Part shown: positions 1 to 64,000 of the stretch, piece by piece
How the letters are laid out: each line of letters starts with the position of its first letter
How positions within the stretch are numbered: position 1 is the stretch's first letter
Source: Candidatus Bathyarchaeia archaeon
GTDB taxonomy: Archaea > Thermoproteota > Bathyarchaeia > Bathyarchaeales > Bathycorpusculaceae
NCBI GenBank assembly: GCA_038883775.1
Contig: JAVZLM010000007.1
Location: 1 to 64,000 of the forward strand
Length of the DNA stretch: 64,000 bases
Direction of reading: 5' to 3'
Made by a program: the position numbers and the translations under genes
The notes under the pieces: generated by a model
Told to the model about the DNA's origin: nothing
The model's input: only the letters and a program-made list of their open reading frames with translations
The model's database searches: none

Positions 1-310
1 CTCCCACGGCCCGAACCGGTTATAGGCTTGGTGAGCCGTTGCCTCACCAACAACCTGATCGGCCGCGGCCCCATCCTTGGGCAGCGCTTAGAAGCATGGT
101 CTAAACGCCCTTTCGGCGAAGACCCATTCCAGGAGTCTTCACCTATCGGAAATTAGCCCCAGTTTCCCGGGGTTGTTTCCGTCCCAAGGGTAGGTTAGCC
201 ACGTGTTACTGAGCTGTGCGCCGCGCCTCCACCGTGGCTTGGAAGCGCACGACTAGCATGTCTTAGTCCCATCCCGATAGCAGTGGGGTCCGGCAGGATC
301 AACCGGAGTT
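1..310 (-). rRNA. rrs: 16S rRNA, 5' part (runs off the window edge)
   Basis: The reverse complement begins AACTCCGGTTGATCCTGCCGGACCC...GCTATCGGGATGGGACTAAGACATGCTAGTCG...GCTCAGTAACACGTGGCTAACCTACCC. This is the canonical archaeal 16S 5' end. Confidence 0.98.
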
Positions 311-584
311 AGGAAGCTCCAGGCTGACCGCAGCCAGAGACGTTTATTGCGGTACAGCCGCAATGCCGACTGGATTTGGAGGGATTAGCCCACAAACGTC
401 AAAGCCCATTTCAGACCTAACGCGTGTAAGCATGTCAGGTCCACATTTTTGTCCCCGCAACTGGAGGCCAACCGTCCTCATCCTTTAGGGCGTTAAACGC
501 CTTTGTAGTTGGGGTTGAGCCGCCGCCATAAAATTGCGGGGCTAGCTTTCATTCGCCAAAATGAATTTGAAGGCGTCTCAGCAA

Positions 585-600
585 ATATAAATGTTTCTTT
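585..600 (-). promoter_or_regulatory. Putative BRE/TATA promoter of the rRNA transcript
   Basis: Minus strand reads AAAGAAAC-ATTTATAT directly upstream of a ~260-nt GC-richer leader (311-570). Confidence 0.6.
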
Positions 601-650
601 ACCGCTTAATATGCATTGTTATTTTAAAATTAACCTTTACACTTTTCTAA

Positions 651-1127
651 CTTATCCCTTTTAACACGAAAAGCAATTATTCATGGTTCAATTTTGGTAT
701 TGCCTTTTGGTTACAAAGAGACCATACCCAATGGGACACGGTGACCCCCCAGTTATGCGTATGGTTAAAATATAATGGAAATATCATTCAACAACAAGAG
801 CCTGTCTATCAGCAAGGAGATGTAGGCAATGATTTCCACAGTTTATTTGATGTTTATAATGAATCAGGAATAGAGAATCAATGGGTAACAGCAAAATTAG
901 ACGCAACCCCCTACTTTAAAAGCGCTTTAGAATATTGGCAAGAATCGCGTGCCATTTTGCAATGTGCCGAAATATACATCGAAACTATTGGAGGCGAAGG
1001 TGAAGTATGGGTAGATTTCATAAGCGTTTCATATCAACAACAACCTGAAAATTTCAAATCTGATTTAGCTATTGCCTTTTCTCCTTTTGATTATGACATG
1101 TATAAAATGCTTCACCCCTATAATTAG
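651..1127 (+). pseudogene. Probable 5'-truncated remnant of a secreted or beta-rich protein gene
   Basis: The frame is open from 651, after a TAA at 648, with protein-like sequence (SNYSWFNFGIAFWLQRDH...) upstream of the GTG at 741. It has no convincing start and lies in an AT-rich region. Confidence 0.35.
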
Positions 1128-1225
1128 CAGTAGAGTACCGAACAAATCGAAGAGTACAGCCTTAACTCGTATTTTATTGCTCCCCAAATCCAGAAAGGAT
1201 GATGAGTTTAAAAACGGTTTTTGCT

Positions 1226-2611
1226 TTAAAATTTACATTCATCTTTTGCTTGGTACCACTTGCCATGGTCTCCGAGGAAATATTTGAAGGAACTCGTTAA
1301 GCGGGCAAGTATGTTAATTAGTCTTAAAATTGGGTAGAATGGTGTATAGAAAAGTAGGGTTCTGTAGTTGTGTTGGTTGTAGGCGTATTTTAGGGCCATG
1401 GCTTGATTTATGACGCCTATGAGTAAACCGTATGCTGCAAAAACCAAAAGGTTTAGGATGAAAAAGATGCGGTCTGGCGCAAACCAGAAAAGAAATGGAA
1501 AAGCGAATAAGACAGCTATATCAATGAAGGCGCCGCCATACTCAAAAATGTAGCAATACCATAAAAGCAATGTTAGCCAACTCTTTTTTAAGAGTAAGTT
1601 TTTATGAATGTTTAGTGTGTTGTGGAGCCATCCTGTGAACCATCTTAGGCGTTGATCCCATAATATTTCGAGGGAGGTGGGGGCGAGTGTTAGGCTTGTA
1701 GCCGCACTAACGTAACCAACTTTTGCATTCCTCTTATGCATTTCTAAAGTAATCTCCAAATCCTCAGTCACAGAGCGCATACTCTTATCATAGAGAATTT
1801 CTCGCAAAACATGAGCATCATATAAGCCAATAGCTCCGGAAACAACCAAAACCCTATCGCCTAAAGATTGAGCACAGCGGGCTACGCCTAAGCCTTGGCT
1901 GTACTCGAGCTGCTGCAAAACCACATAAGGATTGATTTCAGCATCTCCATCGGATGGATGCACATAACCCGTAACAGCCTTTTTCCCATTTGAAAGCATA
2001 TAATCAACAAGCCTAACAAGCGTGTCGGACATCCAACATGTATCCGCATCAACAACAGCTATTAGGCTGCCTAAAGCCTTGTCTATGCCAGTTTTGATGG
2101 CTTCAATCTTACCGAGATTAGTAGAGTGTCTAACAACTTTTCCCCGTACTTGCGGGTATTTTCTCTGATAAAGTTTTATGGTTGACCATGCAATCTCGTA
2201 AGTGTAATCCTTACTGCCATCATCCACAACAATGATTTCGCATAGACCACCATATTTCTCTGTGCATTTGAACAAACTTTTGATGCAGCGAGAAACGCTT
2301 CTTTCTTCGTTGTAGGCTGGAACAATGAAGGAAACCATTGGGTAGTGAAGCCGCTTCACTTTACTCCTTTTAATTTTTGCAAATTTTGCAGCCAAAGCCC
2401 AAATTCCAGCAACACCTATAGCCAAAAAAGTATACCAAGAATAGAAAAATTGGACAAGACTATACCAAAGCCAGTTCGGCGGCTCCATGACCTCATACTG
2501 GAAAGTTTGGGTTATTAGGAAATTGGCGAAAATTGGAAAGAATCGCCATGAAAGGTAGGCTATGATGAAGGGCATGCAAAACGTCAAATAGAAAACCTTA
2601 GAAAACCTCAT
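1226..2611 (-). CDS. Processive GT2 glycosyltransferase (cellulose/PNAG synthase-like), membrane-bound
   Basis: Motifs VPAYNE, DDGSKD, DAD, TED and QRLRW (D,D,D,QxxRW), with N- and C-terminal TM segments. Confidence 0.9.
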   Translation of the reverse strand: MRFSKVFYLTFCMPFIIAYLSWRFFPIFANFLITQTFQYEVMEPPNWLWYSLVQFFYSWYTFLAIGVAGIWALAAKFAKIKRSKVKRLHYPMVSFIVPAYNEERSVSRCIKSLFKCTEKYGGLCEIIVVDDGSKDYTYEIAWSTIKLYQRKYPQVRGKVVRHSTNLGKIEAIKTGIDKALGSLIAVVDADTCWMSDTLVRLVDYMLSNGKKAVTGYVHPSDGDAEINPYVVLQQLEYSQGLGVARCAQSLGDRVLVVSGAIGLYDAHVLREILYDKSMRSVTEDLEITLEMHKRNAKVGYVSAATSLTLAPTSLEILWDQRLRWFTGWLHNTLNIHKNLLLKKSWLTLLLWYCYIFEYGGAFIDIAVLFAFPFLFWFAPDRIFFILNLLVFAAYGLLIGVINQAMALKYAYNQHNYRTLLFYTPFYPILRLINILARLTSSFKYFLGDHGKWYQAKDECKF

Positions 2612-2817
2612 AGATGAGCCTATCTCCTAAATTTTGTAAGTGGGGCACTCCTCCTTTCCCTATTAGGAAGCAAGCCTTCTATCAGAATAAAGCAACTATT
2701 CCCGCAAGGATAATATTCTCAAAGCAGAACCATAAACTGAAAATAAGTATCAGTTCTTAAAAATGCATAAATAGTTAGTTCAAAACAAACCTTCAAGAAT
2801 TAAGAGGAAACAGCCCA

Positions 2818-3639
2818 ATGGAAGACCTATCACGATATTACACTCTGCTTAGGGACCCAGCCCGCCGAAAAATAATTGAAATTTTGGGCACTCAAGAGAA
2901 AATTGGATTTAAGGAGTTGAGGGAAACTTTAGGCTTGGGCGTAGGCACAGTTTACTATCACCTAGACATGCTTTCAGACTTCATAACGCAGGATAAACAA
3001 CGCAAGTATAGGCTGAATGACCGCGGACAAGCTCTCTACAGGCTTTTGAAAGAGGGAACCGTTCCAGCAACATTGGACATAAACCAAACATTCAGCCATA
3101 AGCTTGGAAGATGGGTCTTTTTGTCACCTCTTTTCGTAAAAACAACAAAGCCGCTTGCGCTTATTCCTGCAATAGCCATACTAGTTTTGGGCGCTTTTGG
3201 AGCAGCTCAAACCAAACTTGAACCAATTCTATTCTTTTATTTTCCATACTCCACTTACAGCCAAGCAAACATAATTTTTAGATATATTTTTAATTGGATA
3301 GGCCTATTTTTATTCGCAGAAATTTTTACATATCTCCTCTATCGAAGGGTTGGAAATGAACTTCAACTTTTCACATGTATAAGTTTGGCAACTTTCCCGC
3401 TTGCAGCCTTCCCATACATTTACCTAACCATTTCGGCTTTGCTGCCGACACTGGGCAGTTTGGAGTTGAACATGATTATGCAGTATGTTCAGATTATCAT
3501 GCAAATTTGGAGTCTTCTTTTGGTTACAGCCGCTATCTGTTTCGGAAAGGGAATAAGACTTGACAAAGCGATTGTGGTAAGCCTAACAGCCATATACTTA
3601 AACATAACTATACTATTCATTCTTGGACGATTCACATAA
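2818..3639 (+). CDS. Membrane-tethered ArsR-type wHTH regulator
   Basis: N-terminal 'LRDPARRKIIEIL...GVGTVYYHLDML' followed by ~5 hydrophobic segments. Confidence 0.8.
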   Translation: MEDLSRYYTLLRDPARRKIIEILGTQEKIGFKELRETLGLGVGTVYYHLDMLSDFITQDKQRKYRLNDRGQALYRLLKEGTVPATLDINQTFSHKLGRWVFLSPLFVKTTKPLALIPAIAILVLGAFGAAQTKLEPILFFYFPYSTYSQANIIFRYIFNWIGLFLFAEIFTYLLYRRVGNELQLFTCISLATFPLAAFPYIYLTISALLPTLGSLELNMIMQYVQIIMQIWSLLLVTAAICFGKGIRLDKAIVVSLTAIYLNITILFILGRFT

Positions 3640-3735
3640 GGGTCAAATTTCATCCTCAGATCGTTATTGGCAAGAGGTAATTTCTAATCCAAACATATAT
3701 ATTAACTAGATGCAAAGGACTATCAGGTGTCTTAA

Positions 3736-4581
3736 ATGAATGGAGAGATAAAAGTTCTTGGCTTTTCTAAAGATGATTTAATGAAAATGGACCCAATGGT
3801 TTTGAGGGCAATAATTCGCGAACGCACACACCACACCATAGAAGTGCTGATATATAGAATTTTGAAGGGCAAAATGAAAATACCCGAGTCCTTCGGCGAA
3901 ACTGTCCGTTTCCTTTTAGAAATTTGGAAAGAACGTAAACTTCCCATGAACATGCCTGATTTAGAATGGGTTCAAAACTATTTAGACTTAGCATTAAAAC
4001 TTAGAAAAGGAGAAAAAATTTCCCTTAAAACCAAACTTCCAAAACCATTCAATGAAAAAGAAATGAAGATCGTCTACAAACTTCTTTTTGAACGTAGGTC
4101 AATTAGACAGTGGAAACCTGAACCAATTCCAGAAAAATTGCTCAGAGAAGTTCTCTATGCGGGACTAATGGCCCCACAAGGATGCAATCTGTGCTCCACA
4201 AGATTTTTGATACTTCACACTCCAGAAGAAAAAAGGCTTGTGAAAAGCGACATACCAGTTGATAACGCGGTAATCATTGTTGTATGCCAAGACATGCGCA
4301 TTTACCGTACATTAAACTATGACAAATATGTACCCCAAAACATTTATTATGATGCTGCGGCTGCGGCTGACCACATTTGCTTGATGGCTCATGCTCTGGG
4401 ATTAGGAGCCGTATGGCTAACCCACGACAAAGAGGACTGCGAAAAAGTTAGAGCATACTTTAATTTACCAGATTACGTTGAAACTCGCCTCCACATAGCA
4501 ATTGGGTGGCCAGATGAGGCGCCAATAAAATCTCAAAGAATGAGTTTAGATGAAGTTATGATAGGAATGCGTAAAAGGTGA
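3736..4581 (+). CDS. Nitroreductase family protein with N-terminal extension
   Basis: Motifs RRSIRQW, APQGCN, 'LMAHALGLGAVW' and 'IAIGWP'. Confidence 0.85.
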   Translation: MNGEIKVLGFSKDDLMKMDPMVLRAIIRERTHHTIEVLIYRILKGKMKIPESFGETVRFLLEIWKERKLPMNMPDLEWVQNYLDLALKLRKGEKISLKTKLPKPFNEKEMKIVYKLLFERRSIRQWKPEPIPEKLLREVLYAGLMAPQGCNLCSTRFLILHTPEEKRLVKSDIPVDNAVIIVVCQDMRIYRTLNYDKYVPQNIYYDAAAAADHICLMAHALGLGAVWLTHDKEDCEKVRAYFNLPDYVETRLHIAIGWPDEAPIKSQRMSLDEVMIGMRKR

Positions 4582-4587
4582 AAATCT

Positions 4588-5052
4588 ATGGCGGAAAAAG
4601 AAGTTTTCACAAAGGAAGAAGCTGAAGAAGAAGTTAGGAAAATGGCTAGGCTAACAGGACTTATGTTCTATCATTTTGCCAGTTTACTCCAAGAAAAATT
4701 TGGCGAGAAAACTGGGAAAGAAATTGTTAAAGAAGCTGTCAAACGTTTTGGGTTAGAAAGAGGCAGTAAAGTTCGAGAGGAAGTTCTAAAAAGAGGATTA
4801 AAGTTAAATCTAGAGAATTTTGGCAAGTTTTCAGATCTTCCAAAAATTGGATGGGGTGGATCCAAAAGAGAAACATACTGTCCGCTTGCTGAAAGTTGGA
4901 TTGCTAAAGGCGCTGAAGAGTTGTGCAAAACTTACTGTGAAGTTGATTTTTGGAAAATCAAAGGTTATAATCCGCGTATAAAAACTAAGCGCATAAAATG
5001 GATTTTGGAAGGCGATAATTCCTGTGAGTATGAAATGGAAGAGGACGCATAA
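4588..5052 (+). CDS. ATC-hydrolase-like (L-2-amino-thiazoline-4-carboxylic acid hydrolase family) protein
   Basis: 'EAVKRFGLERG', 'YCPLAESW', 'YCEVD...GYNP' and 'GDNSCEY' give the three-Cys pattern of this family. Confidence 0.7.
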   Translation: MAEKEVFTKEEAEEEVRKMARLTGLMFYHFASLLQEKFGEKTGKEIVKEAVKRFGLERGSKVREEVLKRGLKLNLENFGKFSDLPKIGWGGSKRETYCPLAESWIAKGAEELCKTYCEVDFWKIKGYNPRIKTKRIKWILEGDNSCEYEMEEDA

Positions 5053-5185
5053 ATTTAGAATGTTTGTTGCAAAGCATGTAGGCTAAAGTTCTATTTTTCT
5101 AGAAGTTTAGAAACACTATATTCGAGTTTTTTGGAAACGATTTTCTTAATAAGCCATTTATCAAAGTTATTTTCGGTGAAAAACC

Positions 5186-6547
5186 GTGAAAAATGGAAAA
5201 AACAAAATATTGGCTTTAAGTCTAGCCTTGTTGATAACACTGCCAATAGCTGCAATGACACTGCCTCAAGTTAACGCTGACAACAGCGAGCCAAATGTTG
5301 AAATTGGCCCTGTAGAACCAGTAAGGGAAGGCATATGGTACAAGTTTGAAACTCCTTTGATAACACTGATTTTTCCAGCTAGTGGAAAGAAACCTATGTT
5401 CTTATGGTGGTATACAAACGATAACAAAACAATTTACGTGGTGAAGTTTAAAGGCCTAATTGAATACTTAACATTTGATTTACCATACTATGATAGACGA
5501 TATCATGCTGATAACTTGACGATACAACAGATATTAACAGATAAATACATTGAACCTAAATTAGGTGGTTTTCAATATAAGTGGCGCCAGCAACTTAGAG
5601 AAGCTATTATGGCAAAACTTCTGCTTGGACTCATTGGCTTCCATTCGCCATATCTACCCTTTAGTGCTTGCACATGGGAACTGACGGGTCCAGAGCTTGT
5701 ATCTAAAGACAATGTTTCCTATTGGTCCTTCAATTTCACCTTAAAGGATGTACCTATGTGGCGCTTGGAATTTGCAGAAAACAACATACAGATTAGGTGC
5801 AGATTCTACAATACAACGACAACAGAAATAATAGATGAAAACCATAACTATACGGTAGCTGCTGGGCAATTGAAGTTTGACTTTGTCGTAGGCAATTGGG
5901 AGTGGAACATAGATAAACTCAAAGATTTCATAGATTGGCTTAAAACATACCAGAACTTAAACATAACAATACCATCTTACAACACAGGTTTGGCGTTATG
6001 GATTAACATGGCTTCAATAAAACTTGAAGACTTAGGCATCGCTGAAAATGAAGTTCAAAGTCAATATCAAGAAACTGTCGAAACACAATCTCGGATGCGT
6101 GCCGTAAATATAAACGATGATTATTATACTGTAAGCGAAAACCAAACACAAAACGAATATGAGCATCAAGTACGCGTAACCAGTCGCTTCAGAAACCGCG
6201 TAAGAGTACAATATGCAAATGTTGAAGGAAACATTTCAGGTTTCCTCGAGTTTGTTCCATGGGCAAGGCTTCTAAACGAAATTGGAGATACGGTTGATTA
6301 TGTGAATGTTACTGCTTCCTATATTGCTGCTGGAGCGCATCTTAGGCTATTCATTTGCTATCCATACTTTGGCAATTACACTTTGGAGCATGACCCAACC
6401 ATTGGGCTTGCTTCAGCACCAACACTTCCAACATTGACTGGGCGGATGATGCTTGCGATTTTGATTGGGGCTACTTTGGTTATTGCTGTTGCTGTGGCTG
6501 CTGTTAAGATGCACAAGAAACCAGTTAACATTGTTAATGTCCATTAG
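5186..6547 (+). CDS. Secreted, C-terminally membrane-anchored surface protein of unknown function
   Basis: Signal peptide, many N-x-S/T sequons, and a C-terminal TM helix followed by basic residues. Confidence 0.75.
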   Translation: MKNGKNKILALSLALLITLPIAAMTLPQVNADNSEPNVEIGPVEPVREGIWYKFETPLITLIFPASGKKPMFLWWYTNDNKTIYVVKFKGLIEYLTFDLPYYDRRYHADNLTIQQILTDKYIEPKLGGFQYKWRQQLREAIMAKLLLGLIGFHSPYLPFSACTWELTGPELVSKDNVSYWSFNFTLKDVPMWRLEFAENNIQIRCRFYNTTTTEIIDENHNYTVAAGQLKFDFVVGNWEWNIDKLKDFIDWLKTYQNLNITIPSYNTGLALWINMASIKLEDLGIAENEVQSQYQETVETQSRMRAVNINDDYYTVSENQTQNEYEHQVRVTSRFRNRVRVQYANVEGNISGFLEFVPWARLLNEIGDTVDYVNVTASYIAAGAHLRLFICYPYFGNYTLEHDPTIGLASAPTLPTLTGRMMLAILIGATLVIAVAVAAVKMHKKPVNIVNVH

Positions 6548-6641
6548 TTTCCTTTTTTCTTTGTTTTGTTGGTGATATATCGTTGGTGGGAATAAAAGCT
6601 TATATTGTATATTGCTATACACTATTTAGGCGGCTTTGGAA

Positions 6642-6761
6642 ATGAGTGAAACATCAAAAACAGATGAAATCCGATGGCAAGTCATAAAAGCCATGCTTGA
6701 AGAGTTCCCAACATTAAAAGAAAGGGTTAAAAACTATCTAAAGGAACAAAAACACAATTAA
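6642..6761 (+). CDS. Unannotated 39-aa microprotein
   Basis: Translates as MSETSKTDEIRWQVIKAMLEEFPTLKERVKNYLKEQKHN*. AAAAGCTTATAT (BRE/TATA-like) lies ~37 nt upstream. Confidence 0.55.
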   Translation: MSETSKTDEIRWQVIKAMLEEFPTLKERVKNYLKEQKHN

Positions 6762-6796
6762 ACCCATAAACCGCCTTATTCTCTAAAATTGAGATT

Positions 6797-7141
6797 TTAA
6801 TTTCTCTTCAGCAAATGTGGAGGAGGAATCTTAACATCGTTTTTATAATTATCACTTTCCGTTTTTAGAAGCTCCGTTATTTCCCGATAACGCACGAGAA
6901 AACTTAAACCTTTGTCAGTTGCCTTGTAAATTTCTTTATCATTCTCCACAATTTTATCTAACAATTTTATTCTTAACATAAACCTAAGATAATCGTTCAA
7001 CTGTGTGAAACTCAAATTTGCCCTATACATGATTTGGGTTTTCAAAGTGCCCTCTTTTGCTATTTCTAAAATTTCAGCAATAATGTAAAGCTTATCTCTC
7101 CTTTTGGAGGCGGGGTTCACGCCCCAAGCATTCATTTCCAA
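6797..7141 (-). CDS. Winged-helix transcriptional regulator (COG3432-like)
   Basis: 'RRDKLYIIAEILE...KTQIMYRANLSFTQLNDYL...YKATDKG'. Confidence 0.85.
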   Translation of the reverse strand: MEMNAWGVNPASKRRDKLYIIAEILEIAKEGTLKTQIMYRANLSFTQLNDYLRFMLRIKLLDKIVENDKEIYKATDKGLSFLVRYREITELLKTESDNYKNDVKIPPPHLLKRN

Positions 7142-7307
7142 TATTCCTCTTTTAAAACAGTTTTCTATACGAAAAAATGGCAGTGGAGCGTTTTAAGGGG
7201 TGTTTCGCATGCTTGAGTATTTCAAATATCGAAATATTCTCTAGAACAAACTTCTATAAGAAAACACTTAATTTCTATGAAGAAGAAATGTTAGGAAAGG
7301 TGAAAAA

Positions 7308-7805
7308 ATGCTGGTCGGGTTAATGGCTGACACCCATGACAATTTGCCAATGGTGGAGAAAGCCATAAAAAGGTTAAATGAAGAAAATGTGGAACTTGTG
7401 CTTCATGCTGGAGATTATGTAGCGCCCTTCGTTATTCCAAAATTTAAAGGGTTAAAGGCGAAGTTGATAGGCGTTTTCGGCAACAACGATGGAGACCGCG
7501 AACTATTGAAAAAAAGGTTCAGCGAACATGAAGGTTTAGAAATTCGAGGGAACTTCGCAGAAATAAAGGTTGATGGCTTAAAAATCGGCTTGTTGCATGG
7601 GACAGAAGAGGAACTTTTAAAGGCTTTAATTGAAAGCGAAACCTTCGATGTCATAGTGCATGGGCACACACATAAAGCAGAAACTTATCGAAAAGGCAAA
7701 ACATTAGTTGTGAATCCGGGCGAAGTTTGCGGATACTTAAGTGGTAAACCAACAATAGCCATATACGACACAGCAAAACACGAAGCAAAACTAATAACGC
7801 TATAA
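7308..7805 (+). CDS. Metallophosphoesterase, MJ0936/YfcE family
   Basis: Motifs DTHDN, HAGD, GNND, HGHTH and NPGE. Confidence 0.92.
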   Translation: MLVGLMADTHDNLPMVEKAIKRLNEENVELVLHAGDYVAPFVIPKFKGLKAKLIGVFGNNDGDRELLKKRFSEHEGLEIRGNFAEIKVDGLKIGLLHGTEEELLKALIESETFDVIVHGHTHKAETYRKGKTLVVNPGEVCGYLSGKPTIAIYDTAKHEAKLITL

Positions 7806-7925
7806 AATTTTGTTTTACCTTTAAAAGAAACTATGGCTGAATAGTGGAAAATGGGCTGGAAAATTTTGCCATTTTACCTACCTCTCCCCATCTAGTTCTT
7901 GGCTATGTCAACTATTTGTGACGTG

Positions 7926-8855
7926 TCAATTTGTGTTGTATGGTTTTCTGTTTTGGTTTGCCAGCATAAACAGTTCAGCCAATTCTTCGTCGCTTGCTCC
8001 GTTTCGCATGGGCGTTAAAACATCTACGAGATTGTCATTTCTCATCAAGCACGGTTTAAGTTTTCCATCACTTGTCACCCGCAAACGTGTACAATTCATA
8101 CAAAATTCCGTGTTCTCTGTTGGATGCACAACCTCGACTGTTGCGTCTGGCAAGTGATAAACATGGCGGTTTTGCATAAACCTTCTGGTTTCGATTTTTA
8201 AGGCTTTTTGCCTTAGCATGTCCTCATATTCGTCTAATGACTTGTGGCTTGTCGCATAATAGTTATGGCTTATGTTTAAGGGTTCAAGCTCTATCAACTG
8301 TAGAATTGCGCCTGCTTTTCTTGCAAAATCAATCATTTCCAAAACTTCATTATCATTCACGCCTTTTAAAACAAGCATGTTAAGTTTGACAGGATAAAAG
8401 CCAACTTTCACGGCAGCTTCAACGCCTTCTAAAACATCTTTTAAATTGCCACCAGTCAACTCACCGTAAACTTTGGCATTTAATGTTGGAAAGTTTATGT
8501 TTACACGCTTCAAGCCATTGGCATATAGCTCTTCAGCCAAGCTAGCAAGCATTGTTCCATTAGTTGTCATGGAGAGGTCGGTTAAGCCAGGTATTGCCGC
8601 TATTCCCTTAACAATTTCTGTAATGTCCTTGCGTAGGAGTGGTTCTCCGCCGGTCAGTTTCACTTTGGACATACCTAATTTAACGGCGATTCTTACAATG
8701 CGCACAATTTCGTCCACAGTCATTTCCTTTGCAAAATTTTCCCCTTGTTGTTCTTCGCCTTCCATGTGGCAGTATTGGCAGTGTAAATTGCAATTTTGTG
8801 TTACTGCTACTCGCAAGTTTAGGAGTGGACGCCCGAAACTGTCTATCAGCACCAT
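7926..8855 (-). CDS. moaA: GTP 3',8-cyclase (radical SAM)
   Basis: 'DSFGRP..NLRVAVTQNCNLHCQYCHMEG', LTGGEP, and C-terminal 'FCMNCTRLRVTSDGKLKPCL'. Confidence 0.96.
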   Translation of the reverse strand: MVLIDSFGRPLLNLRVAVTQNCNLHCQYCHMEGEEQQGENFAKEMTVDEIVRIVRIAVKLGMSKVKLTGGEPLLRKDITEIVKGIAAIPGLTDLSMTTNGTMLASLAEELYANGLKRVNINFPTLNAKVYGELTGGNLKDVLEGVEAAVKVGFYPVKLNMLVLKGVNDNEVLEMIDFARKAGAILQLIELEPLNISHNYYATSHKSLDEYEDMLRQKALKIETRRFMQNRHVYHLPDATVEVVHPTENTEFCMNCTRLRVTSDGKLKPCLMRNDNLVDVLTPMRNGASDEELAELFMLANQNRKPYNTN

Positions 8856-8857
8856 CG

Positions 8858-9391
8858 TTATTCCCGAGCATGCTTAACGATGTGAGATGCTTCGGGCAAT
8901 ATAAGCTTTTCAAAACAAAGCCTAACAGCATCAGGCGAACCAGGAACACAAAAGAAAGCTTTACCTTTCGCTATACCAGCCAAAGCCCGAGACAGAACAG
9001 CAGCAGAACCTATTTCATCATAGCTTAAACGTCTAAAAATCTCGCCAAACCCTGGCAAAACCTTCTCCAAAAATGGCGAAACAGTTTCAATGGTTATGTC
9101 TGATGGGGCTATGCCAGTGCCACCGCAAAAAATAACAGCATCCAAATCAGCATTGGCTAAGGCTTGTTTTATTCCTTCTTCAATTAGGGCTTTATCGTCT
9201 GGAATAAGCTTTCGCAAAATCACCGTATGCCCTGCATTTTTCAGAAAAGCTTCAATCAAATCTCCAGAAACATCGGTCACGTTTTCGCCCCTTTTCAGTT
9301 GTTTATAGCGGGATGTGCTGCAAGTGAAAATGGCAAATTTCAGTTTTTTTGGCGCTTCAGCCTTATGCTTTTTTGCGCTTTCGCTCACCAC
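8858..9391 (-). CDS. moaB: Molybdopterin adenylyltransferase MoaB/MogA
   Basis: 'GGTGIAPSDITIE', 'LPGFGEIFR', 'SRALAG' and 'PGSP'. Confidence 0.92.
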   Translation of the reverse strand: MVSESAKKHKAEAPKKLKFAIFTCSTSRYKQLKRGENVTDVSGDLIEAFLKNAGHTVILRKLIPDDKALIEEGIKQALANADLDAVIFCGGTGIAPSDITIETVSPFLEKVLPGFGEIFRRLSYDEIGSAAVLSRALAGIAKGKAFFCVPGSPDAVRLCFEKLILPEASHIVKHARE

Positions 9392-9830
9392 TAACGCCTT
9401 CCTTAACTTTCTTCAAAACTCTAATATCCTCAATAGCTGTTAGAGGATATTGTCCAAACTTATCCTTTTCATACTGCTTCACCATATCCCAAATTGTTAA
9501 GAGACTAACGGCGGTCGCAACCAACGCTTCCATTTCAACCCCGGTCTGCGCTTTTGTCTTGACGGTGGAGGAGACTTGCACTTTTGAATTTTCCAAAATT
9601 TCTACTTCAATTTCCACATTGGTTAGGGGTAGTGGATGGCATAGGGGGATTAGGGCGCTTGTCTTTTTTGCAGCCAAAATTCCAGCAATTTTAGCCGTGT
9701 ATAAGGGATCTCCCTTTGCAATTTTGCCCTCTTTAATTAGGCGTATGGTTTCGGCTTTTAACTTGATTGTGCCTATGGCGGTTGCTTCACGGAAAACTTC
9801 TGGTTTTGCAGATACATCAACCATCGCCAT
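9363..9830 (-). CDS. moaC: Cyclic pyranopterin monophosphate synthase
   Basis: 'MVDVSAK', 'LIPLCHP', 'TGVEMEAL' and 'WDMVK'. Confidence 0.96.
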   Translation of the reverse strand: MAMVDVSAKPEVFREATAIGTIKLKAETIRLIKEGKIAKGDPLYTAKIAGILAAKKTSALIPLCHPLPLTNVEIEVEILENSKVQVSSTVKTKAQTGVEMEALVATAVSLLTIWDMVKQYEKDKFGQYPLTAIEDIRVLKKVKEGVSGERKRKKA

Positions 9831-9839
9831 GTTTTCGCC

Positions 9840-10544
9840 TCACATCTTTTCAGCTTTAAAGTTTGAGGGGGAAAGCTGCTTCTTTTCTGTTTTGTTTTCT
9901 GCCATTGCGGATTGCTGGGAAGCTTTTCCAGAAAGAATTTTTAGGCTTTCCTCTTGAAGTTCTCGCAAAATCTGGCGCATCTCATCCACCTTCTTCTCCA
10001 AACCAATTAAAGCGGCTCGAAAATCATCTATGCGTGTTAAAACATATTTAATGAGAGGTTCAACATCCTCCTTTGCTTGGATGCTTATGACCGAGCTTTT
10101 GGCTTCAGAAGCCATCTTGAAATTTATTATCGCATCTATAAGTGGGGAAGGATTATCCCTAACTTCCCGCATGAGAAAAAGGAAATCCGAACCCTCTGTC
10201 AATGATCTTCTTAAATGCTCAAAGGCTAAGCGAGAATTTGCCAATGGATCTGGAGTGTTTTGGAGAAGGATATCCTTGTATGTTGTTAGGGCTTGGGTTA
10301 GGCTTTTACTTTTAGCCTTTATAGTGTAAGCCCTTTCCGGCTTTAAAAGGAGCATAAGCGCTTCGCTACTTGCCACCAAATCCTTTAAGCGCTCAATGTA
10401 GTTTCCAGTTTTCCCTAACAATTCCGATGGTGACAGCTTTTCAGAAAGGACGCCGCTGGCTATGTCGCTTGCAATTTTCTGCAAAATTCCTTCAAATTCG
10501 CCTATTTTTCCGCCAAACTCTTCTTTAATCATACTTTGCACCAC
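9840..10544 (-). CDS. Hypothetical helical/coiled-coil protein
   Basis: 234-aa ORF, co-oriented and tightly spaced within the cdc6-moa run. No motif recognised. Confidence 0.7.
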   Translation of the reverse strand: MVQSMIKEEFGGKIGEFEGILQKIASDIASGVLSEKLSPSELLGKTGNYIERLKDLVASSEALMLLLKPERAYTIKAKSKSLTQALTTYKDILLQNTPDPLANSRLAFEHLRRSLTEGSDFLFLMREVRDNPSPLIDAIINFKMASEAKSSVISIQAKEDVEPLIKYVLTRIDDFRAALIGLEKKVDEMRQILRELQEESLKILSGKASQQSAMAENKTEKKQLSPSNFKAEKM

Positions 10545-10571
10545 TTAAAAAATAGTTTATAGGCTTATGGT

Positions 10572-10835
10572 TTATTTGTGTTCCCAAACATCCAAGAGAT
10601 TTTGAATTGCTTTAGCTTTTGGCGAGTTTTCATTGAGTCTATAAAGGCGGATTCTTCCAAAAACTTTGTGGCGAACGATGCCTTCATCCTCTAAAATTCT
10701 CAAATGCTTAATTGTAGTGTTATAGTTTATATTTAATCGGCGGGCAATTTCAGAAACATTAAGCTCGCTCATCTGAAACAAGATTTTCAAAATTTTCATC
10801 CTAAGCCTTGAAGAAAAAACATCCTCCACATCCAT
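10572..10835 (-). CDS. ArsR-family wHTH protein
   Basis: 'VFSSRLRMKILKIL...ELNVSEIARRL...HLRILEDEGIV'. Confidence 0.85.
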   Translation of the reverse strand: MDVEDVFSSRLRMKILKILFQMSELNVSEIARRLNINYNTTIKHLRILEDEGIVRHKVFGRIRLYRLNENSPKAKAIQNLLDVWEHK

Positions 10836-10842
10836 AAACTTT

Positions 10843-12030
10843 TCACGCTTCCCTTTCTAAGAGAACGCTTAATTCTTTTTCCAATTCATGAGCTGGAATT
10901 CTCGGCAAATAAATAATTGTGGACCGCCCACGCGAACCAGCAGCAGAAACTTGTGTGGTTACTATGCCTAAAGCAGACAAGAGTTGCAAATACTTCCACA
11001 ACTGCGTGTGGCTGTGCGCTGGCTCGTGGAATTCTTCGCAAACAACTTTGTAGGCTTTTTCTGCTTCTCCCAACGAAACAAAAGCTTTTTCGCTTTCTTT
11101 CAAAAGTCTTGCTATGCCGAGCAAGAAGAGTTTTTCATGAAAACCTAAAGGAGCCAAATCGCTTTTTCGCATGGTTGAAATTATGCTTGAAACAGCTTTT
11201 CTAACGCATTCTGGCGTGACTTCGCCTAAATCTTCAGCATCAGCGTATTTTCCAGCCCTCCAAAGCAGTTCGATGGCGAAACGGGCGTTTCCACCCTCTG
11301 AATGGGCAAGTTCAGCTATTAAATCGACAGCGTCTTCGCTTACCATTAAGGGCTTAAAGGCTAGGGATACACGGTCGTTAAGAATGTCTATTAGCTGAGG
11401 CTTAGAGTATTTTTCAAGCTGGATTAAATTAGATTGCAAAGTGCTTCTGGTGCTGGCGTCTAACCGCTCAATTATGCTTAAGTTTCTTAGAATACATATC
11501 AGTGAAAGCCTCTGAGGCTTGTTCTGCCTAATTTCCTGCAACCGCGTAAGCTTGTAAACGGCTTCGGAACCCTCCCTTTCCACTAAGCTCTCAAACTCGT
11601 CGAGAGTTAGGATTACATAGGCGTTTTCATCATCTAAAACTTGTAAGAAAATGCGGAGGAGCTCTTCGGCTGAGTAGCCTCTTCTTGGAAAGTTTGGATG
11701 AAAAAGGGAAATGGCATGATGAAGAATTAGGAGGAGGCTTCCGCGGTATTCACGGCAATTAACATGCACATAATGGAGGTTTATTCCACGCTCCTTTGCT
11801 TCCTTGGCGACGTCTGCTCCGAAACGGTGGGAAAGAGCAGTCTTGCCTGTGCCCACATCACCAGCTATTAGGATTCTTTGAGCCATATTCCATGGAGACT
11901 GCCATATAAAACTGAAAAACTCTTTAAGTAAACGCAATTCCCTATCTCTGTGGGGCAACCTATAAGGAACATAGTTGATGTCAAGTTTTGTTTCGTCTCG
12001 GAACACGCTGCGGCGATATGACACTAACAA
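10843..12030 (-). CDS. cdc6: Orc1/Cdc6 replication initiator
   Basis: '[13 protein letters not shown]', Walker A GDVGTGKT, Walker B LTLDEFE, '[10 protein letters not shown]' and a C-terminal wH domain. Confidence 0.95.
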
Positions 12031-12143
12031 GCCCTCAAAACATATTATGCGTAAAGCTTTGTTATTCTTTTCCCCAGATTCGCATAAAATCTGAACAAAA
12101 AACTAATAAACGCATTTTATTAATTCTCTTGCGAAAAAGCAAA

Positions 12144-12698
12144 ATGATTCCCAAATATTTGTTTCTAACAAGAGGCGTCGGCAAACACAAAGAGCAACTG
12201 CAATCCTTCGAATTAGCCCTAAGAAACGCTGGAATACAGCATTGCAACATAGTAAACGTTTCAAGCATAATACCGCCAGGCTGTAAACTCATCAGCAGAG
12301 AAAGAGGCTTAAAAATGCTGAAACCAGGCGAAATAACTTTTGTTGTCATAGCCAGAAACTCAACTAATGAGCCGCATAGGCTTATTGCCGCTTCCATAGG
12401 AGTAGCCATTCCATCGGGCAAAAGTCAATATGGATATCTTTCTGAGCATCACTCTTTTGGACAAACAGATGAGGTGGCTGGAGATTACGCGGAGGATTTG
12501 GCTGCAACAATGTTGGCTACAACCATGGGAATCCCCTTTGACCCGCAAACTGCTTGGGATGAGCGAAAACAGCAATTTAAAACCAGCGGATTAATAATTA
12601 AGACTACCAACGTAACGCAGTCGGCAACTGGCGACAAAAATGGTTTATGGACAACGGTGATTGCGGCAGCGGTCTTTGTTCCAGAAAAAAGACGTTAA
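12144..12698 (+). CDS. pdaD: Pyruvoyl-dependent arginine decarboxylase
   Basis: '[23 protein letters not shown]' contains the SS self-cleavage site, and 'YGYLSEHH' follows. I moved the start to ATG 12144 to avoid overlapping cdc6. Confidence 0.93.
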
Positions 12699-12783
12699 CG
12701 CGCTTAGCAGCTTAAGTACAATAAGTATCCAATTTTTTATTCTAAAACAATATTAAGAGTTAACGTCAACGCTAAATAGGTGA

Positions 12784-13476
<693 letters not shown>

Positions 13477-13483
13477 GAGCAAA

Positions 13484-14371
13484 ATGACTTTGAAGGTTGA
13501 AGCAGAATGCGCCGCATGCATAATCAGTAGAGCAGCAGCAGAAGCTATGGAAGCCACAACAAATCCAGCCCTACGCTTTAGGGCAATGGCAGAAGTTATA
13601 AGATTCTTAAACAAAGAGTTCAAGCCAACAGCGGTTCCAGCGGACCTCGGCACAAAAAGGGATCGCATTATAAAATGGGTTTCTGGAAACGAAGATCCTT
13701 ACAAGAGGAATAAAAGGATAAGCAACGAAAAAGCCCTAAAAATTCTGCCTTTCGCCAGAAAAATTGTGGAAGAAGGCTATGCACAAGAGGATAGATTTAA
13801 GAGAGCAGTTTTATGCAGCATAGTCGGCAATGTAATCGAATTTGACATCCCCGGCCACAAATTCACTTTTGGTAGCATTAGAAAGCTTTTCAGAAATGCT
13901 TCTAAAGATTTAGCCATTGATGATACGGTTAAGATTTATGAATTGGCGAAAGAAGCTTCAATAATCCTTTATTTGACTGATAATGCAGGCGAAATTGTCT
14001 TTGATACTTTGCTTGTTGAGCAGTTGAAGAATATGGGCGTAAAGGTTGTTGTGGCTGTTAAAGATAAACCAGTAATTAATGATGCAACATTGGAGGATGC
14101 GGAAGTTTCTGGAATGAAAAAGATTGCTGACAAAGTAATCACCACGGGAACAGATGCTGTGGGCTTAGCCATAAACGAAGTTTCAAAAGAATTCCTCGAA
14201 GCCTACAACAATGTGGATTTGGTCTTCGCCAAAGGCATGGGATATGCCGAAACCTTAACCGAATATAAACTAAAAAAGCCCCACGCACTATTTTTCAGAA
14301 CCAAATGCAATCCAGTTGCAAACTTTTTTGCAGTGGCAAAGGAGAAAAATGTCGCAAAACTGATGATGTAA
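13484..14371 (+). CDS. DUF89/ARMT1-like damage-control phosphatase
   Basis: ECAAC, 'DPY', GNVIEF, DNAGEIVFD, NDAT, KGMGYAE and 'KC.PVA'. Confidence 0.9.
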   Translation: MTLKVEAECAACIISRAAAEAMEATTNPALRFRAMAEVIRFLNKEFKPTAVPADLGTKRDRIIKWVSGNEDPYKRNKRISNEKALKILPFARKIVEEGYAQEDRFKRAVLCSIVGNVIEFDIPGHKFTFGSIRKLFRNASKDLAIDDTVKIYELAKEASIILYLTDNAGEIVFDTLLVEQLKNMGVKVVVAVKDKPVINDATLEDAEVSGMKKIADKVITTGTDAVGLAINEVSKEFLEAYNNVDLVFAKGMGYAETLTEYKLKKPHALFFRTKCNPVANFFAVAKEKNVAKLMM

Positions 14372-16456
14372 ATGATTTTGCCATCAATAAACCTAAATAG
14401 CGAAAAACTTTCAAACTTTGAAGAAGCAATTAAACGAGAATGGATTATAACAAATGGTTTAGGCGGTTACGCCTCTTCCACGACTTTGGGCATAAACACA
14501 AGAAAATATCACGGATTGCTTCTAGCCGCTTTTCATCCACCAGGAGACCGCAGAGCATGCCTGGAAAAACTGGACGAGGAATTAGGCATCGGAAATGATG
14601 TTTATCCATTAGGCGCCAACGAATTCCAAAATGGAATTTTTCCAAAAGGATATTTGTTCTTAAAGGAGTTTTCGGTTTCGCCATTTCCACAATATGTTTA
14701 TGCTGTGCAAAATGTTGAGGTTCAAAAAATTATTTTTATGCCCTATGAGAAAAATTCGGTTTTGGTTCTTTACAGAGTTTTGAATGGGAGCGGTTCAGAC
14801 GTTAAAATTAGGGTTTTTCCGCTTATAAACTGTAGGCACATGCATGCTGTAACGGATAGATGGAAAATTTTTGGAAAATTCACGCAGAAACAAGAAGGTA
14901 AAGAGGTGGAAATGTGCCTCAGCAATACCCAGTCTGTGCTTACGATGAAAACAACAAGCGGACATTATTATGCCGCTGAAAAGTGGATTGAAAAAATTTT
15001 TTACCGTGAAGAAGCCCTGCGAGGAGAAACATGCATAGACGACTACTTTCAGCCTGGATTTGTGGAAGTGGATGTCAAAGCTGGTGTAAACGAAAGTTTC
15101 GCAATAACTTTTGTTGCAAGCGAAAGTCGAGCGGACGCAAAAAGAAGCCTTGAAGAGGCGCCTTATTCAGTTTATGATGCAGAAGCCTTATACGAAAAAG
15201 AGCTTGAGCGCCGTGAAAAATTTTTGGCAAAATTTTACCATGAACATTTAGACATTCAAGAAAAGGACTGGCTAAATTGGATTCTTTTGGCAACAGACAC
15301 TTTCATAGTTAAAGGAATAAGCGATTTAGAGAGGGCTGTTATTGCTGGTTATCACTGGTTTGAAACTTGGGGAAGAGACACCTTCATTTCTTTACCGGGC
15401 TTAATGCTCGTGACTGGAAGGTTTGAGGATGCAAGGAAAGTTTTCATGACATTCAAAAAACATTGCAAGGATGGTTTAATCCCAAACTTTCTGCCGGAAC
15501 ACTCGAAAGAACCAGTTTACAATACTGTTGATGCAACTCTCTGGTTTGTTAATGCCATATGGCAATACCTAAAATATACAAACGATTTCAAATTCGTACA
15601 AGAATTGTTGTGGGATACATTAAAATTAATCATGGAAAACCACACTAAAGGGACAAATTTTGGCATAAGGTTAGATACTGATGGTTTGCTTGCCCATAAT
15701 CCGCAATTAACATGGATGGACGCTGTTGTGGATGGTCAACCAGTAACTCCAAGAGGCGGCAAAGCCGTTGAAGTCCAAGCCTTATGGTATAATGCGCTAA
15801 TGGTTATGGAAATTTTGGCAAGCAAGTTTAAGGAAAAGGGCGAAGCGGAAAAATACGCAAATCTTGCAGAAAAGGCGAAAACCAGTTTTGTTGAAAAGTT
15901 TTGGAATGCCGAAAAGAACTACTTATTTGATGTTGTAGGCGAAAACGAGAAAGACTCTTCTTTAAGGCCTAACCAAATAATTGCCGTGGCCTTAGACTTT
16001 ACAATGCTTGACAAACCAAAAAGTGAGAAAATAGTGGATGCTGTGCAACATGAACTTTTAACGCCTTATGGCTTAAGAACCTTGGCCAAAAGCGACCCAA
16101 AATATGTGGAAGTTTACAGTGGCGACAGAAGAAGCAGAGACAAAGCCTATCACAACGGCACTGTTTGGCCTTGGCTACTGGGTCCGTTCACGAAAGCCTA
16201 TCTGAAAACGAAGAGTTACACGGATTTTAGACGAGAATACGCCTTAAAGAATTTCCTTCTGCCCTTATTTACTCAACAGCCTTTTAAGGCTGGACTCGGC
16301 ACAATAAGCGAAATTTTTGATGGAGATCCACCTCATACGCCGAGGGGTTGCATAGCCCAAGCGTGGAGCATAGCAGAACCATTAAGAGCTTACATAGAAG
16401 ATATAATGCAAATCAGACCAAAATATGAAAGGGAAATGATGCCAGTTTTAAGCTAA
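14372..16456 (+). CDS. Glycogen debranching enzyme (amylo-alpha-1,6-glucosidase), archaeal type
   Basis: 'EWIITNGLGGYAS', 'AGYHWF..WGRDTFISLPGL', TWMD, 'YHNGTVWPWL' and 'GCIAQAWS'. Confidence 0.93.
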   Translation: MILPSINLNSEKLSNFEEAIKREWIITNGLGGYASSTTLGINTRKYHGLLLAAFHPPGDRRACLEKLDEELGIGNDVYPLGANEFQNGIFPKGYLFLKEFSVSPFPQYVYAVQNVEVQKIIFMPYEKNSVLVLYRVLNGSGSDVKIRVFPLINCRHMHAVTDRWKIFGKFTQKQEGKEVEMCLSNTQSVLTMKTTSGHYYAAEKWIEKIFYREEALRGETCIDDYFQPGFVEVDVKAGVNESFAITFVASESRADAKRSLEEAPYSVYDAEALYEKELERREKFLAKFYHEHLDIQEKDWLNWILLATDTFIVKGISDLERAVIAGYHWFETWGRDTFISLPGLMLVTGRFEDARKVFMTFKKHCKDGLIPNFLPEHSKEPVYNTVDATLWFVNAIWQYLKYTNDFKFVQELLWDTLKLIMENHTKGTNFGIRLDTDGLLAHNPQLTWMDAVVDGQPVTPRGGKAVEVQALWYNALMVMEILASKFKEKGEAEKYANLAEKAKTSFVEKFWNAEKNYLFDVVGENEKDSSLRPNQIIAVALDFTMLDKPKSEKIVDAVQHELLTPYGLRTLAKSDPKYVEVYSGDRRSRDKAYHNGTVWPWLLGPFTKAYLKTKSYTDFRREYALKNFLLPLFTQQPFKAGLGTISEIFDGDPPHTPRGCIAQAWSIAEPLRAYIEDIMQIRPKYEREMMPVLS

Positions 16457-17485
16457 AATTGTTTTTCTCAGGCTTTCTGCCGCAACTTCTGGCGTAACAG
16501 TGTTAATGTATACGCCCGTGCTTTTTTCGAACCCAGCCCAAGTAGCCAATTGCGGATAGACTTCCAAATGCCAATGATAATATTCTTGCGCTTCTTTGCT
16601 TATGGCCAAGTGGAAACCATAATTATAAGGTGGATCATTGACCAAATTTTTCAGTCCTTTTAGACATGTTTTTAATGTTTCAGCAAAAATTTTCACCTCG
16701 TTTTTTGACATCGCAATGGGTGTTGCTGCGTGCGCTTTGGGGAAAACCCAGAACTCCATTGGGTTTACACTTGCATATGGAGTGAAAACTAAAAACCTCG
16801 CGTTTTCAAAAACAAGCCGCGGTCCATCTCTTTCCTTTTCCATAATATTGCAGAATACGCATTTTCCATGATGTTTCCAAAATTTTCTGCTTGCCTCTAT
16901 CTCATCAGCAACGATTTTCGGAATGAAAGGCGTAGCAATTATTTGGCTGTGGGCATGCGAAAGCGAAGCCCCAGCTTCTAAGCCGTGATTCCGAAATATA
17001 GAAACGTACTTCACATAGGGTTTTACTGAAAACTCTTGAATCCTATCGATGTAACCGTTAATGAGGTGTATTAGTTGTGAAATTTCTGCGTCTGATGGAT
17101 GCTCATCATGGTTTGGAGATTCAACCAAAACCTCATGATGCCCAACAGCCGCACCCAAACTGCCACTTTTCAAAAACTGTTTTGGGCTTGCCCTTTCTTT
17201 TGGTGGAGTGAAAGCGGGGTAAAGGTTTGGAACACATCGAATAAGCCAATTTTTATGACGAAAACCATTCTTGTCCTTAACTTTTTTTACGCCTTTGCCG
17301 GATTTGAGGTAGACGAGAACAGCTGGCGGAGTCATATTTTCATTGCCGGGACACAAGGGACAAATTCCAACTTTAGCTTTTTGTCTCTCCTTTTTGATGA
17401 AGTCCGTGGGACGGCGCCCACGTTCTGTGGCGATAACAACCCAACGGTCAAGCAAATAATCCTTACGAACTTCGTTATATGTCAT
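16448..17485 (-). CDS. galT: Galactose-1-phosphate uridylyltransferase family (HIT)
   Basis: 'WVVIATERGRRP', CPLCPGNE, PNLYP, 'AGASLSHAHSQI' and 'WAGFE'. Confidence 0.9.
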   Translation of the reverse strand: MTYNEVRKDYLLDRWVVIATERGRRPTDFIKKERQKAKVGICPLCPGNENMTPPAVLVYLKSGKGVKKVKDKNGFRHKNWLIRCVPNLYPAFTPPKERASPKQFLKSGSLGAAVGHHEVLVESPNHDEHPSDAEISQLIHLINGYIDRIQEFSVKPYVKYVSIFRNHGLEAGASLSHAHSQIIATPFIPKIVADEIEASRKFWKHHGKCVFCNIMEKERDGPRLVFENARFLVFTPYASVNPMEFWVFPKAHAATPIAMSKNEVKIFAETLKTCLKGLKNLVNDPPYNYGFHLAISKEAQEYYHWHLEVYPQLATWAGFEKSTGVYINTVTPEVAAESLRKTILA

Positions 17486-17710
17486 ACTGAACCCAACAAG
17501 ATTAGGATACATTCTAAACGGATTTAGCATTTTCCAATGCCTTAATTATTAACCCCCTTCCTATGCATATTTTTAGTTTGCCACAATCAATACGCATAGT
17601 ATTTTTCTAATTTTCTTGTATACTGAGTTCAGACAATCTTCTCACAATTCTTAAATAGATGGTTACCATTTTCGAGGATGGTTGGTTAAATTTGGCAAGG
17701 GGCAAAGAAA

Positions 17711-18907
17711 TTGAAACCGTTTATGGTTTATGGAAAAACCATACTAATTCTTTCCATCGTTTTCCTAATAGGCTCCTTAGCCACCAATCTAATAAGCCCA
17801 TTATGGCCAATCTACATAAAAAATTATCTTAATGCTTCTATGACAGAAATTGGTTTTCTATTTTCCTTATCTAATGCTGTGGCTGCGATCATTCAAATAG
17901 TCAGCGGATTTCTATCCGATCGATATGGAAGAAAGAGATTGCATGCCTTAGGTACATTAGTAGCTGCTTTTCCACCATTAATGTACGCCTTAGCAAACAA
18001 CTGGATAGAGTTGGTTCCCTGGGTTATGCTGTCTGGGTTTGCCATGGGTCTGTACTTACCAATTCGATGGGCTATAGTAGCGGATGCTTCCTCAACTAAA
18101 ACAATGGCTTCAGCTTATAGTTGGACAAACATTTCGTGGTTAGTAGGTTCCACTATTGCACCTTTTTTAGGTGGAGTTGCAGCGGATTATTTTGGCATAC
18201 GCTTTCCTTTTTTTGCTTGTTCTGCTTTGATTTTTGCAGTTTTCCCTTTAACACTCATAATGAAAGAAACTCGCAGCAAAACGCAAGCTAATGTTTTGAA
18301 CAAAACTGGGAAGGATAACGTCTTTAACGGATACATGTTTGCAGTGCTTATTTTCTCTTTAATTAACATAGTTCAGGGGATTGGCATAGGTGTAACCAGC
18401 CCAGTGATTCCCGTTTTTGTCGAATCCAGCTTTCCTGTTGATTATACGTTTATAGGCGTATTGTACGCTATAGGTTTTGGCGTTGCTTCCATAATTGTTC
18501 AAGTTCCAGGGGGTAAGCTTAGTGATTTTTTTGACAGAAGGAAAGTTATGGCCGTAACTTTTGCAGTCTCTTCTCCATTCTTTTTGCTATTTGCCTACTC
18601 GCGAAACACGATGGAATTGATTATTTTCATGTTTCTTTCGAACGCCATATTGAACGCATCGTGGCCAGCTTTCCAAACACTTATGATGGAAGCCACGCCA
18701 TCTTCAAAATGGGGTCTTGTAAATGGGATTTCAGCAACAACCTTCTGGATTGGACAGATGATTGGAAACGTCCTTAGCGGTATCCTTTGGGAGGGTTTGG
18801 GTGCGCTGGCGCCATTTTATGCTTCTGGTTTCGCTATAGGAATATCTGCGCTGCTGCCGTTTTTCTTAAAAGAGACTAAGGTAAAGAAAAAGAAAAAATT
18901 CTTTTAG
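17711..18907 (+). CDS. MFS transporter
   Basis: About 12 TM segments, with motif A as GFLSDRYGRK and GKLSDFFDRR. Confidence 0.93.
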   Translation: MKPFMVYGKTILILSIVFLIGSLATNLISPLWPIYIKNYLNASMTEIGFLFSLSNAVAAIIQIVSGFLSDRYGRKRLHALGTLVAAFPPLMYALANNWIELVPWVMLSGFAMGLYLPIRWAIVADASSTKTMASAYSWTNISWLVGSTIAPFLGGVAADYFGIRFPFFACSALIFAVFPLTLIMKETRSKTQANVLNKTGKDNVFNGYMFAVLIFSLINIVQGIGIGVTSPVIPVFVESSFPVDYTFIGVLYAIGFGVASIIVQVPGGKLSDFFDRRKVMAVTFAVSSPFFLLFAYSRNTMELIIFMFLSNAILNASWPAFQTLMMEATPSSKWGLVNGISATTFWIGQMIGNVLSGILWEGLGALAPFYASGFAIGISALLPFFLKETKVKKKKKFF

Positions 18908-18931
18908 CCGTCATTATTTGTTTATGTGTTG

Positions 18932-20977
18932 CTATTCGAAGGTGATGAGTTTTGCTTTTTCCATGTCTCGTAGAAGCTTTAGGACATATTCTGGATTTGT
19001 TTCATCGTATTCAGCTGAGACAGCCCTTAAAATGTGGTATGCGCTTCTTTTTCCATCAATAAAATTCACAATTTCTTCCATTTTAATTCTGAATTTCATG
19101 TCTTTCTCCAAAATTTCTTGATACCATTCATATTCTTTTTCGCTTAACAATTGCTTCAACGCATCCATCTCAAGTGTGCCTTTAAATAGTTTTTTAGGAA
19201 TTAATTTCTTTAGCTCCGCTTCAGTTTCGGTTTCTTCTAGTTTGACAGGAAAAGTCACATTTAATGATTTTGCAACAAAGTTCCATGCCTCTTCTAAAGT
19301 TGCGATTTCTTTTTGTCCCAAATTTGCAATATCTTCGCAATACTTGCTCAGAAAAGCATCTAATTTTGGATTTTCTTCGATTCTTTTCACAGATTTAACT
19401 GCTTCTTGTTCACGCCAGATTATATGCTTTATCTTACTCTTAAAGTGGAACACAGTCTTTGCAAGTTCTTTGGCTAACTCCTCTGGTTTATCCTTGAATT
19501 TTGGGTATTCCATCTTTCTAAACAATTCTTCTATAGCTTCACGGGTGGCTTCTTCTATTCTTATAATACCGTTCTTGGCTGTTTGGCTTGCCAAAAGGAA
19601 AACTGTTTCTGTTGCGGCATTTGCAAGTGTCAATGTGGCGATTGTTACAATCCACCCTACTCTTTTGAGGGTGTCAGCGCTAACTTTGTCAATAGTGTCC
19701 ATGCTTGTATGATAGTATAAGTCGGGCCATTGAAGTAGCATAACGCATGGAACCCTCACTGTGGAATTATTAAATTGGACGTGATCGCTTCCACCGCTAA
19801 AAGTGCTAACGCAATAACGGAATGTAGATGAAGCCCCAAACATTGTTTGGCTGTCAAATTCCTTCACCGATTGTTCTATTAGGCTGAAAACGTAATCGTT
19901 AAGATAGGAAGGCAGCGAATCAGGTGTTTTGTCAAGGGTGAGTGTGGATTTGCATAGTTCTTGATCTTGACCGACCATGTCGAGGTTTATGCCTGCGACA
20001 AGTTTCGAGTATAATTCTTCATGTTTTGATAAGTATGCTGCTGAACCCATGTTTTCTGGAACCCATAAGAAACGTATAGTCCTCGCTGGAGGTTCAATCT
20101 TTCCAGAATCTATTAGTGCTTTAATGGTTCTTGCAATTTCTAATAGTAAACCGCTACCGGAGGCGTTGTCGTTTGCGCTTGGTTTTGGGTGGCATAAATG
20201 AGCAATTAAGAAAATTTCTTCGTTTGGTCTTGAAACACCGCGTATTGTAGCGGTGACAACATCCAAATTCCCAACAAAGAATTGCGCATCCACTTTAGCT
20301 TTGAGTTTTACGGGTTTGCCACTTTTAAGTAGAGCCCGCAAATAATTGCCTTGACGCTTGCTTAGCGAAAAACCAAAGGTCACTTTGTCTATTTCTTCAG
20401 CCTTCGGCCATATGCTTTGATATGCATGCGCGTCTGGTATGTCTAAGCTTTCACGAACGTTTGGAAATTCCCAGCAGGTGTCTGTAATTACACCTAACGC
20501 CCCATATTTAAAAACAGCTTGTTCATGAACTTGTTTGGCCCTTCCGGTGGCTAGGACGAACTTACCTTTTACATCTTTTCCTTCATAGTCTTTTGGCTTT
20601 GCTCCTGTGCCAACATCCACAAGTTCTGCTATTACGCCTTCAGGTGGTGTAGCCTTACTGAATGTATGCAAACAAGTCGGTACATCCTCGTAACGTACAA
20701 TGAGCTTTTCCTCCGGCTCTATAAGATAAAGTTCAGCGCTTTTCACAGTCCAGCCGATTGGGCTGGTGTAGGTCCAGTATTTGGTTTTGCCATCTGCTGT
20801 GAACTGTTCTATTGTTGCATCTTTTAATCCTATTCTTAAGAGCTCGTTTCTGACATATTCAGCTGCTTCATGAAACATGGTGGAAGCTTGAATTCTATGG
20901 AAACGAGCAATTTGTTCGACAAAAGATTTAGCGATATTACCAGAAAGCTCCTCCTTAACAAGCTTATTCAAATTCAT
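18932..20977 (-). CDS. M28-family aminopeptidase with PA domain (DUF4910-like)
   Basis: 'AHLCHP..SANDNASG', 'PE', 'NLDMVG', 'GGSDH' and 'YHTSMD'. Confidence 0.85.
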   Translation of the reverse strand: MNLNKLVKEELSGNIAKSFVEQIARFHRIQASTMFHEAAEYVRNELLRIGLKDATIEQFTADGKTKYWTYTSPIGWTVKSAELYLIEPEEKLIVRYEDVPTCLHTFSKATPPEGVIAELVDVGTGAKPKDYEGKDVKGKFVLATGRAKQVHEQAVFKYGALGVITDTCWEFPNVRESLDIPDAHAYQSIWPKAEEIDKVTFGFSLSKRQGNYLRALLKSGKPVKLKAKVDAQFFVGNLDVVTATIRGVSRPNEEIFLIAHLCHPKPSANDNASGSGLLLEIARTIKALIDSGKIEPPARTIRFLWVPENMGSAAYLSKHEELYSKLVAGINLDMVGQDQELCKSTLTLDKTPDSLPSYLNDYVFSLIEQSVKEFDSQTMFGASSTFRYCVSTFSGGSDHVQFNNSTVRVPCVMLLQWPDLYYHTSMDTIDKVSADTLKRVGWIVTIATLTLANAATETVFLLASQTAKNGIIRIEEATREAIEELFRKMEYPKFKDKPEELAKELAKTVFHFKSKIKHIIWREQEAVKSVKRIEENPKLDAFLSKYCEDIANLGQKEIATLEEAWNFVAKSLNVTFPVKLEETETEAELKKLIPKKLFKGTLEMDALKQLLSEKEYEWYQEILEKDMKFRIKMEEIVNFIDGKRSAYHILRAVSAEYDETNPEYVLKLLRDMEKAKLITFE

Positions 20978-21056
20978 ATTAAGACCACTTTAAGTTAACT
21001 ATACATGCTAACATTATTTTATATAAGCGTGTTTATCTTTTCAGTTAGGTTTCATC

Positions 21057-22682
21057 ATGAGCTTCGAAGTCAAAGAAAAAGATTTGCTCGCGAGAATTGG
21101 GAAGCTTAAAACAAAAAGCGGCACCGTGGAAACTCCTCTGCTTTTTCCAGTTATAAACCCGGTTATCCAGCCTATCACTCCAAGAAAGATTCAAGAGGAT
21201 TTTGGTTTTGAAGCCTTGATAACAAATGCTTACATTTTGAAAAAACACTTCAAAAACCAACCAGTGAAAGATGGTGTACACAAGTTTTTGGATTATGAAA
21301 AAGTAGTAATGACAGATTCAGGCGCATATCAAATTCTCGTTTACGGTGACATAGAAATAACCCCAAAAGAAATTGTGCATTATCAAGAAAACATAAACAC
21401 CGATATAGCCACAATTTTGGACTGGCCTACGGGATGGAAAGTTTCGAGGGCTCATGCAGAGCAAACAGTAAATGAAACGTTGAAGAGGGCAATGGAACTT
21501 TTTAAAATTAAAAGACGTGATGACATTCTTTGGGTTGGTCCAGTTCAAGGCGGCAAATTCCTAGACCTAATAGCTAAATCAGCCGTTGAAATGGGGAAAT
21601 TACACTTTCAAATATACGCTTTAGGAAGCCCCACAGAAGTTATGGAGTCTTATCGCTTTGATGTTTTAGTAGATATGATTATGACCGCTAAGGCCAATCT
21701 ACCAATTGAAAAGCCCCTCCACCTTTTCGGTGCTGGACACCCGCTAATTTTCGCTTTAGCTGTGGCTCTCGGATGCGATCTTTTTGACTCTGCGGCTTAC
21801 GCGATATACGCCAGAGAAAACCGTTACATGACCGAATATGGCACAGTTAGGCTTGATGAGCTTGAATATTTTCCGTGCACATGCCCAAAATGCTCTAAGA
21901 CAACACCAAAGGAAGTCGTGGAAATGCCCCAGAAGGAAAGGCAAATTTTTCTTGCAGAACATAACCTTTACGTTTGCGTTGCAGAGTTGAAACGTATAAA
22001 ACAAGCTATAAGAGATGGTAGATTATGGGAACATTTAGAGTTGCGAGCGCATGGACATCCTGCACTTTTTCAAGCTCTCAAAAAGCTAAGAAAATATGAA
22101 AACTTCATCGAAAAACACAGTCCATTAGTTAAGCGAAGTGGACTTTTTTTCTTCAATTCTGTTGGGCTTATGCGTCCTGAAGTTATCCGATACAAAAGAA
22201 GAATCTTGGAGAGGTATTCTCCACCCGAAAAATCAAAAATCCTTTTGCTTTTTCCTCAAACCCGAATAAAACCTTTTCACAAATCACAAGAATTCAAGGC
22301 GATTGAAAAATTACTGAAGAATTTTACAGAAGAACGTTTAAAGAATATTCATGTGAGCTTTTATGCTGCTCCTTTCGGCGTGATTCCAATGGAATTGGAT
22401 GAAGTTTACCCTCTTTCACAACATGAAACAACTTTTCCCCTCGACAAAGAAACTGTTGATTATGTAGCTAATCGTGTGGCTGAATATATTAGCCAAATGA
22501 ATTATTGTGTTGTTGTGTTATTTAATGACGAAGAAAATTGGAATAAAATGATTCTCAAAAGTTGTAGAAAGGCATGCTCGAAAAAGAAAATTAGTTTCAA
22601 GTGTTTTGACATTAGAAGACGTCGGCTTGAAGAAATTTTAACACAACTGAAGAAAGATTTGATGGAATATGAAAAACTTTAG
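21057..22682 (+). CDS. tgtA: tRNA-guanine(15) transglycosylase (archaeosine pathway)
   Basis: 'TDSGAYQ', 'GPVQGG', 'HLFGAGHP', 'DLFDSAAY', and the Zn site CTCPKC...HNL. Confidence 0.95.
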   Translation: MSFEVKEKDLLARIGKLKTKSGTVETPLLFPVINPVIQPITPRKIQEDFGFEALITNAYILKKHFKNQPVKDGVHKFLDYEKVVMTDSGAYQILVYGDIEITPKEIVHYQENINTDIATILDWPTGWKVSRAHAEQTVNETLKRAMELFKIKRRDDILWVGPVQGGKFLDLIAKSAVEMGKLHFQIYALGSPTEVMESYRFDVLVDMIMTAKANLPIEKPLHLFGAGHPLIFALAVALGCDLFDSAAYAIYARENRYMTEYGTVRLDELEYFPCTCPKCSKTTPKEVVEMPQKERQIFLAEHNLYVCVAELKRIKQAIRDGRLWEHLELRAHGHPALFQALKKLRKYENFIEKHSPLVKRSGLFFFNSVGLMRPEVIRYKRRILERYSPPEKSKILLLFPQTRIKPFHKSQEFKAIEKLLKNFTEERLKNIHVSFYAAPFGVIPMELDEVYPLSQHETTFPLDKETVDYVANRVAEYISQMNYCVVVLFNDEENWNKMILKSCRKACSKKKISFKCFDIRRRRLEEILTQLKKDLMEYEKL

Positions 22683-22705
22683 TTCACCCATGCATTATAG
22701 CCTCT

Positions 22706-24793
22706 TCACCGCTCCACTGCAACTTTGCTTATGCCAGCTTCCTTTTCAAGCCTTATAACATGCTCAGCTTTTTCTGCAAAGGCTTCGCTGTGCGTAACCG
22801 CTATTATTTGTTCTATGGCTTTGAAGCGAGAGATGGCTTCAGCTAGGCGGTCTATGGAACCGTCTTCTCTTCCAAGGCTTTCCGTCGGTTCGTCAAGCAA
22901 AAGCATGCTTAATCCATGACCAGTTCTGGACTGCATAATTAGTTGTCCTAATCCAAGGCGGTAAGCAAAAGCCAGCAGTGTTCTTTCTCCGCCCGAAAGA
23001 TTTGAAACCTCCCTCTCTACGCCACTTTCGCTTACCACATATGGCGTGTAAGTTTCGTCAATTGAAACGTTTATGGGAGCTCCTTCTCCACCAGCTAAGC
23101 TGTCGAGGACTTGCTGAACAAAGTTTCTTAAGACTTTTACGAATTCGCTTCGCAGTTTTGGTTGGATGCTTCTGTAAGCGTCGCGGATGCTGCCAATAAT
23201 TTCAACAGCTTTTGCGATTTTCTCCATGCGCTCAATTTTGCGTTGAGCTTGGTCAATTCTTTCTTTTATCTCTTCTAAACGTTGGACTAGGTATTTTCTC
23301 TGCGCTTCTTTAGCCCTCAAATCAGATTCCAGCGAAGAATATTGCTGAAGGGCTTGTCTGCTCCTTATTCTGGCGTTTTCCAATTCTGAAACGTCAAATC
23401 TGCTAATTTCTGTTCTCAAATTTTCCAACTGCGTTCGCAGTTCTCTTTCTAACTTTTGTTTTTCCTCAAACTCTTTAGTGATTTCTGCCAAAGCTTGGGA
23501 TTCTTGATTAATTTGGGCTTTCAAGTCTTCCAATCTTAAGGTTAGCGTTTGAAGGTTTGAGAAAGCTTCATTTGCCTTATTCTTTATTTGCTGGAGTTCT
23601 TCGATGTCGTGTTGGAGTTGACTTATTGTTTTCTGTCTCTCCTCATTTTCCATCCGAATCTTTTGCATTAAACCATCCTTGTATTCGCCTGTTAATGGTT
23701 GTAAGCACAATGGACAGAGGTTTTCTGTGGAAAGAGATGAAATTCTGTTCTGGTCTTCTCTCATTTTTATTCGGGCTGCTTCCTGTTCACTTTTTAAGCT
23801 GGAAATTTGCTCATCAAAGCTCATTAAATATTGTTTTATGGTTTCTATTGGTTGGTCTGCCGATACTCCAATTTCCTTAAGCTTAGCCTTGTAGGTTTCT
23901 GTCTGCATTTCCATGCTGTTTAAGCGTTGCTTTAGATTTTCGATGGCGGATTTTTTCTTATAAATTTTCTCTGCTAGTGATGCGGATGCGTCTTCAACAT
24001 TTGTTAGGTTTGCAAGGGTCTGGGCTTCCTTCCTTTTTAATTCTTCAATTTGGGTTTTTACATCCTCCAATTTTTTAAGCTTCAACTCTGCCTCTTCCAA
24101 GGCTTTTTTTGCTAAGCCAAGTCTTTTCGCCATGTCTTGCAGTTCAATTTCAATAATTCCAAGCTGCTCCACCGTCTGATTATAATCTTTGTTATGTTTT
24201 TCCAGTCCAACAACATCCGGGTCTTTCTCGTAGGCTTTTCTTTCGCCATCATATTCTTTTTGATAACCCGCTAGATTGCTCCATGCAGTTTCGTAGTCTG
24301 ACAAACCGAACAATTCGTCTAGACGCTTTTGTCTTTCCCTAGGTGTAGCGTTTAAGAGTTCTTTTAGATGCTCTTGCCTAACCCAGACTATTTCACGGAA
24401 AAGGTCTTTGTCTAGTGCTGTTATTGCTTTTATTTGTTCGGCTACTGCGTCGCTTTTTATGCTGGCAATTAGGTTTTCTCCTTCGAAGAGTTTCAGTTCT
24501 TCAAAGTCTTGGCTTATTCCCTTCCCATGCCTTTTCAAACCACGCAATATTTTGTAGCTTTTTCCGTTTTGCACAAACTGAACTGTTACTTTTCCGGTTT
24601 CTGCACCTTCCCGGAGAAGATAGTCGTAGCTTCTGCCGATGGGTTCGCCGAAAAGCGCAAAATCTATTGAATACAGTATTGTGGATTTTCCGCAGCCCAA
24701 ACCGCCAACGAGGCAGTTGAAGCCCTTTGCGAAGGGTACTGTGGTTTTTACGTGGGAACGGATGTTTTCAAGCTGAACAATTTCAATTTTCAT
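22706..24793 (-). CDS. rad50: Rad50 ATPase
   Basis: Walker A GGLGCGKST, coiled coils with a CPLC zinc hook, LSGGE, LLDEPT and VTHSE. Overlaps mre11. Confidence 0.93.
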   Translation of the reverse strand: MKIEIVQLENIRSHVKTTVPFAKGFNCLVGGLGCGKSTILYSIDFALFGEPIGRSYDYLLREGAETGKVTVQFVQNGKSYKILRGLKRHGKGISQDFEELKLFEGENLIASIKSDAVAEQIKAITALDKDLFREIVWVRQEHLKELLNATPRERQKRLDELFGLSDYETAWSNLAGYQKEYDGERKAYEKDPDVVGLEKHNKDYNQTVEQLGIIEIELQDMAKRLGLAKKALEEAELKLKKLEDVKTQIEELKRKEAQTLANLTNVEDASASLAEKIYKKKSAIENLKQRLNSMEMQTETYKAKLKEIGVSADQPIETIKQYLMSFDEQISSLKSEQEAARIKMREDQNRISSLSTENLCPLCLQPLTGEYKDGLMQKIRMENEERQKTISQLQHDIEELQQIKNKANEAFSNLQTLTLRLEDLKAQINQESQALAEITKEFEEKQKLERELRTQLENLRTEISRFDVSELENARIRSRQALQQYSSLESDLRAKEAQRKYLVQRLEEIKERIDQAQRKIERMEKIAKAVEIIGSIRDAYRSIQPKLRSEFVKVLRNFVQQVLDSLAGGEGAPINVSIDETYTPYVVSESGVEREVSNLSGGERTLLAFAYRLGLGQLIMQSRTGHGLSMLLLDEPTESLGREDGSIDRLAEAISRFKAIEQIIAVTHSEAFAEKAEHVIRLEKEAGISKVAVER

Positions 24794-26004
24794 TGCAGCA
24801 GCTCCTCTATGGTTTGTTTCACTTTTTCCTCTTCCTTCTTGGTTAATGGTTCAATAAGCTGGATGGCGGTGCGGGCTATTTTTTCGGCTTCTTCACGGCT
24901 ATAGCGTTCGGAGAAGATTTGCATGAAATATTCGAATGCTTTCGTTTTCAAATCTTTGAGTTCGCTTTCGAATATTGAACGAACAATTTCCTCTGAAACC
25001 TCACTTTCCCGCAGCAAAACCAGTGGATGCACAAACAAGGCTTTTTCAGCTGCGCTTCTAATTTTGGTTATGTCCACTTCTGCCCTGCTTGCCTCTGCGG
25101 GTAAGCTTCCTTTCAATATTGAGATTAGGATTGCGCCTTCTTCGTCAGCTCCCTTAACCATTTGAATGGCTAATTCCGTAATTTTTGATGGAGTAACACC
25201 CGTAAAATCTTGTTCTAAAACAACAAATTTGCGGGGCGATTGAAGCTCTATAAATTGGGGTGAAACTTTTCCGTTTTCGTCAACCCTAACATAATAGAAG
25301 CCCTTCTTAATCTTGGCTTCGTCATAGTTGACGGTTTCTGTGCATCCACTGTAAACCAAAAGTCCACTTTTGAAATTTTCCATGTATGGCGTGTGCACGT
25401 GTCCAGCAGCATAATAATTGAAGCCTTCTGGGATAAGTTCTGGCGAAGCCTCAGCTTCCATGTATGGCGGTTTAACATTTTGAAGGTCTAAAGCCATGTG
25501 GAAAACAAAAATGTTAAAAAGCGTTGGTTCTGGTGCTGGTTTGTTTTGCTCCATAAAGGCTGGAAGCAGCTCTTCAGTTTTTCGTCTAGTCCTAAAGTTT
25601 GGAACGCCATAAACATAGCAGCATTCTGGCCTTTTCCAGCAGGCGCCCTCATGCCTTGGCAGATGGTAAATGAGTCCAGCACTATCCAATGGATTCAAGA
25701 TTGTTCCGGTTACAATATTTGGAGCAGAATCATGGGAACCATCAACGGTTAAAACTGGAATGCCAGCCTCTCTTAAGCGACCAAAGTTTCTAATAGCATT
25801 TTCTAGCGTAACGTTTGATGGGCGAGCATTGTGGAATAGATCTCCGGCTATAATCATGAAGTCTGGTTTTAACTCTATGGTTTTGTCAACTAATTCCTGA
25901 AAAGCCTTTTCAAAATCTTCGCGTCTAACTTCTAAACCATACTGGGAATAGCCCAAATGCAAATCCGCAGCGTGGACAAAACTGAAAGCCTTCAACCCTT
26001 TCAT
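24790..26004 (-). CDS. mre11: Mre11 nuclease
   Basis: DLHLG, AGDLF, GSHD (GNHD variant) and AGHVH. Confidence 0.93.
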   Translation of the reverse strand: MKGLKAFSFVHAADLHLGYSQYGLEVRREDFEKAFQELVDKTIELKPDFMIIAGDLFHNARPSNVTLENAIRNFGRLREAGIPVLTVDGSHDSAPNIVTGTILNPLDSAGLIYHLPRHEGACWKRPECCYVYGVPNFRTRRKTEELLPAFMEQNKPAPEPTLFNIFVFHMALDLQNVKPPYMEAEASPELIPEGFNYYAAGHVHTPYMENFKSGLLVYSGCTETVNYDEAKIKKGFYYVRVDENGKVSPQFIELQSPRKFVVLEQDFTGVTPSKITELAIQMVKGADEEGAILISILKGSLPAEASRAEVDITKIRSAAEKALFVHPLVLLRESEVSEEIVRSIFESELKDLKTKAFEYFMQIFSERYSREEAEKIARTAIQLIEPLTKKEEEKVKQTIEELLQ

Positions 26005-26101
26005 CCCACCAAATTGTTAATGCCCCTAACACCCTATTAGCTTTATTAACAAAAAGCATAAAACCAACCAAAAACATCATAACTGCAAAAGAGTACCCGA
26101 A

Positions 26102-26893
26102 ATGAAGTGCCAAAAATGTCAACAAGAAGTTTTCTTGCCCTTTAGATGTCCATATTGTGGAGGCTATTTCTGTCCAGAACACCGCCTTCCAGAAGCTCAT
26201 GAATGCCCAAATATGGAGTTGGCACGGGCTCCAAAAGAAGAAATACGCATGCCAATAATTCAAAAACAAAAATCGTATGAGTACACGGTCACCTATTTGC
26301 CAGTTCAAACAGCAAAAAGAAAAGTATATTTCAGCGCCAAAGAAGTTAAACATTTGACAATTGCTGCATTGCTTGTTTCGGGTATTGGTTTGTCTTCAGC
26401 CATATATCTTATGGAACTTAACTCTTTGGTACTCTTCATCCTAATCATTTTACCATCCTTTTTCATCCACGAAATAGCTCATAAAATAGTTGCCCAAAGG
26501 GAAGGTTTTTGGGCAGAGTTTAGACTGACATTTACTGGAATCCTCTTAACGATCATTTCCATGCTGTCACCATTTTTCAAGATTATATCTCCGGGAGCTG
26601 TTATGATTTCAGGATTTGCAGACAAGGAAAGAATTGGAAAAATAGCCATTGCAGGACCAACAACAAACATCATCTTGTCAACTGGCTTTTTTGTAATTGC
26701 GTTTCTTTTGCCCCAAAACAATTTGATATTTGCGATTGGAACCGCTTTTAATGCGTGGATAGCCCTTTTCAACTTAATTCCTTTCGGAATCCTTGATGGA
26801 TTCAAAATTTTCTTGTGGAACAAAAAAGTTTGGGCTTCAGCTTTTACTATAAGTTTGGTTTTAACTTTGATTTCATACAAGCTTATATTTTAA
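26102..26893 (+). CDS. AN1 zinc finger fused to an M50 site-2 protease
   Basis: N-terminal CQKC..LPFRCPYCGGYFCPEHRLPEAHEC. Protease motifs HEIAH, AGP and 'FNLIPFGILDG'. Confidence 0.9.
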   Translation: MKCQKCQQEVFLPFRCPYCGGYFCPEHRLPEAHECPNMELARAPKEEIRMPIIQKQKSYEYTVTYLPVQTAKRKVYFSAKEVKHLTIAALLVSGIGLSSAIYLMELNSLVLFILIILPSFFIHEIAHKIVAQREGFWAEFRLTFTGILLTIISMLSPFFKIISPGAVMISGFADKERIGKIAIAGPTTNIILSTGFFVIAFLLPQNNLIFAIGTAFNAWIALFNLIPFGILDGFKIFLWNKKVWASAFTISLVLTLISYKLIF

Positions 26894-26918
26894 TTAAAAC
26901 AATTTTTAGTGAGTTTAA

Positions 26919-27170
26919 ATGGTTAACAGGGATAGACACGACATTACCATGGAAATATTGAGGAAGGCAACTTCTGGAAAAAGAAAAACAGAGCTAATGC
27001 GAGACATTGGTCTCTCATACTTGCAGGTTAAACAATATTTGAGTACACTCACACGGAGAGGACTGCTGGAATTAGATGAGCAGAACTGTTTCAAAACAAC
27101 TAAAAAAGGCTTAGAAATTCTGGAAAAATGTATGGAATGCCCACTTTTCAAATGGAAACAAACTGCATAA
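26919..27170 (+). CDS. Winged-helix transcriptional regulator (COG3432-like)
   Basis: 'RDRHDITMEIL...KTELM...LSYLQVKQYL..L...GLL...TTKKG'. Paralogous to 6797..7141. Confidence 0.82.
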   Translation: MVNRDRHDITMEILRKATSGKRKTELMRDIGLSYLQVKQYLSTLTRRGLLELDEQNCFKTTKKGLEILEKCMECPLFKWKQTA

Positions 27171-27175
27171 TCCAA

Positions 27176-27484
27176 TTAAACCAGTTCTATGGTTACATGC
27201 ACTTCTTCTGGAACCCTAATCCGCATAATACGCCGCATCACACGCTCCTCAGCATCAATGTCTATGAGACGCTTGTGAATGCGCATCTCCCACCTATCCC
27301 AAGTTTGAGTCCCCTCACCACAAGGCGACTTCAAAACAGGAACCCGAAGCCTCTTTGTCGGCAATGGAACTGGCCCATTCATTTTGACTCCTGTTTTTTG
27401 GGCAATGGCCTTCAGTTCCTCGCATACCTCTTCCAATTTTTTGTAATCTGTGCTTGTTAAGCGTATTCTTGCTTTTCTAGCCAT
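27176..27484 (-). CDS. rpsJ: 30S ribosomal protein S10 (uS10)
   Basis: '[10 protein letters not shown]', 'SPCGEG' and '[11 protein letters not shown]'. Confidence 0.98.
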
Positions 27485-27697
27485 CACCATCATTCCTAAA
27501 GGTTTTAAGGTTAACTGTTTCGTTTGGTGTTTACCTTAGACAATTAACCACAAATAAAAACTTATCGACTGCTACATTAATTTAAAATAAAACAAAAGAT
27601 ACGATGTACTACAAAACGTAATCCCTTTTCTAGATTTCTCGTTTTGCATGATAATCTTTTTATTTGCTTTAATATAATGTTCGTTCGGCGAAAACAT

Positions 27698-29041
27698 ATG
27701 TTTGAGGAAATCTTGGAAGAAATACCAGAATACAAAACATTCTACACAATAGATGAATTAAACGCAAGCTCGGAAAAACTCGCCAAACAAAATCCAACCA
27801 AAGTAAAAATCTTTGACGTAGGTAAATCACGAAAGGGAGAGAAAATAAAAGCACTAAAAATTGGAAAGGGAAAAAAGACCGCTTTGTTATTTGGCTTTCC
27901 TCATCCAAATGAACCCATTGGCAGTATGACACTGGAATATCTTTCTCAGAGGCTAGTTGAAGATGAAACCCTAAGTAAACTTGACTTCACATGGTACATA
28001 ATTAAAGCCATAGACATAGATGGAGCAAGGCTTAATGAAGGATGGTTCAAAGGACCATTCACTCCGCTAAATTATGCTTTAAACTATTATCGCCCACCAT
28101 CCTACCAGCAAGTTGAATGGACATTTCCTATCGAGTATAAAACACTCATTTGGAAAAAACCACTCCCCGAAACAAAGGCGTTAATGAAAATCATCGACGA
28201 CGCTAAACCTAGATTTATGTATAGTCTTCACAATTCAGGATTTGGCGGGGTATACTTTTACGTTTCAATGCCATGCAAACCATTATACAGCCAATTTCAA
28301 AATTTAGCAGTACAAGAAAGATTGCCTCTGCATCTGGGAGAACCAGAAGCACCTTATATGGTAAAACTTGCGGACGCCATTTTTAAAATGCCAACTTCCG
28401 CCGAATCTTATGAATTTCTGAAAAAACATTTGAAAAAGGATCCCGCAAAGATAATGAAACATGGCACAAGTAGCTTTGATTATGCTCGGAGAGTGTGTAA
28501 AAATTTCACTTTAGTATGTGAAATGCCCTATTACTATGATCCACGAATTGAAGATACCTCTGAATCGGACGTTGTTAGAAAAGAAGCGGTTCTCTATGGC
28601 TTAACACTCGAAAAGGAAAATTACAATTTCATTAAAAAAACATACACCAAGATGAAAGTGCATCTTAAAAAATTCAAAAACAAAAGACCATTTATGGACT
28701 CCATCAATGAGTTTCTTAGACGTTTTCCAGATCAAAACGCTGCCCAGAAACATTGGGCGGAAACTGATCCTTCATTGAATAGAAAAGCAACTGTGGCGGA
28801 GAAGTTTGACTCTTGTGTAGTTAGTCGCTTCTACGCTCTCTTAATTTCTGGCATGTTATATCGCTGCGTCAAAGACACGGGAAGGGAAGAGACAGAAAAG
28901 GAAGTTTTTGAATATATCATCAAGTTGAATCAAGAACTTGAAAAACAACTTTCTTATAAAGTCATACCCATAAGAAGTTTAGTTAAGGTGCAACTTGGAA
29001 GTGCTTTAATAACAGCAGATTACATAAACAAGAAATGCTGA
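27698..29041 (+). CDS. M14 zinc carboxypeptidase family
   Basis: HPNEPIG, 'DIDGARLNEGW', 'QVEWTFP' and 'YSLHN'. Start set at ATG 27698. Confidence 0.85.
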   Translation: MFEEILEEIPEYKTFYTIDELNASSEKLAKQNPTKVKIFDVGKSRKGEKIKALKIGKGKKTALLFGFPHPNEPIGSMTLEYLSQRLVEDETLSKLDFTWYIIKAIDIDGARLNEGWFKGPFTPLNYALNYYRPPSYQQVEWTFPIEYKTLIWKKPLPETKALMKIIDDAKPRFMYSLHNSGFGGVYFYVSMPCKPLYSQFQNLAVQERLPLHLGEPEAPYMVKLADAIFKMPTSAESYEFLKKHLKKDPAKIMKHGTSSFDYARRVCKNFTLVCEMPYYYDPRIEDTSESDVVRKEAVLYGLTLEKENYNFIKKTYTKMKVHLKKFKNKRPFMDSINEFLRRFPDQNAAQKHWAETDPSLNRKATVAEKFDSCVVSRFYALLISGMLYRCVKDTGREETEKEVFEYIIKLNQELEKQLSYKVIPIRSLVKVQLGSALITADYINKKC

Positions 29042-29073
29042 AACTCTCAAAATCTTTTGAAACCTTGATAAAG

Positions 29074-29730
29074 ATGAAAGACAAAAAGCTGAAGGTTAAA
29101 GGGATACTCTTAGATTTGGATGGCACACTAGTGGATTCGAAAGAGGCTTACGTGGAAGCTTTGAAAACTGCTTTTGCATCTTTGGGAAAAAAGTGTGTTG
29201 CAGTTGAAACAGCTATGGAGATTCCAAAGAGGCTTGAGCAGAACCTTCCAATAAACGATCTAGTGGAGGGGGATACGCAGAAGTTTTTGGATTTATACCT
29301 TAACGCCTATTATAAAGTCACAGCCACAAAATCCAAACCCATGCCAAAAATTGCAGAGACGCTTGGAAAACTTTCAGAAAAGTCTACTTTAGCACTTATC
29401 ACAATGCGTTATGTTTCAAAAGAAAATGTTATAAAAGAGTTGGAAAATTTTGGCTTGGCAAAATACTTTCAACATGTAATAACAGCCCTTGACACACATA
29501 CGCCTAAACCTTCGCCAGAAGCGCTTATAAAATGCGCGAAAAAGTTGGGCATCCAACCCTGCGAATGCTTAGTTGTTGGAGATTCTGTGGCAGATATAAA
29601 AGCTGGAAAGAATGCTGGAGCCAAAACCGTTGCAGTTTTGTCTGGAATTTTCTCCCGCAAAGAATTGGAGAGGGAAAAACCAGATTTAATTCTTGAAAGC
29701 GTCAATCAGCTTCCAGATTTTCTTGAATAA
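29074..29730 (+). CDS. HAD-family hydrolase (phosphoglycolate phosphatase-like)
   Basis: DLDGTLVDS, KPSP and 'VGDSVADIKAGKNAG'. Confidence 0.9.
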   Translation: MKDKKLKVKGILLDLDGTLVDSKEAYVEALKTAFASLGKKCVAVETAMEIPKRLEQNLPINDLVEGDTQKFLDLYLNAYYKVTATKSKPMPKIAETLGKLSEKSTLALITMRYVSKENVIKELENFGLAKYFQHVITALDTHTPKPSPEALIKCAKKLGIQPCECLVVGDSVADIKAGKNAGAKTVAVLSGIFSRKELEREKPDLILESVNQLPDFLE

Positions 29731-29846
29731 CTGTTAAATTAGGCTTTTAAATATTTCTGAAAATGAAATATAGCTGAAAATTATCGAAAAAAGTTATAGA
29801 AGCAACCATAAATAAAGCTTAATTAAAGGCTCAGCTTAACATTAAC

Positions 29847-30491
29847 GTGGAGAAGGCTTCAGCAGGGGAAACACCGATGAATTTCATAGAAACGTTATTG
29901 GCGGATAAGCTTAAAGAAATAAATCCGACACTGGAAGTTTTCGGTTCGGATAGAAAAGTGCTTCAAATAGCATGTCAAGACTTAACAAACTATCTCAAAT
30001 TTCACTGGAACCTTGTTGGAAGAGAGGCGAACGAATGCGAAATAGTGGAGAATCTTGAGAAGTTCTTCAATGAAAACCCGAACGAACTGCAAGAATTTTT
30101 GGATCTCTGGACAAAAATATGGTTCAAAAAATGGAAGGAAAGGGTAAAACTGCTCATAGGCAATGAAAACTCTAACAAATGGGATAGAGTTACAAAAATG
30201 CTTGCCAACGCAGAACCATTATGGAGGAGATTGCCTAATCGACAAGAAATGCAGGAAATAGTCACCTATACGCTGATAAAGAATGGAGAAATCTGCGGCA
30301 CCTCAATCCTTGCAGAGAACCTTCTAAAAATGGAGCTTGGCGAGAAAAGGAGAAACTACACAAGCGAAGGAGAACAAGCAGTGCGCATCGTCAACACTTC
30401 TCTGAGAAAAGCAAGAGAACTTGCCAGAAGCAAGGGTCCATTAATCTACGTTAAAATTGATAAGGGCTATTATAGAACAGAATCCATGTAA
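29847..30491 (+). CDS. Hypothetical helical protein
   Basis: 214-aa ORF with typical codon usage. No motif recognised. Confidence 0.7.
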   Translation: MEKASAGETPMNFIETLLADKLKEINPTLEVFGSDRKVLQIACQDLTNYLKFHWNLVGREANECEIVENLEKFFNENPNELQEFLDLWTKIWFKKWKERVKLLIGNENSNKWDRVTKMLANAEPLWRRLPNRQEMQEIVTYTLIKNGEICGTSILAENLLKMELGEKRRNYTSEGEQAVRIVNTSLRKARELARSKGPLIYVKIDKGYYRTESM

Positions 30492-30503
30492 ATGAAACAG
30501 CTT

Positions 30504-30692
30504 TTAACGTAATCTTTCTCTGTGAAGATTTCTAGTTCGCCAAGAATAGGTTTTGATGGTTGCTGTTTTTCCATAGCCGCATGCTGCGCATTGTTTCTTT
30601 GCCACGTTATAGGCTCTTCTTCCACATCGCCTACAACGGATATGAAGCGTTTTTCCAGCCCGTTTTCCAAAGGATGGTGTTCCCTTTCCCAA
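30504..30692 (-). CDS. rpl37e: 50S ribosomal protein L37e
   Basis: GKGTPSFGK...HIRCRRCG...CAACGYG. Likely TTG start after GGTGA. Confidence 0.97.
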   Translation of the reverse strand: MGKGTPSFGKRAGKTLHIRCRRCGRRAYNVAKKQCAACGYGKTATIKTYSWRTRNLHRERLR

Positions 30693-30697
30693 AGTTT

Positions 30698-30925
30698 TCA
30701 CCTTGGCGGTGGCGAAATCAGAACCACGTTATCTCCTCGAACAATTATTAAACCCAATTTTTTCACGTTCTCAGCATTTGTGGTGTCTTCTGTTTCTTCA
30801 AGAACAAGGTTTAGATGTTGGTCAAAACCTTTCAGTCTTCCCCTAAGGCTTTTTCCACCCTTAAGGCGCACCAGAACTATTTTTCCAAGGTTTTGTTCAA
30901 GGATTTCTGTCGTCATCTCGCTCAT
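30698..30925 (-). CDS. Sm/Lsm RNA-binding protein (SmAP1)
   Basis: 'GRLKGFDQHLNLVL' and 'IVRGDNV'. Conserved linkage to rpl37e. Confidence 0.96.
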   Translation of the reverse strand: MSEMTTEILEQNLGKIVLVRLKGGKSLRGRLKGFDQHLNLVLEETEDTTNAENVKKLGLIIVRGDNVVLISPPPR

Positions 30926-31004
30926 TTTGTAACCCCAGATTAGACTTTATGCTTTTTATACTTAAACTTATACCATTTAAATCTATCTAAAGAGATGTAA
31001 TCTG

Positions 31005-31502
31005 ATGGCAGAAAAATATAGGAGATATTTTTTAAAGGACAAAGAAACAAAACTCTTCTTAAATCGGGTTTCAAAAAGAATTAAGTTCAATTTAAAACAA
31101 ATTTTAAGTCCGAAAGTCAAAATGGAACTTATCGAAACGGAATTTGCTGAAATATACGTATTTGACGGCAAACCAATATTAGCCAAAACTGGAGAAATAA
31201 TTTTTCCAACACTTGTTTTCAGCGAATTTTTAGATTCTGCCCCAAAAGTCATCATTGATATGGGTGCTGTTCCTCATATTTGCAATGGAGCAGGGATCAT
31301 GGCGCCTGGAATAGTACGTTTTGAAGGACAATTTGAAAAAAACGATTTCGTTCTTGTTGTGGATGAAAAGTATAATAAACCATTGGCTATTGGCGAAGCT
31401 TTATTTGGCGCAGACGAAGCAGAGAAAGTTAAGCAGGGAGTTGTCATTAAAAACGTTCATTTTGTTGGCGATAGGTTATGGAAACTCATAAATCAACTTT
31501 AA
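31005..31502 (+). CDS. PUA-domain RNA-binding protein (DUF1947/MCT-1-like)
   Basis: 'DMGAVPHICNGAGIMAPGI' and 'HFVGDRLW'. Confidence 0.9.
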   Translation: MAEKYRRYFLKDKETKLFLNRVSKRIKFNLKQILSPKVKMELIETEFAEIYVFDGKPILAKTGEIIFPTLVFSEFLDSAPKVIIDMGAVPHICNGAGIMAPGIVRFEGQFEKNDFVLVVDEKYNKPLAIGEALFGADEAEKVKQGVVIKNVHFVGDRLWKLINQL

Positions 31503-31617
31503 ATCTGTATTTTGAATTCATAAAAGGTTTTAACACTAAATTTTATTAAGGATTCAGACGTGAAATTAGGAAACGCTTAAACTGTTAAAAACCAAAATAT
31601 AAGTAGAGAGGAGAAGT

Positions 31618-31977
31618 TTGCCGGGTTTAAGTGACATATTCCGAAGATCTAAGAAAACTGAAAAAGAAATAGAAGCCAAAAGTATTCCCGGCAAAACCTA
31701 CTTGAAGGCTATGCCCCTCCGCGATTTGTCAGATTTAGATTCTGTGAAAAACGAGGTGAAATTGGGAAACATCCTTATTCTTAGGATAACGCCTCTCGCA
31801 AACAAAAGTATAGATGATGTTAAAAGGGCAGTGAATGAACTATGTGAGTTTGCCGAGTCGATAGGCGGCGACATTGCAAGATTAGGCGAAGAACGAGTGG
31901 TAATATGCCCCGCGGGTATTAGGATTTGGCGAGAAAAAACACCAATGACAAATGAACCAATACCCACAGCAGCTTAA
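31618..31977 (+). CDS. sepF: Cell division protein SepF
   Basis: Amphipathic N-terminus (MPGLSDIFRR), 'GNILIL.I' and 'IGGDIARLGEERVVICP'. Confidence 0.88.
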   Translation: MPGLSDIFRRSKKTEKEIEAKSIPGKTYLKAMPLRDLSDLDSVKNEVKLGNILILRITPLANKSIDDVKRAVNELCEFAESIGGDIARLGEERVVICPAGIRIWREKTPMTNEPIPTAA

Positions 31978-32163
31978 ATGTGCGCTCTATGACGTTAACA
32001 TCACGTTTTCATACAACCTAAAAATTTAATCAAAATAAAATAAGCCTCTAAATCCTACATGAAGCACCTAATAAGATAATCCAGAATACTCAAATTTGCA
32101 TGCATAAGACGAAACCTTCATAAAGAAGTAATGTCAACTTTGTGGATTTGACGGGTGAGGCTA

Positions 32164-32544
32164 ATGTCAAAACCCTTTTACGTAAAATTTGAAGTTCCAA
32201 AGGAGGTCGCAGATGCAGCCTATGAAGCCCTGCAAATAGCCGCAAAAACGGGTATGGTTAGAAAAGGAACAAATGAAACTACAAAGGCTGTTGAAAGAGC
32301 TCAAGCAAAACTTGTAGTTATAGCTGAAGATGTTGACCCACCAGAAGTTGTGGCTCACTTGCCCCTCCTATGCGACGAAAGAAAAATACCGTATGTATTT
32401 GTTCCCAGCAAGGAAAAGATAGGCAACGCCATAGGCATAGACGTTTCAGCCGCTTCAGCATGCATAGTTAAGGAAGGAGATGCGGCAGGATTAGTTAAAG
32501 AGATAATTACACGAGTTGAAGCTTTGAAAAGAGGAGCAAAGTGA
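32164..32544 (+). CDS. rpl7ae: 50S ribosomal protein L7Ae
   Basis: '[13 protein letters not shown]' and '[15 protein letters not shown]'. Confidence 0.98.
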
Positions 32545-32771
32545 TGAGCAAAGAAGAAAAGGAAGCTGCAGAGGAAATAACCCCAGCAGAAGTTATTCAA
32601 ATCATCGGACGCACAGGCGTAACAGGCGAAATTACCCAGGTTAGGGTTCGCATCTTAGATGGAAAAGACAAGGGACGCATAATAACACGAAATGTTAAAG
32701 GACCAGTGCGAGTTCAAGACATACTAATGCTCAGAGAAACAGAGAGAGAAGCAAAGAAAATTACCAGATAA
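32544..32771 (+). CDS. rps28e: 30S ribosomal protein S28e
   Basis: '[11 protein letters not shown]', 'RNVKGPVR' and 'ETEREA'. Confidence 0.98.
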
Positions 32772-32803
32772 TCAAAAATCAAATTATTAAGAGGGTATTA
32801 GCT

Positions 32804-33001
32804 TTGCCTAAACCACGAAAATGCTCCTTTTGCGGCAACGAATTCCCAGCGGGAACTGGAATAATGTACGTTAGAAATGATGGGTCAACCTTGTGGTTTT
32901 GTTCAAGCAAATGTAGGAAAAGTTCCTTGAAATTAGGGCGGGATGCGCGAAAACTCAAGTGGACAAAATACTTCGGCAAAGAAGAGAAGGGAAAAGCTTA
33001 A
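32804..33001 (+). CDS. rpl24e: 50S ribosomal protein L24e
   Basis: CSFCG...GTG.MYV...FCSSKC...KLKWT. Confidence 0.97.
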
Positions 33002-34533
33002 GCTAAATTACCTTTTATTTTCAACAATTTTTCCCATAAAGGTTTGTTGTGGATGCACCCGATGTCTGGCGAGTTAACGTTTCCGTTGAAATAGCTGAAG
33101 GCTCTCGCTCGGCACCCTCCGCATATGTATTTGTCTGGGCAACTTCCACAACCAACCCTTTTTCCGTCAACAATGCAGTCTTCAAGGTTTTCTCTTATAC
33201 GCAGTTTCCATAAAAGCGGATGCTTATCCCATATCTCTTCAAAATTGTCTTTAAGTATGTTGCCTAAAACTGTGCTCTTATTTGTTGGAAAGAAGACGCA
33301 GGGTTTTATGTCACCGTTGGGTTCAATACAACAGTATAAGCGCCCAGCCCCGCATCCACCCAAAAAGTTTGCGACGCTTTCTACGCCCTTTTTTGCTGCG
33401 TAGTGGGCTTCAACCATGAATTTTTCGCCAAACTGCTGTGAAAGTTCTTTTGTTACGCTGGCGTATTGTGGGCATGTGCTGAAAAACTTGTCAACTTTTA
33501 CCTTTGATTTTCCACTTTTCAGTTCTTCCTCTTTAGCTTGCAAGTACAACTCAATTATCTCTTTTCCTATTGTTTCCAACACATGAAGCCGCTGGTCTGG
33601 GGTTAAGTCCAATTCAATATATGCCTTCGCCCTTCCAGTTGGAATGTAATTAAAATGCATGAATCTCACGCCTAACTGCTTTGATAATTCTATTAGTTTG
33701 CTGAGTTCGGAAAGGTTATCGCGGTGGATTGTTGTTGCAATACACGTGTCTATGCCCGCTTCTACACAATTTTTGACGCCTTCCATGGCTCGCTCAAAGG
33801 CGCCTGGTATTCCCCTAAACTCGTCATGCACGCTTGGTGTGGCACCGTCGATGCTTATTTCTGCATAATCTATTCCAGCATCCTTAATCTTTTTCGCATT
33901 GTCTTTAGTGATAAGTGTCCCATTGGAGGCTATGCTCACATATCCTATGCGTTTTTTGGCGTAGGCTGCAAGTTCGAAGAAATCTCTTCTGACGAGAGGT
34001 TCGCCTCCGCTGAAGGATAGAGCTGGCAAGCCTATGCCCGTAATTTTTGAAAGAACATCTAATACTTGTTTGGCCTCTTCTGTTGAGAGTTCTGGACGTT
34101 TTCCGCCACCAGCATTTTCATAACAATGCTTACATCTCAAATTACATTGGTAAGTAAAGTTCCAAACAATTTCGAAGGGACCAGCAGGCGTAAATGGAAC
34201 ACGCACACCATACTTTTCGATGCCCTTCATCATTAAGCCGAAGCCTCTAAGCCAAGCCTCACCATACTCTTTATTAAGGAACTGATTACGCATGAATTTT
34301 TTATCTACACGTAGAAAAATGCTGCCAAGAGCATAAAAGGGATTGGCGATTTTTTGGCTTATGTATTTGCATGGTGGACATAAAGCCAGAGGTTCGCCTA
34401 AAAATTCCTTAAGAGAATTTAGAAGCAAACTGCCATCTGTTGCACATTCTCTGTCCAAAAGACCAATCAAACGTCTAAGGATAGGATTAACTGTAACTGA
34501 GAATAAAGCATTTTCAACCGTGTCAATTTGCAT
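32998..34533 (-). CDS. Radical SAM protein with SPASM domain
   Basis: [14 protein letters not shown], and SPASM cysteines 'GCGAG...GDIKPC...CGSC...CGGCRARA...C'. Confidence 0.92.
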
Positions 34534-34696
34534 GAAGTCTTCCCTTTGCGATGTTTTTAAAGAGTCCCTATTTAATTATTTTTGGTTAAATTAACTGATT
34601 TTTCTGACTCACATATATCTTTTTTAGATATATATCCCTGACCGAAAGAACTGCTTTATTAAGAAATGCGATAAAACTTTTAAAGAAGGAATCTAT

Positions 34697-34915
34697 ATGG
34701 TTGCCAAAAAATCACGACAAAAAATTAACTTGCTAAATATGTCCGATCTCGAAAAAATTAAAGTCATACGGGAGCTTAAACAAAGCCTACGACAAAAGAT
34801 CATCGAAGCAAAATTGTGGCAATCCTTTGTAAACACAGAAAGCATAACTATAAACGGCGAAACCATCCAATGGAAAAACATAGACTTCAAAGGAATCAAT
34901 CTCAACGAAATTTAA
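34697..34915 (+). CDS. Small hypothetical protein
   Basis: 72-aa ORF with AAAACTTTTAAA (BRE/TATA-like) just upstream. Confidence 0.5.
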   Translation: MVAKKSRQKINLLNMSDLEKIKVIRELKQSLRQKIIEAKLWQSFVNTESITINGETIQWKNIDFKGINLNEI

Positions 34916-34976
34916 GCATAACGCATAACCACAATTTCTTCTTTCATTTTTAGAAGGATTAGCCATAGAGAAGTTT

Positions 34977-35055
34977 TGGTAGCGGGGGGTCGATTTGAAC
35001 GACCGATCTCTGGGTTATGAGCCCAGCGGGTTAATCCTGGCTACCCCACCCCGCT
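34977..35055 (-). tRNA. Initiator tRNA-Met (CAT), CCA encoded
   Basis: Reads AGCGGGG...CTGGG CTCATAA CCCAG...GGTCG TTCAAAT CGACC CCCCGCT ACCA. It has the A1:U72 pair, three G:C pairs in the anticodon stem, and no intron. Confidence 0.97.
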
Positions 35056-35155
35056 ACTTTATTGCTGGTTAAAGCCTTTCTTAAATCTTTTTGGGAAACA
35101 GCCTTTAGTAAAAGATTTTAGTTGCGAAATCTTTAGGGATTTTGGCTGATGCTTT

Positions 35156-35800
35156 ATGGATAAGCCCTATTTCCGTCAAATATTCAATCCAGTTTTGGAG
35201 AGCCCAGTTTTTGTTGAGGGACTTCCTGGTTTTGGAAATGTGGGAAAGATTGCAGCGCATCTTTTGATAAAATTTTGTGGGGCGAAACCTTTTGCCGAAT
35301 TATATTCGCCTTCTTTTCCGGATTATGTTTCCGTAAATTCTAAGGGGATTTGCCATTTGCCCCGTTATGAGTTTTATGCTGCGCCTATGGAGAAAAACGA
35401 TTTTATCATAATGACTGGGGATACGCAGCCTTCCTTTGATGATGTGGTTGCCCATTATATGTTGTGCAATGAAATTTTAGATTTTGTTGAAAAATATGGT
35501 TGCAGCTTCATTACAACAATTGGCGGAGTCCCAATAGCAAGCGATAAGGCAGAAGTTTATGTGGCTGCCACATCACCGAGGCTTGCAGCAGAGTTTATGG
35601 AGAAAGGCGCAGTAATATATAGTAAAGGAAGAATTGTGGGGGCTACGGGCTTACTGTTGGGACTTGCAAAGGAACGCGGTTTAGAAGGCGTATGCCTATT
35701 GGGTGCTACAACAGGTTTTAGGGCTGACAGAGGAGCAGGCTTTGCAGTTTTCAAATTTCTCATGAAAGCCCTTGGTAATGAAGTAAAGGAAGGGTTATAA
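35156..35800 (+). CDS. PAC2-family proteasome assembly chaperone-like protein
   Basis: 'VEGLPGFGNVGKIAA', 'GDTQP', 'TIGG' and 'IVGATGLLL'. Confidence 0.88.
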   Translation: MDKPYFRQIFNPVLESPVFVEGLPGFGNVGKIAAHLLIKFCGAKPFAELYSPSFPDYVSVNSKGICHLPRYEFYAAPMEKNDFIIMTGDTQPSFDDVVAHYMLCNEILDFVEKYGCSFITTIGGVPIASDKAEVYVAATSPRLAAEFMEKGAVIYSKGRIVGATGLLLGLAKERGLEGVCLLGATTGFRADRGAGFAVFKFLMKALGNEVKEGL

Positions 35801-35842
35801 GAGGAAACCCAAATTTTAAATGGTTAAAAGGAAAGTGAATAC

Positions 35843-36079
35843 ATGAGTGAAGGAAAAGGAGTAAAGAAAACTCGCAAGGTTGATTTGAGCTCAAAGTTTT
35901 GGAAAACCCTTTTGCTGGTTTTGGCTGCGCTCCTAACCTTTGGGGGACCATATGCTGTTTATATGCTTAACATTGTTCTTGAAATAGACTTTGCTGTTTC
36001 AATGGTTTCCGGATTCGTCCTTTTCATAGTGGGCTTAGCGCTTATATGGTATTTGATTAAGAAGGGCGTTGTTTCTTAA
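35843..36079 (+). CDS. Small two-TM membrane protein
   Basis: Two hydrophobic helices flanked by Lys-rich ends. Confidence 0.65.
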   Translation: MSEGKGVKKTRKVDLSSKFWKTLLLVLAALLTFGGPYAVYMLNIVLEIDFAVSMVSGFVLFIVGLALIWYLIKKGVVS

Positions 36080-36080
36080 A

Positions 36081-36135
36081 GCCTCAGATACCCCAGGGTG
36101 CATCATCTTTTCAGACGAGCAGGTTCTTCATCGGC
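36081..36135 (-). ncRNA. C/D-box guide sRNA
   Basis: Minus strand reads GCCG-ATGAAGA(C)-ACCTGCTCGT-CTGA(D')-AAAG-ATGATGC(C')-ACCCTGGGGTAT-CTGA(D)-GGC. It has a terminal GCC/GGC stem, is intergenic, and has TTTTTAA ~25 nt upstream. Confidence 0.85.
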
Positions 36136-36227
36136 AAAATATAAAGGGGCTTTGCTTGTTAAAAATTGTTCGGTTGCAGATGCTTAGTTAGCAAAGCATA
36201 TAAGATATGCTATAAGATATAATAGTT

Positions 36228-36821
36228 ATGCAAGAAAACGAAAAGAAGAAGCTTGAAGAAATCATGAAAAAAAGTGAAGAACCCGCAAAAAGGACAACGA
36301 TAATTCTGGAGAAAGAGGAAAGAGAATTTATCGACTCATTAATTCGGGAGGGGAAGGAGCCAGGCATAAAACCGCTCATTTCAAAATTGCTTGATGTTTA
36401 TAGGAGCATGATGATTTATGATTGGCGGTTTCCAGGAGAATGTTATTGTGGCATTAGCCGAATGGCGTTCATAAACGTGGAATTAGTCAACATTCTCATA
36501 AACAACATTCCAAGGGAAAAATGGCACGAAATAGGAGCGAAAATGGGTGAAGCCGCGAAAGTTTCTATGGAGGCAACCTTGGGAATTCAAACCGCAGACC
36601 GCGAAAAATGGCAAGAAGTTTTCAAAAGGTTAAGGGTGCAGGGGTTTGGCGACATCTACCTAAAAGACAAATACATCCTCATAAAGGCACCATTCATCAA
36701 TGAAGCTGAAATTTGGGCTGGATTTTTGGAAGGCTTACTCAACATAGAAATCGACATAAAGACAACCACCTCACCCTTTGTTTTTGAAGTTAAAGAAAAA
36801 AGTGTGGAGCAAACAAAATAA
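36228..36821 (+). CDS. Putative regulator: ribbon-helix-helix-like N-terminus plus V4R-like ligand domain
   Basis: 'RTTIILEKEEREFIDSLIREG' at the N-terminus, then 'EIGAKMG', 'QGFG' and 'AGFLEGLL'. The domain call is a by-eye inference. Confidence 0.5.
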   Translation: MQENEKKKLEEIMKKSEEPAKRTTIILEKEEREFIDSLIREGKEPGIKPLISKLLDVYRSMMIYDWRFPGECYCGISRMAFINVELVNILINNIPREKWHEIGAKMGEAAKVSMEATLGIQTADREKWQEVFKRLRVQGFGDIYLKDKYILIKAPFINEAEIWAGFLEGLLNIEIDIKTTTSPFVFEVKEKSVEQTK

Positions 36822-36835
36822 GCCACGCCAAAACA

Positions 36836-37918
36836 ATGGTTTATGGAGAGAGTTGGATGACGTTACCCTTACATGAGGCAATGTTATATGAACAGTTTGA
36901 GAACAAGAAAGTTAAATGTAACTTATGCGGAAGAAGATGCATCATAAAGGATGGTGGAACAGGTTTCTGTTTGGTAAGAAAAAACGTTGGCGGAACCCTT
37001 TTTTCCCTTGTTTATGCTAAGGCTATTTCAGCGTGCGTAGACCCTATAGAAAAGAAGCCCTTATCGCATTTTAACCCCGGAGCCTTGGTAATGTCAATAG
37101 CCACGGTGGGCTGCAACTTTCGCTGTCAGTTCTGCGATAACTGGATGATAAGCCAAGAGAAAAAAATTGAGGGAAAAGATTTCCCACCAGAAGAAGTTGT
37201 TAAAGCAGCTAGAGATAACGGTTGTCAAGGTATAAGCTACACCTATACTGAGCCGACAATATTTTTTGAATACGCCTATGAAACCGCTAAGCTAGCTCAT
37301 CAAGTGGGATTTTTCAACACTTTCGTAACGAATGGGTATATGACGCCTGAAGCCGTTAAAACCATAGCGCCATATTTGGATGCTGCTACTGTAGATTTTA
37401 AGGGCGGCGGAGACCCAGACTTTTACAAGTCCTTTTCATCTGTTCCATCTGTTGAGCCAATTTACGAAGCCCTAAAAGAAATGAAGCGAAATGACATTCA
37501 TATTGAAATAACGAATCTTGTTGTGCCAAAAATTGGAGATTCCATTGAAAAAGTAAAGGAGTTGGCAGCTTGGATAAGGGAAAATCTTGGCAAAGACACG
37601 CCCTTTCACCTATTACGTTTTCATCCAGATTATCAGTTGACAACGATTCCATCAACCTCCATTGAAACTTTAGAGAAGGCTTACATGGCTGCGAAAGACG
37701 AAGGATTAAATTATATCTATATTGGTAATGCGCCTGGGCATCCTTTAGAGAACACTTATTGCCCAAGCTGCAACGAGTTGCTGATTAAACGCTTTAGTTT
37801 CGAGATTACAAGATGGAACTTGACAAAGGATATGCACTGTCCAGTTTGTGGAAAGGAAATTCCAATTAAAGGTAAATTGCACCCAAGCGGATACGCTTAT
37901 CCTTATGCTTTGTTTTGA
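36836..37918 (+). CDS. amrS: AmmeMemoRadiSam-type radical SAM enzyme
   Basis: 'CNLCGRRC...GFCLVRKN', DPIEKKPL, GCNFRCQFCDNW.ISQ, YTYTEP and 'RFHPDY'. Confidence 0.9.
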   Translation: MVYGESWMTLPLHEAMLYEQFENKKVKCNLCGRRCIIKDGGTGFCLVRKNVGGTLFSLVYAKAISACVDPIEKKPLSHFNPGALVMSIATVGCNFRCQFCDNWMISQEKKIEGKDFPPEEVVKAARDNGCQGISYTYTEPTIFFEYAYETAKLAHQVGFFNTFVTNGYMTPEAVKTIAPYLDAATVDFKGGGDPDFYKSFSSVPSVEPIYEALKEMKRNDIHIEITNLVVPKIGDSIEKVKELAAWIRENLGKDTPFHLLRFHPDYQLTTIPSTSIETLEKAYMAAKDEGLNYIYIGNAPGHPLENTYCPSCNELLIKRFSFEITRWNLTKDMHCPVCGKEIPIKGKLHPSGYAYPYALF

Positions 37919-38176
37919 TGTTTTGGTTTGTGCAATATCTTTTAGCCCACTCATTAAGAGTCTAATACTTTTTGTTAGATTGTTCAAATCCAACTTCTAC
38001 TATGTTCTAAAAACTCGGTTTAGCCGTCTTTTTCACGCATCCTTATGAAGTACCAAAAAGGGGCAAGTATTGGTTTATAAAAATCATTGGCAATTGGGCA
38101 TGTGACTAGCGACTCGCGTAAATATTATATGAAATCTGCGAGATAGGTGTTACCATAAAATTGGAAAGTGATTTGA

Positions 38177-39649
38177 ATGAAAGGGAAAGCGTGTTTGATA
38201 ACAATGTTAACAGTCCTTCTTGTGGTTGTTGTAGGCGTAACAATAAAAGTTGAATATGTTAAAGCTGACGGAACCATATACATTCGACCTGATGGATTTG
38301 TTTATCCGTCAACTGCGCCCATAAATCGCTACGGAAACATCTACACTTTGACTGATAACATCATTAATAGCTCTATCATAGTGTTAAGAGACAATATTGT
38401 GCTTGATGGAGCTGGAATTTACAGAATTGAAGGACCGCCTGAGTACCCTTCTAAAGGAATAGATCTCACTGGAAGAAATAATGTAACTATAAGAAACATG
38501 GAAATAAGGTCTTTTTACTTCGGGATATTCCTAAACATGACAACAAACATTCGAATAAATGGAATAGCAGCAAACCGCACAGGTATTTACGGTTGGAATT
38601 CTTCAGGCATCATTATCCACGGAAATAATTTTCCAAGCGGATACATTGATCTTGATTACTACTGCTCTAATATTATAGTTAGTGAAAACATGATATCAGA
38701 TGGAATCATTAGTGTTGACTCCAATAGCACAATCTATTGGAATGCGGTGTCAGAAGGTTTCATCGATGTTGGTTCAGACAATATTGTATATGAAAACAAC
38801 GTAACAAATAGCTGGGCAGACGGAATATCTATGGGCTCACGAAACAAAGTCTTCAGAAACAATGTGGTGAACAATAGTCGTTATGGCATTCATGTTTGGT
38901 GGGGTGGCAAATACAACATCATCTGCAACAACAACATAATGAACAATCGTTGGGTTGGCATTTATCTTGATAGAGCCGATGAAAATGTGATTTTCCATAA
39001 CAACTTTATCAACAATGGAAATAATGCTATGGCTGACCCTGAAGCCGATCTTAACCTCTTTGATGCTGGTTATCCCGCTGGCGGAAACTATTGGAGCGAC
39101 TATGCGGGGGTTGACGAAAAAAGTGGTCGCTATCAAGACCAGCCTGAAAGCGACGGCATAGGAGACACACCCTACATTATACCCGAATGGGGGGTCGGTG
39201 TGCCAGAGCATTCTGACAATTACCCGCTCATGGGTCCAATCAACATCTTTGAAGCTGGAACATGGAATGAAACAGAATACTTTGTTGATATTGCCAGCAA
39301 TTCGACTGTTTCTAGCTTTTACTTTAACCCAGCTGAAGGCCCCTTTGTAAAGTTTAATGTGACTGGAGAGACTGGAAGAGGCTTTTGCAGAGTAGCAATC
39401 CCTAAGGACCTGTTGTGGGTGGAAGATGAAGAATGGAACATTCTCGTAAATGACCAGACGGCGAATTACACGTTGTTTGAGGATTGGGACTTCACTTACT
39501 TATACTTCACTTACAACCATTCCACAAAGACCGTTTTAATTCAAGGAACCAATGTTATACCAGAGTTCCCAACAACAACTCTCCTTGCATTTCTAACAGT
39601 CACAGCTATTACCACGATACTAATAAGGAAAAAGCACAATAGAAAATGA
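38177..39649 (+). CDS. NosD/CASH beta-helix surface protein with PEF-CTERM sorting signal
   Basis: Signal peptide, Asn/Ile-rich repeats, 'GGNYWSDY', 'DGIGDTPY' and 'DNYPL'. The C-terminus is VIPEFP, a TM helix, then RKK. Confidence 0.88.
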   Translation: MKGKACLITMLTVLLVVVVGVTIKVEYVKADGTIYIRPDGFVYPSTAPINRYGNIYTLTDNIINSSIIVLRDNIVLDGAGIYRIEGPPEYPSKGIDLTGRNNVTIRNMEIRSFYFGIFLNMTTNIRINGIAANRTGIYGWNSSGIIIHGNNFPSGYIDLDYYCSNIIVSENMISDGIISVDSNSTIYWNAVSEGFIDVGSDNIVYENNVTNSWADGISMGSRNKVFRNNVVNNSRYGIHVWWGGKYNIICNNNIMNNRWVGIYLDRADENVIFHNNFINNGNNAMADPEADLNLFDAGYPAGGNYWSDYAGVDEKSGRYQDQPESDGIGDTPYIIPEWGVGVPEHSDNYPLMGPINIFEAGTWNETEYFVDIASNSTVSSFYFNPAEGPFVKFNVTGETGRGFCRVAIPKDLLWVEDEEWNILVNDQTANYTLFEDWDFTYLYFTYNHSTKTVLIQGTNVIPEFPTTTLLAFLTVTAITTILIRKKHNRK

Positions 39650-39752
39650 CAACTTAACCCTATTTTTTAATCGGAAGTGTTTTCACGGTTTAGATTGATC
39701 TTGATGCGTTGTGTTTTAATAATCTCGCAACTAAAATAATTATTGAAAGGAA

Positions 39753-40844
39753 ATGTGGAGACTTCTTCGTCCAGATGCGATGGCTGTGCTTAATGATGAG
39801 ATGGCAAGGAAAAGCCTAAGTAGATACTTTGCCATAGTAGAAAATGAGAAGCTAGCAAAATTTTTGATAGCAAAAAAACTTGAAGCAGAATTCAGCGAAA
39901 ATGATTCTTTAGAAGAGCTTTGGCGAAAACATGTGAAACTTACAGAAGAATTCTATAAACTTCAAATGGAAATTGACGCTAAACAAGAAAATTTGAAAAC
40001 GATGCTTGTTCCAGAAAAGTCTTATCTTGACTTGAAAATAGAAATCGCCGAAAAAATCCTCGTTAACTGCCATTTCTGTACTCGCAGATGCGGAGCAAAC
40101 AGGGTTGAAGGCAAACTCGGCTTTTGCAGATGTGGTTCAGAAATTATGGTTTCGAGCATTTTTGAGCATGTTGGCGAGGAGCCAGAGCTTGTACCTTCTG
40201 GAACAATTTTTACTATGGGCTGCACCATGCGCTGCAAACACTGCCAAAACTGGACAATTTCCCAATGGATGGAGAAAGGCGAAGCTTACAAGACGGAAGA
40301 TTTGGCTAAAGAAGTGGAAAATTTACACTTAAGCGGTTGCAGAAACGCTAACCTTGTAGGCGGAGAACCGACACCTTGGCTGAAGCAGTGGTTTGAAACC
40401 TTCAAAAATGTAAACGTGAATATTCCAGTTGTTTGGAACTCAAACACATATTATAGTCCAGAAACAGCCCAACTTTTAGCTGGATTCGCAGACGTTTACC
40501 TATTGGACTTCAAGTATGGACCAGGCGAATGTGCCGAAAAGATTTCCGAAGCCCCGAACTATTGGGAAGTTTGCACACGCAACCATTTGGAAGCAAAAAA
40601 TTATGGCGAACTAATAATTCGCATACTAGTTTTGCCGGGTCATTTGGAATGCTGCACAAAGCCGATTATAAACTGGATAGCTGAAAATTTGGGTGTGGAA
40701 ACCAGGGTTAATGTGATGTTTCAGTATAGACCAGAATGGCGAGCTTATGAAATTCCAGAATTGCGCAGGAGACTTACTAGAGAGGAAATGGAGAAGGCAT
40801 TGCATTTTGCTAAGGAAGCGAAACTAACCAATTTTATCACATAA
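39753..40844 (+). CDS. PflX-like radical SAM protein
   Basis: 'CHFCTRRCGANR..G..GFC', 'HVGEEPELVPSGTIF..GCTMRCKHCQNW' and 'QYRP'. Confidence 0.88.
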   Translation: MWRLLRPDAMAVLNDEMARKSLSRYFAIVENEKLAKFLIAKKLEAEFSENDSLEELWRKHVKLTEEFYKLQMEIDAKQENLKTMLVPEKSYLDLKIEIAEKILVNCHFCTRRCGANRVEGKLGFCRCGSEIMVSSIFEHVGEEPELVPSGTIFTMGCTMRCKHCQNWTISQWMEKGEAYKTEDLAKEVENLHLSGCRNANLVGGEPTPWLKQWFETFKNVNVNIPVVWNSNTYYSPETAQLLAGFADVYLLDFKYGPGECAEKISEAPNYWEVCTRNHLEAKNYGELIIRILVLPGHLECCTKPIINWIAENLGVETRVNVMFQYRPEWRAYEIPELRRRLTREEMEKALHFAKEAKLTNFIT

Positions 40845-40965
40845 TAAATGTGTCATTAAGATTTTTACGAAACATATATTTCATCCACATCCCTTGTTTT
40901 AAGGGATGCTCTTCATGATCTAAACTGGAGATGAAAAGACGACTGAAATAGTCTTCAATGATGAC

Positions 40966-41097
40966 TTGATTGTTCGTTGGCATAAATGTGACATTTGCAA
41001 AAACGACGCCTTTGTCGTTTATATATTGCAACTTGATAAGTGGTATTGTGCTGATTGCATTCGTACGGCATGCGAACTATTGAAAAGTTTGGAATGA
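40966..41097 (+). CDS. Unannotated CxxC...CxxC zinc-finger microprotein (or 5'-damaged gene)
   Basis: Translates as (M)IVRWHKCDICKNDAFVVYILQLDKWYCADCIRTACELLKSLE*. The frame is open from 40924, preceded in frame by ATG CTC TTC ATG ATC TAA. Confidence 0.55.
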   Translation: MIVRWHKCDICKNDAFVVYILQLDKWYCADCIRTACELLKSLE

Positions 41098-41198
41098 ATT
41101 ACTCAACCAATTACATGTCCACGTTATTTTTCATTTAAAAACCCTTTTATTTGGGGCATACACTCAATTCTTAAGACCAAAGATAAAATGGGATTAAA

Positions 41199-41405
41199 AT
41201 GCCATATTGCCCAGAGTGTGGAGGCGAAATGCAGTATATCTTAGCCACCAAACATTATGTCTGCAAAAGCTGCGGATTATCTGTGACACAGCAAGAGTTG
41301 ATGGAACTTAGAGAAAAACTTAGACCAACCTTTGAGACGGAGGAGGAAGAGCAAGAAAAGCGAAAAAAGGAATATTTGAAGTGGTGGCTAAGCAAGAAAA
41401 AATAG
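41199..41405 (+). CDS. Small zinc-ribbon protein
   Basis: CPECGG...YVCKSCG followed by a charged helix ending in YLKWWL. Confidence 0.8.
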   Translation: MPYCPECGGEMQYILATKHYVCKSCGLSVTQQELMELREKLRPTFETEEEEQEKRKKEYLKWWLSKKK

Positions 41406-41497
41406 GCGCTATTCAACTGTTTTTAACAATAAATTAGCAAACAGCATAAAAGCCAAATAACTTATTTTTGTTGTTTAAAAACGGAAACGTGAACAAG

Positions 41498-42307
41498 ATG
41501 GTTCAGCCAATGGAAATAATCTGTGTTGGAAATGAGTTGCTAATTGGCAAAACATTAAACACAAACGCCCAATGGCTTGCCAAACGTGTCACATCCATGG
41601 GAATTACTGTCAAGCGAATAACGGTTGTAAGCGATGATGTTGAAGAAATTGCTAAAGCCGTAAAAGAAGCCTTACAGCGAAAGCCTCGTTTTCTAATAAC
41701 AACAGGCGGTTTGGGACCAACCTTCGACGACAAAACCTTGGAGGGAATCGCTAAGGCTCTAAATTGCAAATTGGAAGTTAATGAGGAGGCTTTGAAAATG
41801 GTTAGAGAAAAATATGAGGCTTACGCCAAAGCTGGAAGAATTGAAAGGGTGGAGTTGACACCACCAATGGTAAAAATGGCAAGGCTTCCAAAAGGAGCGG
41901 AACCATTACCAAACCCTGTTGGCACGGCTCCAGGCGTAAAAATTGATGTTGAAAAAACATTTTTGATTGCTTTGCCTGGTGTTCCATCAGAAATGGAAGC
42001 TATTTTTGAGGGATCTGTTGCGCCTCTTCTAAAAGGGGAGGTTGGGGAGGCTGTGTTTTTTGAAACAAGCATTTACGCTGATAACATTATGGAATCTTCA
42101 TTAGCGCCATTGATTGATAAGACAATGCATGACAACCCTTACGTTTATATAAAATCTCATCCAAAAGGCGAAGAGAAAAAGCCGCACATAGAAATCCACT
42201 TTTCAACAACAGCTGAAAACTCTAAAATCGCCAAAGACCGCATTGGAAAAGCCATAATTCAATTATCAGAGCTTGTGCAGAAAAGCGGCGGAAAAATCAG
42301 AACATAA
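41498..42307 (+). CDS. CinA N-terminal / molybdopterin-binding domain protein
   Basis: 'VGNELLIG..LNTNAQWL', 'TTGGLGPTFDD', 'NPVGTAPG' and 'LPGVPSEM'. Confidence 0.9.
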   Translation: MVQPMEIICVGNELLIGKTLNTNAQWLAKRVTSMGITVKRITVVSDDVEEIAKAVKEALQRKPRFLITTGGLGPTFDDKTLEGIAKALNCKLEVNEEALKMVREKYEAYAKAGRIERVELTPPMVKMARLPKGAEPLPNPVGTAPGVKIDVEKTFLIALPGVPSEMEAIFEGSVAPLLKGEVGEAVFFETSIYADNIMESSLAPLIDKTMHDNPYVYIKSHPKGEEKKPHIEIHFSTTAENSKIAKDRIGKAIIQLSELVQKSGGKIRT

Positions 42308-42323
42308 AGCGAATGTGAATAAA

Positions 42324-43102
42324 ATGCTTGCTGATTATCATATTCACACTGAGGTTTCGCTGGACGCCAAAGGCTCAATGGAGGAATATGCCAAAAAAGC
42401 AAAGCAGAAAAGATTAGTGAAATAGGTTTTTCAGAACACATAACATTCCACCACATTAAAAGGCGCCCTTTCGTACCCATAAATTCCGCTTACTTTCAAA
42501 ACTTCCTCAATTTAAAGGCTAATGCGGATTTGCCGGTGAAATTGGGCGCCGAAGTGGATTTCATCCCAAAATTTACTGAAAAAATTGAAGATTTTGTTAG
42601 AAAATTTCCTCTTGATTATGTTATTGGAGCTGTTCATTTTATTGGCGATTGTTCTGTTGATTCGCCATCACAAATTAACGAATACTTAAAAAGAGATATT
42701 CTAAAAACTTATGAGGAATATTTTAGTCTCGTCAAAAAATTATGCGAATGTCGGCTTTTCGACGTTTTGGCTCATCCAGACTTAATAAAAATTTTTGGAT
42801 TTAAACCAAAAACCGATTTCTCCCATCTTCTTAGGGAGGTTGCTGAAGCAATGGCAAAGTATAACGTTTGTGCCGAAATCAACACCAGCGGGTTGAGAAG
42901 ACCATGCAAAGAGATTTACCCAAGCGAACAATTTTTGAAAATATTACACAGCTACAACGTTCTCATAGTTTTTGGTTCATGGGCGTCTGAACCAAATGAA
43001 GTGGGTAGAAATTTCGAAGAAGCTAGAAAGTTAGCAAGGAAAATTGGTTATAGACAAGCTTGTGTTTTCAATCACAGAGAAAGGAAGATTATTGAAATCT
43101 AA
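42324..43102 (+). pseudogene. PHP-family histidinol-phosphatase (HisJ/HisK-like), frameshifted and with an inverted active-site motif
   Basis: ATG 42324 gives MLADYHIHT...KAKQK, then TAG. The -1 frame continues ISEIGFSEH...GAEVD...GAVH...AHPD...EINTSG. The final motif reads GSWAS instead of GSDAH. Confidence 0.85.
42971..42996. repeat. 9-bp perfect inverted repeat with 8-nt loop
   Basis: TTTGGTTCA-TGGGCGTC-TGAACCAAA. Confidence 0.95.
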
Positions 43103-43170
43103 CTATTTTGCTATTGATCATGAGTCCATAAGAGTCATAAATTAGTAAAACAATAAATTTTGAGAGTAAA

Positions 43171-44331
43171 ATGAAAACGCCGATTTTAAGGAATCTCATA
43201 ATATTAATGATTCTGCTTGCATTGGTCTATTCGTTTCCATGTTGTTTAGCGGAAACTTACAGCATTTCCTATCAAATTTTAGATGAACCTGAAGGTTCAA
43301 CATATTATAGGTTAAATGTTGAAATTCAACAATCACTCTACGAGTATTATAGCGGGAAAAGTCACACTTTAAGCTCAAACGCTGATTTTGCAAAATTTGT
43401 TACGCCTTATTCATTGAAGCCCATTGCAGATAATCTTTGGAAAATTTGTTCCGACGATGAAGATTTCGCTAACGGTGTGTTAATGATTGTGCATCAAATA
43501 CCATATGAAATTACTGAACCGGCGAAATATCCAATAGAAACAATGATGGAAAATAAAGGTGATTGCGACCTCTTTTCGTTTATTGCTGCATCAATTATGA
43601 AAGCTGGTGGGCTTGATGTTGTGCTTTTATATTACAAGGATAAGATACACATGAATGTTGGCGTCAGCCTTTCCCATACACCTTACGATGCAAGAGGACA
43701 AATTTACTATGTAATTCACAACAACGTTAAATATTACATAGCTGAATGTACTGGTTACTTTCAAGACGGATGGAGAGTCGGCGAGTGCCCAGAGAGTTTA
43801 AAGCAAGCTTCTGTGGAAATTATTACTCTTGAAAGCTGTGAAACATGGTCTCCGGGACAAGTTTCTGCAAGCTACAAAACCTTAATAGCATCAACAATTT
43901 CCCTCACTGTATCGCCAACATACATTATAAGCCAAGGCACAGTTACACTCAATGGAGAAATTTCACCAGCCCTACAAAATAAAACCGTCACCATTTACAT
44001 AAGCGTGAACAATTCGCCCTGGAAAGTTTTAGGCGCAACCACAACAGATTCTAATGGACGCTTCACATACGTTTGGAATGTGGAAACTTACAGTGGAGTC
44101 TGTTTCATTCGCGCCAGCTGGTCTGGGGATTATGATTATGCTGGAGCAGACAGCCCAATACAGACAATAACGGTATTATCTATGTTCTTCGTTTTGTTGT
44201 TGGCAGCTACCATGATTTTGGTTTGTATGGGCATGATCATATTCGTCACTTCACGGCAAGCTCAGCCAAAAATGCCAGAACCCCTTCTTAACAGAAAAAG
44301 TTTTACCAAACAGTTAAAGCATTGGTATTAA
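43171..44331 (+). CDS. Secreted transglutaminase-like cysteine protease domain plus Ig-like domain and C-terminal TM
   Basis: Signal peptide, 'KYPIET...GDCD', 'HMNVGV', 'YYIAECT', 'TTDSNGRF' and a TM anchor. Confidence 0.75.
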   Translation: MKTPILRNLIILMILLALVYSFPCCLAETYSISYQILDEPEGSTYYRLNVEIQQSLYEYYSGKSHTLSSNADFAKFVTPYSLKPIADNLWKICSDDEDFANGVLMIVHQIPYEITEPAKYPIETMMENKGDCDLFSFIAASIMKAGGLDVVLLYYKDKIHMNVGVSLSHTPYDARGQIYYVIHNNVKYYIAECTGYFQDGWRVGECPESLKQASVEIITLESCETWSPGQVSASYKTLIASTISLTVSPTYIISQGTVTLNGEISPALQNKTVTIYISVNNSPWKVLGATTTDSNGRFTYVWNVETYSGVCFIRASWSGDYDYAGADSPIQTITVLSMFFVLLLAATMILVCMGMIIFVTSRQAQPKMPEPLLNRKSFTKQLKHWY

Positions 44332-44347
44332 AAGTTAAGTGATAAAG

Positions 44348-45109
44348 ATGTTTACAGTTTTCATTATAGGGACAGCTGGCTCTGGAAAGTCTATGCTCAC
44401 ATCAGCCTTCAACGAATGGTTGAAGATGTCAAAACAAGATGTTGCAGTCGTAAACCTTGACCCTGGAGCTTTGACACTTCCATATACGCCAGACATGGAC
44501 ATTAGGGATTACGTGGACATTGAAAGCCTTATGGAAGAGTATGGTTTAGGACCAAACGGAGCATTAATAATGGCTGCAGATTTAATTGCAGACAAAATTG
44601 AAGAGATTTCCAAAGAAATTGAGGATTTAAGGTCTGACATAGTTTTGGTTGACACTCCGGGGCAGATGGAGTTATTCGCTTTTAGGGCAAGCGGACCCTA
44701 CATTGCCAGTGAGCTTACAAAGGAAAACAAAGCTATAGTTTACTTGTTTGACGCTGTTTTTTGCGTTAACCCGCTTAATTATGTTTCAAACCTTTTCCTT
44801 TCAGCCGCAGTCTACAACCGCTTCCTACTACCACAAGTGCATATCCTTTCAAAGTGCGATTTGCTTCCAAAAGAGGAAGTTGACAAGATTGTGGATTGGT
44901 CGGCTAATCCTAAGGCTTTGGAAAATGCCATCGAACAAAAACTTGAAGGAACCAAACGCTTACTCAGCAGAAACATGATGCTGGCAATTCACAAACTTGG
45001 TTTAAGATTTTTACTAATCCCAGTCTCGGCAAAAACCAACGAGGGAATGATAAACTTTAATATGGCATTGGAACGCATCTTGGCGGGAGGGGACAAATAT
45101 ACATACTAA
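44348..45109 (+). CDS. GPN-loop GTPase
   Basis: GTAGSGKS, NLDP, 'YGLGPNG' and DTPGQME. Confidence 0.95.
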   Translation: MFTVFIIGTAGSGKSMLTSAFNEWLKMSKQDVAVVNLDPGALTLPYTPDMDIRDYVDIESLMEEYGLGPNGALIMAADLIADKIEEISKEIEDLRSDIVLVDTPGQMELFAFRASGPYIASELTKENKAIVYLFDAVFCVNPLNYVSNLFLSAAVYNRFLLPQVHILSKCDLLPKEEVDKIVDWSANPKALENAIEQKLEGTKRLLSRNMMLAIHKLGLRFLLIPVSAKTNEGMINFNMALERILAGGDKYTY

Positions 45110-45729
45110 TTAAGCAGAGCCCACGCTGCAGCTAAAGCCCCATGATGAGCTTTCTCAGGGGTATTGGCACTAACAATAATTATAACGTCATTTTCCTCGG
45201 GTTTAAGAAAACTCAAAATCTGACTTGCAGCTTTCGGGAAATCTTCAGCCACATTATTACTAACGGATGGAATGATTAAGCGTTGCCCCTTAAAAAGTAA
45301 TGTAGTGGCGCTTTTCGCGCCCACCATCACGGCAGCATCCCGTTGTTCCATGCCAGATTTAACTTTGTGCGCATGATTTTTTACTAAAATTGCAAAATTA
45401 TACTCTGCAAGCGTCAATTCATTTTTCTCAATCTCGATTTTCTCTTTAAAAATTGTCTTATACTCTTTCCATAGGCTTAAACCCTTTTTTGTAAGAAGGC
45501 AACCAGCCGTGGAGACCGTAATTAAACCAGCCTTTTGCAGTCGATTAATTATAGTACGTACAGCCCCTTCCCCAACCTTCAAATTTTCAGCCAACATGCC
45601 ACGACCAATAGGCTGTTTAGCCATAACGTCTATCGCATTTAATATGTGAAAAAGCGAAAAGGTTGGAGATGGACCTGGAGCTCTTTCGCTTGCTATTTTT
45701 TCTAAAATTTGCTTAAATGCGTGAGACAT
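45106..45729 (-). CDS. wHTH plus DUF4443-like protein
   Basis: 'IGRGMLAENLKVGEGAVRTII' and 'GMEQRDAAVMVGAKSATT'. Confidence 0.75.
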   Translation of the reverse strand: MSHAFKQILEKIASERAPGPSPTFSLFHILNAIDVMAKQPIGRGMLAENLKVGEGAVRTIINRLQKAGLITVSTAGCLLTKKGLSLWKEYKTIFKEKIEIEKNELTLAEYNFAILVKNHAHKVKSGMEQRDAAVMVGAKSATTLLFKGQRLIIPSVSNNVAEDFPKAASQILSFLKPEENDVIIIVSANTPEKAHHGALAAAWALLN

Positions 45730-45810
45730 GATTTCACAATTATAGATTAAACCATCAATTATTAAAATTATTATTGTTTTAACGCAAAGAGGAAAGGCTA
45801 GAATAGAAAT

Positions 45811-46218
45811 TTAGAATTTGCCTTTTGCATAATATTCTCTAACTATGCCTGCGGTCAGCGCTACTAAACCTACTGTTAATAGGTAGATGAGCGGGTAAAT
45901 GAATATTGAAAGCAAATTTTCGTAAGTGACCGATGGCAGCTGCGGAGCAAAGAAGATTGAAATCCAAACAATGACGAAAGTCGCAATGCACCCAATTCCC
46001 AAGCCTACAGAAAGCCCATGAATGAAACCACTTCTATCCTCTACTTGATTACTTTGGTGCGGGTTTTTCTGTTTCATCTCTTCTTTTGGTGTTGGCATCT
46101 CCTCTGCAGCTTGATATTCTTCTTGCTCCATTTCCTCTTGTTGGATTTCCTCTTCACTTGTTGCCTCTTGGAGTTCAACTTCTTGGGCTTCTTGTTCAAT
46201 TTCTTGTTCGGTTTCCAT
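45811..46218 (-). CDS. Two-TM membrane protein with acidic Glu/Gln-rich N-terminal tail
   Basis: 'METEQEIEQEAQE...' followed by two hydrophobic helices. Confidence 0.75.
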   Translation of the reverse strand: METEQEIEQEAQEVELQEATSEEEIQQEEMEQEEYQAAEEMPTPKEEMKQKNPHQSNQVEDRSGFIHGLSVGLGIGCIATFVIVWISIFFAPQLPSVTYENLLSIFIYPLIYLLTVGLVALTAGIVREYYAKGKF

Positions 46219-46326
46219 AATATCCGCCCTTCATGTTTTTGTGTGGTCGTGAATTAATAAAATTATTCAATTTTAGATTCTTATTCAAAAACAGAATTTA
46301 AAATACATAAATCAGTCAAAATGTGA

Positions 46327-46593
46327 TTATTTTGAAACCAGTTTTGGCGCTAGTTGTTCTATGGCGCTTTTAAGTTTGTTCCATTCTTCTAAATTCCTTA
46401 TGTTAAACTTATGCTTTCTTTTCCAAGTTCCATTTCTGTTCTGCCACAAATACAAACCAATGGAACGCCTTCCAAAGGATTCGAAAACCACTATGGCCTC
46501 CCACCATTTTTCACTTTTGAAAATATTAACGTAATCAACAACCTTATAGAAACCAGATATGGGAAGCCTCTCCTCTGTCCCACTCAACAGCAT
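46327..46593 (-). CDS. Small protein, PC4/YdbC-like fold suspected
   Basis: A beta-rich stretch 'FGRRSIGLYLW...GTWK' followed by the helix 'LEEWNKLKSAIEQL'. Confidence 0.55.
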   Translation of the reverse strand: MLLSGTEERLPISGFYKVVDYVNIFKSEKWWEAIVVFESFGRRSIGLYLWQNRNGTWKRKHKFNIRNLEEWNKLKSAIEQLAPKLVSK

Positions 46594-46651
46594 TCACCTT
46601 CCTTTCTAAAGTTTGACCTTCAACTATTTTAAGTGTTTTAACAATAGCATG

Positions 46652-47677
46652 CTATAAGCGCTGGAAAATTCCATCAACAAGAACGTTCATGCATGAGCCC
46701 TTTTTGTCAAAAACCTTTACAGTAGGCTTTGATACGAGAAAATCCATGTGGTTTTTGGATTTGTTCTTGCCGCCTGGCATGTCAGAGTTGTTGCCAAAGG
46801 CTATGTGAACCGTGCCAAACATCTTTTCCGCTTCGAGAAACTCTTCGACAAATCTTGCCTTCTTGTTTATTCCAAAAGCAAATTCCCCAACCACATCAGA
46901 CCACTCATCAGTGTTAAGAGAGTTCCTAATTCTCTCTAGTGTTGGCGAATCTTCAGAAAAAGAGCTTTCTACTTTGCCTTTATAGACAGTTAATTTAACT
47001 GGAGTTTTTAGTGGTCCTATTCCGCCAACAGCCATGTCGCATACTAATGTGCCTTCAAGGGAATCTTCCAAGGGAGCGACGATAACTTCGCCTGTTGGCA
47101 GATTCATCCATTTCATGGTCTCCCAATCAATTGCAGTGTCTGTATAGAAGGGTCTTCCTTCAACGTTTAAGGAAACTTTTGTGCCAGCAGGATTTATAAT
47201 TTCTATACGTGTCACATTACTCAATTTTTGAACCAGGGTTTTTGCAAAATTTTGCATTTCTCTATGCTCTTTAACTGTTAGGGCTAAGGCACCTTCTGTT
47301 AGCATGTCTAAGGTAACGCCTGGACAATGACCTAAGCGTGTTTTGCGTTCCGCAGTTTCCATTTTTATAAGTGCTATTCTGAAGGGTGTTTCTTCACGAG
47401 AACCATGGAGAAGGTTAATGTAAATGTCTGGTTTGTATTTTGTTAAAATTTCCATGATTTGTGGCGGAATTTCTTTTCGAAAAACATTCGCATTAGTCTT
47501 AAGCGGTATTAGTCTTGTTTGCAAACCAAGGTTTAGGGCGCCATTTGTAAAGGCTTCACCAACATCAAGCTTTTCATAATCACAAAAAACGATTATAGTC
47601 TCGCCTTTCTTAGCTTCTAATACGCATTCTAAAGCGTTTCGAGCTGCTTCCCAAGCTTTCATAAACTTAAGCTCCAA
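46652..47677 (-). CDS. M29-like (thermophilic/leucyl) aminopeptidase
   Basis: NLPTGE, 'VGEFAFGIN', 'EAEK..GTVHIAFG' and HMD. Confidence 0.88.
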   Translation of the reverse strand: MELKFMKAWEAARNALECVLEAKKGETIIVFCDYEKLDVGEAFTNGALNLGLQTRLIPLKTNANVFRKEIPPQIMEILTKYKPDIYINLLHGSREETPFRIALIKMETAERKTRLGHCPGVTLDMLTEGALALTVKEHREMQNFAKTLVQKLSNVTRIEIINPAGTKVSLNVEGRPFYTDTAIDWETMKWMNLPTGEVIVAPLEDSLEGTLVCDMAVGGIGPLKTPVKLTVYKGKVESSFSEDSPTLERIRNSLNTDEWSDVVGEFAFGINKKARFVEEFLEAEKMFGTVHIAFGNNSDMPGGKNKSKNHMDFLVSKPTVKVFDKKGSCMNVLVDGIFQRL

Positions 47678-47732
47678 TCCTAACTAGAAATGGATGGTAA
47701 TAAGCCTTACAATCTAAATGAAAATTTTTATG

Positions 47733-48941
47733 CTAACAGGTTGGGATTTTTCCTTGTGCAAGCTCCATGCAGAATTTGTCTATGTTTTCAAGTTCATAAT
47801 TTAGCACGTCGCCTATTTCGCGCCTAACTTTTTCTATGGCGTTATTGCCCTTCATTATGACTTGGGCTGCCGCCACTTCCGGCTGGTCTATGGGGCTTCC
47901 GATTTTGCTCAGCAGCCAAATGTAAACTTCTTCAACTTCTGGCACTTCATCGTAAACGTGTTGGGCTATTCTATAGGTTAGAACATTGTAAATTTTCCCA
48001 ACATGGCTTACTGGGTTTTTGCCTGCTGCCGCTTCGGAACAGAATGGTCTGTTTAGGGATATTAAGCCGTTTACACGGTTTCCCCTTCCCACTTGCCCAG
48101 AGTCGCCGCTGTCTGCGCTTGTGCCCAAAACTGTTAGGTATAATCCTCCTAAGCCTCTTCCGCGAGCATCTAAAGTGTTTAGTTGAATGTTAACCGTTTC
48201 GAAGTCTGTGCTTGCCTTCACGAATTTTTCAGTTTCTTCGAGGATTCTTGCTTTCTTTTCGAAGTATTCTTCTTCGCTGTTTATGAAGCGGTCGACAAAA
48301 GCCATGGAGATTGTAAGGTTTAGGGCGTTGTTTACTCTGAAACCCATAACTTTTATGTCCTCGCCTGATTCGGGAAAACGCTGTTTAAAGTTTTGAGAGT
48401 TTAGAAATTTTTCTGTTTCCAAGACAATTTTTTCTGTTCTAGTCATTGGCGCATATCCAACAGCAGCGGAAGTGTCGTTGGCTCCTAAAACTTTTCCTTT
48501 TCGCCTAAAAATGTCCACAAGCCCAACGGAGCCGGGCTTCAGTTCCACCTGATATTTCAGATGCTTTTCAGGGTCTACAAAACGCATGTTCTTTCTGAAC
48601 CATTCTTTTGCAACACGTACAGCTATTTCTTTAACGTCTATTTTTGCACCGTTAAATTCTGATGTCGCTCTGTCGCCGAAAACAAAGAGCATGGGCTGTT
48701 TAACTATGCCTCCGCCAAATCTGGGTTCAGCCTCTCCAGCCACAAGGAGGGATTTGTCAACATTATGGTGAAGGATTGAACCCGTCTTTTCCAAGTATTC
48801 CTTGCTTAGGTTTATGGAAATTTGGTCCATTACAGCGTCGCAAATGTAATCTGGATGTCCAAGCCCTTTTCTCTCCACTATTTCTATGCGTTGCTTTTCA
48901 AGGGGCATCTGTTTTAGGTCTTCTACTATTATGTTCCGCAT
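47733..48941 (-). CDS. mat: S-adenosylmethionine synthetase, archaeal type
   Basis: [28 protein letters not shown], '[11 protein letters not shown]' and [13 protein letters not shown]. Confidence 0.97.
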
Positions 48942-49037
48942 GGTAAACCTTTCCGCTGTGAAGTTTATGGATGTATGCGTAAAACAAATATATAATTTAC
49001 TGTATTAATTTATAAAAGAAATAACTGGTGGTTATTT

Positions 49038-49571
49038 TTGGCAGTTACAGGCTCCCTCATTAGAAAGTTAAGATTAGATGCGGGCTTAACCCAGAAAAGG
49101 CTTGCAGAACTCGTTGGTGTATCCCAAGCCCACATAGCAAAAATAGAGCAGGGAAAAGTTGACCCAAGACTTTCCACAATCAACAAGATTTTGGAAGTTT
49201 TGACGGAAGGAGGGAAGAGGAAATGTAAAGACATAATGACTGAAGGCGTCCTTTTTGCAAGACCAAACAATAACATCTTAAAAATAAGCGAGATCATGGT
49301 AAGAAATGCCATTTCGCAGATGCCCGTGCTGAATGGAAACAGAGTTGTTGGAACAATAACGGAAGAAAGCATAATCAGAAACTTGAGTTCAAACATAGCA
49401 AATGAGAAAGTAAAAAACATTATGGGTCCGCCCTTGCCAACAGTGTCAGAAGAAATGCCAATAGACGCAGTTCGTAAACTGCTTGAGAGACATCAAGGAA
49501 TATTAGTGGCAAGAGGCAAAGAAATTGTGGGAATAATCACGCGTTCAGACCTCCTAAAAACAATAGGCTAA
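49038..49571 (+). CDS. XRE-HTH plus CBS-pair transcriptional regulator
   Basis: 'LTQKRLAELVGVSQAHIAKIEQGKVDPRLST' followed by two CBS repeats. Confidence 0.92.
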   Translation: MAVTGSLIRKLRLDAGLTQKRLAELVGVSQAHIAKIEQGKVDPRLSTINKILEVLTEGGKRKCKDIMTEGVLFARPNNNILKISEIMVRNAISQMPVLNGNRVVGTITEESIIRNLSSNIANEKVKNIMGPPLPTVSEEMPIDAVRKLLERHQGILVARGKEIVGIITRSDLLKTIG

Positions 49572-49586
49572 AAAGGAGCGTTACTC

Positions 49587-50762
49587 ATGCAACTTCAAAA
49601 TTTTGAAAGAAAAGCAAATCAGGCAATTGCGGAGTTGAGGGCAAAAAAGCCCACAGAAGGCATAATAGTCCATCATGATGACGCTGACGGCTTATGCTCA
49701 GCAGCGATAACAAAAAGAGCCTTAGAACGGGAAGGAATAAAGCCCAAAACATTCTGCCTAGAAAAAGTTTACACAGAAGTCATCAAAGACTTACATTCAA
49801 GGAGTGGACAAACAATTTTTTATGTGGATATTGGCTCTTCGCACGCTGACATGATATCCGAATACAATAAGGGCAAAAACTTAACAATAATACTTGACCA
49901 TCACGACCCAAAACCAGCCACGGATCATCAAGTTTTTGATTTAAACCTTGAAAATTATGGATTTAGAGGCGAAACAGACTTTTCAGGAGCAACATGCTGC
50001 TACCTATTCGCAAAAACATTAAACCAAGCCAACATGGATTTGGGTTATTTGGCTTTAGTTGGAAGTTGTGAGATTCCGGAAGACTTTACGGGAATAAACA
50101 AGATGGTGTTAGAAGAAGCATGCAAGAATGGAATTGTTCAGCAGAGGGGCAAAAGCTTCGAAATAACCAAATTTAAAACACGCTTGGACTCGCTTTTCTC
50201 CAAACTTCAGATTTTGGGAGCCGTGGGATATTATGAGAAGGGCCCAGAAATTGGCGTAAACGCCTGCCTAGAAGGATTGAGCAAGGAAACTGAAGAACAG
50301 ATTAACGCCTTGGAAAATAAGCGTAAGGATGTTAACCGTCGCCTTTTGGGAAGGCTTTATCGTGAAAGGCTAAAGGAAACGGAACATATTCAATGGTTTG
50401 ACGCTGGAGACATGTACTCTGGCATGGGCACAAAAGTTATTGGACAATTCTGCTCTTTCTTGGCTTACCAAACACGTCTAATAAAACCTAACAAATACAT
50501 TTTAGGGTTTGTGAACGTCCCATCAGAAATCCCAAATTGGGGAAAACTAAAAGAAAAATTCGTTAAAGCTTCAGTTCGAGTGCCAAAAAATATGCAATCC
50601 TTAATCGATGAGGGAAAGCTTCCAGGCGCAGTAAACCTTTTGGATAAGGCTTCTGAGGGCTTTGGTGTTGCTGATGGGCATCAATACGCTGCAAATGTAA
50701 CAGTGCCTATTGATAAGAAACAAACATTAATTGAAAACGCTGAAAAAGCAATTAAAGACTGA
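49587..50762 (+). CDS. DHH-family phosphoesterase (RecJ-like)
   Basis: HHDDADG, DIGS, LDHH, 'ASVR' and 'DGH..AA'. Confidence 0.85.
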   Translation: MQLQNFERKANQAIAELRAKKPTEGIIVHHDDADGLCSAAITKRALEREGIKPKTFCLEKVYTEVIKDLHSRSGQTIFYVDIGSSHADMISEYNKGKNLTIILDHHDPKPATDHQVFDLNLENYGFRGETDFSGATCCYLFAKTLNQANMDLGYLALVGSCEIPEDFTGINKMVLEEACKNGIVQQRGKSFEITKFKTRLDSLFSKLQILGAVGYYEKGPEIGVNACLEGLSKETEEQINALENKRKDVNRRLLGRLYRERLKETEHIQWFDAGDMYSGMGTKVIGQFCSFLAYQTRLIKPNKYILGFVNVPSEIPNWGKLKEKFVKASVRVPKNMQSLIDEGKLPGAVNLLDKASEGFGVADGHQYAANVTVPIDKKQTLIENAEKAIKD

Positions 50763-51538
50763 TGAACCTCATGAGCGGACTTAATTTTAAATATGCAATT
50801 GTTCGACCAGTACCAAACTCTTATGACCGTTGCGTGAGGAATAATGTTGAAAGGATAGACGTTGCCCTCGCAAAAAAGCAGCATGCAGAATATTGCAAAG
50901 CGTTAGAGAGGCTTGGTTTGAAGCTTATTTGGGTGAAAGGTGATGATTCACTTCCCGACAGCTGTTTTGTGGAAGATACAGCCATAATAATTGGGGATAA
51001 AGCGATAATATGCAATATGAAAGTAAAGTCGAGAAGCCCAGAAGTAATTGAAGTTGCTAAAGTGTTAGAAAAATTAAAGGAAACTCACTATATTAGGCCT
51101 CCAGCCACCATTGATGGTGGGGATGTTCTCAAAATTGAAAACAAAATTTTTGTAGGGCTCTCAGAAAGAACTAACATCCAAGCTGTGCATCAAATTAAAA
51201 AAATTTTGAAAGAAAACTATGCGGAGATAGTTCCAGTGAGAGTTCAAAACGTGCTCCATCTAAAGTCTGCTTGTACCTATCTTGGAAATGATTATGTTAT
51301 TCTTTCAAAGGGACACTTTGATTTAGGCGTATTGCGAGGTTATGATAAAATTGTTGTTCCGAAAGGAGAGGAATACGCTGCTGATTGTCTCGCAATAAAT
51401 GGGACAGTTTTGATGGCTAAGGGCTATCCTAAAACTAGGAAAATGATAGAGATGGCGGGATTTTCTGTGAAAGAATTAGAGATGTCGGAATTTCGGAAGG
51501 GAGAAGGTGCCTTAACATGCCTCTCCATACTATTTTAG
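50762..51538 (+). CDS. Dimethylargininase / amidinotransferase family
   Basis: 'PDSCFVEDTA', DGGDVL, HLKS and 'GALTCLS'. Confidence 0.9.
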   Translation: MNLMSGLNFKYAIVRPVPNSYDRCVRNNVERIDVALAKKQHAEYCKALERLGLKLIWVKGDDSLPDSCFVEDTAIIIGDKAIICNMKVKSRSPEVIEVAKVLEKLKETHYIRPPATIDGGDVLKIENKIFVGLSERTNIQAVHQIKKILKENYAEIVPVRVQNVLHLKSACTYLGNDYVILSKGHFDLGVLRGYDKIVVPKGEEYAADCLAINGTVLMAKGYPKTRKMIEMAGFSVKELEMSEFRKGEGALTCLSILF

Positions 51539-52911
51539 AACCCTGCCTTTAGCAGATTACGCGGTTTCATAATCTCTCTTAAGAGTACAGTTGCATAAGC
51601 CCCGCGATGTAGTGTAAAGCTTATTTTTGCCATGTTTTTAGATAGACTAGTTGCATCAGCACAAACTTCTTTTAATTGAAAATTGTTTAGCGGAGTTAAA
51701 GCAGTTCGCAGTTCGCCTTTCGAGCTTATTTCTGGCATTAAATTGATTTTGAAATTTTCAAAGGTTATGCCTTCTTCGTCCAAGATTTGTTTTTCAATTT
51801 CTCCTTGAACGCCTCGGGAAGGCTTCTGTTTAAAACCTATTAGAGGAAGGGCTAACTGCATTCTTCCAGCTTTTATTGCCTCATTAATTTCTGCAAGGGT
51901 TTCAGTCTTCACGATTTTATACATTGTTAGCAATGGCAATCCAGAACGCTGCACACTAACAACGTAATCGCCGACTTCCGCCTTATTTAACGAAAGCCCT
52001 TCTGCAATTCTTTTGCTTAGGAATTTGTTGAAAAGGTAGGCTTGATAGGCTTGCGGAAAAAGCTCTCGAAGTTTAATTGGCAAACGCCTAAGTGCGCCCA
52101 AAAAATCTTTGGGTTTTTGTGCTAGATGCTTAAGCATTAAACGTTCATAATGCAACTGTTTCGGAAAGTCTTTCAAAGCTTGCCTAAAATCTTGCGTCTT
52201 TTGCAGTTGTTCTCGGGCTTTTCTGGATTCTGGATGCTCATATGGGCTTGGTTTAGCCAAAAAAAGCATCACAGCCTTTTTGAAGTTTCCTTTAACAAGG
52301 GCTTTTCCAATACTATGCGTTATGGGACGAACGGTGCCGAAACGTTGGTGACCGAAAAAATTTGGAACTCCACCAACAGCTTCGAGCTCTTTAATGGTTT
52401 TTTCTATACGCTTTTTAGTGGATGATTTTGGATGGCTTATGTTTCTAATAGTTATGTTGAAATTATTTCCAAGGAGATAGTATGTGGAAAGCTTATGGCG
52501 AAGATAGCCTACGGGATGAATTTTTATATCTTTAACATTAGCCTTTTGAACTTCATCGGCTGAAACACCATCAACCGTGATGAATTGGGCGGTGACTGCT
52601 TTAGCATCTTTTATGCCAGCAAAATGAATGGTATCAGCGTTTATGCCAAGTTGTTTAGCAATGGCGTTTATGGCTAAAAAAGTGTCCCAATTTCGTTTGA
52701 CCAAAACACATAAAAGGTAACGTTTCTTTTCCGCAGAAGAGCCTAATACTTTGGGCTTATCAGAGCATTTTATCTCCGCTCTAGAACCGTCAACAAGAAT
52801 CTCTTCAACAACAAAATCCTCAACAAACTGCCTAATAACTCCACCAACGCCCAAAGAAGTTGTGGCATAAACCTCCATGCCCATGATTTTCTCAAGTTTA
52901 GGAACAAACAA
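51535..52911 (-). CDS. truD: tRNA pseudouridine(13) synthase
   Basis: EDFVVEE, AGIKDAKAVTAQ, GNNF, PNFFGHQRFG and 'GAYATVLLREIMK'. Confidence 0.96.
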   Translation of the reverse strand: MFVPKLEKIMGMEVYATTSLGVGGVIRQFVEDFVVEEILVDGSRAEIKCSDKPKVLGSSAEKKRYLLCVLVKRNWDTFLAINAIAKQLGINADTIHFAGIKDAKAVTAQFITVDGVSADEVQKANVKDIKIHPVGYLRHKLSTYYLLGNNFNITIRNISHPKSSTKKRIEKTIKELEAVGGVPNFFGHQRFGTVRPITHSIGKALVKGNFKKAVMLFLAKPSPYEHPESRKAREQLQKTQDFRQALKDFPKQLHYERLMLKHLAQKPKDFLGALRRLPIKLRELFPQAYQAYLFNKFLSKRIAEGLSLNKAEVGDYVVSVQRSGLPLLTMYKIVKTETLAEINEAIKAGRMQLALPLIGFKQKPSRGVQGEIEKQILDEEGITFENFKINLMPEISSKGELRTALTPLNNFQLKEVCADATSLSKNMAKISFTLHRGAYATVLLREIMKPRNLLKAGF

Positions 52912-52925
52912 GCATCTTGCCTTCC

Positions 52926-53288
52926 TTAGAGAAGGGGAAGCTTACCAGTTAATTTATCGATAATTTCGGATGGGGCAGGACCTACACCCAAACACGTTAT
53001 TGTTCCAGGCGGCACTTCTGTTAAGCCTCTATCCATAATTAGTGCGCATGGCAAAGCCAAAGCCTTCGCCTCTTTTTCCAGCTCCAAAATTTCCTTTTCA
53101 CTTTTAACTTTTACCACAATCTTGCATTGTCCCTCATCCATCCAAGCGCTCCACCAAGCTTTTTGATTTTTGCGAGCCTCTTCAGCAGCAGAAACAGCGC
53201 CATGTCCAGCTTGGGCAGCAATCTTACCTTTACTTAATTTTAAATCTGAACGAAAGACAAGCACTTGCTTATAACGAAATTCCGACAT
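52926..53288 (-). CDS. pth2: Peptidyl-tRNA hydrolase 2
   Basis: 'KQVLV.RSDL..SKGKIAAQAGH' and 'D.GLTEVPPGT.T.LGVGP'. Confidence 0.96.
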   Translation of the reverse strand: MSEFRYKQVLVFRSDLKLSKGKIAAQAGHGAVSAAEEARKNQKAWWSAWMDEGQCKIVVKVKSEKEILELEKEAKALALPCALIMDRGLTEVPPGTITCLGVGPAPSEIIDKLTGKLPLL

Positions 53289-53402
53289 GCCACTTTCAAC
53301 CGCTTACTCCATTTTGTCACTCGAAGATTTTAAGGATTTGCAGATGTTTAGATTTAACTTTGGTATCTACCATGGAGTAGCAAGGAGCCTTACCATTTTA
53401 AG

Positions 53403-53439
53403 TGAAGTTTCCTTTACAGTTTTTGTAAAGTTTTCTTCA
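53403..53439. promoter_or_regulatory. Palindromic putative operator
   Basis: TGAAG..CTTTACA-GTTTT-TGTAAAG..CTTCA, ~50 nt upstream of the wHTH gene at 53492. Confidence 0.5.
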
Positions 53440-53491
53440 TAAAAACCCTTTTCTTTCCATTTAAACTCATAAAAAATGAGGAAAGGGAACA

Positions 53492-54439
53492 ATGTGTGCG
53501 GAAAAAATGGAGGAAGAAACATATTCTTTGATTTTTAAGTCACTCAAACATCCTATACGAAGAAAGATACTTAGAATGTTAGTGGGCAAGCAAATGAGTT
53601 TCTCAGAAATTTTGAACATCCTCTCCATTGACAGTGGGCATCTGAGTTATCACATTGAAAACTTGGGTGAATTGATTAGGCATTCAGAAAACGGCAAATA
53701 CGAACTCTCCAGCATAGGAATTGCTGCAGTAAATCTAATGAGTGGAGTGGAAGAACATCCACATTTGCCAATTTCACCCTCCAAATGGAAAACGAAGAAA
53801 ACGAGGAACATTTTCTTGGTTGCTGTACTTGTTACTCTCATGGCCTCAGCAGTAGGGAATGCATATTATTACAATTTATTGCAGTCTAGCTTACAAAAAA
53901 ATGTAGAAGGCACCGGCTACGCCTTAATTCTATTTGACGACGGCATCTATAGAGCTACAAGCATTTCATATCTCTTATTGACGTATCGACATGGACTCCG
54001 AGAAACCGAACCTAACGAACTTAACATTAAAGCTTTGATTAAAGGTTTTTTCAATGAAATGGAGTATGCATATTATTTTGGTCTAAAAGGGTTAATGGCT
54101 CTAAACCCAGAACTTAGCGGGTATAGGAAACCACTTTATATAATTGATAGATTTATGTGTTATACCTTTATTCAGTGGAAATCATGCCAAGGGGGACCTA
54201 CCGTAAGGTCTGTCCTAGAAAATTTAATAGCAGAAGCGGAGTCACTTGCTAACTATTCTAGGCCATTAGCTGCTTTTAAGGAACTAAACCAAACATCCTT
54301 TCAAAAATTGCAACAATTATCATTCGAAGTTCTTGAATCGTTTGCTACTCCCTTCAATGCAACAAGATTAGAGAATACGATTAACATAGTTAACGATTTA
54401 GAAAATGTTTTGGCTCAATGGCTAAATAAGTACGCATAG
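53492..54439 (+). CDS. Membrane-tethered ArsR-type wHTH regulator with extracytoplasmic domain
   Basis: 'FKSLKHPIRRKIL...DSGHLSYHIENL', one TM segment (~aa 107-125), then ~190 aa of helical domain. Confidence 0.8.
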   Translation: MCAEKMEEETYSLIFKSLKHPIRRKILRMLVGKQMSFSEILNILSIDSGHLSYHIENLGELIRHSENGKYELSSIGIAAVNLMSGVEEHPHLPISPSKWKTKKTRNIFLVAVLVTLMASAVGNAYYYNLLQSSLQKNVEGTGYALILFDDGIYRATSISYLLLTYRHGLRETEPNELNIKALIKGFFNEMEYAYYFGLKGLMALNPELSGYRKPLYIIDRFMCYTFIQWKSCQGGPTVRSVLENLIAEAESLANYSRPLAAFKELNQTSFQKLQQLSFEVLESFATPFNATRLENTINIVNDLENVLAQWLNKYA

Positions 54440-54462
54440 TACTCCTTTAACAACCTATTTAT

Positions 54463-55692
54463 CTACTGCTCCATAAAAGTTGCAGAGATATAAAGAAAAA
54501 AACGAAGGATAATTGGTAAAACCCTCGGATTCGGCAGAAGTTTCAAAAGGGTTTTCCCTTGAAAATCTATTTCTTCAATTTTATTTAAAGTCTTGTTTAA
54601 ATCCAGCCTTTCACATAAACTGATAGCTTCGTCAAGTTTCTCGTCAGACAAACCATTAAGTATCTTCCTAACTTTAAGCATAACCTTCATGTCAAAACCA
54701 AAATTTTCTTTACAGCGCTGAGCGTATACGCTTAGAAATTTTGAAGAAAAATCATTTCTCTGCAAGGCTTCATATGCAACCTCAGCAGCAATTCTTGAAC
54801 AAGATAAGCCAAAAATTAAACCACCGCCGGTTGTAGGCTTAACTTGAGAAGTCGCATCGCCAACAGCCAAAAAACCATTTGAATAAGTTTTTGAGATTGG
54901 TCCGCCAAGAGATATGGGATGAAAAGCCATATGCGAAATTTTTGCTTTGCGCAATTTTTTTGAGGCTACTGGATGTTTAAGCATGAACCGTTGCAAAAAC
55001 TCTTTGGGATTCCCATGTTTTGTGGCTAATCCAACTTTTGCCTCGTCTTCGCCTTTTGGAATCAGCCATGCATAAAAACCAGGCGCATACTCATTGCCGA
55101 GAAAAACTTCTACGCTGTCTTGTTCCACATTTTTAACGTTTTTAACTTCTGCATGTACGCCATGAACGAACATGCGCCCATATTTGGGTGAGAGGTTGGC
55201 TTGCCGCAGAATTTTTGAGGAAATTCCTTCGGCATCCATCACAATTTTAGCGAAATATTTTTCGATTTTTCCATTTTGGTTGACGCTCACTCCTTTCACA
55301 AAACCACTCTCAAAAATTAAGGATTCGACACGAGAATTTAGATGATAGAGAACTCCTTCTTTTTTCGCCATTTCAGCAATGTAATTGTCGAAAAGGGAAC
55401 GATTAACAACACACGTTACGGGTGAAGAAAAGCGGACAGCAAATTCGCTGCCCTTCGGCGAGTGAAAGATAACTCCACGAAAAGTGTTTTCAACAATTTT
55501 CTCTGGAGGCGGATATAAACCTAAACGTTTCAAACCGTTAATTGCCACATGCCCTGGACAATGGATTGGAAAGCCTATTTGAGCGTGTTCTTCGAAAACT
55601 CTTACCTTAACTCCAAGTTTTGCAAGGTTTAGGGCTGTGAAGGAACCGCAGGGTCCGCCTCCGATGATGATGGCATCTGAAAAGTTTTCCAT
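54463..55692 (-). CDS. Geranylgeranyl reductase family flavoprotein
   Basis: GGGPCG, 'DAEG', 'PGFYAWLIP' and 'VGDA..QVKPTTGGG'. Confidence 0.9.
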   Translation of the reverse strand: MENFSDAIIIGGGPCGSFTALNLAKLGVKVRVFEEHAQIGFPIHCPGHVAINGLKRLGLYPPPEKIVENTFRGVIFHSPKGSEFAVRFSSPVTCVVNRSLFDNYIAEMAKKEGVLYHLNSRVESLIFESGFVKGVSVNQNGKIEKYFAKIVMDAEGISSKILRQANLSPKYGRMFVHGVHAEVKNVKNVEQDSVEVFLGNEYAPGFYAWLIPKGEDEAKVGLATKHGNPKEFLQRFMLKHPVASKKLRKAKISHMAFHPISLGGPISKTYSNGFLAVGDATSQVKPTTGGGLIFGLSCSRIAAEVAYEALQRNDFSSKFLSVYAQRCKENFGFDMKVMLKVRKILNGLSDEKLDEAISLCERLDLNKTLNKIEEIDFQGKTLLKLLPNPRVLPIILRFFLYISATFMEQ

Positions 55693-55724
55693 GATTACAC
55701 ATTAAAAGAGTTGAAGTTAAAGGC

Positions 55725-55952
55725 TTATGTTATAAGTTCGATTCTTCTTTTTCCACGAACCATAGAAGTTGTCCGTATTTTTCCAGCGACCTCTAACCTC
55801 ATAAGAAACTCGTTAAAGTCCTTGAAGCCCAAATCCTTAAACTCCTCACTTAAAACCTCAAAGAGCTCAGTATCCGTCATGGCGCCCTTCTTTTTCAAGA
55901 CTTCTAAAAGAACATAATAGGCTGGATGTGTCTTCCAAGTTTTAACTGGCAA
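55725..55952 (-). CDS. Small wHTH protein downstream of cdc48
   Basis: 'LKKKGAMTDTELFE.L...FNEFLMRLEVAGKI'. Confidence 0.75.
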   Translation of the reverse strand: MPVKTWKTHPAYYVLLEVLKKKGAMTDTELFEVLSEEFKDLGFKDFNEFLMRLEVAGKIRTTSMVRGKRRIELIT

Positions 55953-55964
55953 ATTTACGCACTC

Positions 55965-58136
55965 CTAAGCCACCGGTGTTGCTGGCTTTTGAACTTGCCT
56001 CACTTGCTGCATGAAGCCTTTGTACCATTTTTCCATGTCAGGAGTTATTGAAGGCCCAATTTTTTTCATTGCTTCTTGAAAATCAGCCAATGTAACCTCT
56101 TTAGCGTTTACATCTCTTCTCAAGGCGTGCATAGCTGCTTCTCTGCAGAGGGCTTCTATGTCTGCGCCAGAATAATTCTTGGTTATGGCGGCTAACTGCT
56201 CTAGGTTTACGTCTTTGGATAATGGCATGTTTCTTGTGTGAATTTTGAATATTTGAAGCCGAGTTTTTTCGTCAGGTTCTGGCACATATATCAGCCTATC
56301 AAATCTTCCAGGTCGAAGCACTGCTGGGTCAATAATGTCAGGCCTGTTCGTAGCCGCTATGACAACGACGTCCTCTAAAGTTAGGATTCCATCCATTTCA
56401 GTTAGGAGTTGGCTGATTACGCGCTCTGTTACGCCGCTGTCTGCAAAACCTAAGCCTCTTCGAGGCACAAGGGAATCCATCTCATCAAAGAATATTACGG
56501 CTGGTGCTGCCATTCGGGCTTTTCTGAAAACTTCCCTTATCGCTTTTTCAGATTCGCCAACCCATTTTGAAAAAACTTCTGGACCCTTAATTGTTATGAA
56601 GTTTGCTTCGCTTTCTGTTGCCACAGCCCTAGCCAACAAAGTCTTACCACAACCAGGCGGTCCATAGAGAAGTATGCCCTTTGGAGGCTTTATTCCAAGC
56701 CTCTTGAAAATTTCAGGGTTTTTAAGGGGCCATTCCACAGCTTCTTTAAGTTCCTGTTTGACTTCTTCCAGCCCGCCGATGTCGTCCCAGTGGATTGTCG
56801 GAACTTCTATGTAGACTTCCCGCATGGCTGTTGGCGTCACTTCCTTGTAGGCGTTTATGAAATCCTCCATTTTCACTTCCATTTTTTCTAAAACACTTGG
56901 TGGTATGCGCTCCTCTTCAAGGTTTATTTGGGGCAAGTATCTGCGGAGGGCTTTCATGGCTGTTTCTCTGCATAAAGCTGCCAAATCTGCACCTGTATAG
57001 CCATGAGTTATTTCAGAAAGCTTCTTTAAGTCAACATCCTCAGCCAAAGGCATCCCACGAGTGTGAATTTGTAATATTTCATATCTTCCCCGCTTGTCTG
57101 GAACGCCTATCTCGATTTCTCTGTCAAACCTGCCTGGTCTCCGAAGGGCTGGGTCAAGGGCACCGGGTCTGTTAGTGGCGCCAATAACTATGACATTTCC
57201 TCTTCCAGATAAACCGTCCATTAGGGCTAGAAGTTGCGCGACAACTCGCCTTTCAACTTCGCCAGTCACTTCTTCCCGTTTTGGCGCTATGGCATCCAAC
57301 TCGTCAATGAATATTATGCTTGGAGCGTTCTGTTGGGCTTGCTGGAAGATTTCTCTAAGTCTGGCTTCGGATTCGCCATAAAATTTGCTCATTATTTCAG
57401 GTCCGTTTATTGAGAAGAAATTCGCTTCAGACTCATTAGCAACAGCCCTAGCCAACAAAGTCTTACCACAACCAGGCGGTCCATGAAGCAATACGCCTTT
57501 CGGAGGTTCTATTCCAAGCCTTTGGAAAAGCTCCGGATGCCTTAATGGAAGTTCAACCATTTCGCGTACTCTTTGGATTTCCTCTTGCAGTCCGCCGATG
57601 TCTTCGTATGTTGTTCTTGGGAGCCCTCGCCCTTCGGGTGCTGGTTCGTTCAAGATTGTTAGTCTAGTTTCTGGAGTAACTTTAACTATGCCGTGGGGGC
57701 GAGTTTTTGACACAGTAAAGGGTATAGCGTGTCCAAGCATCATAACCAGCGTGGTGTCACCTTCCACAAGGGTTCTTTCCATGAGGCGGTTTTTGACAAA
57801 GTTTGTGAAGTCTTCGTCAACGTTTAATCTCATGTCCACAGGCGCCAATGTTATGCTTATGGCGTTTTTGACTTTGGCTGGTCTTGCGATTACGTATTCG
57901 TTTATTGCTACTCCAGCGTTTTTGCGGGTGAAACCGTCTATTCTTATAATGTCTCTGTTTTGGTCTTCGCTGTAGGCTGGCCAGGCTATGGCTGAAGTTG
58001 ACCTTTTACCCACTATTTCTATGACATCGCCCGCTGAAATGCCCAGTTTTTCCATTGTTCTTTGGTCTATACGGGCTATTCCTCTTCCGACATCCCTCTG
58101 TTTTGCGTCGCCAACACGCAATTGCACTTCACTCAA
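55965..58136 (-). CDS. cdc48: CDC48/VCP AAA+ ATPase
   Basis: N-domain '[11 protein letters not shown]', two AAA modules ([10 protein letters not shown]) and SRH 'RPGRFDR' twice. Confidence 0.97.
56623..57484. repeat. 43-bp exact direct repeat (copies at 56623-56665 and 57442-57484)
   Basis: ACAGCCCTAGCCAACAAAGTCTTACCACAACCAGGCGGTCCAT occurs at both Walker A regions of cdc48. Confidence 0.92.
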
Positions 58137-58220
58137 TTAGAACTCCTCCGTTATTAGCGTCATAACACGTTTCAAGCAAAGATTCATTCCTATATAAATG
58201 TTTAAAACAACCGTTTAAGG

Positions 58221-58496
58221 TTATCTGCTCACCCTGCGCACCATAATCGTTTGCACCTGGCTTATTTCACTCACTGCTTCAAGCTTCTTTTCAAATTCAT
58301 CAAGCATGCCAGTTTTGTCTTCTGGAAATTTTATGTGCGCTATTAATGCTTTCAAGCCAAAGGCTATGGGTTCCTCACCATATCCATAAACGGATGCAAA
58401 CTCTGGTAAACATTTCTCAATTTTCTTTTTCAAATCAGTAAAGTCCACGATTACGTCTGTTGGAAATATTTTGTATGAGATTATTACATTACCCAT
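58221..58496 (-). CDS. ef1b: Elongation factor 1-beta
   Basis: 'KIFP', 'EEPIAFGLKAL', 91 aa. Confidence 0.93.
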   Translation of the reverse strand: MGNVIISYKIFPTDVIVDFTDLKKKIEKCLPEFASVYGYGEEPIAFGLKALIAHIKFPEDKTGMLDEFEKKLEAVSEISQVQTIMVRRVSR

Positions 58497-58630
58497 TCAA
58501 TTATCCACCTTGCAAATCTTTCGCCCTTTTTAACAATTGGAGAACCTCATTTAAGTCTTGCTTATCCAAATCCTCTAAATGACTATATGTTGTATGAATT
58601 TTAAAGAAAAGAAATTATAAAAAGGGGACT

Positions 58631-58909
58631 TTAAGAACGCTCACGATATTCTTCTATTTTTTTCACAAGCCTTTCCACATTTTCGGGTTTCTCGGCAAAG
58701 GCAAGAAGTTTTTCGCTGTCTGGTCCAATAAGGATAAAAAGGGGTTGGAGGTAGAGGCGGGCAAGTTGGGACCAAACGTGGCTTGTTGGTCCAACGGTTT
58801 CTAGAAAGAGCAAAGCGATGCCGTCCATTTTTGAATCGACTATTTTTTTGGCTATTTTTGAAAGCCATTCTTCTTCGGTGTTTTCCACAGTTTTCTGATC
58901 CAAGCTCAT
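58631..58909 (-). CDS. Small conserved hypothetical protein, last gene of the membrane operon
   Basis: 92 aa, 'ALLFLETVGP', 15 nt downstream of the previous gene. Confidence 0.7.
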   Translation of the reverse strand: MSLDQKTVENTEEEWLSKIAKKIVDSKMDGIALLFLETVGPTSHVWSQLARLYLQPLFILIGPDSEKLLAFAEKPENVERLVKKIEEYRERS

Positions 58910-58924
58910 AGAAATTTACCTTTG

Positions 58925-59635
58925 CTATTTTCGTCTCATGGCGTAGGCTATTGCAATCACAGCCAACACAACTGCTATTATGGCAGCGTATGGTTGCGGC
59001 TGGAAGTACTGCAAGTATATTCCTATTAAGAACCCGACCCTTGTCATTATTGTGTTTGCGAATAAAGCTCCGAAGCCAACCATCATTCCATATACTCCTA
59101 TTAGGAAGAACGCTCTGTATATCTTATGCACCACTGTTGATTTTCCTTCAGCCTTTGGAAATATAGTGAATATGAAATAGGTTAGTCCACCGAGGGTTAT
59201 CAGAACCATGAGCCAGTTGTTAAAGGTTGCTTGCAGATCTGTGGGTGTCCAAAGGGGTACTATGGCGGCATTTATTTGTTTTATTATATTAGCCATCGGG
59301 GCGGTTCTTAAGGCTAGGGCTGCACCTACAGCAACGTTTACGCCTATGCCATACCTTGCAACCCAATAATACTTCTTTGAGTATTTAAAGAAGAATGTAA
59401 GCCCTAACAACAATGGTATTATCAGATGCCAGTTTGCCACAACATCTTTGCCCAATGGAACAAAGGCTGTTTTGTTTAGGCTGTCTAGCGAAAGCGCTAT
59501 GGAATATCCTGCTGCAGTTCCAACAAACAAGTGTTCAGCAATGCGGTATAAGACATTATCTTTGTATACAAAGCTGTAAAGCCACACTACTATAATGGCT
59601 GCAAGCCAAGCGCCCATTAATTCTGGCGTGATCAT
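58925..59635 (-). CDS. Multi-TM membrane protein (~7 TM)
   Basis: 'YSFVYKDNVLYRIAEHLFVGTAAGY' and 'MVGFGALFANTIMTR'. ATGA overlap with the upstream gene and a GAGGTGA SD. Confidence 0.85.
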   Translation of the reverse strand: MITPELMGAWLAAIIVVWLYSFVYKDNVLYRIAEHLFVGTAAGYSIALSLDSLNKTAFVPLGKDVVANWHLIIPLLLGLTFFFKYSKKYYWVARYGIGVNVAVGAALALRTAPMANIIKQINAAIVPLWTPTDLQATFNNWLMVLITLGGLTYFIFTIFPKAEGKSTVVHKIYRAFFLIGVYGMMVGFGALFANTIMTRVGFLIGIYLQYFQPQPYAAIIAVVLAVIAIAYAMRRK

Positions 59636-60486
59636 TTCTTCTCACCTCTCTTAGAAAGCTTTGTGTAGGCAAACACTATGTTTCCCAAGATAATGAACAG
59701 CAGAATAAGTCCGTGGGCAAAGCTTTGAGCATCCATGGAAGCAATGCCTAAACCCTTTCTTCCGACAAGAAGTTCGTATTCGGCTGCTGCCCTCTGTCCA
59801 GTAAGCATACCTATTGCTTGTCCAGCACCCACATAGGGTTCGACGGAAGGCCCTATAACGCTAAGAACGCAAAATAGGAGGGGCGTGTGGTATGGTGTGT
59901 ACCATTGGCGAACATACCATGCGAAAGTGTCTGTTCCAGATGATGCAACAAGAACTAGCTTATAGTCTGCAGCAGTATTAGCTTCTTGTATTAAAGGCAA
60001 ATTCGAAGTCGGGTTGCCGTAGTTATCTACTGCAACAGTTCCAGTAATACTACTTGCTAATGATGCTAATGCTGACTCACCTCCTGCAATGTATCCTAAG
60101 AAGACGTAGTCTTCTCCGTAAGTTTTGCCTTCAAACAAGTCAGGAGCAGAAGACTGCAAAAACTGAAATGCAAGTGGACCATAAGTTGCCATCGAAAGAA
60201 ACACTAGTTTACAATTTTTCTCAAATAAGTGTTTCATGAGAGCTATGACTTGAGGCTCTAATTCAGCTCTGGCAGCGACCTCATAGTATATTTCCACAAG
60301 AACTGGTGAACCAGGCGGAAGCTTGCTATCATCTTCTATGTAGTCATAAACTGCCTTTGTGCGCGATGAAATTCCTATTGGAAGCCCCATAGGGTATATG
60401 AGAGGAGCTATTATCAGAATTATCAGCAACGTGTACAATAATTGCCGTGTGCTTAATACTTTATCAATTTTTTCTATCGCCGTCAT
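59632..60486 (-). CDS. Membrane protein: TM, alpha/beta soluble domain, TM
   Basis: 'YGEDYVFLGYIAGGE', 'AAEYELL' and 'MDAQSFAH'. Start at ATG 60486 after GGAGGG. Confidence 0.85.
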   Translation of the reverse strand: MTAIEKIDKVLSTRQLLYTLLIILIIAPLIYPMGLPIGISSRTKAVYDYIEDDSKLPPGSPVLVEIYYEVAARAELEPQVIALMKHLFEKNCKLVFLSMATYGPLAFQFLQSSAPDLFEGKTYGEDYVFLGYIAGGESALASLASSITGTVAVDNYGNPTSNLPLIQEANTAADYKLVLVASSGTDTFAWYVRQWYTPYHTPLLFCVLSVIGPSVEPYVGAGQAIGMLTGQRAAAEYELLVGRKGLGIASMDAQSFAHGLILLFIILGNIVFAYTKLSKRGEKK

Positions 60487-60488
60487 TT

Positions 60489-61157
60489 CTATTCCCTCCT
60501 CCCCATCCAAGTGACTTCTTTACCCAAGAGAAGCCTTAGACCCAGTATTATTATTCCAAAGCCTAAACCCATAGTGATGGGTCTGAATGCTGCGGTGTTT
60601 GGAACAGTCATTATCCAGTCTCTGACGGGGAGGAAACCGCTCCATATTATTTCACCAAGGCTTGTGTTACCGAGCATTATGAGGATAGCTACGATTAGCA
60701 AGAGAAGCGCTGGTGGGTTCCTAACTCTGAAAGCTCTATATGAGGCGGAAGCTATGTAGAAGACAAGGATAGAATACATTGCAGCATCCGAAGGCGCAAA
60801 TATATAAGTGTAGAGCCACTGGAAGTTAGTTTGTGTAGTTATTGCGATTCCAGAAGATAGGGCATAAACTGCAAAGGCGACCATTATTACCTCCATAACA
60901 ATTACTATGCCACTAAAGAATACTTGTTTCGGCTCTTTTTTCCGACTCTGATTTACGTGGTACCTTAATATGTCTATGCCTCCAACTATGGCGGCTATCG
61001 CCGTTATTACAACAACCCAGTCGGTCAGAGCCTTATTACCAGTGTCAAAGGCTTTCTTCACATCGCTGCTTATGTAGAAGAAGTAGAAGAGCACCATCAG
61101 CACTATTATGACGGTTACAATGACTTGGGGAATATTTCTCCTTATTACAGCACCCAT
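60489..61157 (-). CDS. Multi-TM membrane protein (~6 TM)
   Basis: 'AMYSILVFYIASASYRAFRVR' and 'WIMTVPNTAAFR'. GGGGTGA SD before ATG 61157. Confidence 0.85.
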   Translation of the reverse strand: MGAVIRRNIPQVIVTVIIVLMVLFYFFYISSDVKKAFDTGNKALTDWVVVITAIAAIVGGIDILRYHVNQSRKKEPKQVFFSGIVIVMEVIMVAFAVYALSSGIAITTQTNFQWLYTYIFAPSDAAMYSILVFYIASASYRAFRVRNPPALLLLIVAILIMLGNTSLGEIIWSGFLPVRDWIMTVPNTAAFRPITMGLGFGIIILGLRLLLGKEVTWMGRRE

Positions 61158-61169
61158 TCGTTTCACCCC

Positions 61170-61985
61170 TTACTTGAGCAGTTCTGTTGCCAGTTTAATG
61201 CCCAGCGGCAGCAAGGCAAGACCAATCACTATTAGAACCCATGAAAGCAACTTTCCTATGTCCTGTCCTCTAATAGATGATAAAGTTACATTGTCTCCAG
61301 AAGCCAAAGCACCAGCAGCGAAAATTTCCTCGCCTATGAAGGCATAATCAGCAGCTAAGACGAAGAAGGGAATTTGAGTTTCTCGGGCTGTTCCAGCAAT
61401 TTGGAAAGCTCCGATCATAGTGCCAGCTTCAACAAATATTAGGGATTCAGCCCAGAAAGGCCCAACTATTATGTTTGTTCCAGCATTTTCTCTCTGAATT
61501 GTCGCTTGAACAGCAGAAGCAAAAGCAAACTGCTGGTCCGTCAAATATCTCACATTATAGGTAACATTATAAAGTTCTGGTTTCCCAGCAGAATAATATG
61601 CATCACGAATAACCTCTTCTTCCGCCGCTATAAGCTCTGGCACCCCAAGCGTTGAAACAAGATTCGCACCGTATTTACCGCAAAGTTTCGCCACGTGATT
61701 TAGCACTCCCAAACCAGCCAAGTATTGAGGGGCATGAGCAGTGGATAATGGACCATATCCGAGAGTGAAGTGAACTGGTCTGCCCATTTCGACGGATCTT
61801 GCCACACCTTCTTCTATAGCGTCAAAGGCAGCCATCTTCCTAACAGGAATTGGTTTGCCTCCCTTAGCTTTCCGCATGAAATAGTAGCCTGCAAGCATAA
61901 GAAACATTAGCAAGACAAAAGAGTAGGCTCCAGATTTCTGATAAATAATCTGGTAAATAATGTCTTTCCATATGTCCATTGCCAT
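61170..61985 (-). CDS. DUF6754-like membrane protein
   Basis: 'RKMAAFDAIEEGVARSVEMGRPVHF..G', 'QIAGT...QIPFF...DY..IGEEIFAAGA..S'. AGGAG SD before ATG 61985. The family name is from recall. Confidence 0.75.
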   Translation of the reverse strand: MAMDIWKDIIYQIIYQKSGAYSFVLLMFLMLAGYYFMRKAKGGKPIPVRKMAAFDAIEEGVARSVEMGRPVHFTLGYGPLSTAHAPQYLAGLGVLNHVAKLCGKYGANLVSTLGVPELIAAEEEVIRDAYYSAGKPELYNVTYNVRYLTDQQFAFASAVQATIQRENAGTNIIVGPFWAESLIFVEAGTMIGAFQIAGTARETQIPFFVLAADYAFIGEEIFAAGALASGDNVTLSSIRGQDIGKLLSWVLIVIGLALLPLGIKLATELLK

Positions 61986-62036
61986 TTTTCTCCTTTTTAT
62001 TTTTGAAAAACAATGTTCCATATAGAAAGCATTTAT

Positions 62037-62051
62037 TATATAAGATTTTCC
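62037..62051 (-). promoter_or_regulatory. Putative BRE/TATA for the membrane operon
   Basis: Minus strand reads GAAAATC-TTATATAA ~50 nt upstream of ATG 61985. Confidence 0.5.
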
Positions 62052-62234
62052 AGACATCATAGCAAAAAGAACAGAAAAAGGTCTTTATAGACAAAAAACG
62101 AAACGGAAATAGATGCAATTCACGAAAGAAACACGCTTCATAGAATAACGCCATTTTCATTAATTTTTCAATACTTTCAAGAAATAACATATATAACTCT
62201 CCAAATTCTTATAACTCAGAAAACGCTGGTCAAA

Positions 62235-64000
62235 ATGGAGCCAAAATTCATCCTAGCAACAGACGTGGGAAGCACCACAACCAAAGCCAGATTCTTCGGA
62301 AAAATTAGGGGCGACTGGAAATTTCTATCCAGCGGAGAAGCACCAACAACAGTTGAAAAACCAGTAGAAGACGTTACAATGGGGATAAGAAACGCCGTAA
62401 GAGAAGTGGAAGAGCTTACAGGGCATAAGATAATAGACTACGAAAGCGAAGAATTGCGGTTCCTAATGCCTCACAAAGGAGGAAACACTGGAATAGACGT
62501 TTACGTCTCAACAAGCAGCGCAGGCGGAGGGCTCCAAATGCTCGTTCAAGGAGTTGTAAAAAGCATAACCGCAGAAAGCGCCCAAAGGGCAGCTCTCGGA
62601 GCTGGAGCCATAGTAATGGATGTTCTTTCCGTAGATGATGAGCGAGACACTTACGAGAAAATCAATACTTTAAGGTTTCTAAGACCGGACATAGTACTGC
62701 TTGCAGGCGGAGTTGACGGTGGAACAAAATCGCATGTATTGGAAATGGCTGAAATATTGGCCATGGCTAAACCTCGCCCGAGATTTGAGATAGAATTTCT
62801 CCTACCAGTAGTTTATGCTGGAAATATAGACGCGAGAGAAGATGTAAAGAGGACATTATGCGAAAATTTTGACGTAAGAATCACAGACAACATTAGACCC
62901 ACATTAGAAGTTGAAAAAGTAGAACCTGCAAGAGATGCAATTTTAGGATTATTTATGGAGCATGTGATGGCGCATGCCCCAGGATATGAAAAGCTCAAAA
63001 AACTCGTTTCAACAAACATTATGCCGACACCAGCCGCCGAAGGAATGATGGTTAGAAAATTTTCGGAGCTAAAATGTGTAAACAGCATCGGTGTTGGACT
63101 TGGAGGAGCCACAACAAACGTATACTCATATTTTGATGGAAGATTCCTAAGAACGGTAAGCGCAAACTTGGGAATGAGCTACAGCGTAGGCAATGTCCTA
63201 AAAGAAGCAAGCATTAAAAACGTGAAAAAATGGACCCCATTTCCAATAAGCGAAGAAGAAATCATGAGCATAGTCTACAATAAAATGATAAGACCCACAA
63301 CCATTCCAATGACATTTGAAGATTTAGTCATAGAACATGCCCTCGCCAGAGAATCAATAAGAATGGCATTCAACCACCACAAATATCTTGCAAGAGAACT
63401 CAAAGGTGTCAAAAAGGAAAGAACAATCTCCGACATTTTCGAAGAGGTCAAAACTGAAGACACTTACTTGGAAATGTACAGAATCAACTATATAATAGGC
63501 ACTGGCGGTCTCCTCTCAAGGGCTCCGAGAAGAAATCAATCAATGATGATGTTAACTGACGCCTTTCAACCAGTAGGTTTCACTGCCCTAGCTCAAGACA
63601 GCGTCTTCATGATGCCACATTTAGGCGTACTTTCCACAATTCACCCAGAAATAGCCTTACACATATTTGAAAAAGAATGCCTTATATATCTTGGGACGTT
63701 AATAGCGGGAGCTGGCAGAAGTAAGTTAGGCGCAAAAGTTGCAAGCATAACATTGGAGTATGATAATGGAAAAAGGGAAAACTTCGAATTACCTTTTGGC
63801 AAAATAGTGACAGTAGAAGCTCCATATGAGACAACCGTAAAGGTTAAAGTATCCCCTTCCAGTGAATTTGACTTTGGAGCAGGTTTCGGAAGAAACGTTG
63901 AAAAAACTGTTAGAGGCGGAGTAGTCGGTTTAGTGTTTGATGGAAGAGGAAGACCAATATACATGCCAGAAGATGAAAAAGAAAGATTCAACACCATATT
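62235..64000 (+). CDS. GlmL/MutL(glutamate mutase L)-like ASKHA/actin-fold ATPase, 3'-partial (>588 aa); absent from the ORF track
   Basis: Hand translation gives MEPKFILATDVGSTTTKARFF...EAPTTVEKP.EDV...STSSAGGGLQM...LLAGGVDGG...MPTPAAEG...GVGLGGATTNVYS...RTVSANLGMSYS...IGTGGLLS...FDGRGRP. I saw no stop before the window end. Confidence 0.88.
   Translation, partial: MEPKFILATDVGSTTTKARFFGKIRGDWKFLSSGEAPTTVEKPVEDVTMGIRNAVREVEELTGHKIIDYESEELRFLMPHKGGNTGIDVYVSTSSAGGGLQMLVQGVVKSITAESAQRAALGAGAIVMDVLSVDDERDTYEKINTLRFLRPDIVLLAGGVDGGTKSHVLEMAEILAMAKPRPRFEIEFLLPVVYAGNIDAREDVKRTLCENFDVRITDNIRPTLEVEKVEPARDAILGLFMEHVMAHAPGYEKLKKLVSTNIMPTPAAEGMMVRKFSELKCVNSIGVGLGGATTNVYSYFDGRFLRTVSANLGMSYSVGNVLKEASIKNVKKWTPFPISEEEIMSIVYNKMIRPTTIPMTFEDLVIEHALARESIRMAFNHHKYLARELKGVKKERTISDIFEEVKTEDTYLEMYRINYIIGTGGLLSRAPRRNQSMMMLTDAFQPVGFTALAQDSVFMMPHLGVLSTIHPEIALHIFEKECLIYLGTLIAGAGRSKLGAKVASITLEYDNGKRENFELPFGKIVTVEAPYETTVKVKVSPSSEFDFGAGFGRNVEKTVRGGVVGLVFDGRGRPIYMPEDEKERFNTI

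Follow-up and report, generated by a model that had tools for sequence, protein, structure and literature searches.

An inverted 8-nt hairpin loop replaces two metal ligands in a decaying HisJ-family PHP gene of a Bathyarchaeia genome

Within 64,000 nucleotides of DNA from a Candidatus Bathyarchaeia archaeon (contig JAVZLM010000007.1, positions 1 to 64,000; the whole stretch analysed, hereafter the window), the loop of a short hairpin inside a gene of the HisJ family of PHP phosphoesterases is present as the reverse complement of its counterpart in related genomes. The inverted state is derived, it is found in contigs of two independent sequencing runs, it shares its gene with a frameshift, and it is unique in the part of the genome that was compared with a relative. 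We assign a probability of roughly 80% to the reading that this is a real, lineage-specific loop inversion produced by template switching, and that the gene in which it sits is a decaying pseudogene and not a regulatory device.

Positions 42971-42996 read TTTGGTTCA (left arm), TGGGCGTC (loop) and TGAACCAAA (right arm), and a repeat search found the two 9-nt arms, 8 nt apart, to be 100% complementary (Table 1). Folded as single-stranded DNA, the hairpin reaches -7.0 kcal/mol (z = -4.5), and none of 200 shuffled sequences folded equally well. The translation of the open frame at 42353-43102 contains IVFGSWASEPNEVG, with the motif G-S-W-A-S, and a script that reverse-complemented the loop alone returned G-S-D-A-H with the frame unchanged. 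The flip thus removes the D and the H of a D-x-H metal-ligand pair, putting W and S in their place, and keeps both length and frame. An earlier note on this DNA had described a hairpin of perfect 9-bp arms and an 8-nt loop that encodes F-G-S-W-A-S-E-P as a whole, and had claimed that reversal of the loop gives F-G-S-D-A-H-E-P; repeat search, translation and script agree with it on each count. The inverted repeat per se is ordinary: perfect repeats with arms of at least 9 nt and loops of 3-12 nt number two in the 64-kb window, where 20 shuffles gave 4.75 on average, and 85 in the genome to which the window belongs (G000). What carries the signal is the relation of the loop to the relatives. The other repeat in the window with arms of at least 9 bp lies from 9423 onward and has a loop of 11 nt.

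Table 1. Features of the hairpin and of the PHP pseudogene, in window coordinates
Feature	Position	Strand	Remarks
N-terminal segment of PHP pseudogene	42324..42409	+	ATG at 42324; D-Y-H-I-H, then a conserved D
1-nt deletion site, -1 frameshift	42409..42410	+	MAFFT gap relative to orthologs
Rest of PHP/HisJ-family coding sequence, second frame	42410..43102	+	Stop at 43100-43102
Left arm	42971..42979	+	Codons F-G-S
Inverted 8-nt loop	42980..42987	+	D-A-H to W-A-S; exact reverse complement of the G003/G001 8-mer
Right arm	42988..42996	+	Last base of the former H codon, E-P, first two bases of N

Four other genomes of the same genus (G001 to G004) were available for comparison. Set against the orthologous 8-mer of G003 and G001, the loop matches at eight of eight positions as a reverse complement and at two of eight as written; for G004 the figures are six of eight and three of eight, and over the 10-nt stretch ATGGGCGTCT (the loop with one flanking base on each side) G002 agrees at nine of ten positions when reversed and at four of ten when read directly. 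There is no indel at the loop relative to these genomes, and its length is maintained. By arithmetic, 8 of the 65,536 possible 8-mers yield D-A-H when reversed, and this figure, together with the full reverse-complement match to G003 and G001, upholds the earlier view that an exact restoration of the motif is unlikely to arise by chance. G-S-D-[A/S]-H is encoded at all 17 related loci, where the window has G-S-W-A-S; 16 of these loci were picked by a regular expression that itself requires the motif, and inspection by eye showed the motif in the one that the expression dropped (L038) as well. In the alignment of the 17, the D and the H never vary, and the window departs from no other invariant column. 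Against a profile made from the relatives, the window protein reaches 372.8 bits as it stands and 383.3 bits with the loop reversed. With the loop native in 17 of 17 orthologous loci, the flipped state is, on this comparison of sequences, derived and placed on the terminal branch, and the footprint and polarity are those that the earlier note had ascribed to a derived template-switch inversion of the loop alone.

The arms behave differently from the loop. The right arm is identical to that of G004 and G003, and the left arm differs at its sixth position (42976), which is T in the window, C in G004, G001 and G002, and G in G003. The change is synonymous (GGT in the window, GGC in G004, GGG in G003), and it completes the perfect repeat, the arms of the closest relatives being complementary at 8 of 9 positions. 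The earlier note had named conservation of the arms at synonymous sites as a point to check in orthologs; the arms turned out to be unconserved, with complementarity in the 16 relatives measured of 8, 8, 7, 7, 7, 6, 6, 6, 6, 5, 5, 5, 4, 4, 3 and 2 of 9. Stem energies fall likewise, from -7.0 kcal/mol in the window to -5.3 in G003, -3.4 in G004 and about 0 in the rest (range to +1.3). Since neither arms nor fold energies are conserved, the hairpin is a by-product of codon choice and not a conserved structure.

A sequence of steps that would produce this footprint can be proposed. The codons F-G-S...(H)-E-P-N would form a short quasi-palindrome; in the course of replication or of gap repair, the growing strand would leave its template within the left arm for the complementary one, copy the 8-nt spacer in the reverse-complement sense and return at the right arm, so that D and H would become W and S in a product of the same length and frame. 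An asymmetric switch that set in beyond the mismatch in the left arm and came back at the border of loop and right arm would account in one event for the C/G-to-T change at 42976 as well as for the six differences in the loop. The T at 42976 may therefore stem from the same event as the flip, which would have made the left arm perfect, although more distant relatives also have T at this codon, and the change may thus be an independent synonymous one. On this reading, the flip is one lesion among several in a pseudogene under relaxed selection.

Between 9-bp arms, template switching and breakage with rejoining would be expected to leave the same sequence outcome, and a real inversion by another route, either cleavage and rejoining of a cruciform or hairpin or illegitimate recombination between the arms, would give the same end product, an exact spacer inversion between perfect arms, provided that the arms were perfect beforehand. 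We regard such a route as unlikely. One asymmetric template switch would cover the T at 42976 and the loop together, whereas a symmetric break-and-rejoin event spanning the mismatch would be expected to alter the right arm, which is unchanged. Template switching is also the documented route for inverted repeats as short as these (PMC8604942, PMC8794818).

The gene that contains the hairpin scores above the cut-offs of its family. The frame scores 231.4 bits against NF005596 'histidinol-phosphatase' (cut-off 202), 96.8 bits against TIGR01856 (HisJ family; cut-off 90.2) and 51.5 bits against PF02811 (PHP; cut-off 26.4), and among solved structures the closest is the histidinol phosphatase of Thermus thermophilus (2yxo), in which ...LGSDAH... 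aligns with the G-S-W-A-S of the window. PHP domains hold three metals by nine residues, with the consensus H, H, D/H, H, E, H, C/H, D/N, H (PMC3666897), and the flipped D-x-H pair occupies the eighth and ninth places of that consensus. The complete set of nine is absent from the window copy, which carries D220W and H222S. The other seven metal-ligand positions are readable in it, on an assignment based on conserved columns and on known PHP motifs. Orthologs with 70-80% protein identity and open frames of 259-294 aa occur in all four other genomes of the genus. Of the 24 other genomes of the family, 8 yielded the gene, a patchy presence that suggests that it is dispensable. In the four genus species the gene is kept intact and lies directly downstream of a CinA-like MoCF_biosynth gene (window 41468-42307).

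The name 'histidinol phosphatase' is doubtful even for the intact relatives, given that histidinol dehydrogenase was not found. Profile searches of G000 (91% complete) recovered neither histidinol dehydrogenase (PF00815) nor IGPD (PF00475), PF00815 was found in none of the five genus genomes while controls were positive in all 14 named genomes, and PF00977 gave only borderline matches at the level of the cut-off. Judged from these searches, the genus seems to be without histidine biosynthesis, and the enzyme of the intact relatives may act on another phosphoester. Elsewhere in G000, at C10:4887-5066 and C3:26613-26822 (both on the minus strand), ORFs of 219 and 202 aa align with the Pfam PHP model over its first 64-70 positions and may represent other PHP-family enzymes.

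A second lesion in the same gene had been missed by the earlier note. The N-terminal 28 codons (M-L-A-D-Y-H-I-H-T...) lie in a different frame (42258-42425) that ends at a stop at 42423-42425, and the 33-aa N-terminal piece matches PHP positions 1-29 and NF005596 positions 2-33. A single nucleotide is missing at the junction: the window reads CAGAAAAG where G003 has CAGAAGAAG, with an extra G, and the surrounding G003 sequence is otherwise identical. The proteins of all four same-genus relatives are split across two frames at this deletion, which separates the N-terminal H-x-H segment from the remainder of the gene. Programmed frameshifting at 42409/42410 was considered and set aside, as no slippery heptamer was seen in phase and the site would be most simply read as a plain missing G relative to G003.

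Substitutions point in the same direction as the frameshift. Among 77 columns conserved in at least 15 of 17 relatives, the window copy deviates at six (F97L, W110C, S143C, D220W, H222S and K239R), compared with none or one in each of the ten closest relatives, and the four replacements besides the two in the loop sit where close relatives never or almost never change. Branch-specific changes amount to 20 nonsynonymous and 14 synonymous on the window branch against 11 and 15 on the G004 branch, an excess that is not significant (Fisher p = 0.30, calculated on 19:14 with one loop codon dropped). Frameshift-like splits in G000 affect 11 of 546 G004 ORFs (candidates, from matches of at least 60% identity), and a frameshift in any given gene is therefore uncommon, yet not rare. 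Taken together, the frameshift, the flip and the extra replacements mark the gene as a pseudogene; two lesions and additional replacements concentrated in one gene fit relaxed selection better than scattered error. Decay was one of the options that the earlier note had left on the table, and the frameshift at 42409/42410 and the four extra replacements in the same gene speak for it.

Ten of the candidate split ORFs lie outside the window, in G000 contigs C6 (117431-118305, 129146-130401, 42101-42924 and 123729-124327), C1 (40390-40927 and 144578-144875), C5 (124179-124626) and C7 (135582-136311, 113323-113864 and 90551-91434). These are candidates for frameshifts or pseudogenes in G000 or G004, or for differences in start site. 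A split match at window 55502-55829 was rejected as a second frameshift, being a spurious antisense ORF across an intergenic gap.

We scanned for further inversions at two scales. In the window, about 8-29 kb of aligned sequence per relative (four relatives) was searched for segments that fit better as reverse complement, which brought up the PHP loop against three relatives, a further clean case in a DUF4443 gene and a weak 6-mer; reverse-only and complement-only controls gave no hits in the same scan. On the genome scale, G000 was aligned to 847 kb of G004 (727,363 columns, 86.9% identity), which covers about 43% of G000 with one relative. Loose clusters of reverse-complement mismatches numbered 72, and only the PHP loop among them had arms of at least 5 bp (9 bp). 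Likewise, 948 inverted repeats (arms of at least 7, loops of 3-20) had a gapless G004 alignment, and the PHP hairpin was the only one whose loop fitted better reversed. A genome-wide look for other arm-flanked loops in flipped orientation, as the earlier note had advised, thus came back without a further case among the 948 comparable hairpins of the approximately 727 kb aligned to G004. Short armless clusters (5-10 nt, perfect reverse complement relative to G004) were discarded as events, their number (7) being at the level of chance as set by the reverse-only control (16); that perfect-match scan misses the PHP loop itself, since the loop of G004 has diverged.

The DUF4443 case is a second loop inversion, in G002 (G002:C19 about 13540-13560, within a match at 13406-13704), and corresponds to window 45433-45453 in a minus-strand gene at 45106-45729. 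In G001, 7-bp arms CAGTTTT/AAAACTG surround CTCTTTA, in G002 the same arms surround TAAAGAG, and the window, G004 and G003 share the orientation of G001. The G002 flip is in frame in a gene for a DUF4443 / CggR_N-type regulator that is apparently intact, and changes F-K-E-K to F-S-L-K. A further difference was observed at window 36801-36810, at the 3' end of a plus-strand gene just before the stop, where the window has GTGTGGAG and G004 CTGCGGGA, and where G001 (TCCCACAG) and G002 (TTCCACAG) are reverse-complement-like; no flanking arms are evident there, and the difference could be an older micro-inversion or chance.

Two clean coding-gene events (the PHP gene, and DUF4443 in G002) in one 64-kb neighbourhood across five genomes are the basis for a broader proposal, namely that the flipping of hairpin loops through template switching recurs in hot-spring Bathyarchaeia as an in-frame and possibly reversible class of mutation, and that in a fraction of the population the perfect PHP hairpin could still return to the native orientation. 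We think this proposal improbable as it stands. If it were true, chance quasi-palindromes in codons would be struck with a frequency sufficient to change several neighbouring residues in one step.

The window belongs to a metagenome-assembled draft genome (28 contigs, 91% complete, 5% contamination), and local depth in run X1 is only about 8-10, two circumstances in which the native loop might be what the genome really holds, and the flip a product of a fold-back chimera made in vitro or of the assembler. The runs that hold the window sequence are hot-spring metagenomes, four of which (X1 to X4) were examined as Logan contigs; such contigs drop rare variants, and the results that follow hold among the contigs listed. 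X1, with a share of 0.92, is probably the sample from which the genome was assembled. Its record 7 (1471 nt, depth 7.74) spans 42917-44387 without a difference and hence carries the flipped loop. The deletion lies within its record 2 (559 nt, depth 10), which spans 42124-42682 and likewise shows no differences. X2, which derives from another sample and another study, contributes record 11 (379 nt, depth 5.6), which spans 42923-43301 with a single difference, where a native loop would give six; this one contig constitutes the independent support beyond X1.

The flip and the deletion are thus reproduced by a second, independent assembly of X1 and the flip is also present in a contig of X2, which argues that the change is real; occurrence in contigs of two runs from two studies is not what an assembler error would produce. 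Arms of 9 bp are, moreover, shorter than the usual assembly words and should create no ambiguity in the assembly graph. No other hairpin among the 948 comparable ones is flipped, and random artefacts would not concentrate in a gene that also carries a frameshift and extra replacements. For these reasons, an artefact of amplification, library preparation or assembly, which the earlier note had entertained, is in our judgement very unlikely. No same-strain contig over the frameshift was found in a second run among the contigs listed; contigs of relatives in X2-X4 have an extra G behind 42409, and none in X1 does.

The earlier note had also raised a more attractive possibility, in which the loop serves as a reversible in-frame toggle that works without a recombinase and turns the active site on and off at constant protein length. 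The perfect 9-bp arms and the stability of the hairpin would suit such a device, native and flipped contigs both occur in the same hot-spring data sets, and repeated spacer flips have been reported for SPO75 and YBZ1 in yeast (PMC8604942). Against this stands above all the frameshift, which cuts off the H-x-H segment and is independent of loop orientation, so that neither orientation gives a full enzyme and a back-flip would not restore one. Arm complementarity is unconstrained among the relatives (2-8 of 9), whose hairpins are weak (-5.3 to about 0 kcal/mol), and all 17 related loci are native; unconserved arms and a frameshift together argue against a switch.

The native contigs in these data sets do not change that assessment. 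A contig in X4 at depth 37.8 aligns with one base left out at 42985 and an A put in behind 42987, the pattern of a native loop aligned to a flipped one, which indicates that the native loop in X4 belongs to a relative of higher abundance. Same-strain contigs in X1 and X2 are flipped only, with no native loop seen among the contigs listed, which drop rare variants. A pattern scan of the metagenomes in which either loop orientation was allowed returned only two contigs and no second strain of the window's species; both contigs are approximately 81% identical to the window (about as G001 is), with a native loop and an intact gene. An on/off switch is, in our estimation, extremely improbable, and the reading that we prefer remains a real inversion in a decaying gene.

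That reading has consequences for how such sites are interpreted. One event accounts for six (possibly seven) base differences and two replacements in a catalytic motif, and in an ordinary alignment the flip would be mistaken for a cluster of substitutions that arose independently, if not for positive selection. Annotators can take from it that a gene which scores above family cut-offs, with an open frame across the active site, can still be dead. The flip is a fresh and unusually tidy instance of a known mutation class, placed in an archaeal pseudogene, and involves no new mechanism or biological system. The class has been documented in the literature for yeast, primates, rRNA and a virus; a literature search of incomplete coverage found no archaeal case.

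The closest parallels are in Saccharomyces cerevisiae, for which PMC8604942 describes 10 spacer inversions in coding genes by intermolecular template switching, one with arm homogenisation (REG2), and some sites that flipped repeatedly. As in those cases, the PHP gene has perfect short arms within a coding sequence and an exact reverse-complement spacer, with length and frame kept, several neighbouring residues replaced at once on a terminal branch, and possible arm homogenisation as in REG2 (PMC8604942). The yeast events have arms of 10-16 bp, spacers of 2-5 bp and at most two spacer residues replaced, whereas the arms here are 9 bp and the spacer is 8 nt (PMC8604942). The present case also differs from the yeast ones in its archaeal host, in the loss of two catalytic metal ligands and in that the gene is otherwise broken.

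Hairpins of functional RNAs offer a second comparison: for rRNA hairpins, PMC8794818 reports 69 events of the type 'loop inversion only', some of them in loops of 7-8 nt. As in those rRNA and microRNA flips, the loop is inverted between pairing stem halves and the stems are without a footprint, and, as in the bacterial rRNA examples, a loop of 7-8 nt shows several differences (PMC8794818). The rRNA and microRNA hairpins belong to functional RNAs kept by selection, whereas the stem in the window is a by-product of codon choice, is unconserved and has no RNA role that we could see.

With the HisJ-family PHP phosphatases (NF005596, TIGR01856; 2yxo, 4gc3), the window gene shares scores above the curated cut-offs and seven readable ligand positions of nine, and it departs from them in the lost D-x-H pair and the broken reading frame. 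Finally, the flip resembles an inverton in that DNA flanked by inverted repeats has its orientation reversed. Invertons span tens to thousands of bases, are bounded by conserved repeats, depend on a recombinase, occur in both orientations within a population and most often turn promoters or the ends of genes around. The segment described here, unlike an inverton, is 8 nt long, lies between unconserved arms and has one orientation in those contigs of the strain that were listed.

Follow-up and report, generated by a model that had tools for sequence, protein, structure and literature searches.

To our knowledge, every ATP-driven transporter is powered by an ATPase of the P-loop (ABC, ArsA), P-type or rotary kind. 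ECF transporters of group II have one energising module that is common to several substrate units, and type VII ABC systems (MacB, LolCDE, FtsEX) use the energy of ATP for work outside the membrane. Proteins of the GlmL/MutL family are described as chaperones that reactivate glutamate mutase (PMC4682846). In glycerol-dehydratase reactivase, the alpha subunit joins an Hsp70-like ATPase domain to a swivelling domain, which holds a partner, the beta subunit, and lets it go when ATP is hydrolysed (PMC7674605).

Here we describe a locus at the end of a 64,000-nucleotide stretch of DNA (hereafter the window) from a Candidatus Bathyarchaeia archaeon. It is one copy of an undescribed seven-gene, two-module system that is widespread in bacteria and archaea and that may represent a new kind of ATP-driven transporter. 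Literature searches by the family names DUF6754, PF20539, TIGR01319 and NF040744 returned no published description of this system, and PF13941 was not mentioned among the matches listed. Our working model, to which we assign nearly but not quite an even chance, is that the locus encodes a new ATP-driven solute importer. Its features are as follows.

Gene A: 61170 to 61985, minus strand, DUF6754 subunit, 271 aa counted from the ATG preceded by a Shine-Dalgarno (SD) site
Gene B: 60489 to 61157, minus strand, polytopic subunit, 222 aa, six TM-like segments
Gene C: 59632 to 60486, minus strand, bitopic subunit, 284 aa
Gene D: 58925 to 59635, minus strand, polytopic subunit, 236 aa, five to seven TM-like segments
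Gene E: 58631 to 58909, minus strand, small protein, 92 aa, no TM-like segment
Divergent spacer: 61986 to 62234, no strand, 249 nt, AT-rich, with TATA-like elements
Gene F: 62235 to 64000 in the window and on to contig base 64067, plus strand, GlmL/MutL-family ASKHA-fold ATPase, 610 aa
Gene G: contig positions 64064-65203, beyond the window, 384 aa, directly after F

An ORF check of the window found all five minus-strand genes where an earlier note on this DNA had put them. That note had described the genes as closely packed, with SD sites and gaps of -4 to 15 nt, and each part of this description was confirmed. The start codons lie at 61985 (A), 61157 (B), 60486 (C), 59635 (D) and 58909 (E), a purine-rich site of the GGAG/GGTG/AGGT type can be read upstream of every one of these genes, and the gaps in A-B-C-D-E order are +12, +2, -4 and +15 nt, the D start overlapping the C stop by 4 nt. 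Judging from the extent of the ORF, A might alternatively start at 62060. The spacer, previously estimated at about 250 nt, is presumed to be a putative promoter region for both operons, and GC content falls to 0.37 across positions 62000-62499. A sigma-70 scan yielded 14 promoter-like sites versus 8.5 expected and 0 terminators, a result that is uninformative for an archaeon. Reading beyond base 64000 completed F, which had been recognized as an ASKHA ATPase of more than 588 aa, and revealed the seventh gene G, whose ATG start overlaps the TGA stop of F as ATGA. The locus sequence is also matched in hot-spring metagenome contigs, with no RNA dataset listed.

The proposal that the membrane genes form one unit is supported by their order. 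Of the 78 loci analysed for gene order, which come from many bacterial and archaeal phyla and together hold 92 complete cassettes, 71 contain one or more with all of A>B>C>D; among the others, a contig end truncates six, and the seventh carries B as two matches. Because this gene order recurs across 78 loci and many phyla, the arrangement is far beyond chance, which supports the conclusion that A>B>C>D is a single conserved unit. At least 612 loci were counted among species-representative genomes, and DUF6754 has 2,114 cluster representatives at E ≤ 1e-10. Lineages with the system include Bathyarchaeia, Zixibacteria, WOR-3, Cloacimonadota and thermophilic Bacillota. Copy number can be high, with seven cassettes for a single F-G set in one genome (G080) and 10 or more A matches in each of three Bacillota genomes.

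All four membrane proteins had been called DUF6754-like. This holds for A, which matches PF20539 (DUF6754) in Pfam at 235.3 bits (cut-off 27, E 8.4e-70, profile positions 7-254 of 257), but not for B, C and D, which, like E, matched no Pfam or NCBIfam family in profile searches. A simple hydropathy scan agrees with the layouts proposed earlier, wherein A and C each carry a single TM-like segment near either terminus of a soluble domain and B and D are polytopic, with five to seven such segments. The suggestion that A/C and B/D are paralogous pairs, however, found no support at the sequence level (BLASTP best E 1.4 and hhalign probability 23% for A/C; 0.31 and 0.6% for B/D).

In its predicted structure, A consists of two TM segments and, between them, a Rossmann-like domain of about 190 aa in the cytoplasm. 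Fold comparison of this model shows the Rossmann-like fold to be generic, without a specific relative, and a search against PDB sequences gave nothing meaningful. Both termini of A lie outside the cell and the Rossmann-like domain in the cytoplasm, because homologues place additional domains outside both TM segments: among 19 examined, a signal peptide precedes the first TM together with a BamB-like propeller in four and with fn3 in two, and PKD follows the last TM in two. A is also the best conserved membrane subunit, its seven paralogs in G080 being on average 40% identical versus 30-33% for B, C and D, which fits a docking partner common to cassettes.

B invariably follows A in the loci examined and has a conserved SAAYRAFRAR-type motif past its fourth TM-like segment, but its 27 members share no consistent Pfam family, a single member giving a weak match to TMD0_ABC (E 0.0068). 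For C, the distribution of K/R residues around the TM segments suggests an internal N-terminus, a TM segment, an outward alpha/beta domain of about 210 aa, a second TM segment and a K/R-rich C-terminal tail inside. Apart from one weak single match, no Pfam family was found among 26 members of C, and all 30 of its neighbours in the protein atlas are unnamed; members of D likewise show no consistent Pfam family. As far as sequence can tell, the earlier remark that known transporter motifs are absent appears correct, in that Pfam and NCBIfam searches, including members of B, C and D, matched no subunit to a known transporter family.

F matches the whole of PF13941 ('MutL') in Pfam, with 394 bits against a cut-off of 27 (E 7.8e-118, profile positions 1-450 of 450), and has an additional C-terminal part of about 130 aa. 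Its scores fall below the NCBIfam equivalog cut-offs for GlmL (NF040745, 220 vs 475) and Or-4 (NF040744, 227 vs 600), as well as that of the subfamily glmL_fam (157, cut-off 204). An alignment of 17 F sequences from both domains of life has a mean column identity of 64% and contains invariant glycine-rich and Asp motifs, among them D10 G12 S13 T14 T15 K17, G158 G159 D161 G163 and G290 G291 A292 T293 T294, which we take to be the ASKHA phosphate and adenosine motifs. Among PDB sequences, F has no match at E ≤ 0.01.

Could the membrane operon merely adjoin F, which would then be a normal GlmL whose B12-dependent mutase is encoded elsewhere? Five genes with B12-binding domains are present in the genome, all on other contigs, and in G080 the nearest cassette lies about 79 kb from F, as this explanation would allow. 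The sub-cut-off equivalog scores of F speak against it, as does the absence of the glutamate-mutase E subunit (Met_asp_mut_E) from the genome, which is 91% complete. The earlier note had seen no such mutase in the window, and the 12 kb downstream of F contain G, amidohydrolases, a permease, FEN1 and other genes, and no glmS/glmE, oraS/oraE or other B12-dependent mutase. These observations support the view that no B12 mutase accounts for F.

Evidence also comes from the distribution of the two gene sets. F/G lie within 10 kb of a cassette in 22 of the 78 loci, in both domains of life, from Thermoproteota to Bacillota, Zixibacteria and Planctomycetota, and a full-length G occurs elsewhere in 46 of the 49 genomes without nearby F/G (E below 1e-130). 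Among 201 genomes of the archaeon's own phylum, three have A and G, one has A only (as a fragment of 58 residues at the end of a contig), none has G only and 197 have neither; the corresponding counts for 251 Bacillota genomes are 17, 2, 1 and 231, although these two-by-two tables overstate significance because related genomes are not independent. Adjacency and near-perfect phyletic co-occurrence thus support the functional tie between the membrane genes and the GlmL-like ATPase that had been proposed for this locus. The idea of unrelated neighbours is already contradicted by the A/G co-occurrence data, and we leave it next to no probability.

The seven-gene system comprises two modules, a membrane module A-B-C-D and a second module E-F-G. 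E was described earlier as a soluble protein of 92 aa ending the membrane run, and its size and hydropathy agree with this. Its place as fifth gene of that run holds here but not in general, since E is found directly after D in eight cases, in archaea, and directly before F in eight, in bacteria. E is a candidate adaptor linking the two modules. A profile rescan did not detect E in any G080 locus, and a 182-aa ORF upstream of F in that genome was rejected as a diverged E on finding no match to the E profile. An apparent E-F fusion (L042) was rejected as an over-extended GC-rich ORF, and apparent F-G fusions in L014 and L088 and B-C fusions in five loci were discarded on account of an internal stop in each.

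The predicted structure of G (pLDDT 84.9) and its fold matches indicate a barrel-sandwich hybrid domain, a swivelling beta/beta/alpha domain and a KOW domain. Only weak KOW matches were obtained against PDB sequences, and all neighbours of G in the protein atlas are unnamed. G is as well conserved as F, its alignment contains the glycine-rich invariant motifs TEGFG and NGATQ-RAG-RPE, and F-type and G-type parts are fused in a single uninterrupted ORF in all four paralogs checked. Swivelling His-domains carry the phosphoryl group in PTS Enzyme I and rifampin phosphotransferase, and F might by analogy be a kinase-type ASKHA enzyme whose phosphoryl group is carried by the swivelling domain of G to a substrate or to A. 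There is, however, no conserved His on this domain and no His among the 39 invariant G columns listed, and we regard such a phosphoryl relay or group translocation as very improbable.

In our working model of a solute importer, A-B-C-D would assemble into a heteromeric complex that spans the membrane with about 16 TM helices, and E-F-G would be a cytoplasmic module. The outer domain of C would capture the substrate, B and D would build the transmembrane path, the cytoplasmic domain of A would couple the cassette to F-G, and ATP turnover in F-G would drive the cycle. One E-F-G set could be common to several substrate-specific cassettes, as is the energiser of group II ECF systems. Transport itself, its direction and substrates, ATP hydrolysis and the docking of E-F-G on A-B-C-D are all parts of this model that we infer.

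The genes beside the cassettes offer hints of substrates. Among 72 immediate neighbours scanned are nine amidohydrolases and six metallopeptidases, against a background of about 13-14 amidohydrolase genes per ~1.7 Mb genome, a rough enrichment given that the background comprises two genomes and that 19 of 91 candidate neighbour ORFs were removed by hand. Two amidohydrolases also lie directly downstream of G at the present locus. This surplus suits the earlier suggestion of peptides or amino acids. Small nitrogen compounds that contain amides are the likely substrates, for instance peptides, cyclic amides, and N-acyl or carbamoyl amino acids. Binding proteins of Opp/Dpp systems (SBP_bac_5) coexist with cassettes in all five genomes checked, and so the system is no replacement for Opp/Dpp.

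Some features of G and A could be read differently. The glycine-rich invariant motifs of G resemble a ligand or catalytic site more than a docking surface, and thus F-G could be an enzyme or chaperone rather than a motor. It might act on the Rossmann-like domain of A, loading, exchanging or resetting a cofactor or a subunit there, with A-B-C-D acting as an ATP-independent membrane enzyme or ion-coupled transporter. F and G appear to reproduce the ATPase and swivelling domain of the reactivases introduced above, and a single F-G set per genome for many cassettes would suit a shared maintenance factor too. Yet the list of invariant residues in the A alignment holds no His or Cys hinting at a corrinoid or metal cofactor, no cofactor-synthesis gene recurs beside cassettes among the neighbours scanned, reactivase structures are missing among the fold matches listed for G, and F scores far under both equivalog cut-offs. 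We consider this explanation unlikely.

Likewise, in diderm phyla A can bear large propeller, fn3 or PKD domains that face outward (8 of the 19 long A proteins examined). Together with ancient, position-specific triplicate cassettes, these could point to an envelope machine, in which ATP energy passes via A and C to outward domains for export, extraction or envelope assembly rather than nutrient import, much as in the type VII ABC systems named at the outset. In keeping with this, 102 of the 150 best A representatives exceed 310 aa, the tandem cassettes are position-specific paralogs that have stayed together in Zixibacteria and Ignavibacteria alike, and some cassette neighbours encode surface proteins (Big_1, Invasin_D3, Wzi). 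The A extensions are missing, however, from archaeal and Bacillota versions, whose neighbours are chiefly cytoplasmic amidohydrolases and peptidases, and the seven cassettes dispersed in a 1.7-Mb archaeal genome, each adjoining different catabolic enzymes, look like substrate-specific uptake. An envelope function accordingly strikes us as distinctly unlikely.

Returning to the importer model, the present locus may be the first representative of a new class of primary active transporter. In this class, an ASKHA ATPase and its swivelling-domain partner, in place of a P-loop, P-type or rotary ATPase, would power many substrate-specific four-subunit cassettes as one shared soluble E-F-G motor. Transfer would have carried the system into a dozen or more phyla of bacteria and archaea, mainly uncultured heterotrophs. 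We advance this fuller claim tentatively, being on balance somewhat doubtful of it. If true, an ASKHA-fold motor acting on a membrane complex would be a new principle of energy coupling. The system is common, the lineages that have it are dominant in anoxic sediments, hot springs and digesters, and some genomes devote 7 to 10 or more cassettes to it. Solving its function would assign roles to six uncharacterized protein families in one step and a second, mutase-independent role to the GlmL/MutL family, and would probably alter how nitrogen and peptide uptake is read from the genomes of uncultured microbes.

Of the known systems compared, Rnf/Nqr complexes share only a likeness between their peripheral subunits RnfC/NqrA and the barrel-sandwich domain of G, with a Pfam match below cut-off; the locus yielded no match to Rnf/Nqr membrane-subunit families, flavin domains or Fe-S domains. 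Group II ECF and ABC importers share with our system the use of many membrane units per cytoplasmic ATPase module and, probably, an outward domain that could bind substrate. In contrast, F has an ASKHA fold rather than a P-loop, and none of the seven proteins matched an ABC ATPase, ECF-T or S-component family in Pfam or NCBIfam. GlmL/MutL and Or-4 (PF13941) resemble F over the whole profile and belong to the same fold family, but F differs in its equivalog scores, in its C-terminal addition, in being always paired with G, and in occurring with DUF6754, without an adjacent mutase and without glmE in the genome. Finally, although no reactivase is among the listed fold matches of G, F and G appear to supply the same ATPase and swivelling parts as DdrAB/GdrAB. 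In our system, these parts are separate proteins that are fused only in paralogs, no B12 enzyme is involved, and their presumed client is embedded in the membrane.

The five minus-strand ORFs that the earlier note had read in this stretch are borne out by our own reading, in which a purine-rich GGAG, GGTG or AGGT site precedes each of the start codons chosen there and the intergenic gaps from A to E measure +12, +2, -4 and +15 nucleotides. Hydropathy likewise agrees with polytopic B and D, a soluble E, and a soluble part of ~200 amino acids between the terminal transmembrane (TM)-like segments of both A and C.

Genes of the locus that lie within the window
61170-61985, minus strand: A, ORF with a TM-like segment at each end
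60489-61157, minus strand: B, ORF with six TM-like segments
59632-60486, minus strand: C, ORF with a TM-like segment at each end
58925-59635, minus strand: D, ORF with five to seven TM-like segments
58631-58909, minus strand: E, ORF with no TM-like segment

An AT-rich spacer of 249 nucleotides separates A from the plus-strand gene F, and a T-rich tract lies 3′ of E. The window is part of a 154.6-kb contig, on which F (610 amino acids in total) reaches its stop at base 64067, beyond the window end, and is directly followed by G (384 amino acids), whose ATG overlaps the F stop codon TGA as ATGA and is also where the protein-atlas copy of G starts. Both A and F are single-copy in this genome. The closest database relative of A, at 97% identity, comes from a Candidatus Bathyarchaeales archaeon, and the sequencing runs that contain the stretch are hot-spring metagenomes.

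Genes 3′ of G encode a 132-amino-acid TM protein on the opposite strand, two amidohydrolases, an amino-acid permease, a FEN1-type nuclease and others. The 132-amino-acid ORF (contig bases 65200-65598, minus strand, outside the window), which carries TM-like segments and is convergent on G, matches no family, has no counterpart in the loci searched from three genomes (G080, G125 and G093), and is probably not part of the seven-gene system. Just downstream of E is elongation factor 1-beta (58221-58496, minus strand; NF001670, E 4e-22). Two further minus-strand genes are a 723-amino-acid protein (55965-58136) that, by eye alone, resembles a CDC48/VCP-type AAA ATPase with two domains, and a 75-amino-acid ORF (55725-55952) with a weak PqqD-like match (E 4.6e-4) that is under the cut-off.

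The suggestion that four of the proteins are DUF6754-like stands for A (PF20539, E 8.4e-70) and falls for B, C and D, which, like E, match no family in Pfam or NCBIfam. F matches PF13941 ‘MutL’ (E 7.8e-118) and has a mean column identity of 64% across 17 bacterial and archaeal sequences, with invariant motifs that we take to be the phosphate-1, phosphate-2 and adenosine motifs of the ASKHA fold; it also has ~130 additional C-terminal amino acids. Assignment of F as a GlmL or Or-4 equivalog was rejected, with scores of 220 versus a cut-off of 475 and 227 versus 600, respectively, and 157 versus 204 for glmL_fam. To our knowledge, the F family is known solely as a mutase accessory. The prior observation that the window has no B12-dependent mutase continues to hold beyond the window end: there is no mutase among the genes downstream of G, Met_asp_mut_E has no match in the assembly (1.69 Mb, 91% complete), and the five genes for B12-binding domains in this genome are all on other contigs.

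The predicted structure of G (pLDDT 84.9) has three domains. In all four of the paralogs checked, F-like and G-like parts are fused in uninterrupted ORFs of 937-1148 amino acids, which supports F and G acting as one unit. These fused paralogs (loci L092-L095, from genomes G236, G230, G226 and G219), which join an F-like ATPase to a G-like barrel-sandwich and swivel part, seem to have a role independent of DUF6754. A GT4 glycosyltransferase comes after one of them, one adjoins ornithine cyclodeaminase, and one carries an N-terminal zinc ribbon.

A profile built from 19 A homologs detected at least 612 confirmed A loci in species-representative genomes, and we surveyed gene order in the best 78 of these by tblastn with the window proteins and archaeal paralogs. 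Carriers among these 78 include Bacillota, Zixibacteria, WOR-3, Cloacimonadota, Ignavibacteria, Planctomycetota, Gemmatimonadota and other bacteria, and, among archaea, Desulfurococcaceae/Sulfolobales, Bathyarchaeia and Methanomethylicia. The system is also encoded by Symbiobacterium thermophilum and Anaerobranca gottschalkii relatives. At least one complete cassette in the order A-B-C-D is present in 71 of the 78 (92 complete cassettes altogether); six of the other loci stop 0-341 bases from the last gene, and the seventh has B split in two matches with the order kept. Within the phylum of this archaeon the A family is rare (4 of 201 sampled genomes), and one of these four, G080, carries seven dispersed cassettes. 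The B gene of one of them (L010:7430-8015; G080:C1 ~1053430-1054015) has an in-frame TAA within its most conserved motif (…FYIT*ASYRAFRAR…), which points either to decay of this cassette or to a mistake in the assembly.

Tandem arrays of two or three cassettes occur at several loci. Seven loci from Zixibacteria and Ignavibacteria (L046, L049, L054-L057 and L071) have three in a fixed order, with one clade per position. A tree built from 34 A sequences of multi-cassette loci groups those of Zixibacteria and Ignavibacteria by array position across genomes, with strong support, and therefore the tandem arrays are old and maintained. Fixed triplicates may stand for three separate, fixed specificities or for one larger hetero-assembly; they also keep alive the alternative that the system is an envelope machine.

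F and G are neighbors at every place where they were found. One or both lie within 10 kb of a cassette at 22 of the 78 best loci, in bacteria as well as archaea, and genome G125 has the same divergent layout as the window. The single F-G pair of G080 is ~79 kb from the closest cassette. When the 49 genomes from this survey that lack F and G at the locus were searched in full with a G profile, 46 proved to encode a full-length G elsewhere (E below 1e-130); a 0.7-Mb assembly is among the other three.

Sampled genomes with matches to A and G (related genomes, not phylogenetically independent)
Phylum of this archaeon, 201 genomes: both A and G, 3; A only, 1; G only, 0; neither, 197
Bacillota, 251 genomes: both A and G, 17; A only, 2; G only, 1; neither, 231

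The A-only case in the first set is a piece of A of 58 residues at the end of a contig, and one of the two in Bacillota is a weak partial match. We give no P-value because related genomes are not independent; the pattern recurs in two distant phyla. Co-occurrence of the membrane genes with the GlmL-like gene is thus upheld by gene distance, by whole-genome searches and by both phylum counts. E lies immediately ahead of F in eight cases and immediately after D in eight. Of the 19 loci that contain F/G and have the F-upstream position on the contig, an E profile finds E in 17; none was found in G080. Some Bacillota loci (L022:5930-20489; L029, L038, L042 and L044) place one cassette amid up to three F-G pairs, in the order F G' A B C D F G' E F G, where the G' copies (~440-490 amino acids) bear an inserted second barrel-sandwich segment. 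It is established that the locus is one example of a two-module, seven-gene system.

The orientation of A can be read from its relatives, of which 2,114 were recovered at E ≤ 1e-10 when 1.84 billion cluster representatives were searched by profile. Among the best 150, 102 exceed 310 amino acids. Many of the 19 long relatives inspected start with a signal-peptide-like segment; four have BamB/PQQ-like propellers and two have fn3 repeats ahead of the first TM, two have PKD domains past the last TM, and the extensions of the remaining 11 have no Pfam match. A is therefore oriented with both termini on the outer side and the Rossmann-like domain in the cytoplasm, with which its K/R distribution agrees. 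The propellers, fn3 repeats and PKD domains on the outward side likewise keep the envelope-machine alternative alive. C has a conserved DRR-type motif ahead of TM1 and a K/R-rich C-terminal tail, and by the positive-inside rule its ends would be inside and its soluble domain outside. The K/R-rich loops of B, on alternating sides, fit six predicted TMs with both ends inside.

Immediate cassette neighbors (72 of 91 candidate ORFs, after 19 near-duplicate loci or ORFs antisense within cassette genes were dropped by hand) include nine Amidohydro_1/3, three M20, two M28, one M19, one DUF885 and one beta-lactamase-family protein. Two archaeal genomes checked have ~13-14 amidohydrolase genes each, so enrichment beside cassettes is, as a rough figure only, tenfold or more. 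Each of the seven G080 cassettes adjoins different enzymes, among them amidohydrolases, M20 and M28 peptidases, creatininase, acyl-CoA dehydrogenase, a GDPD phosphodiesterase and an OadA-like carboxyltransferase with biotin carrier. Downstream of the F-G pair in G080 come a DppA-type D-aminopeptidase and an Orn/DAP decarboxylase, and in the window's locus two amidohydrolases come after G. Opp/Dpp-type binding proteins are also present in all five cassette genomes checked. At L006:7543-9496 (G080) and L020:8493-9899 (a Methanomethylicia MAG), an OadA/PycB-like carboxyltransferase is directly upstream of the cassette on the same strand and an S-Me-THD-like protein is downstream; L006 has a separate biotin-carrier protein too. 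These cassettes may be specialized for a carboxylated or cyclic-amide substrate.

Many cassettes beside differing catabolic enzymes, together with a single conserved ATPase module, make up the pattern of a transporter family that shares one energizer and lead us to favor an importer. Specifically, we tentatively propose, at slightly less than even odds, that A-B-C-D and E-F-G form an ATP-driven system for the import of small nitrogen compounds with amide groups. One soluble, highly conserved ATPase module would then be the energizer common to many cassettes, and the cytoplasmic domain of A, with its invariant charged residues, would offer a natural docking site. Residues of A that are invariant include R63, E66, R165, E180, D213, Y214, E220 and D242. 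Mean identity among the G080 paralogs is 40% for A and 30-33% for the other cassette subunits. The power stroke would be ATP-driven grip and release of the A domain by F-G.

A and F alone among the subunits belong to named families, that of A being a DUF, and no solved structure related by sequence was found for A, F or G. The system was not found in open-access full text or bioRxiv, though subscription papers may differ; we conclude that A-B-C-D/E-F-G is new as a system, and we infer its function. In mechanism, the nearest known parallel to F-G is the B12-enzyme reactivase, where a partner subunit is held and then let go by an Hsp70-like ATPase domain working with a swiveling domain (PMC7674605); GlmL itself is described as a reactivating chaperone (PMC4682846). 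By analogy, this precedent supports grip and release of the A domain as the putative power stroke of an importer, and it also backs the rival view that F-G merely maintains A.
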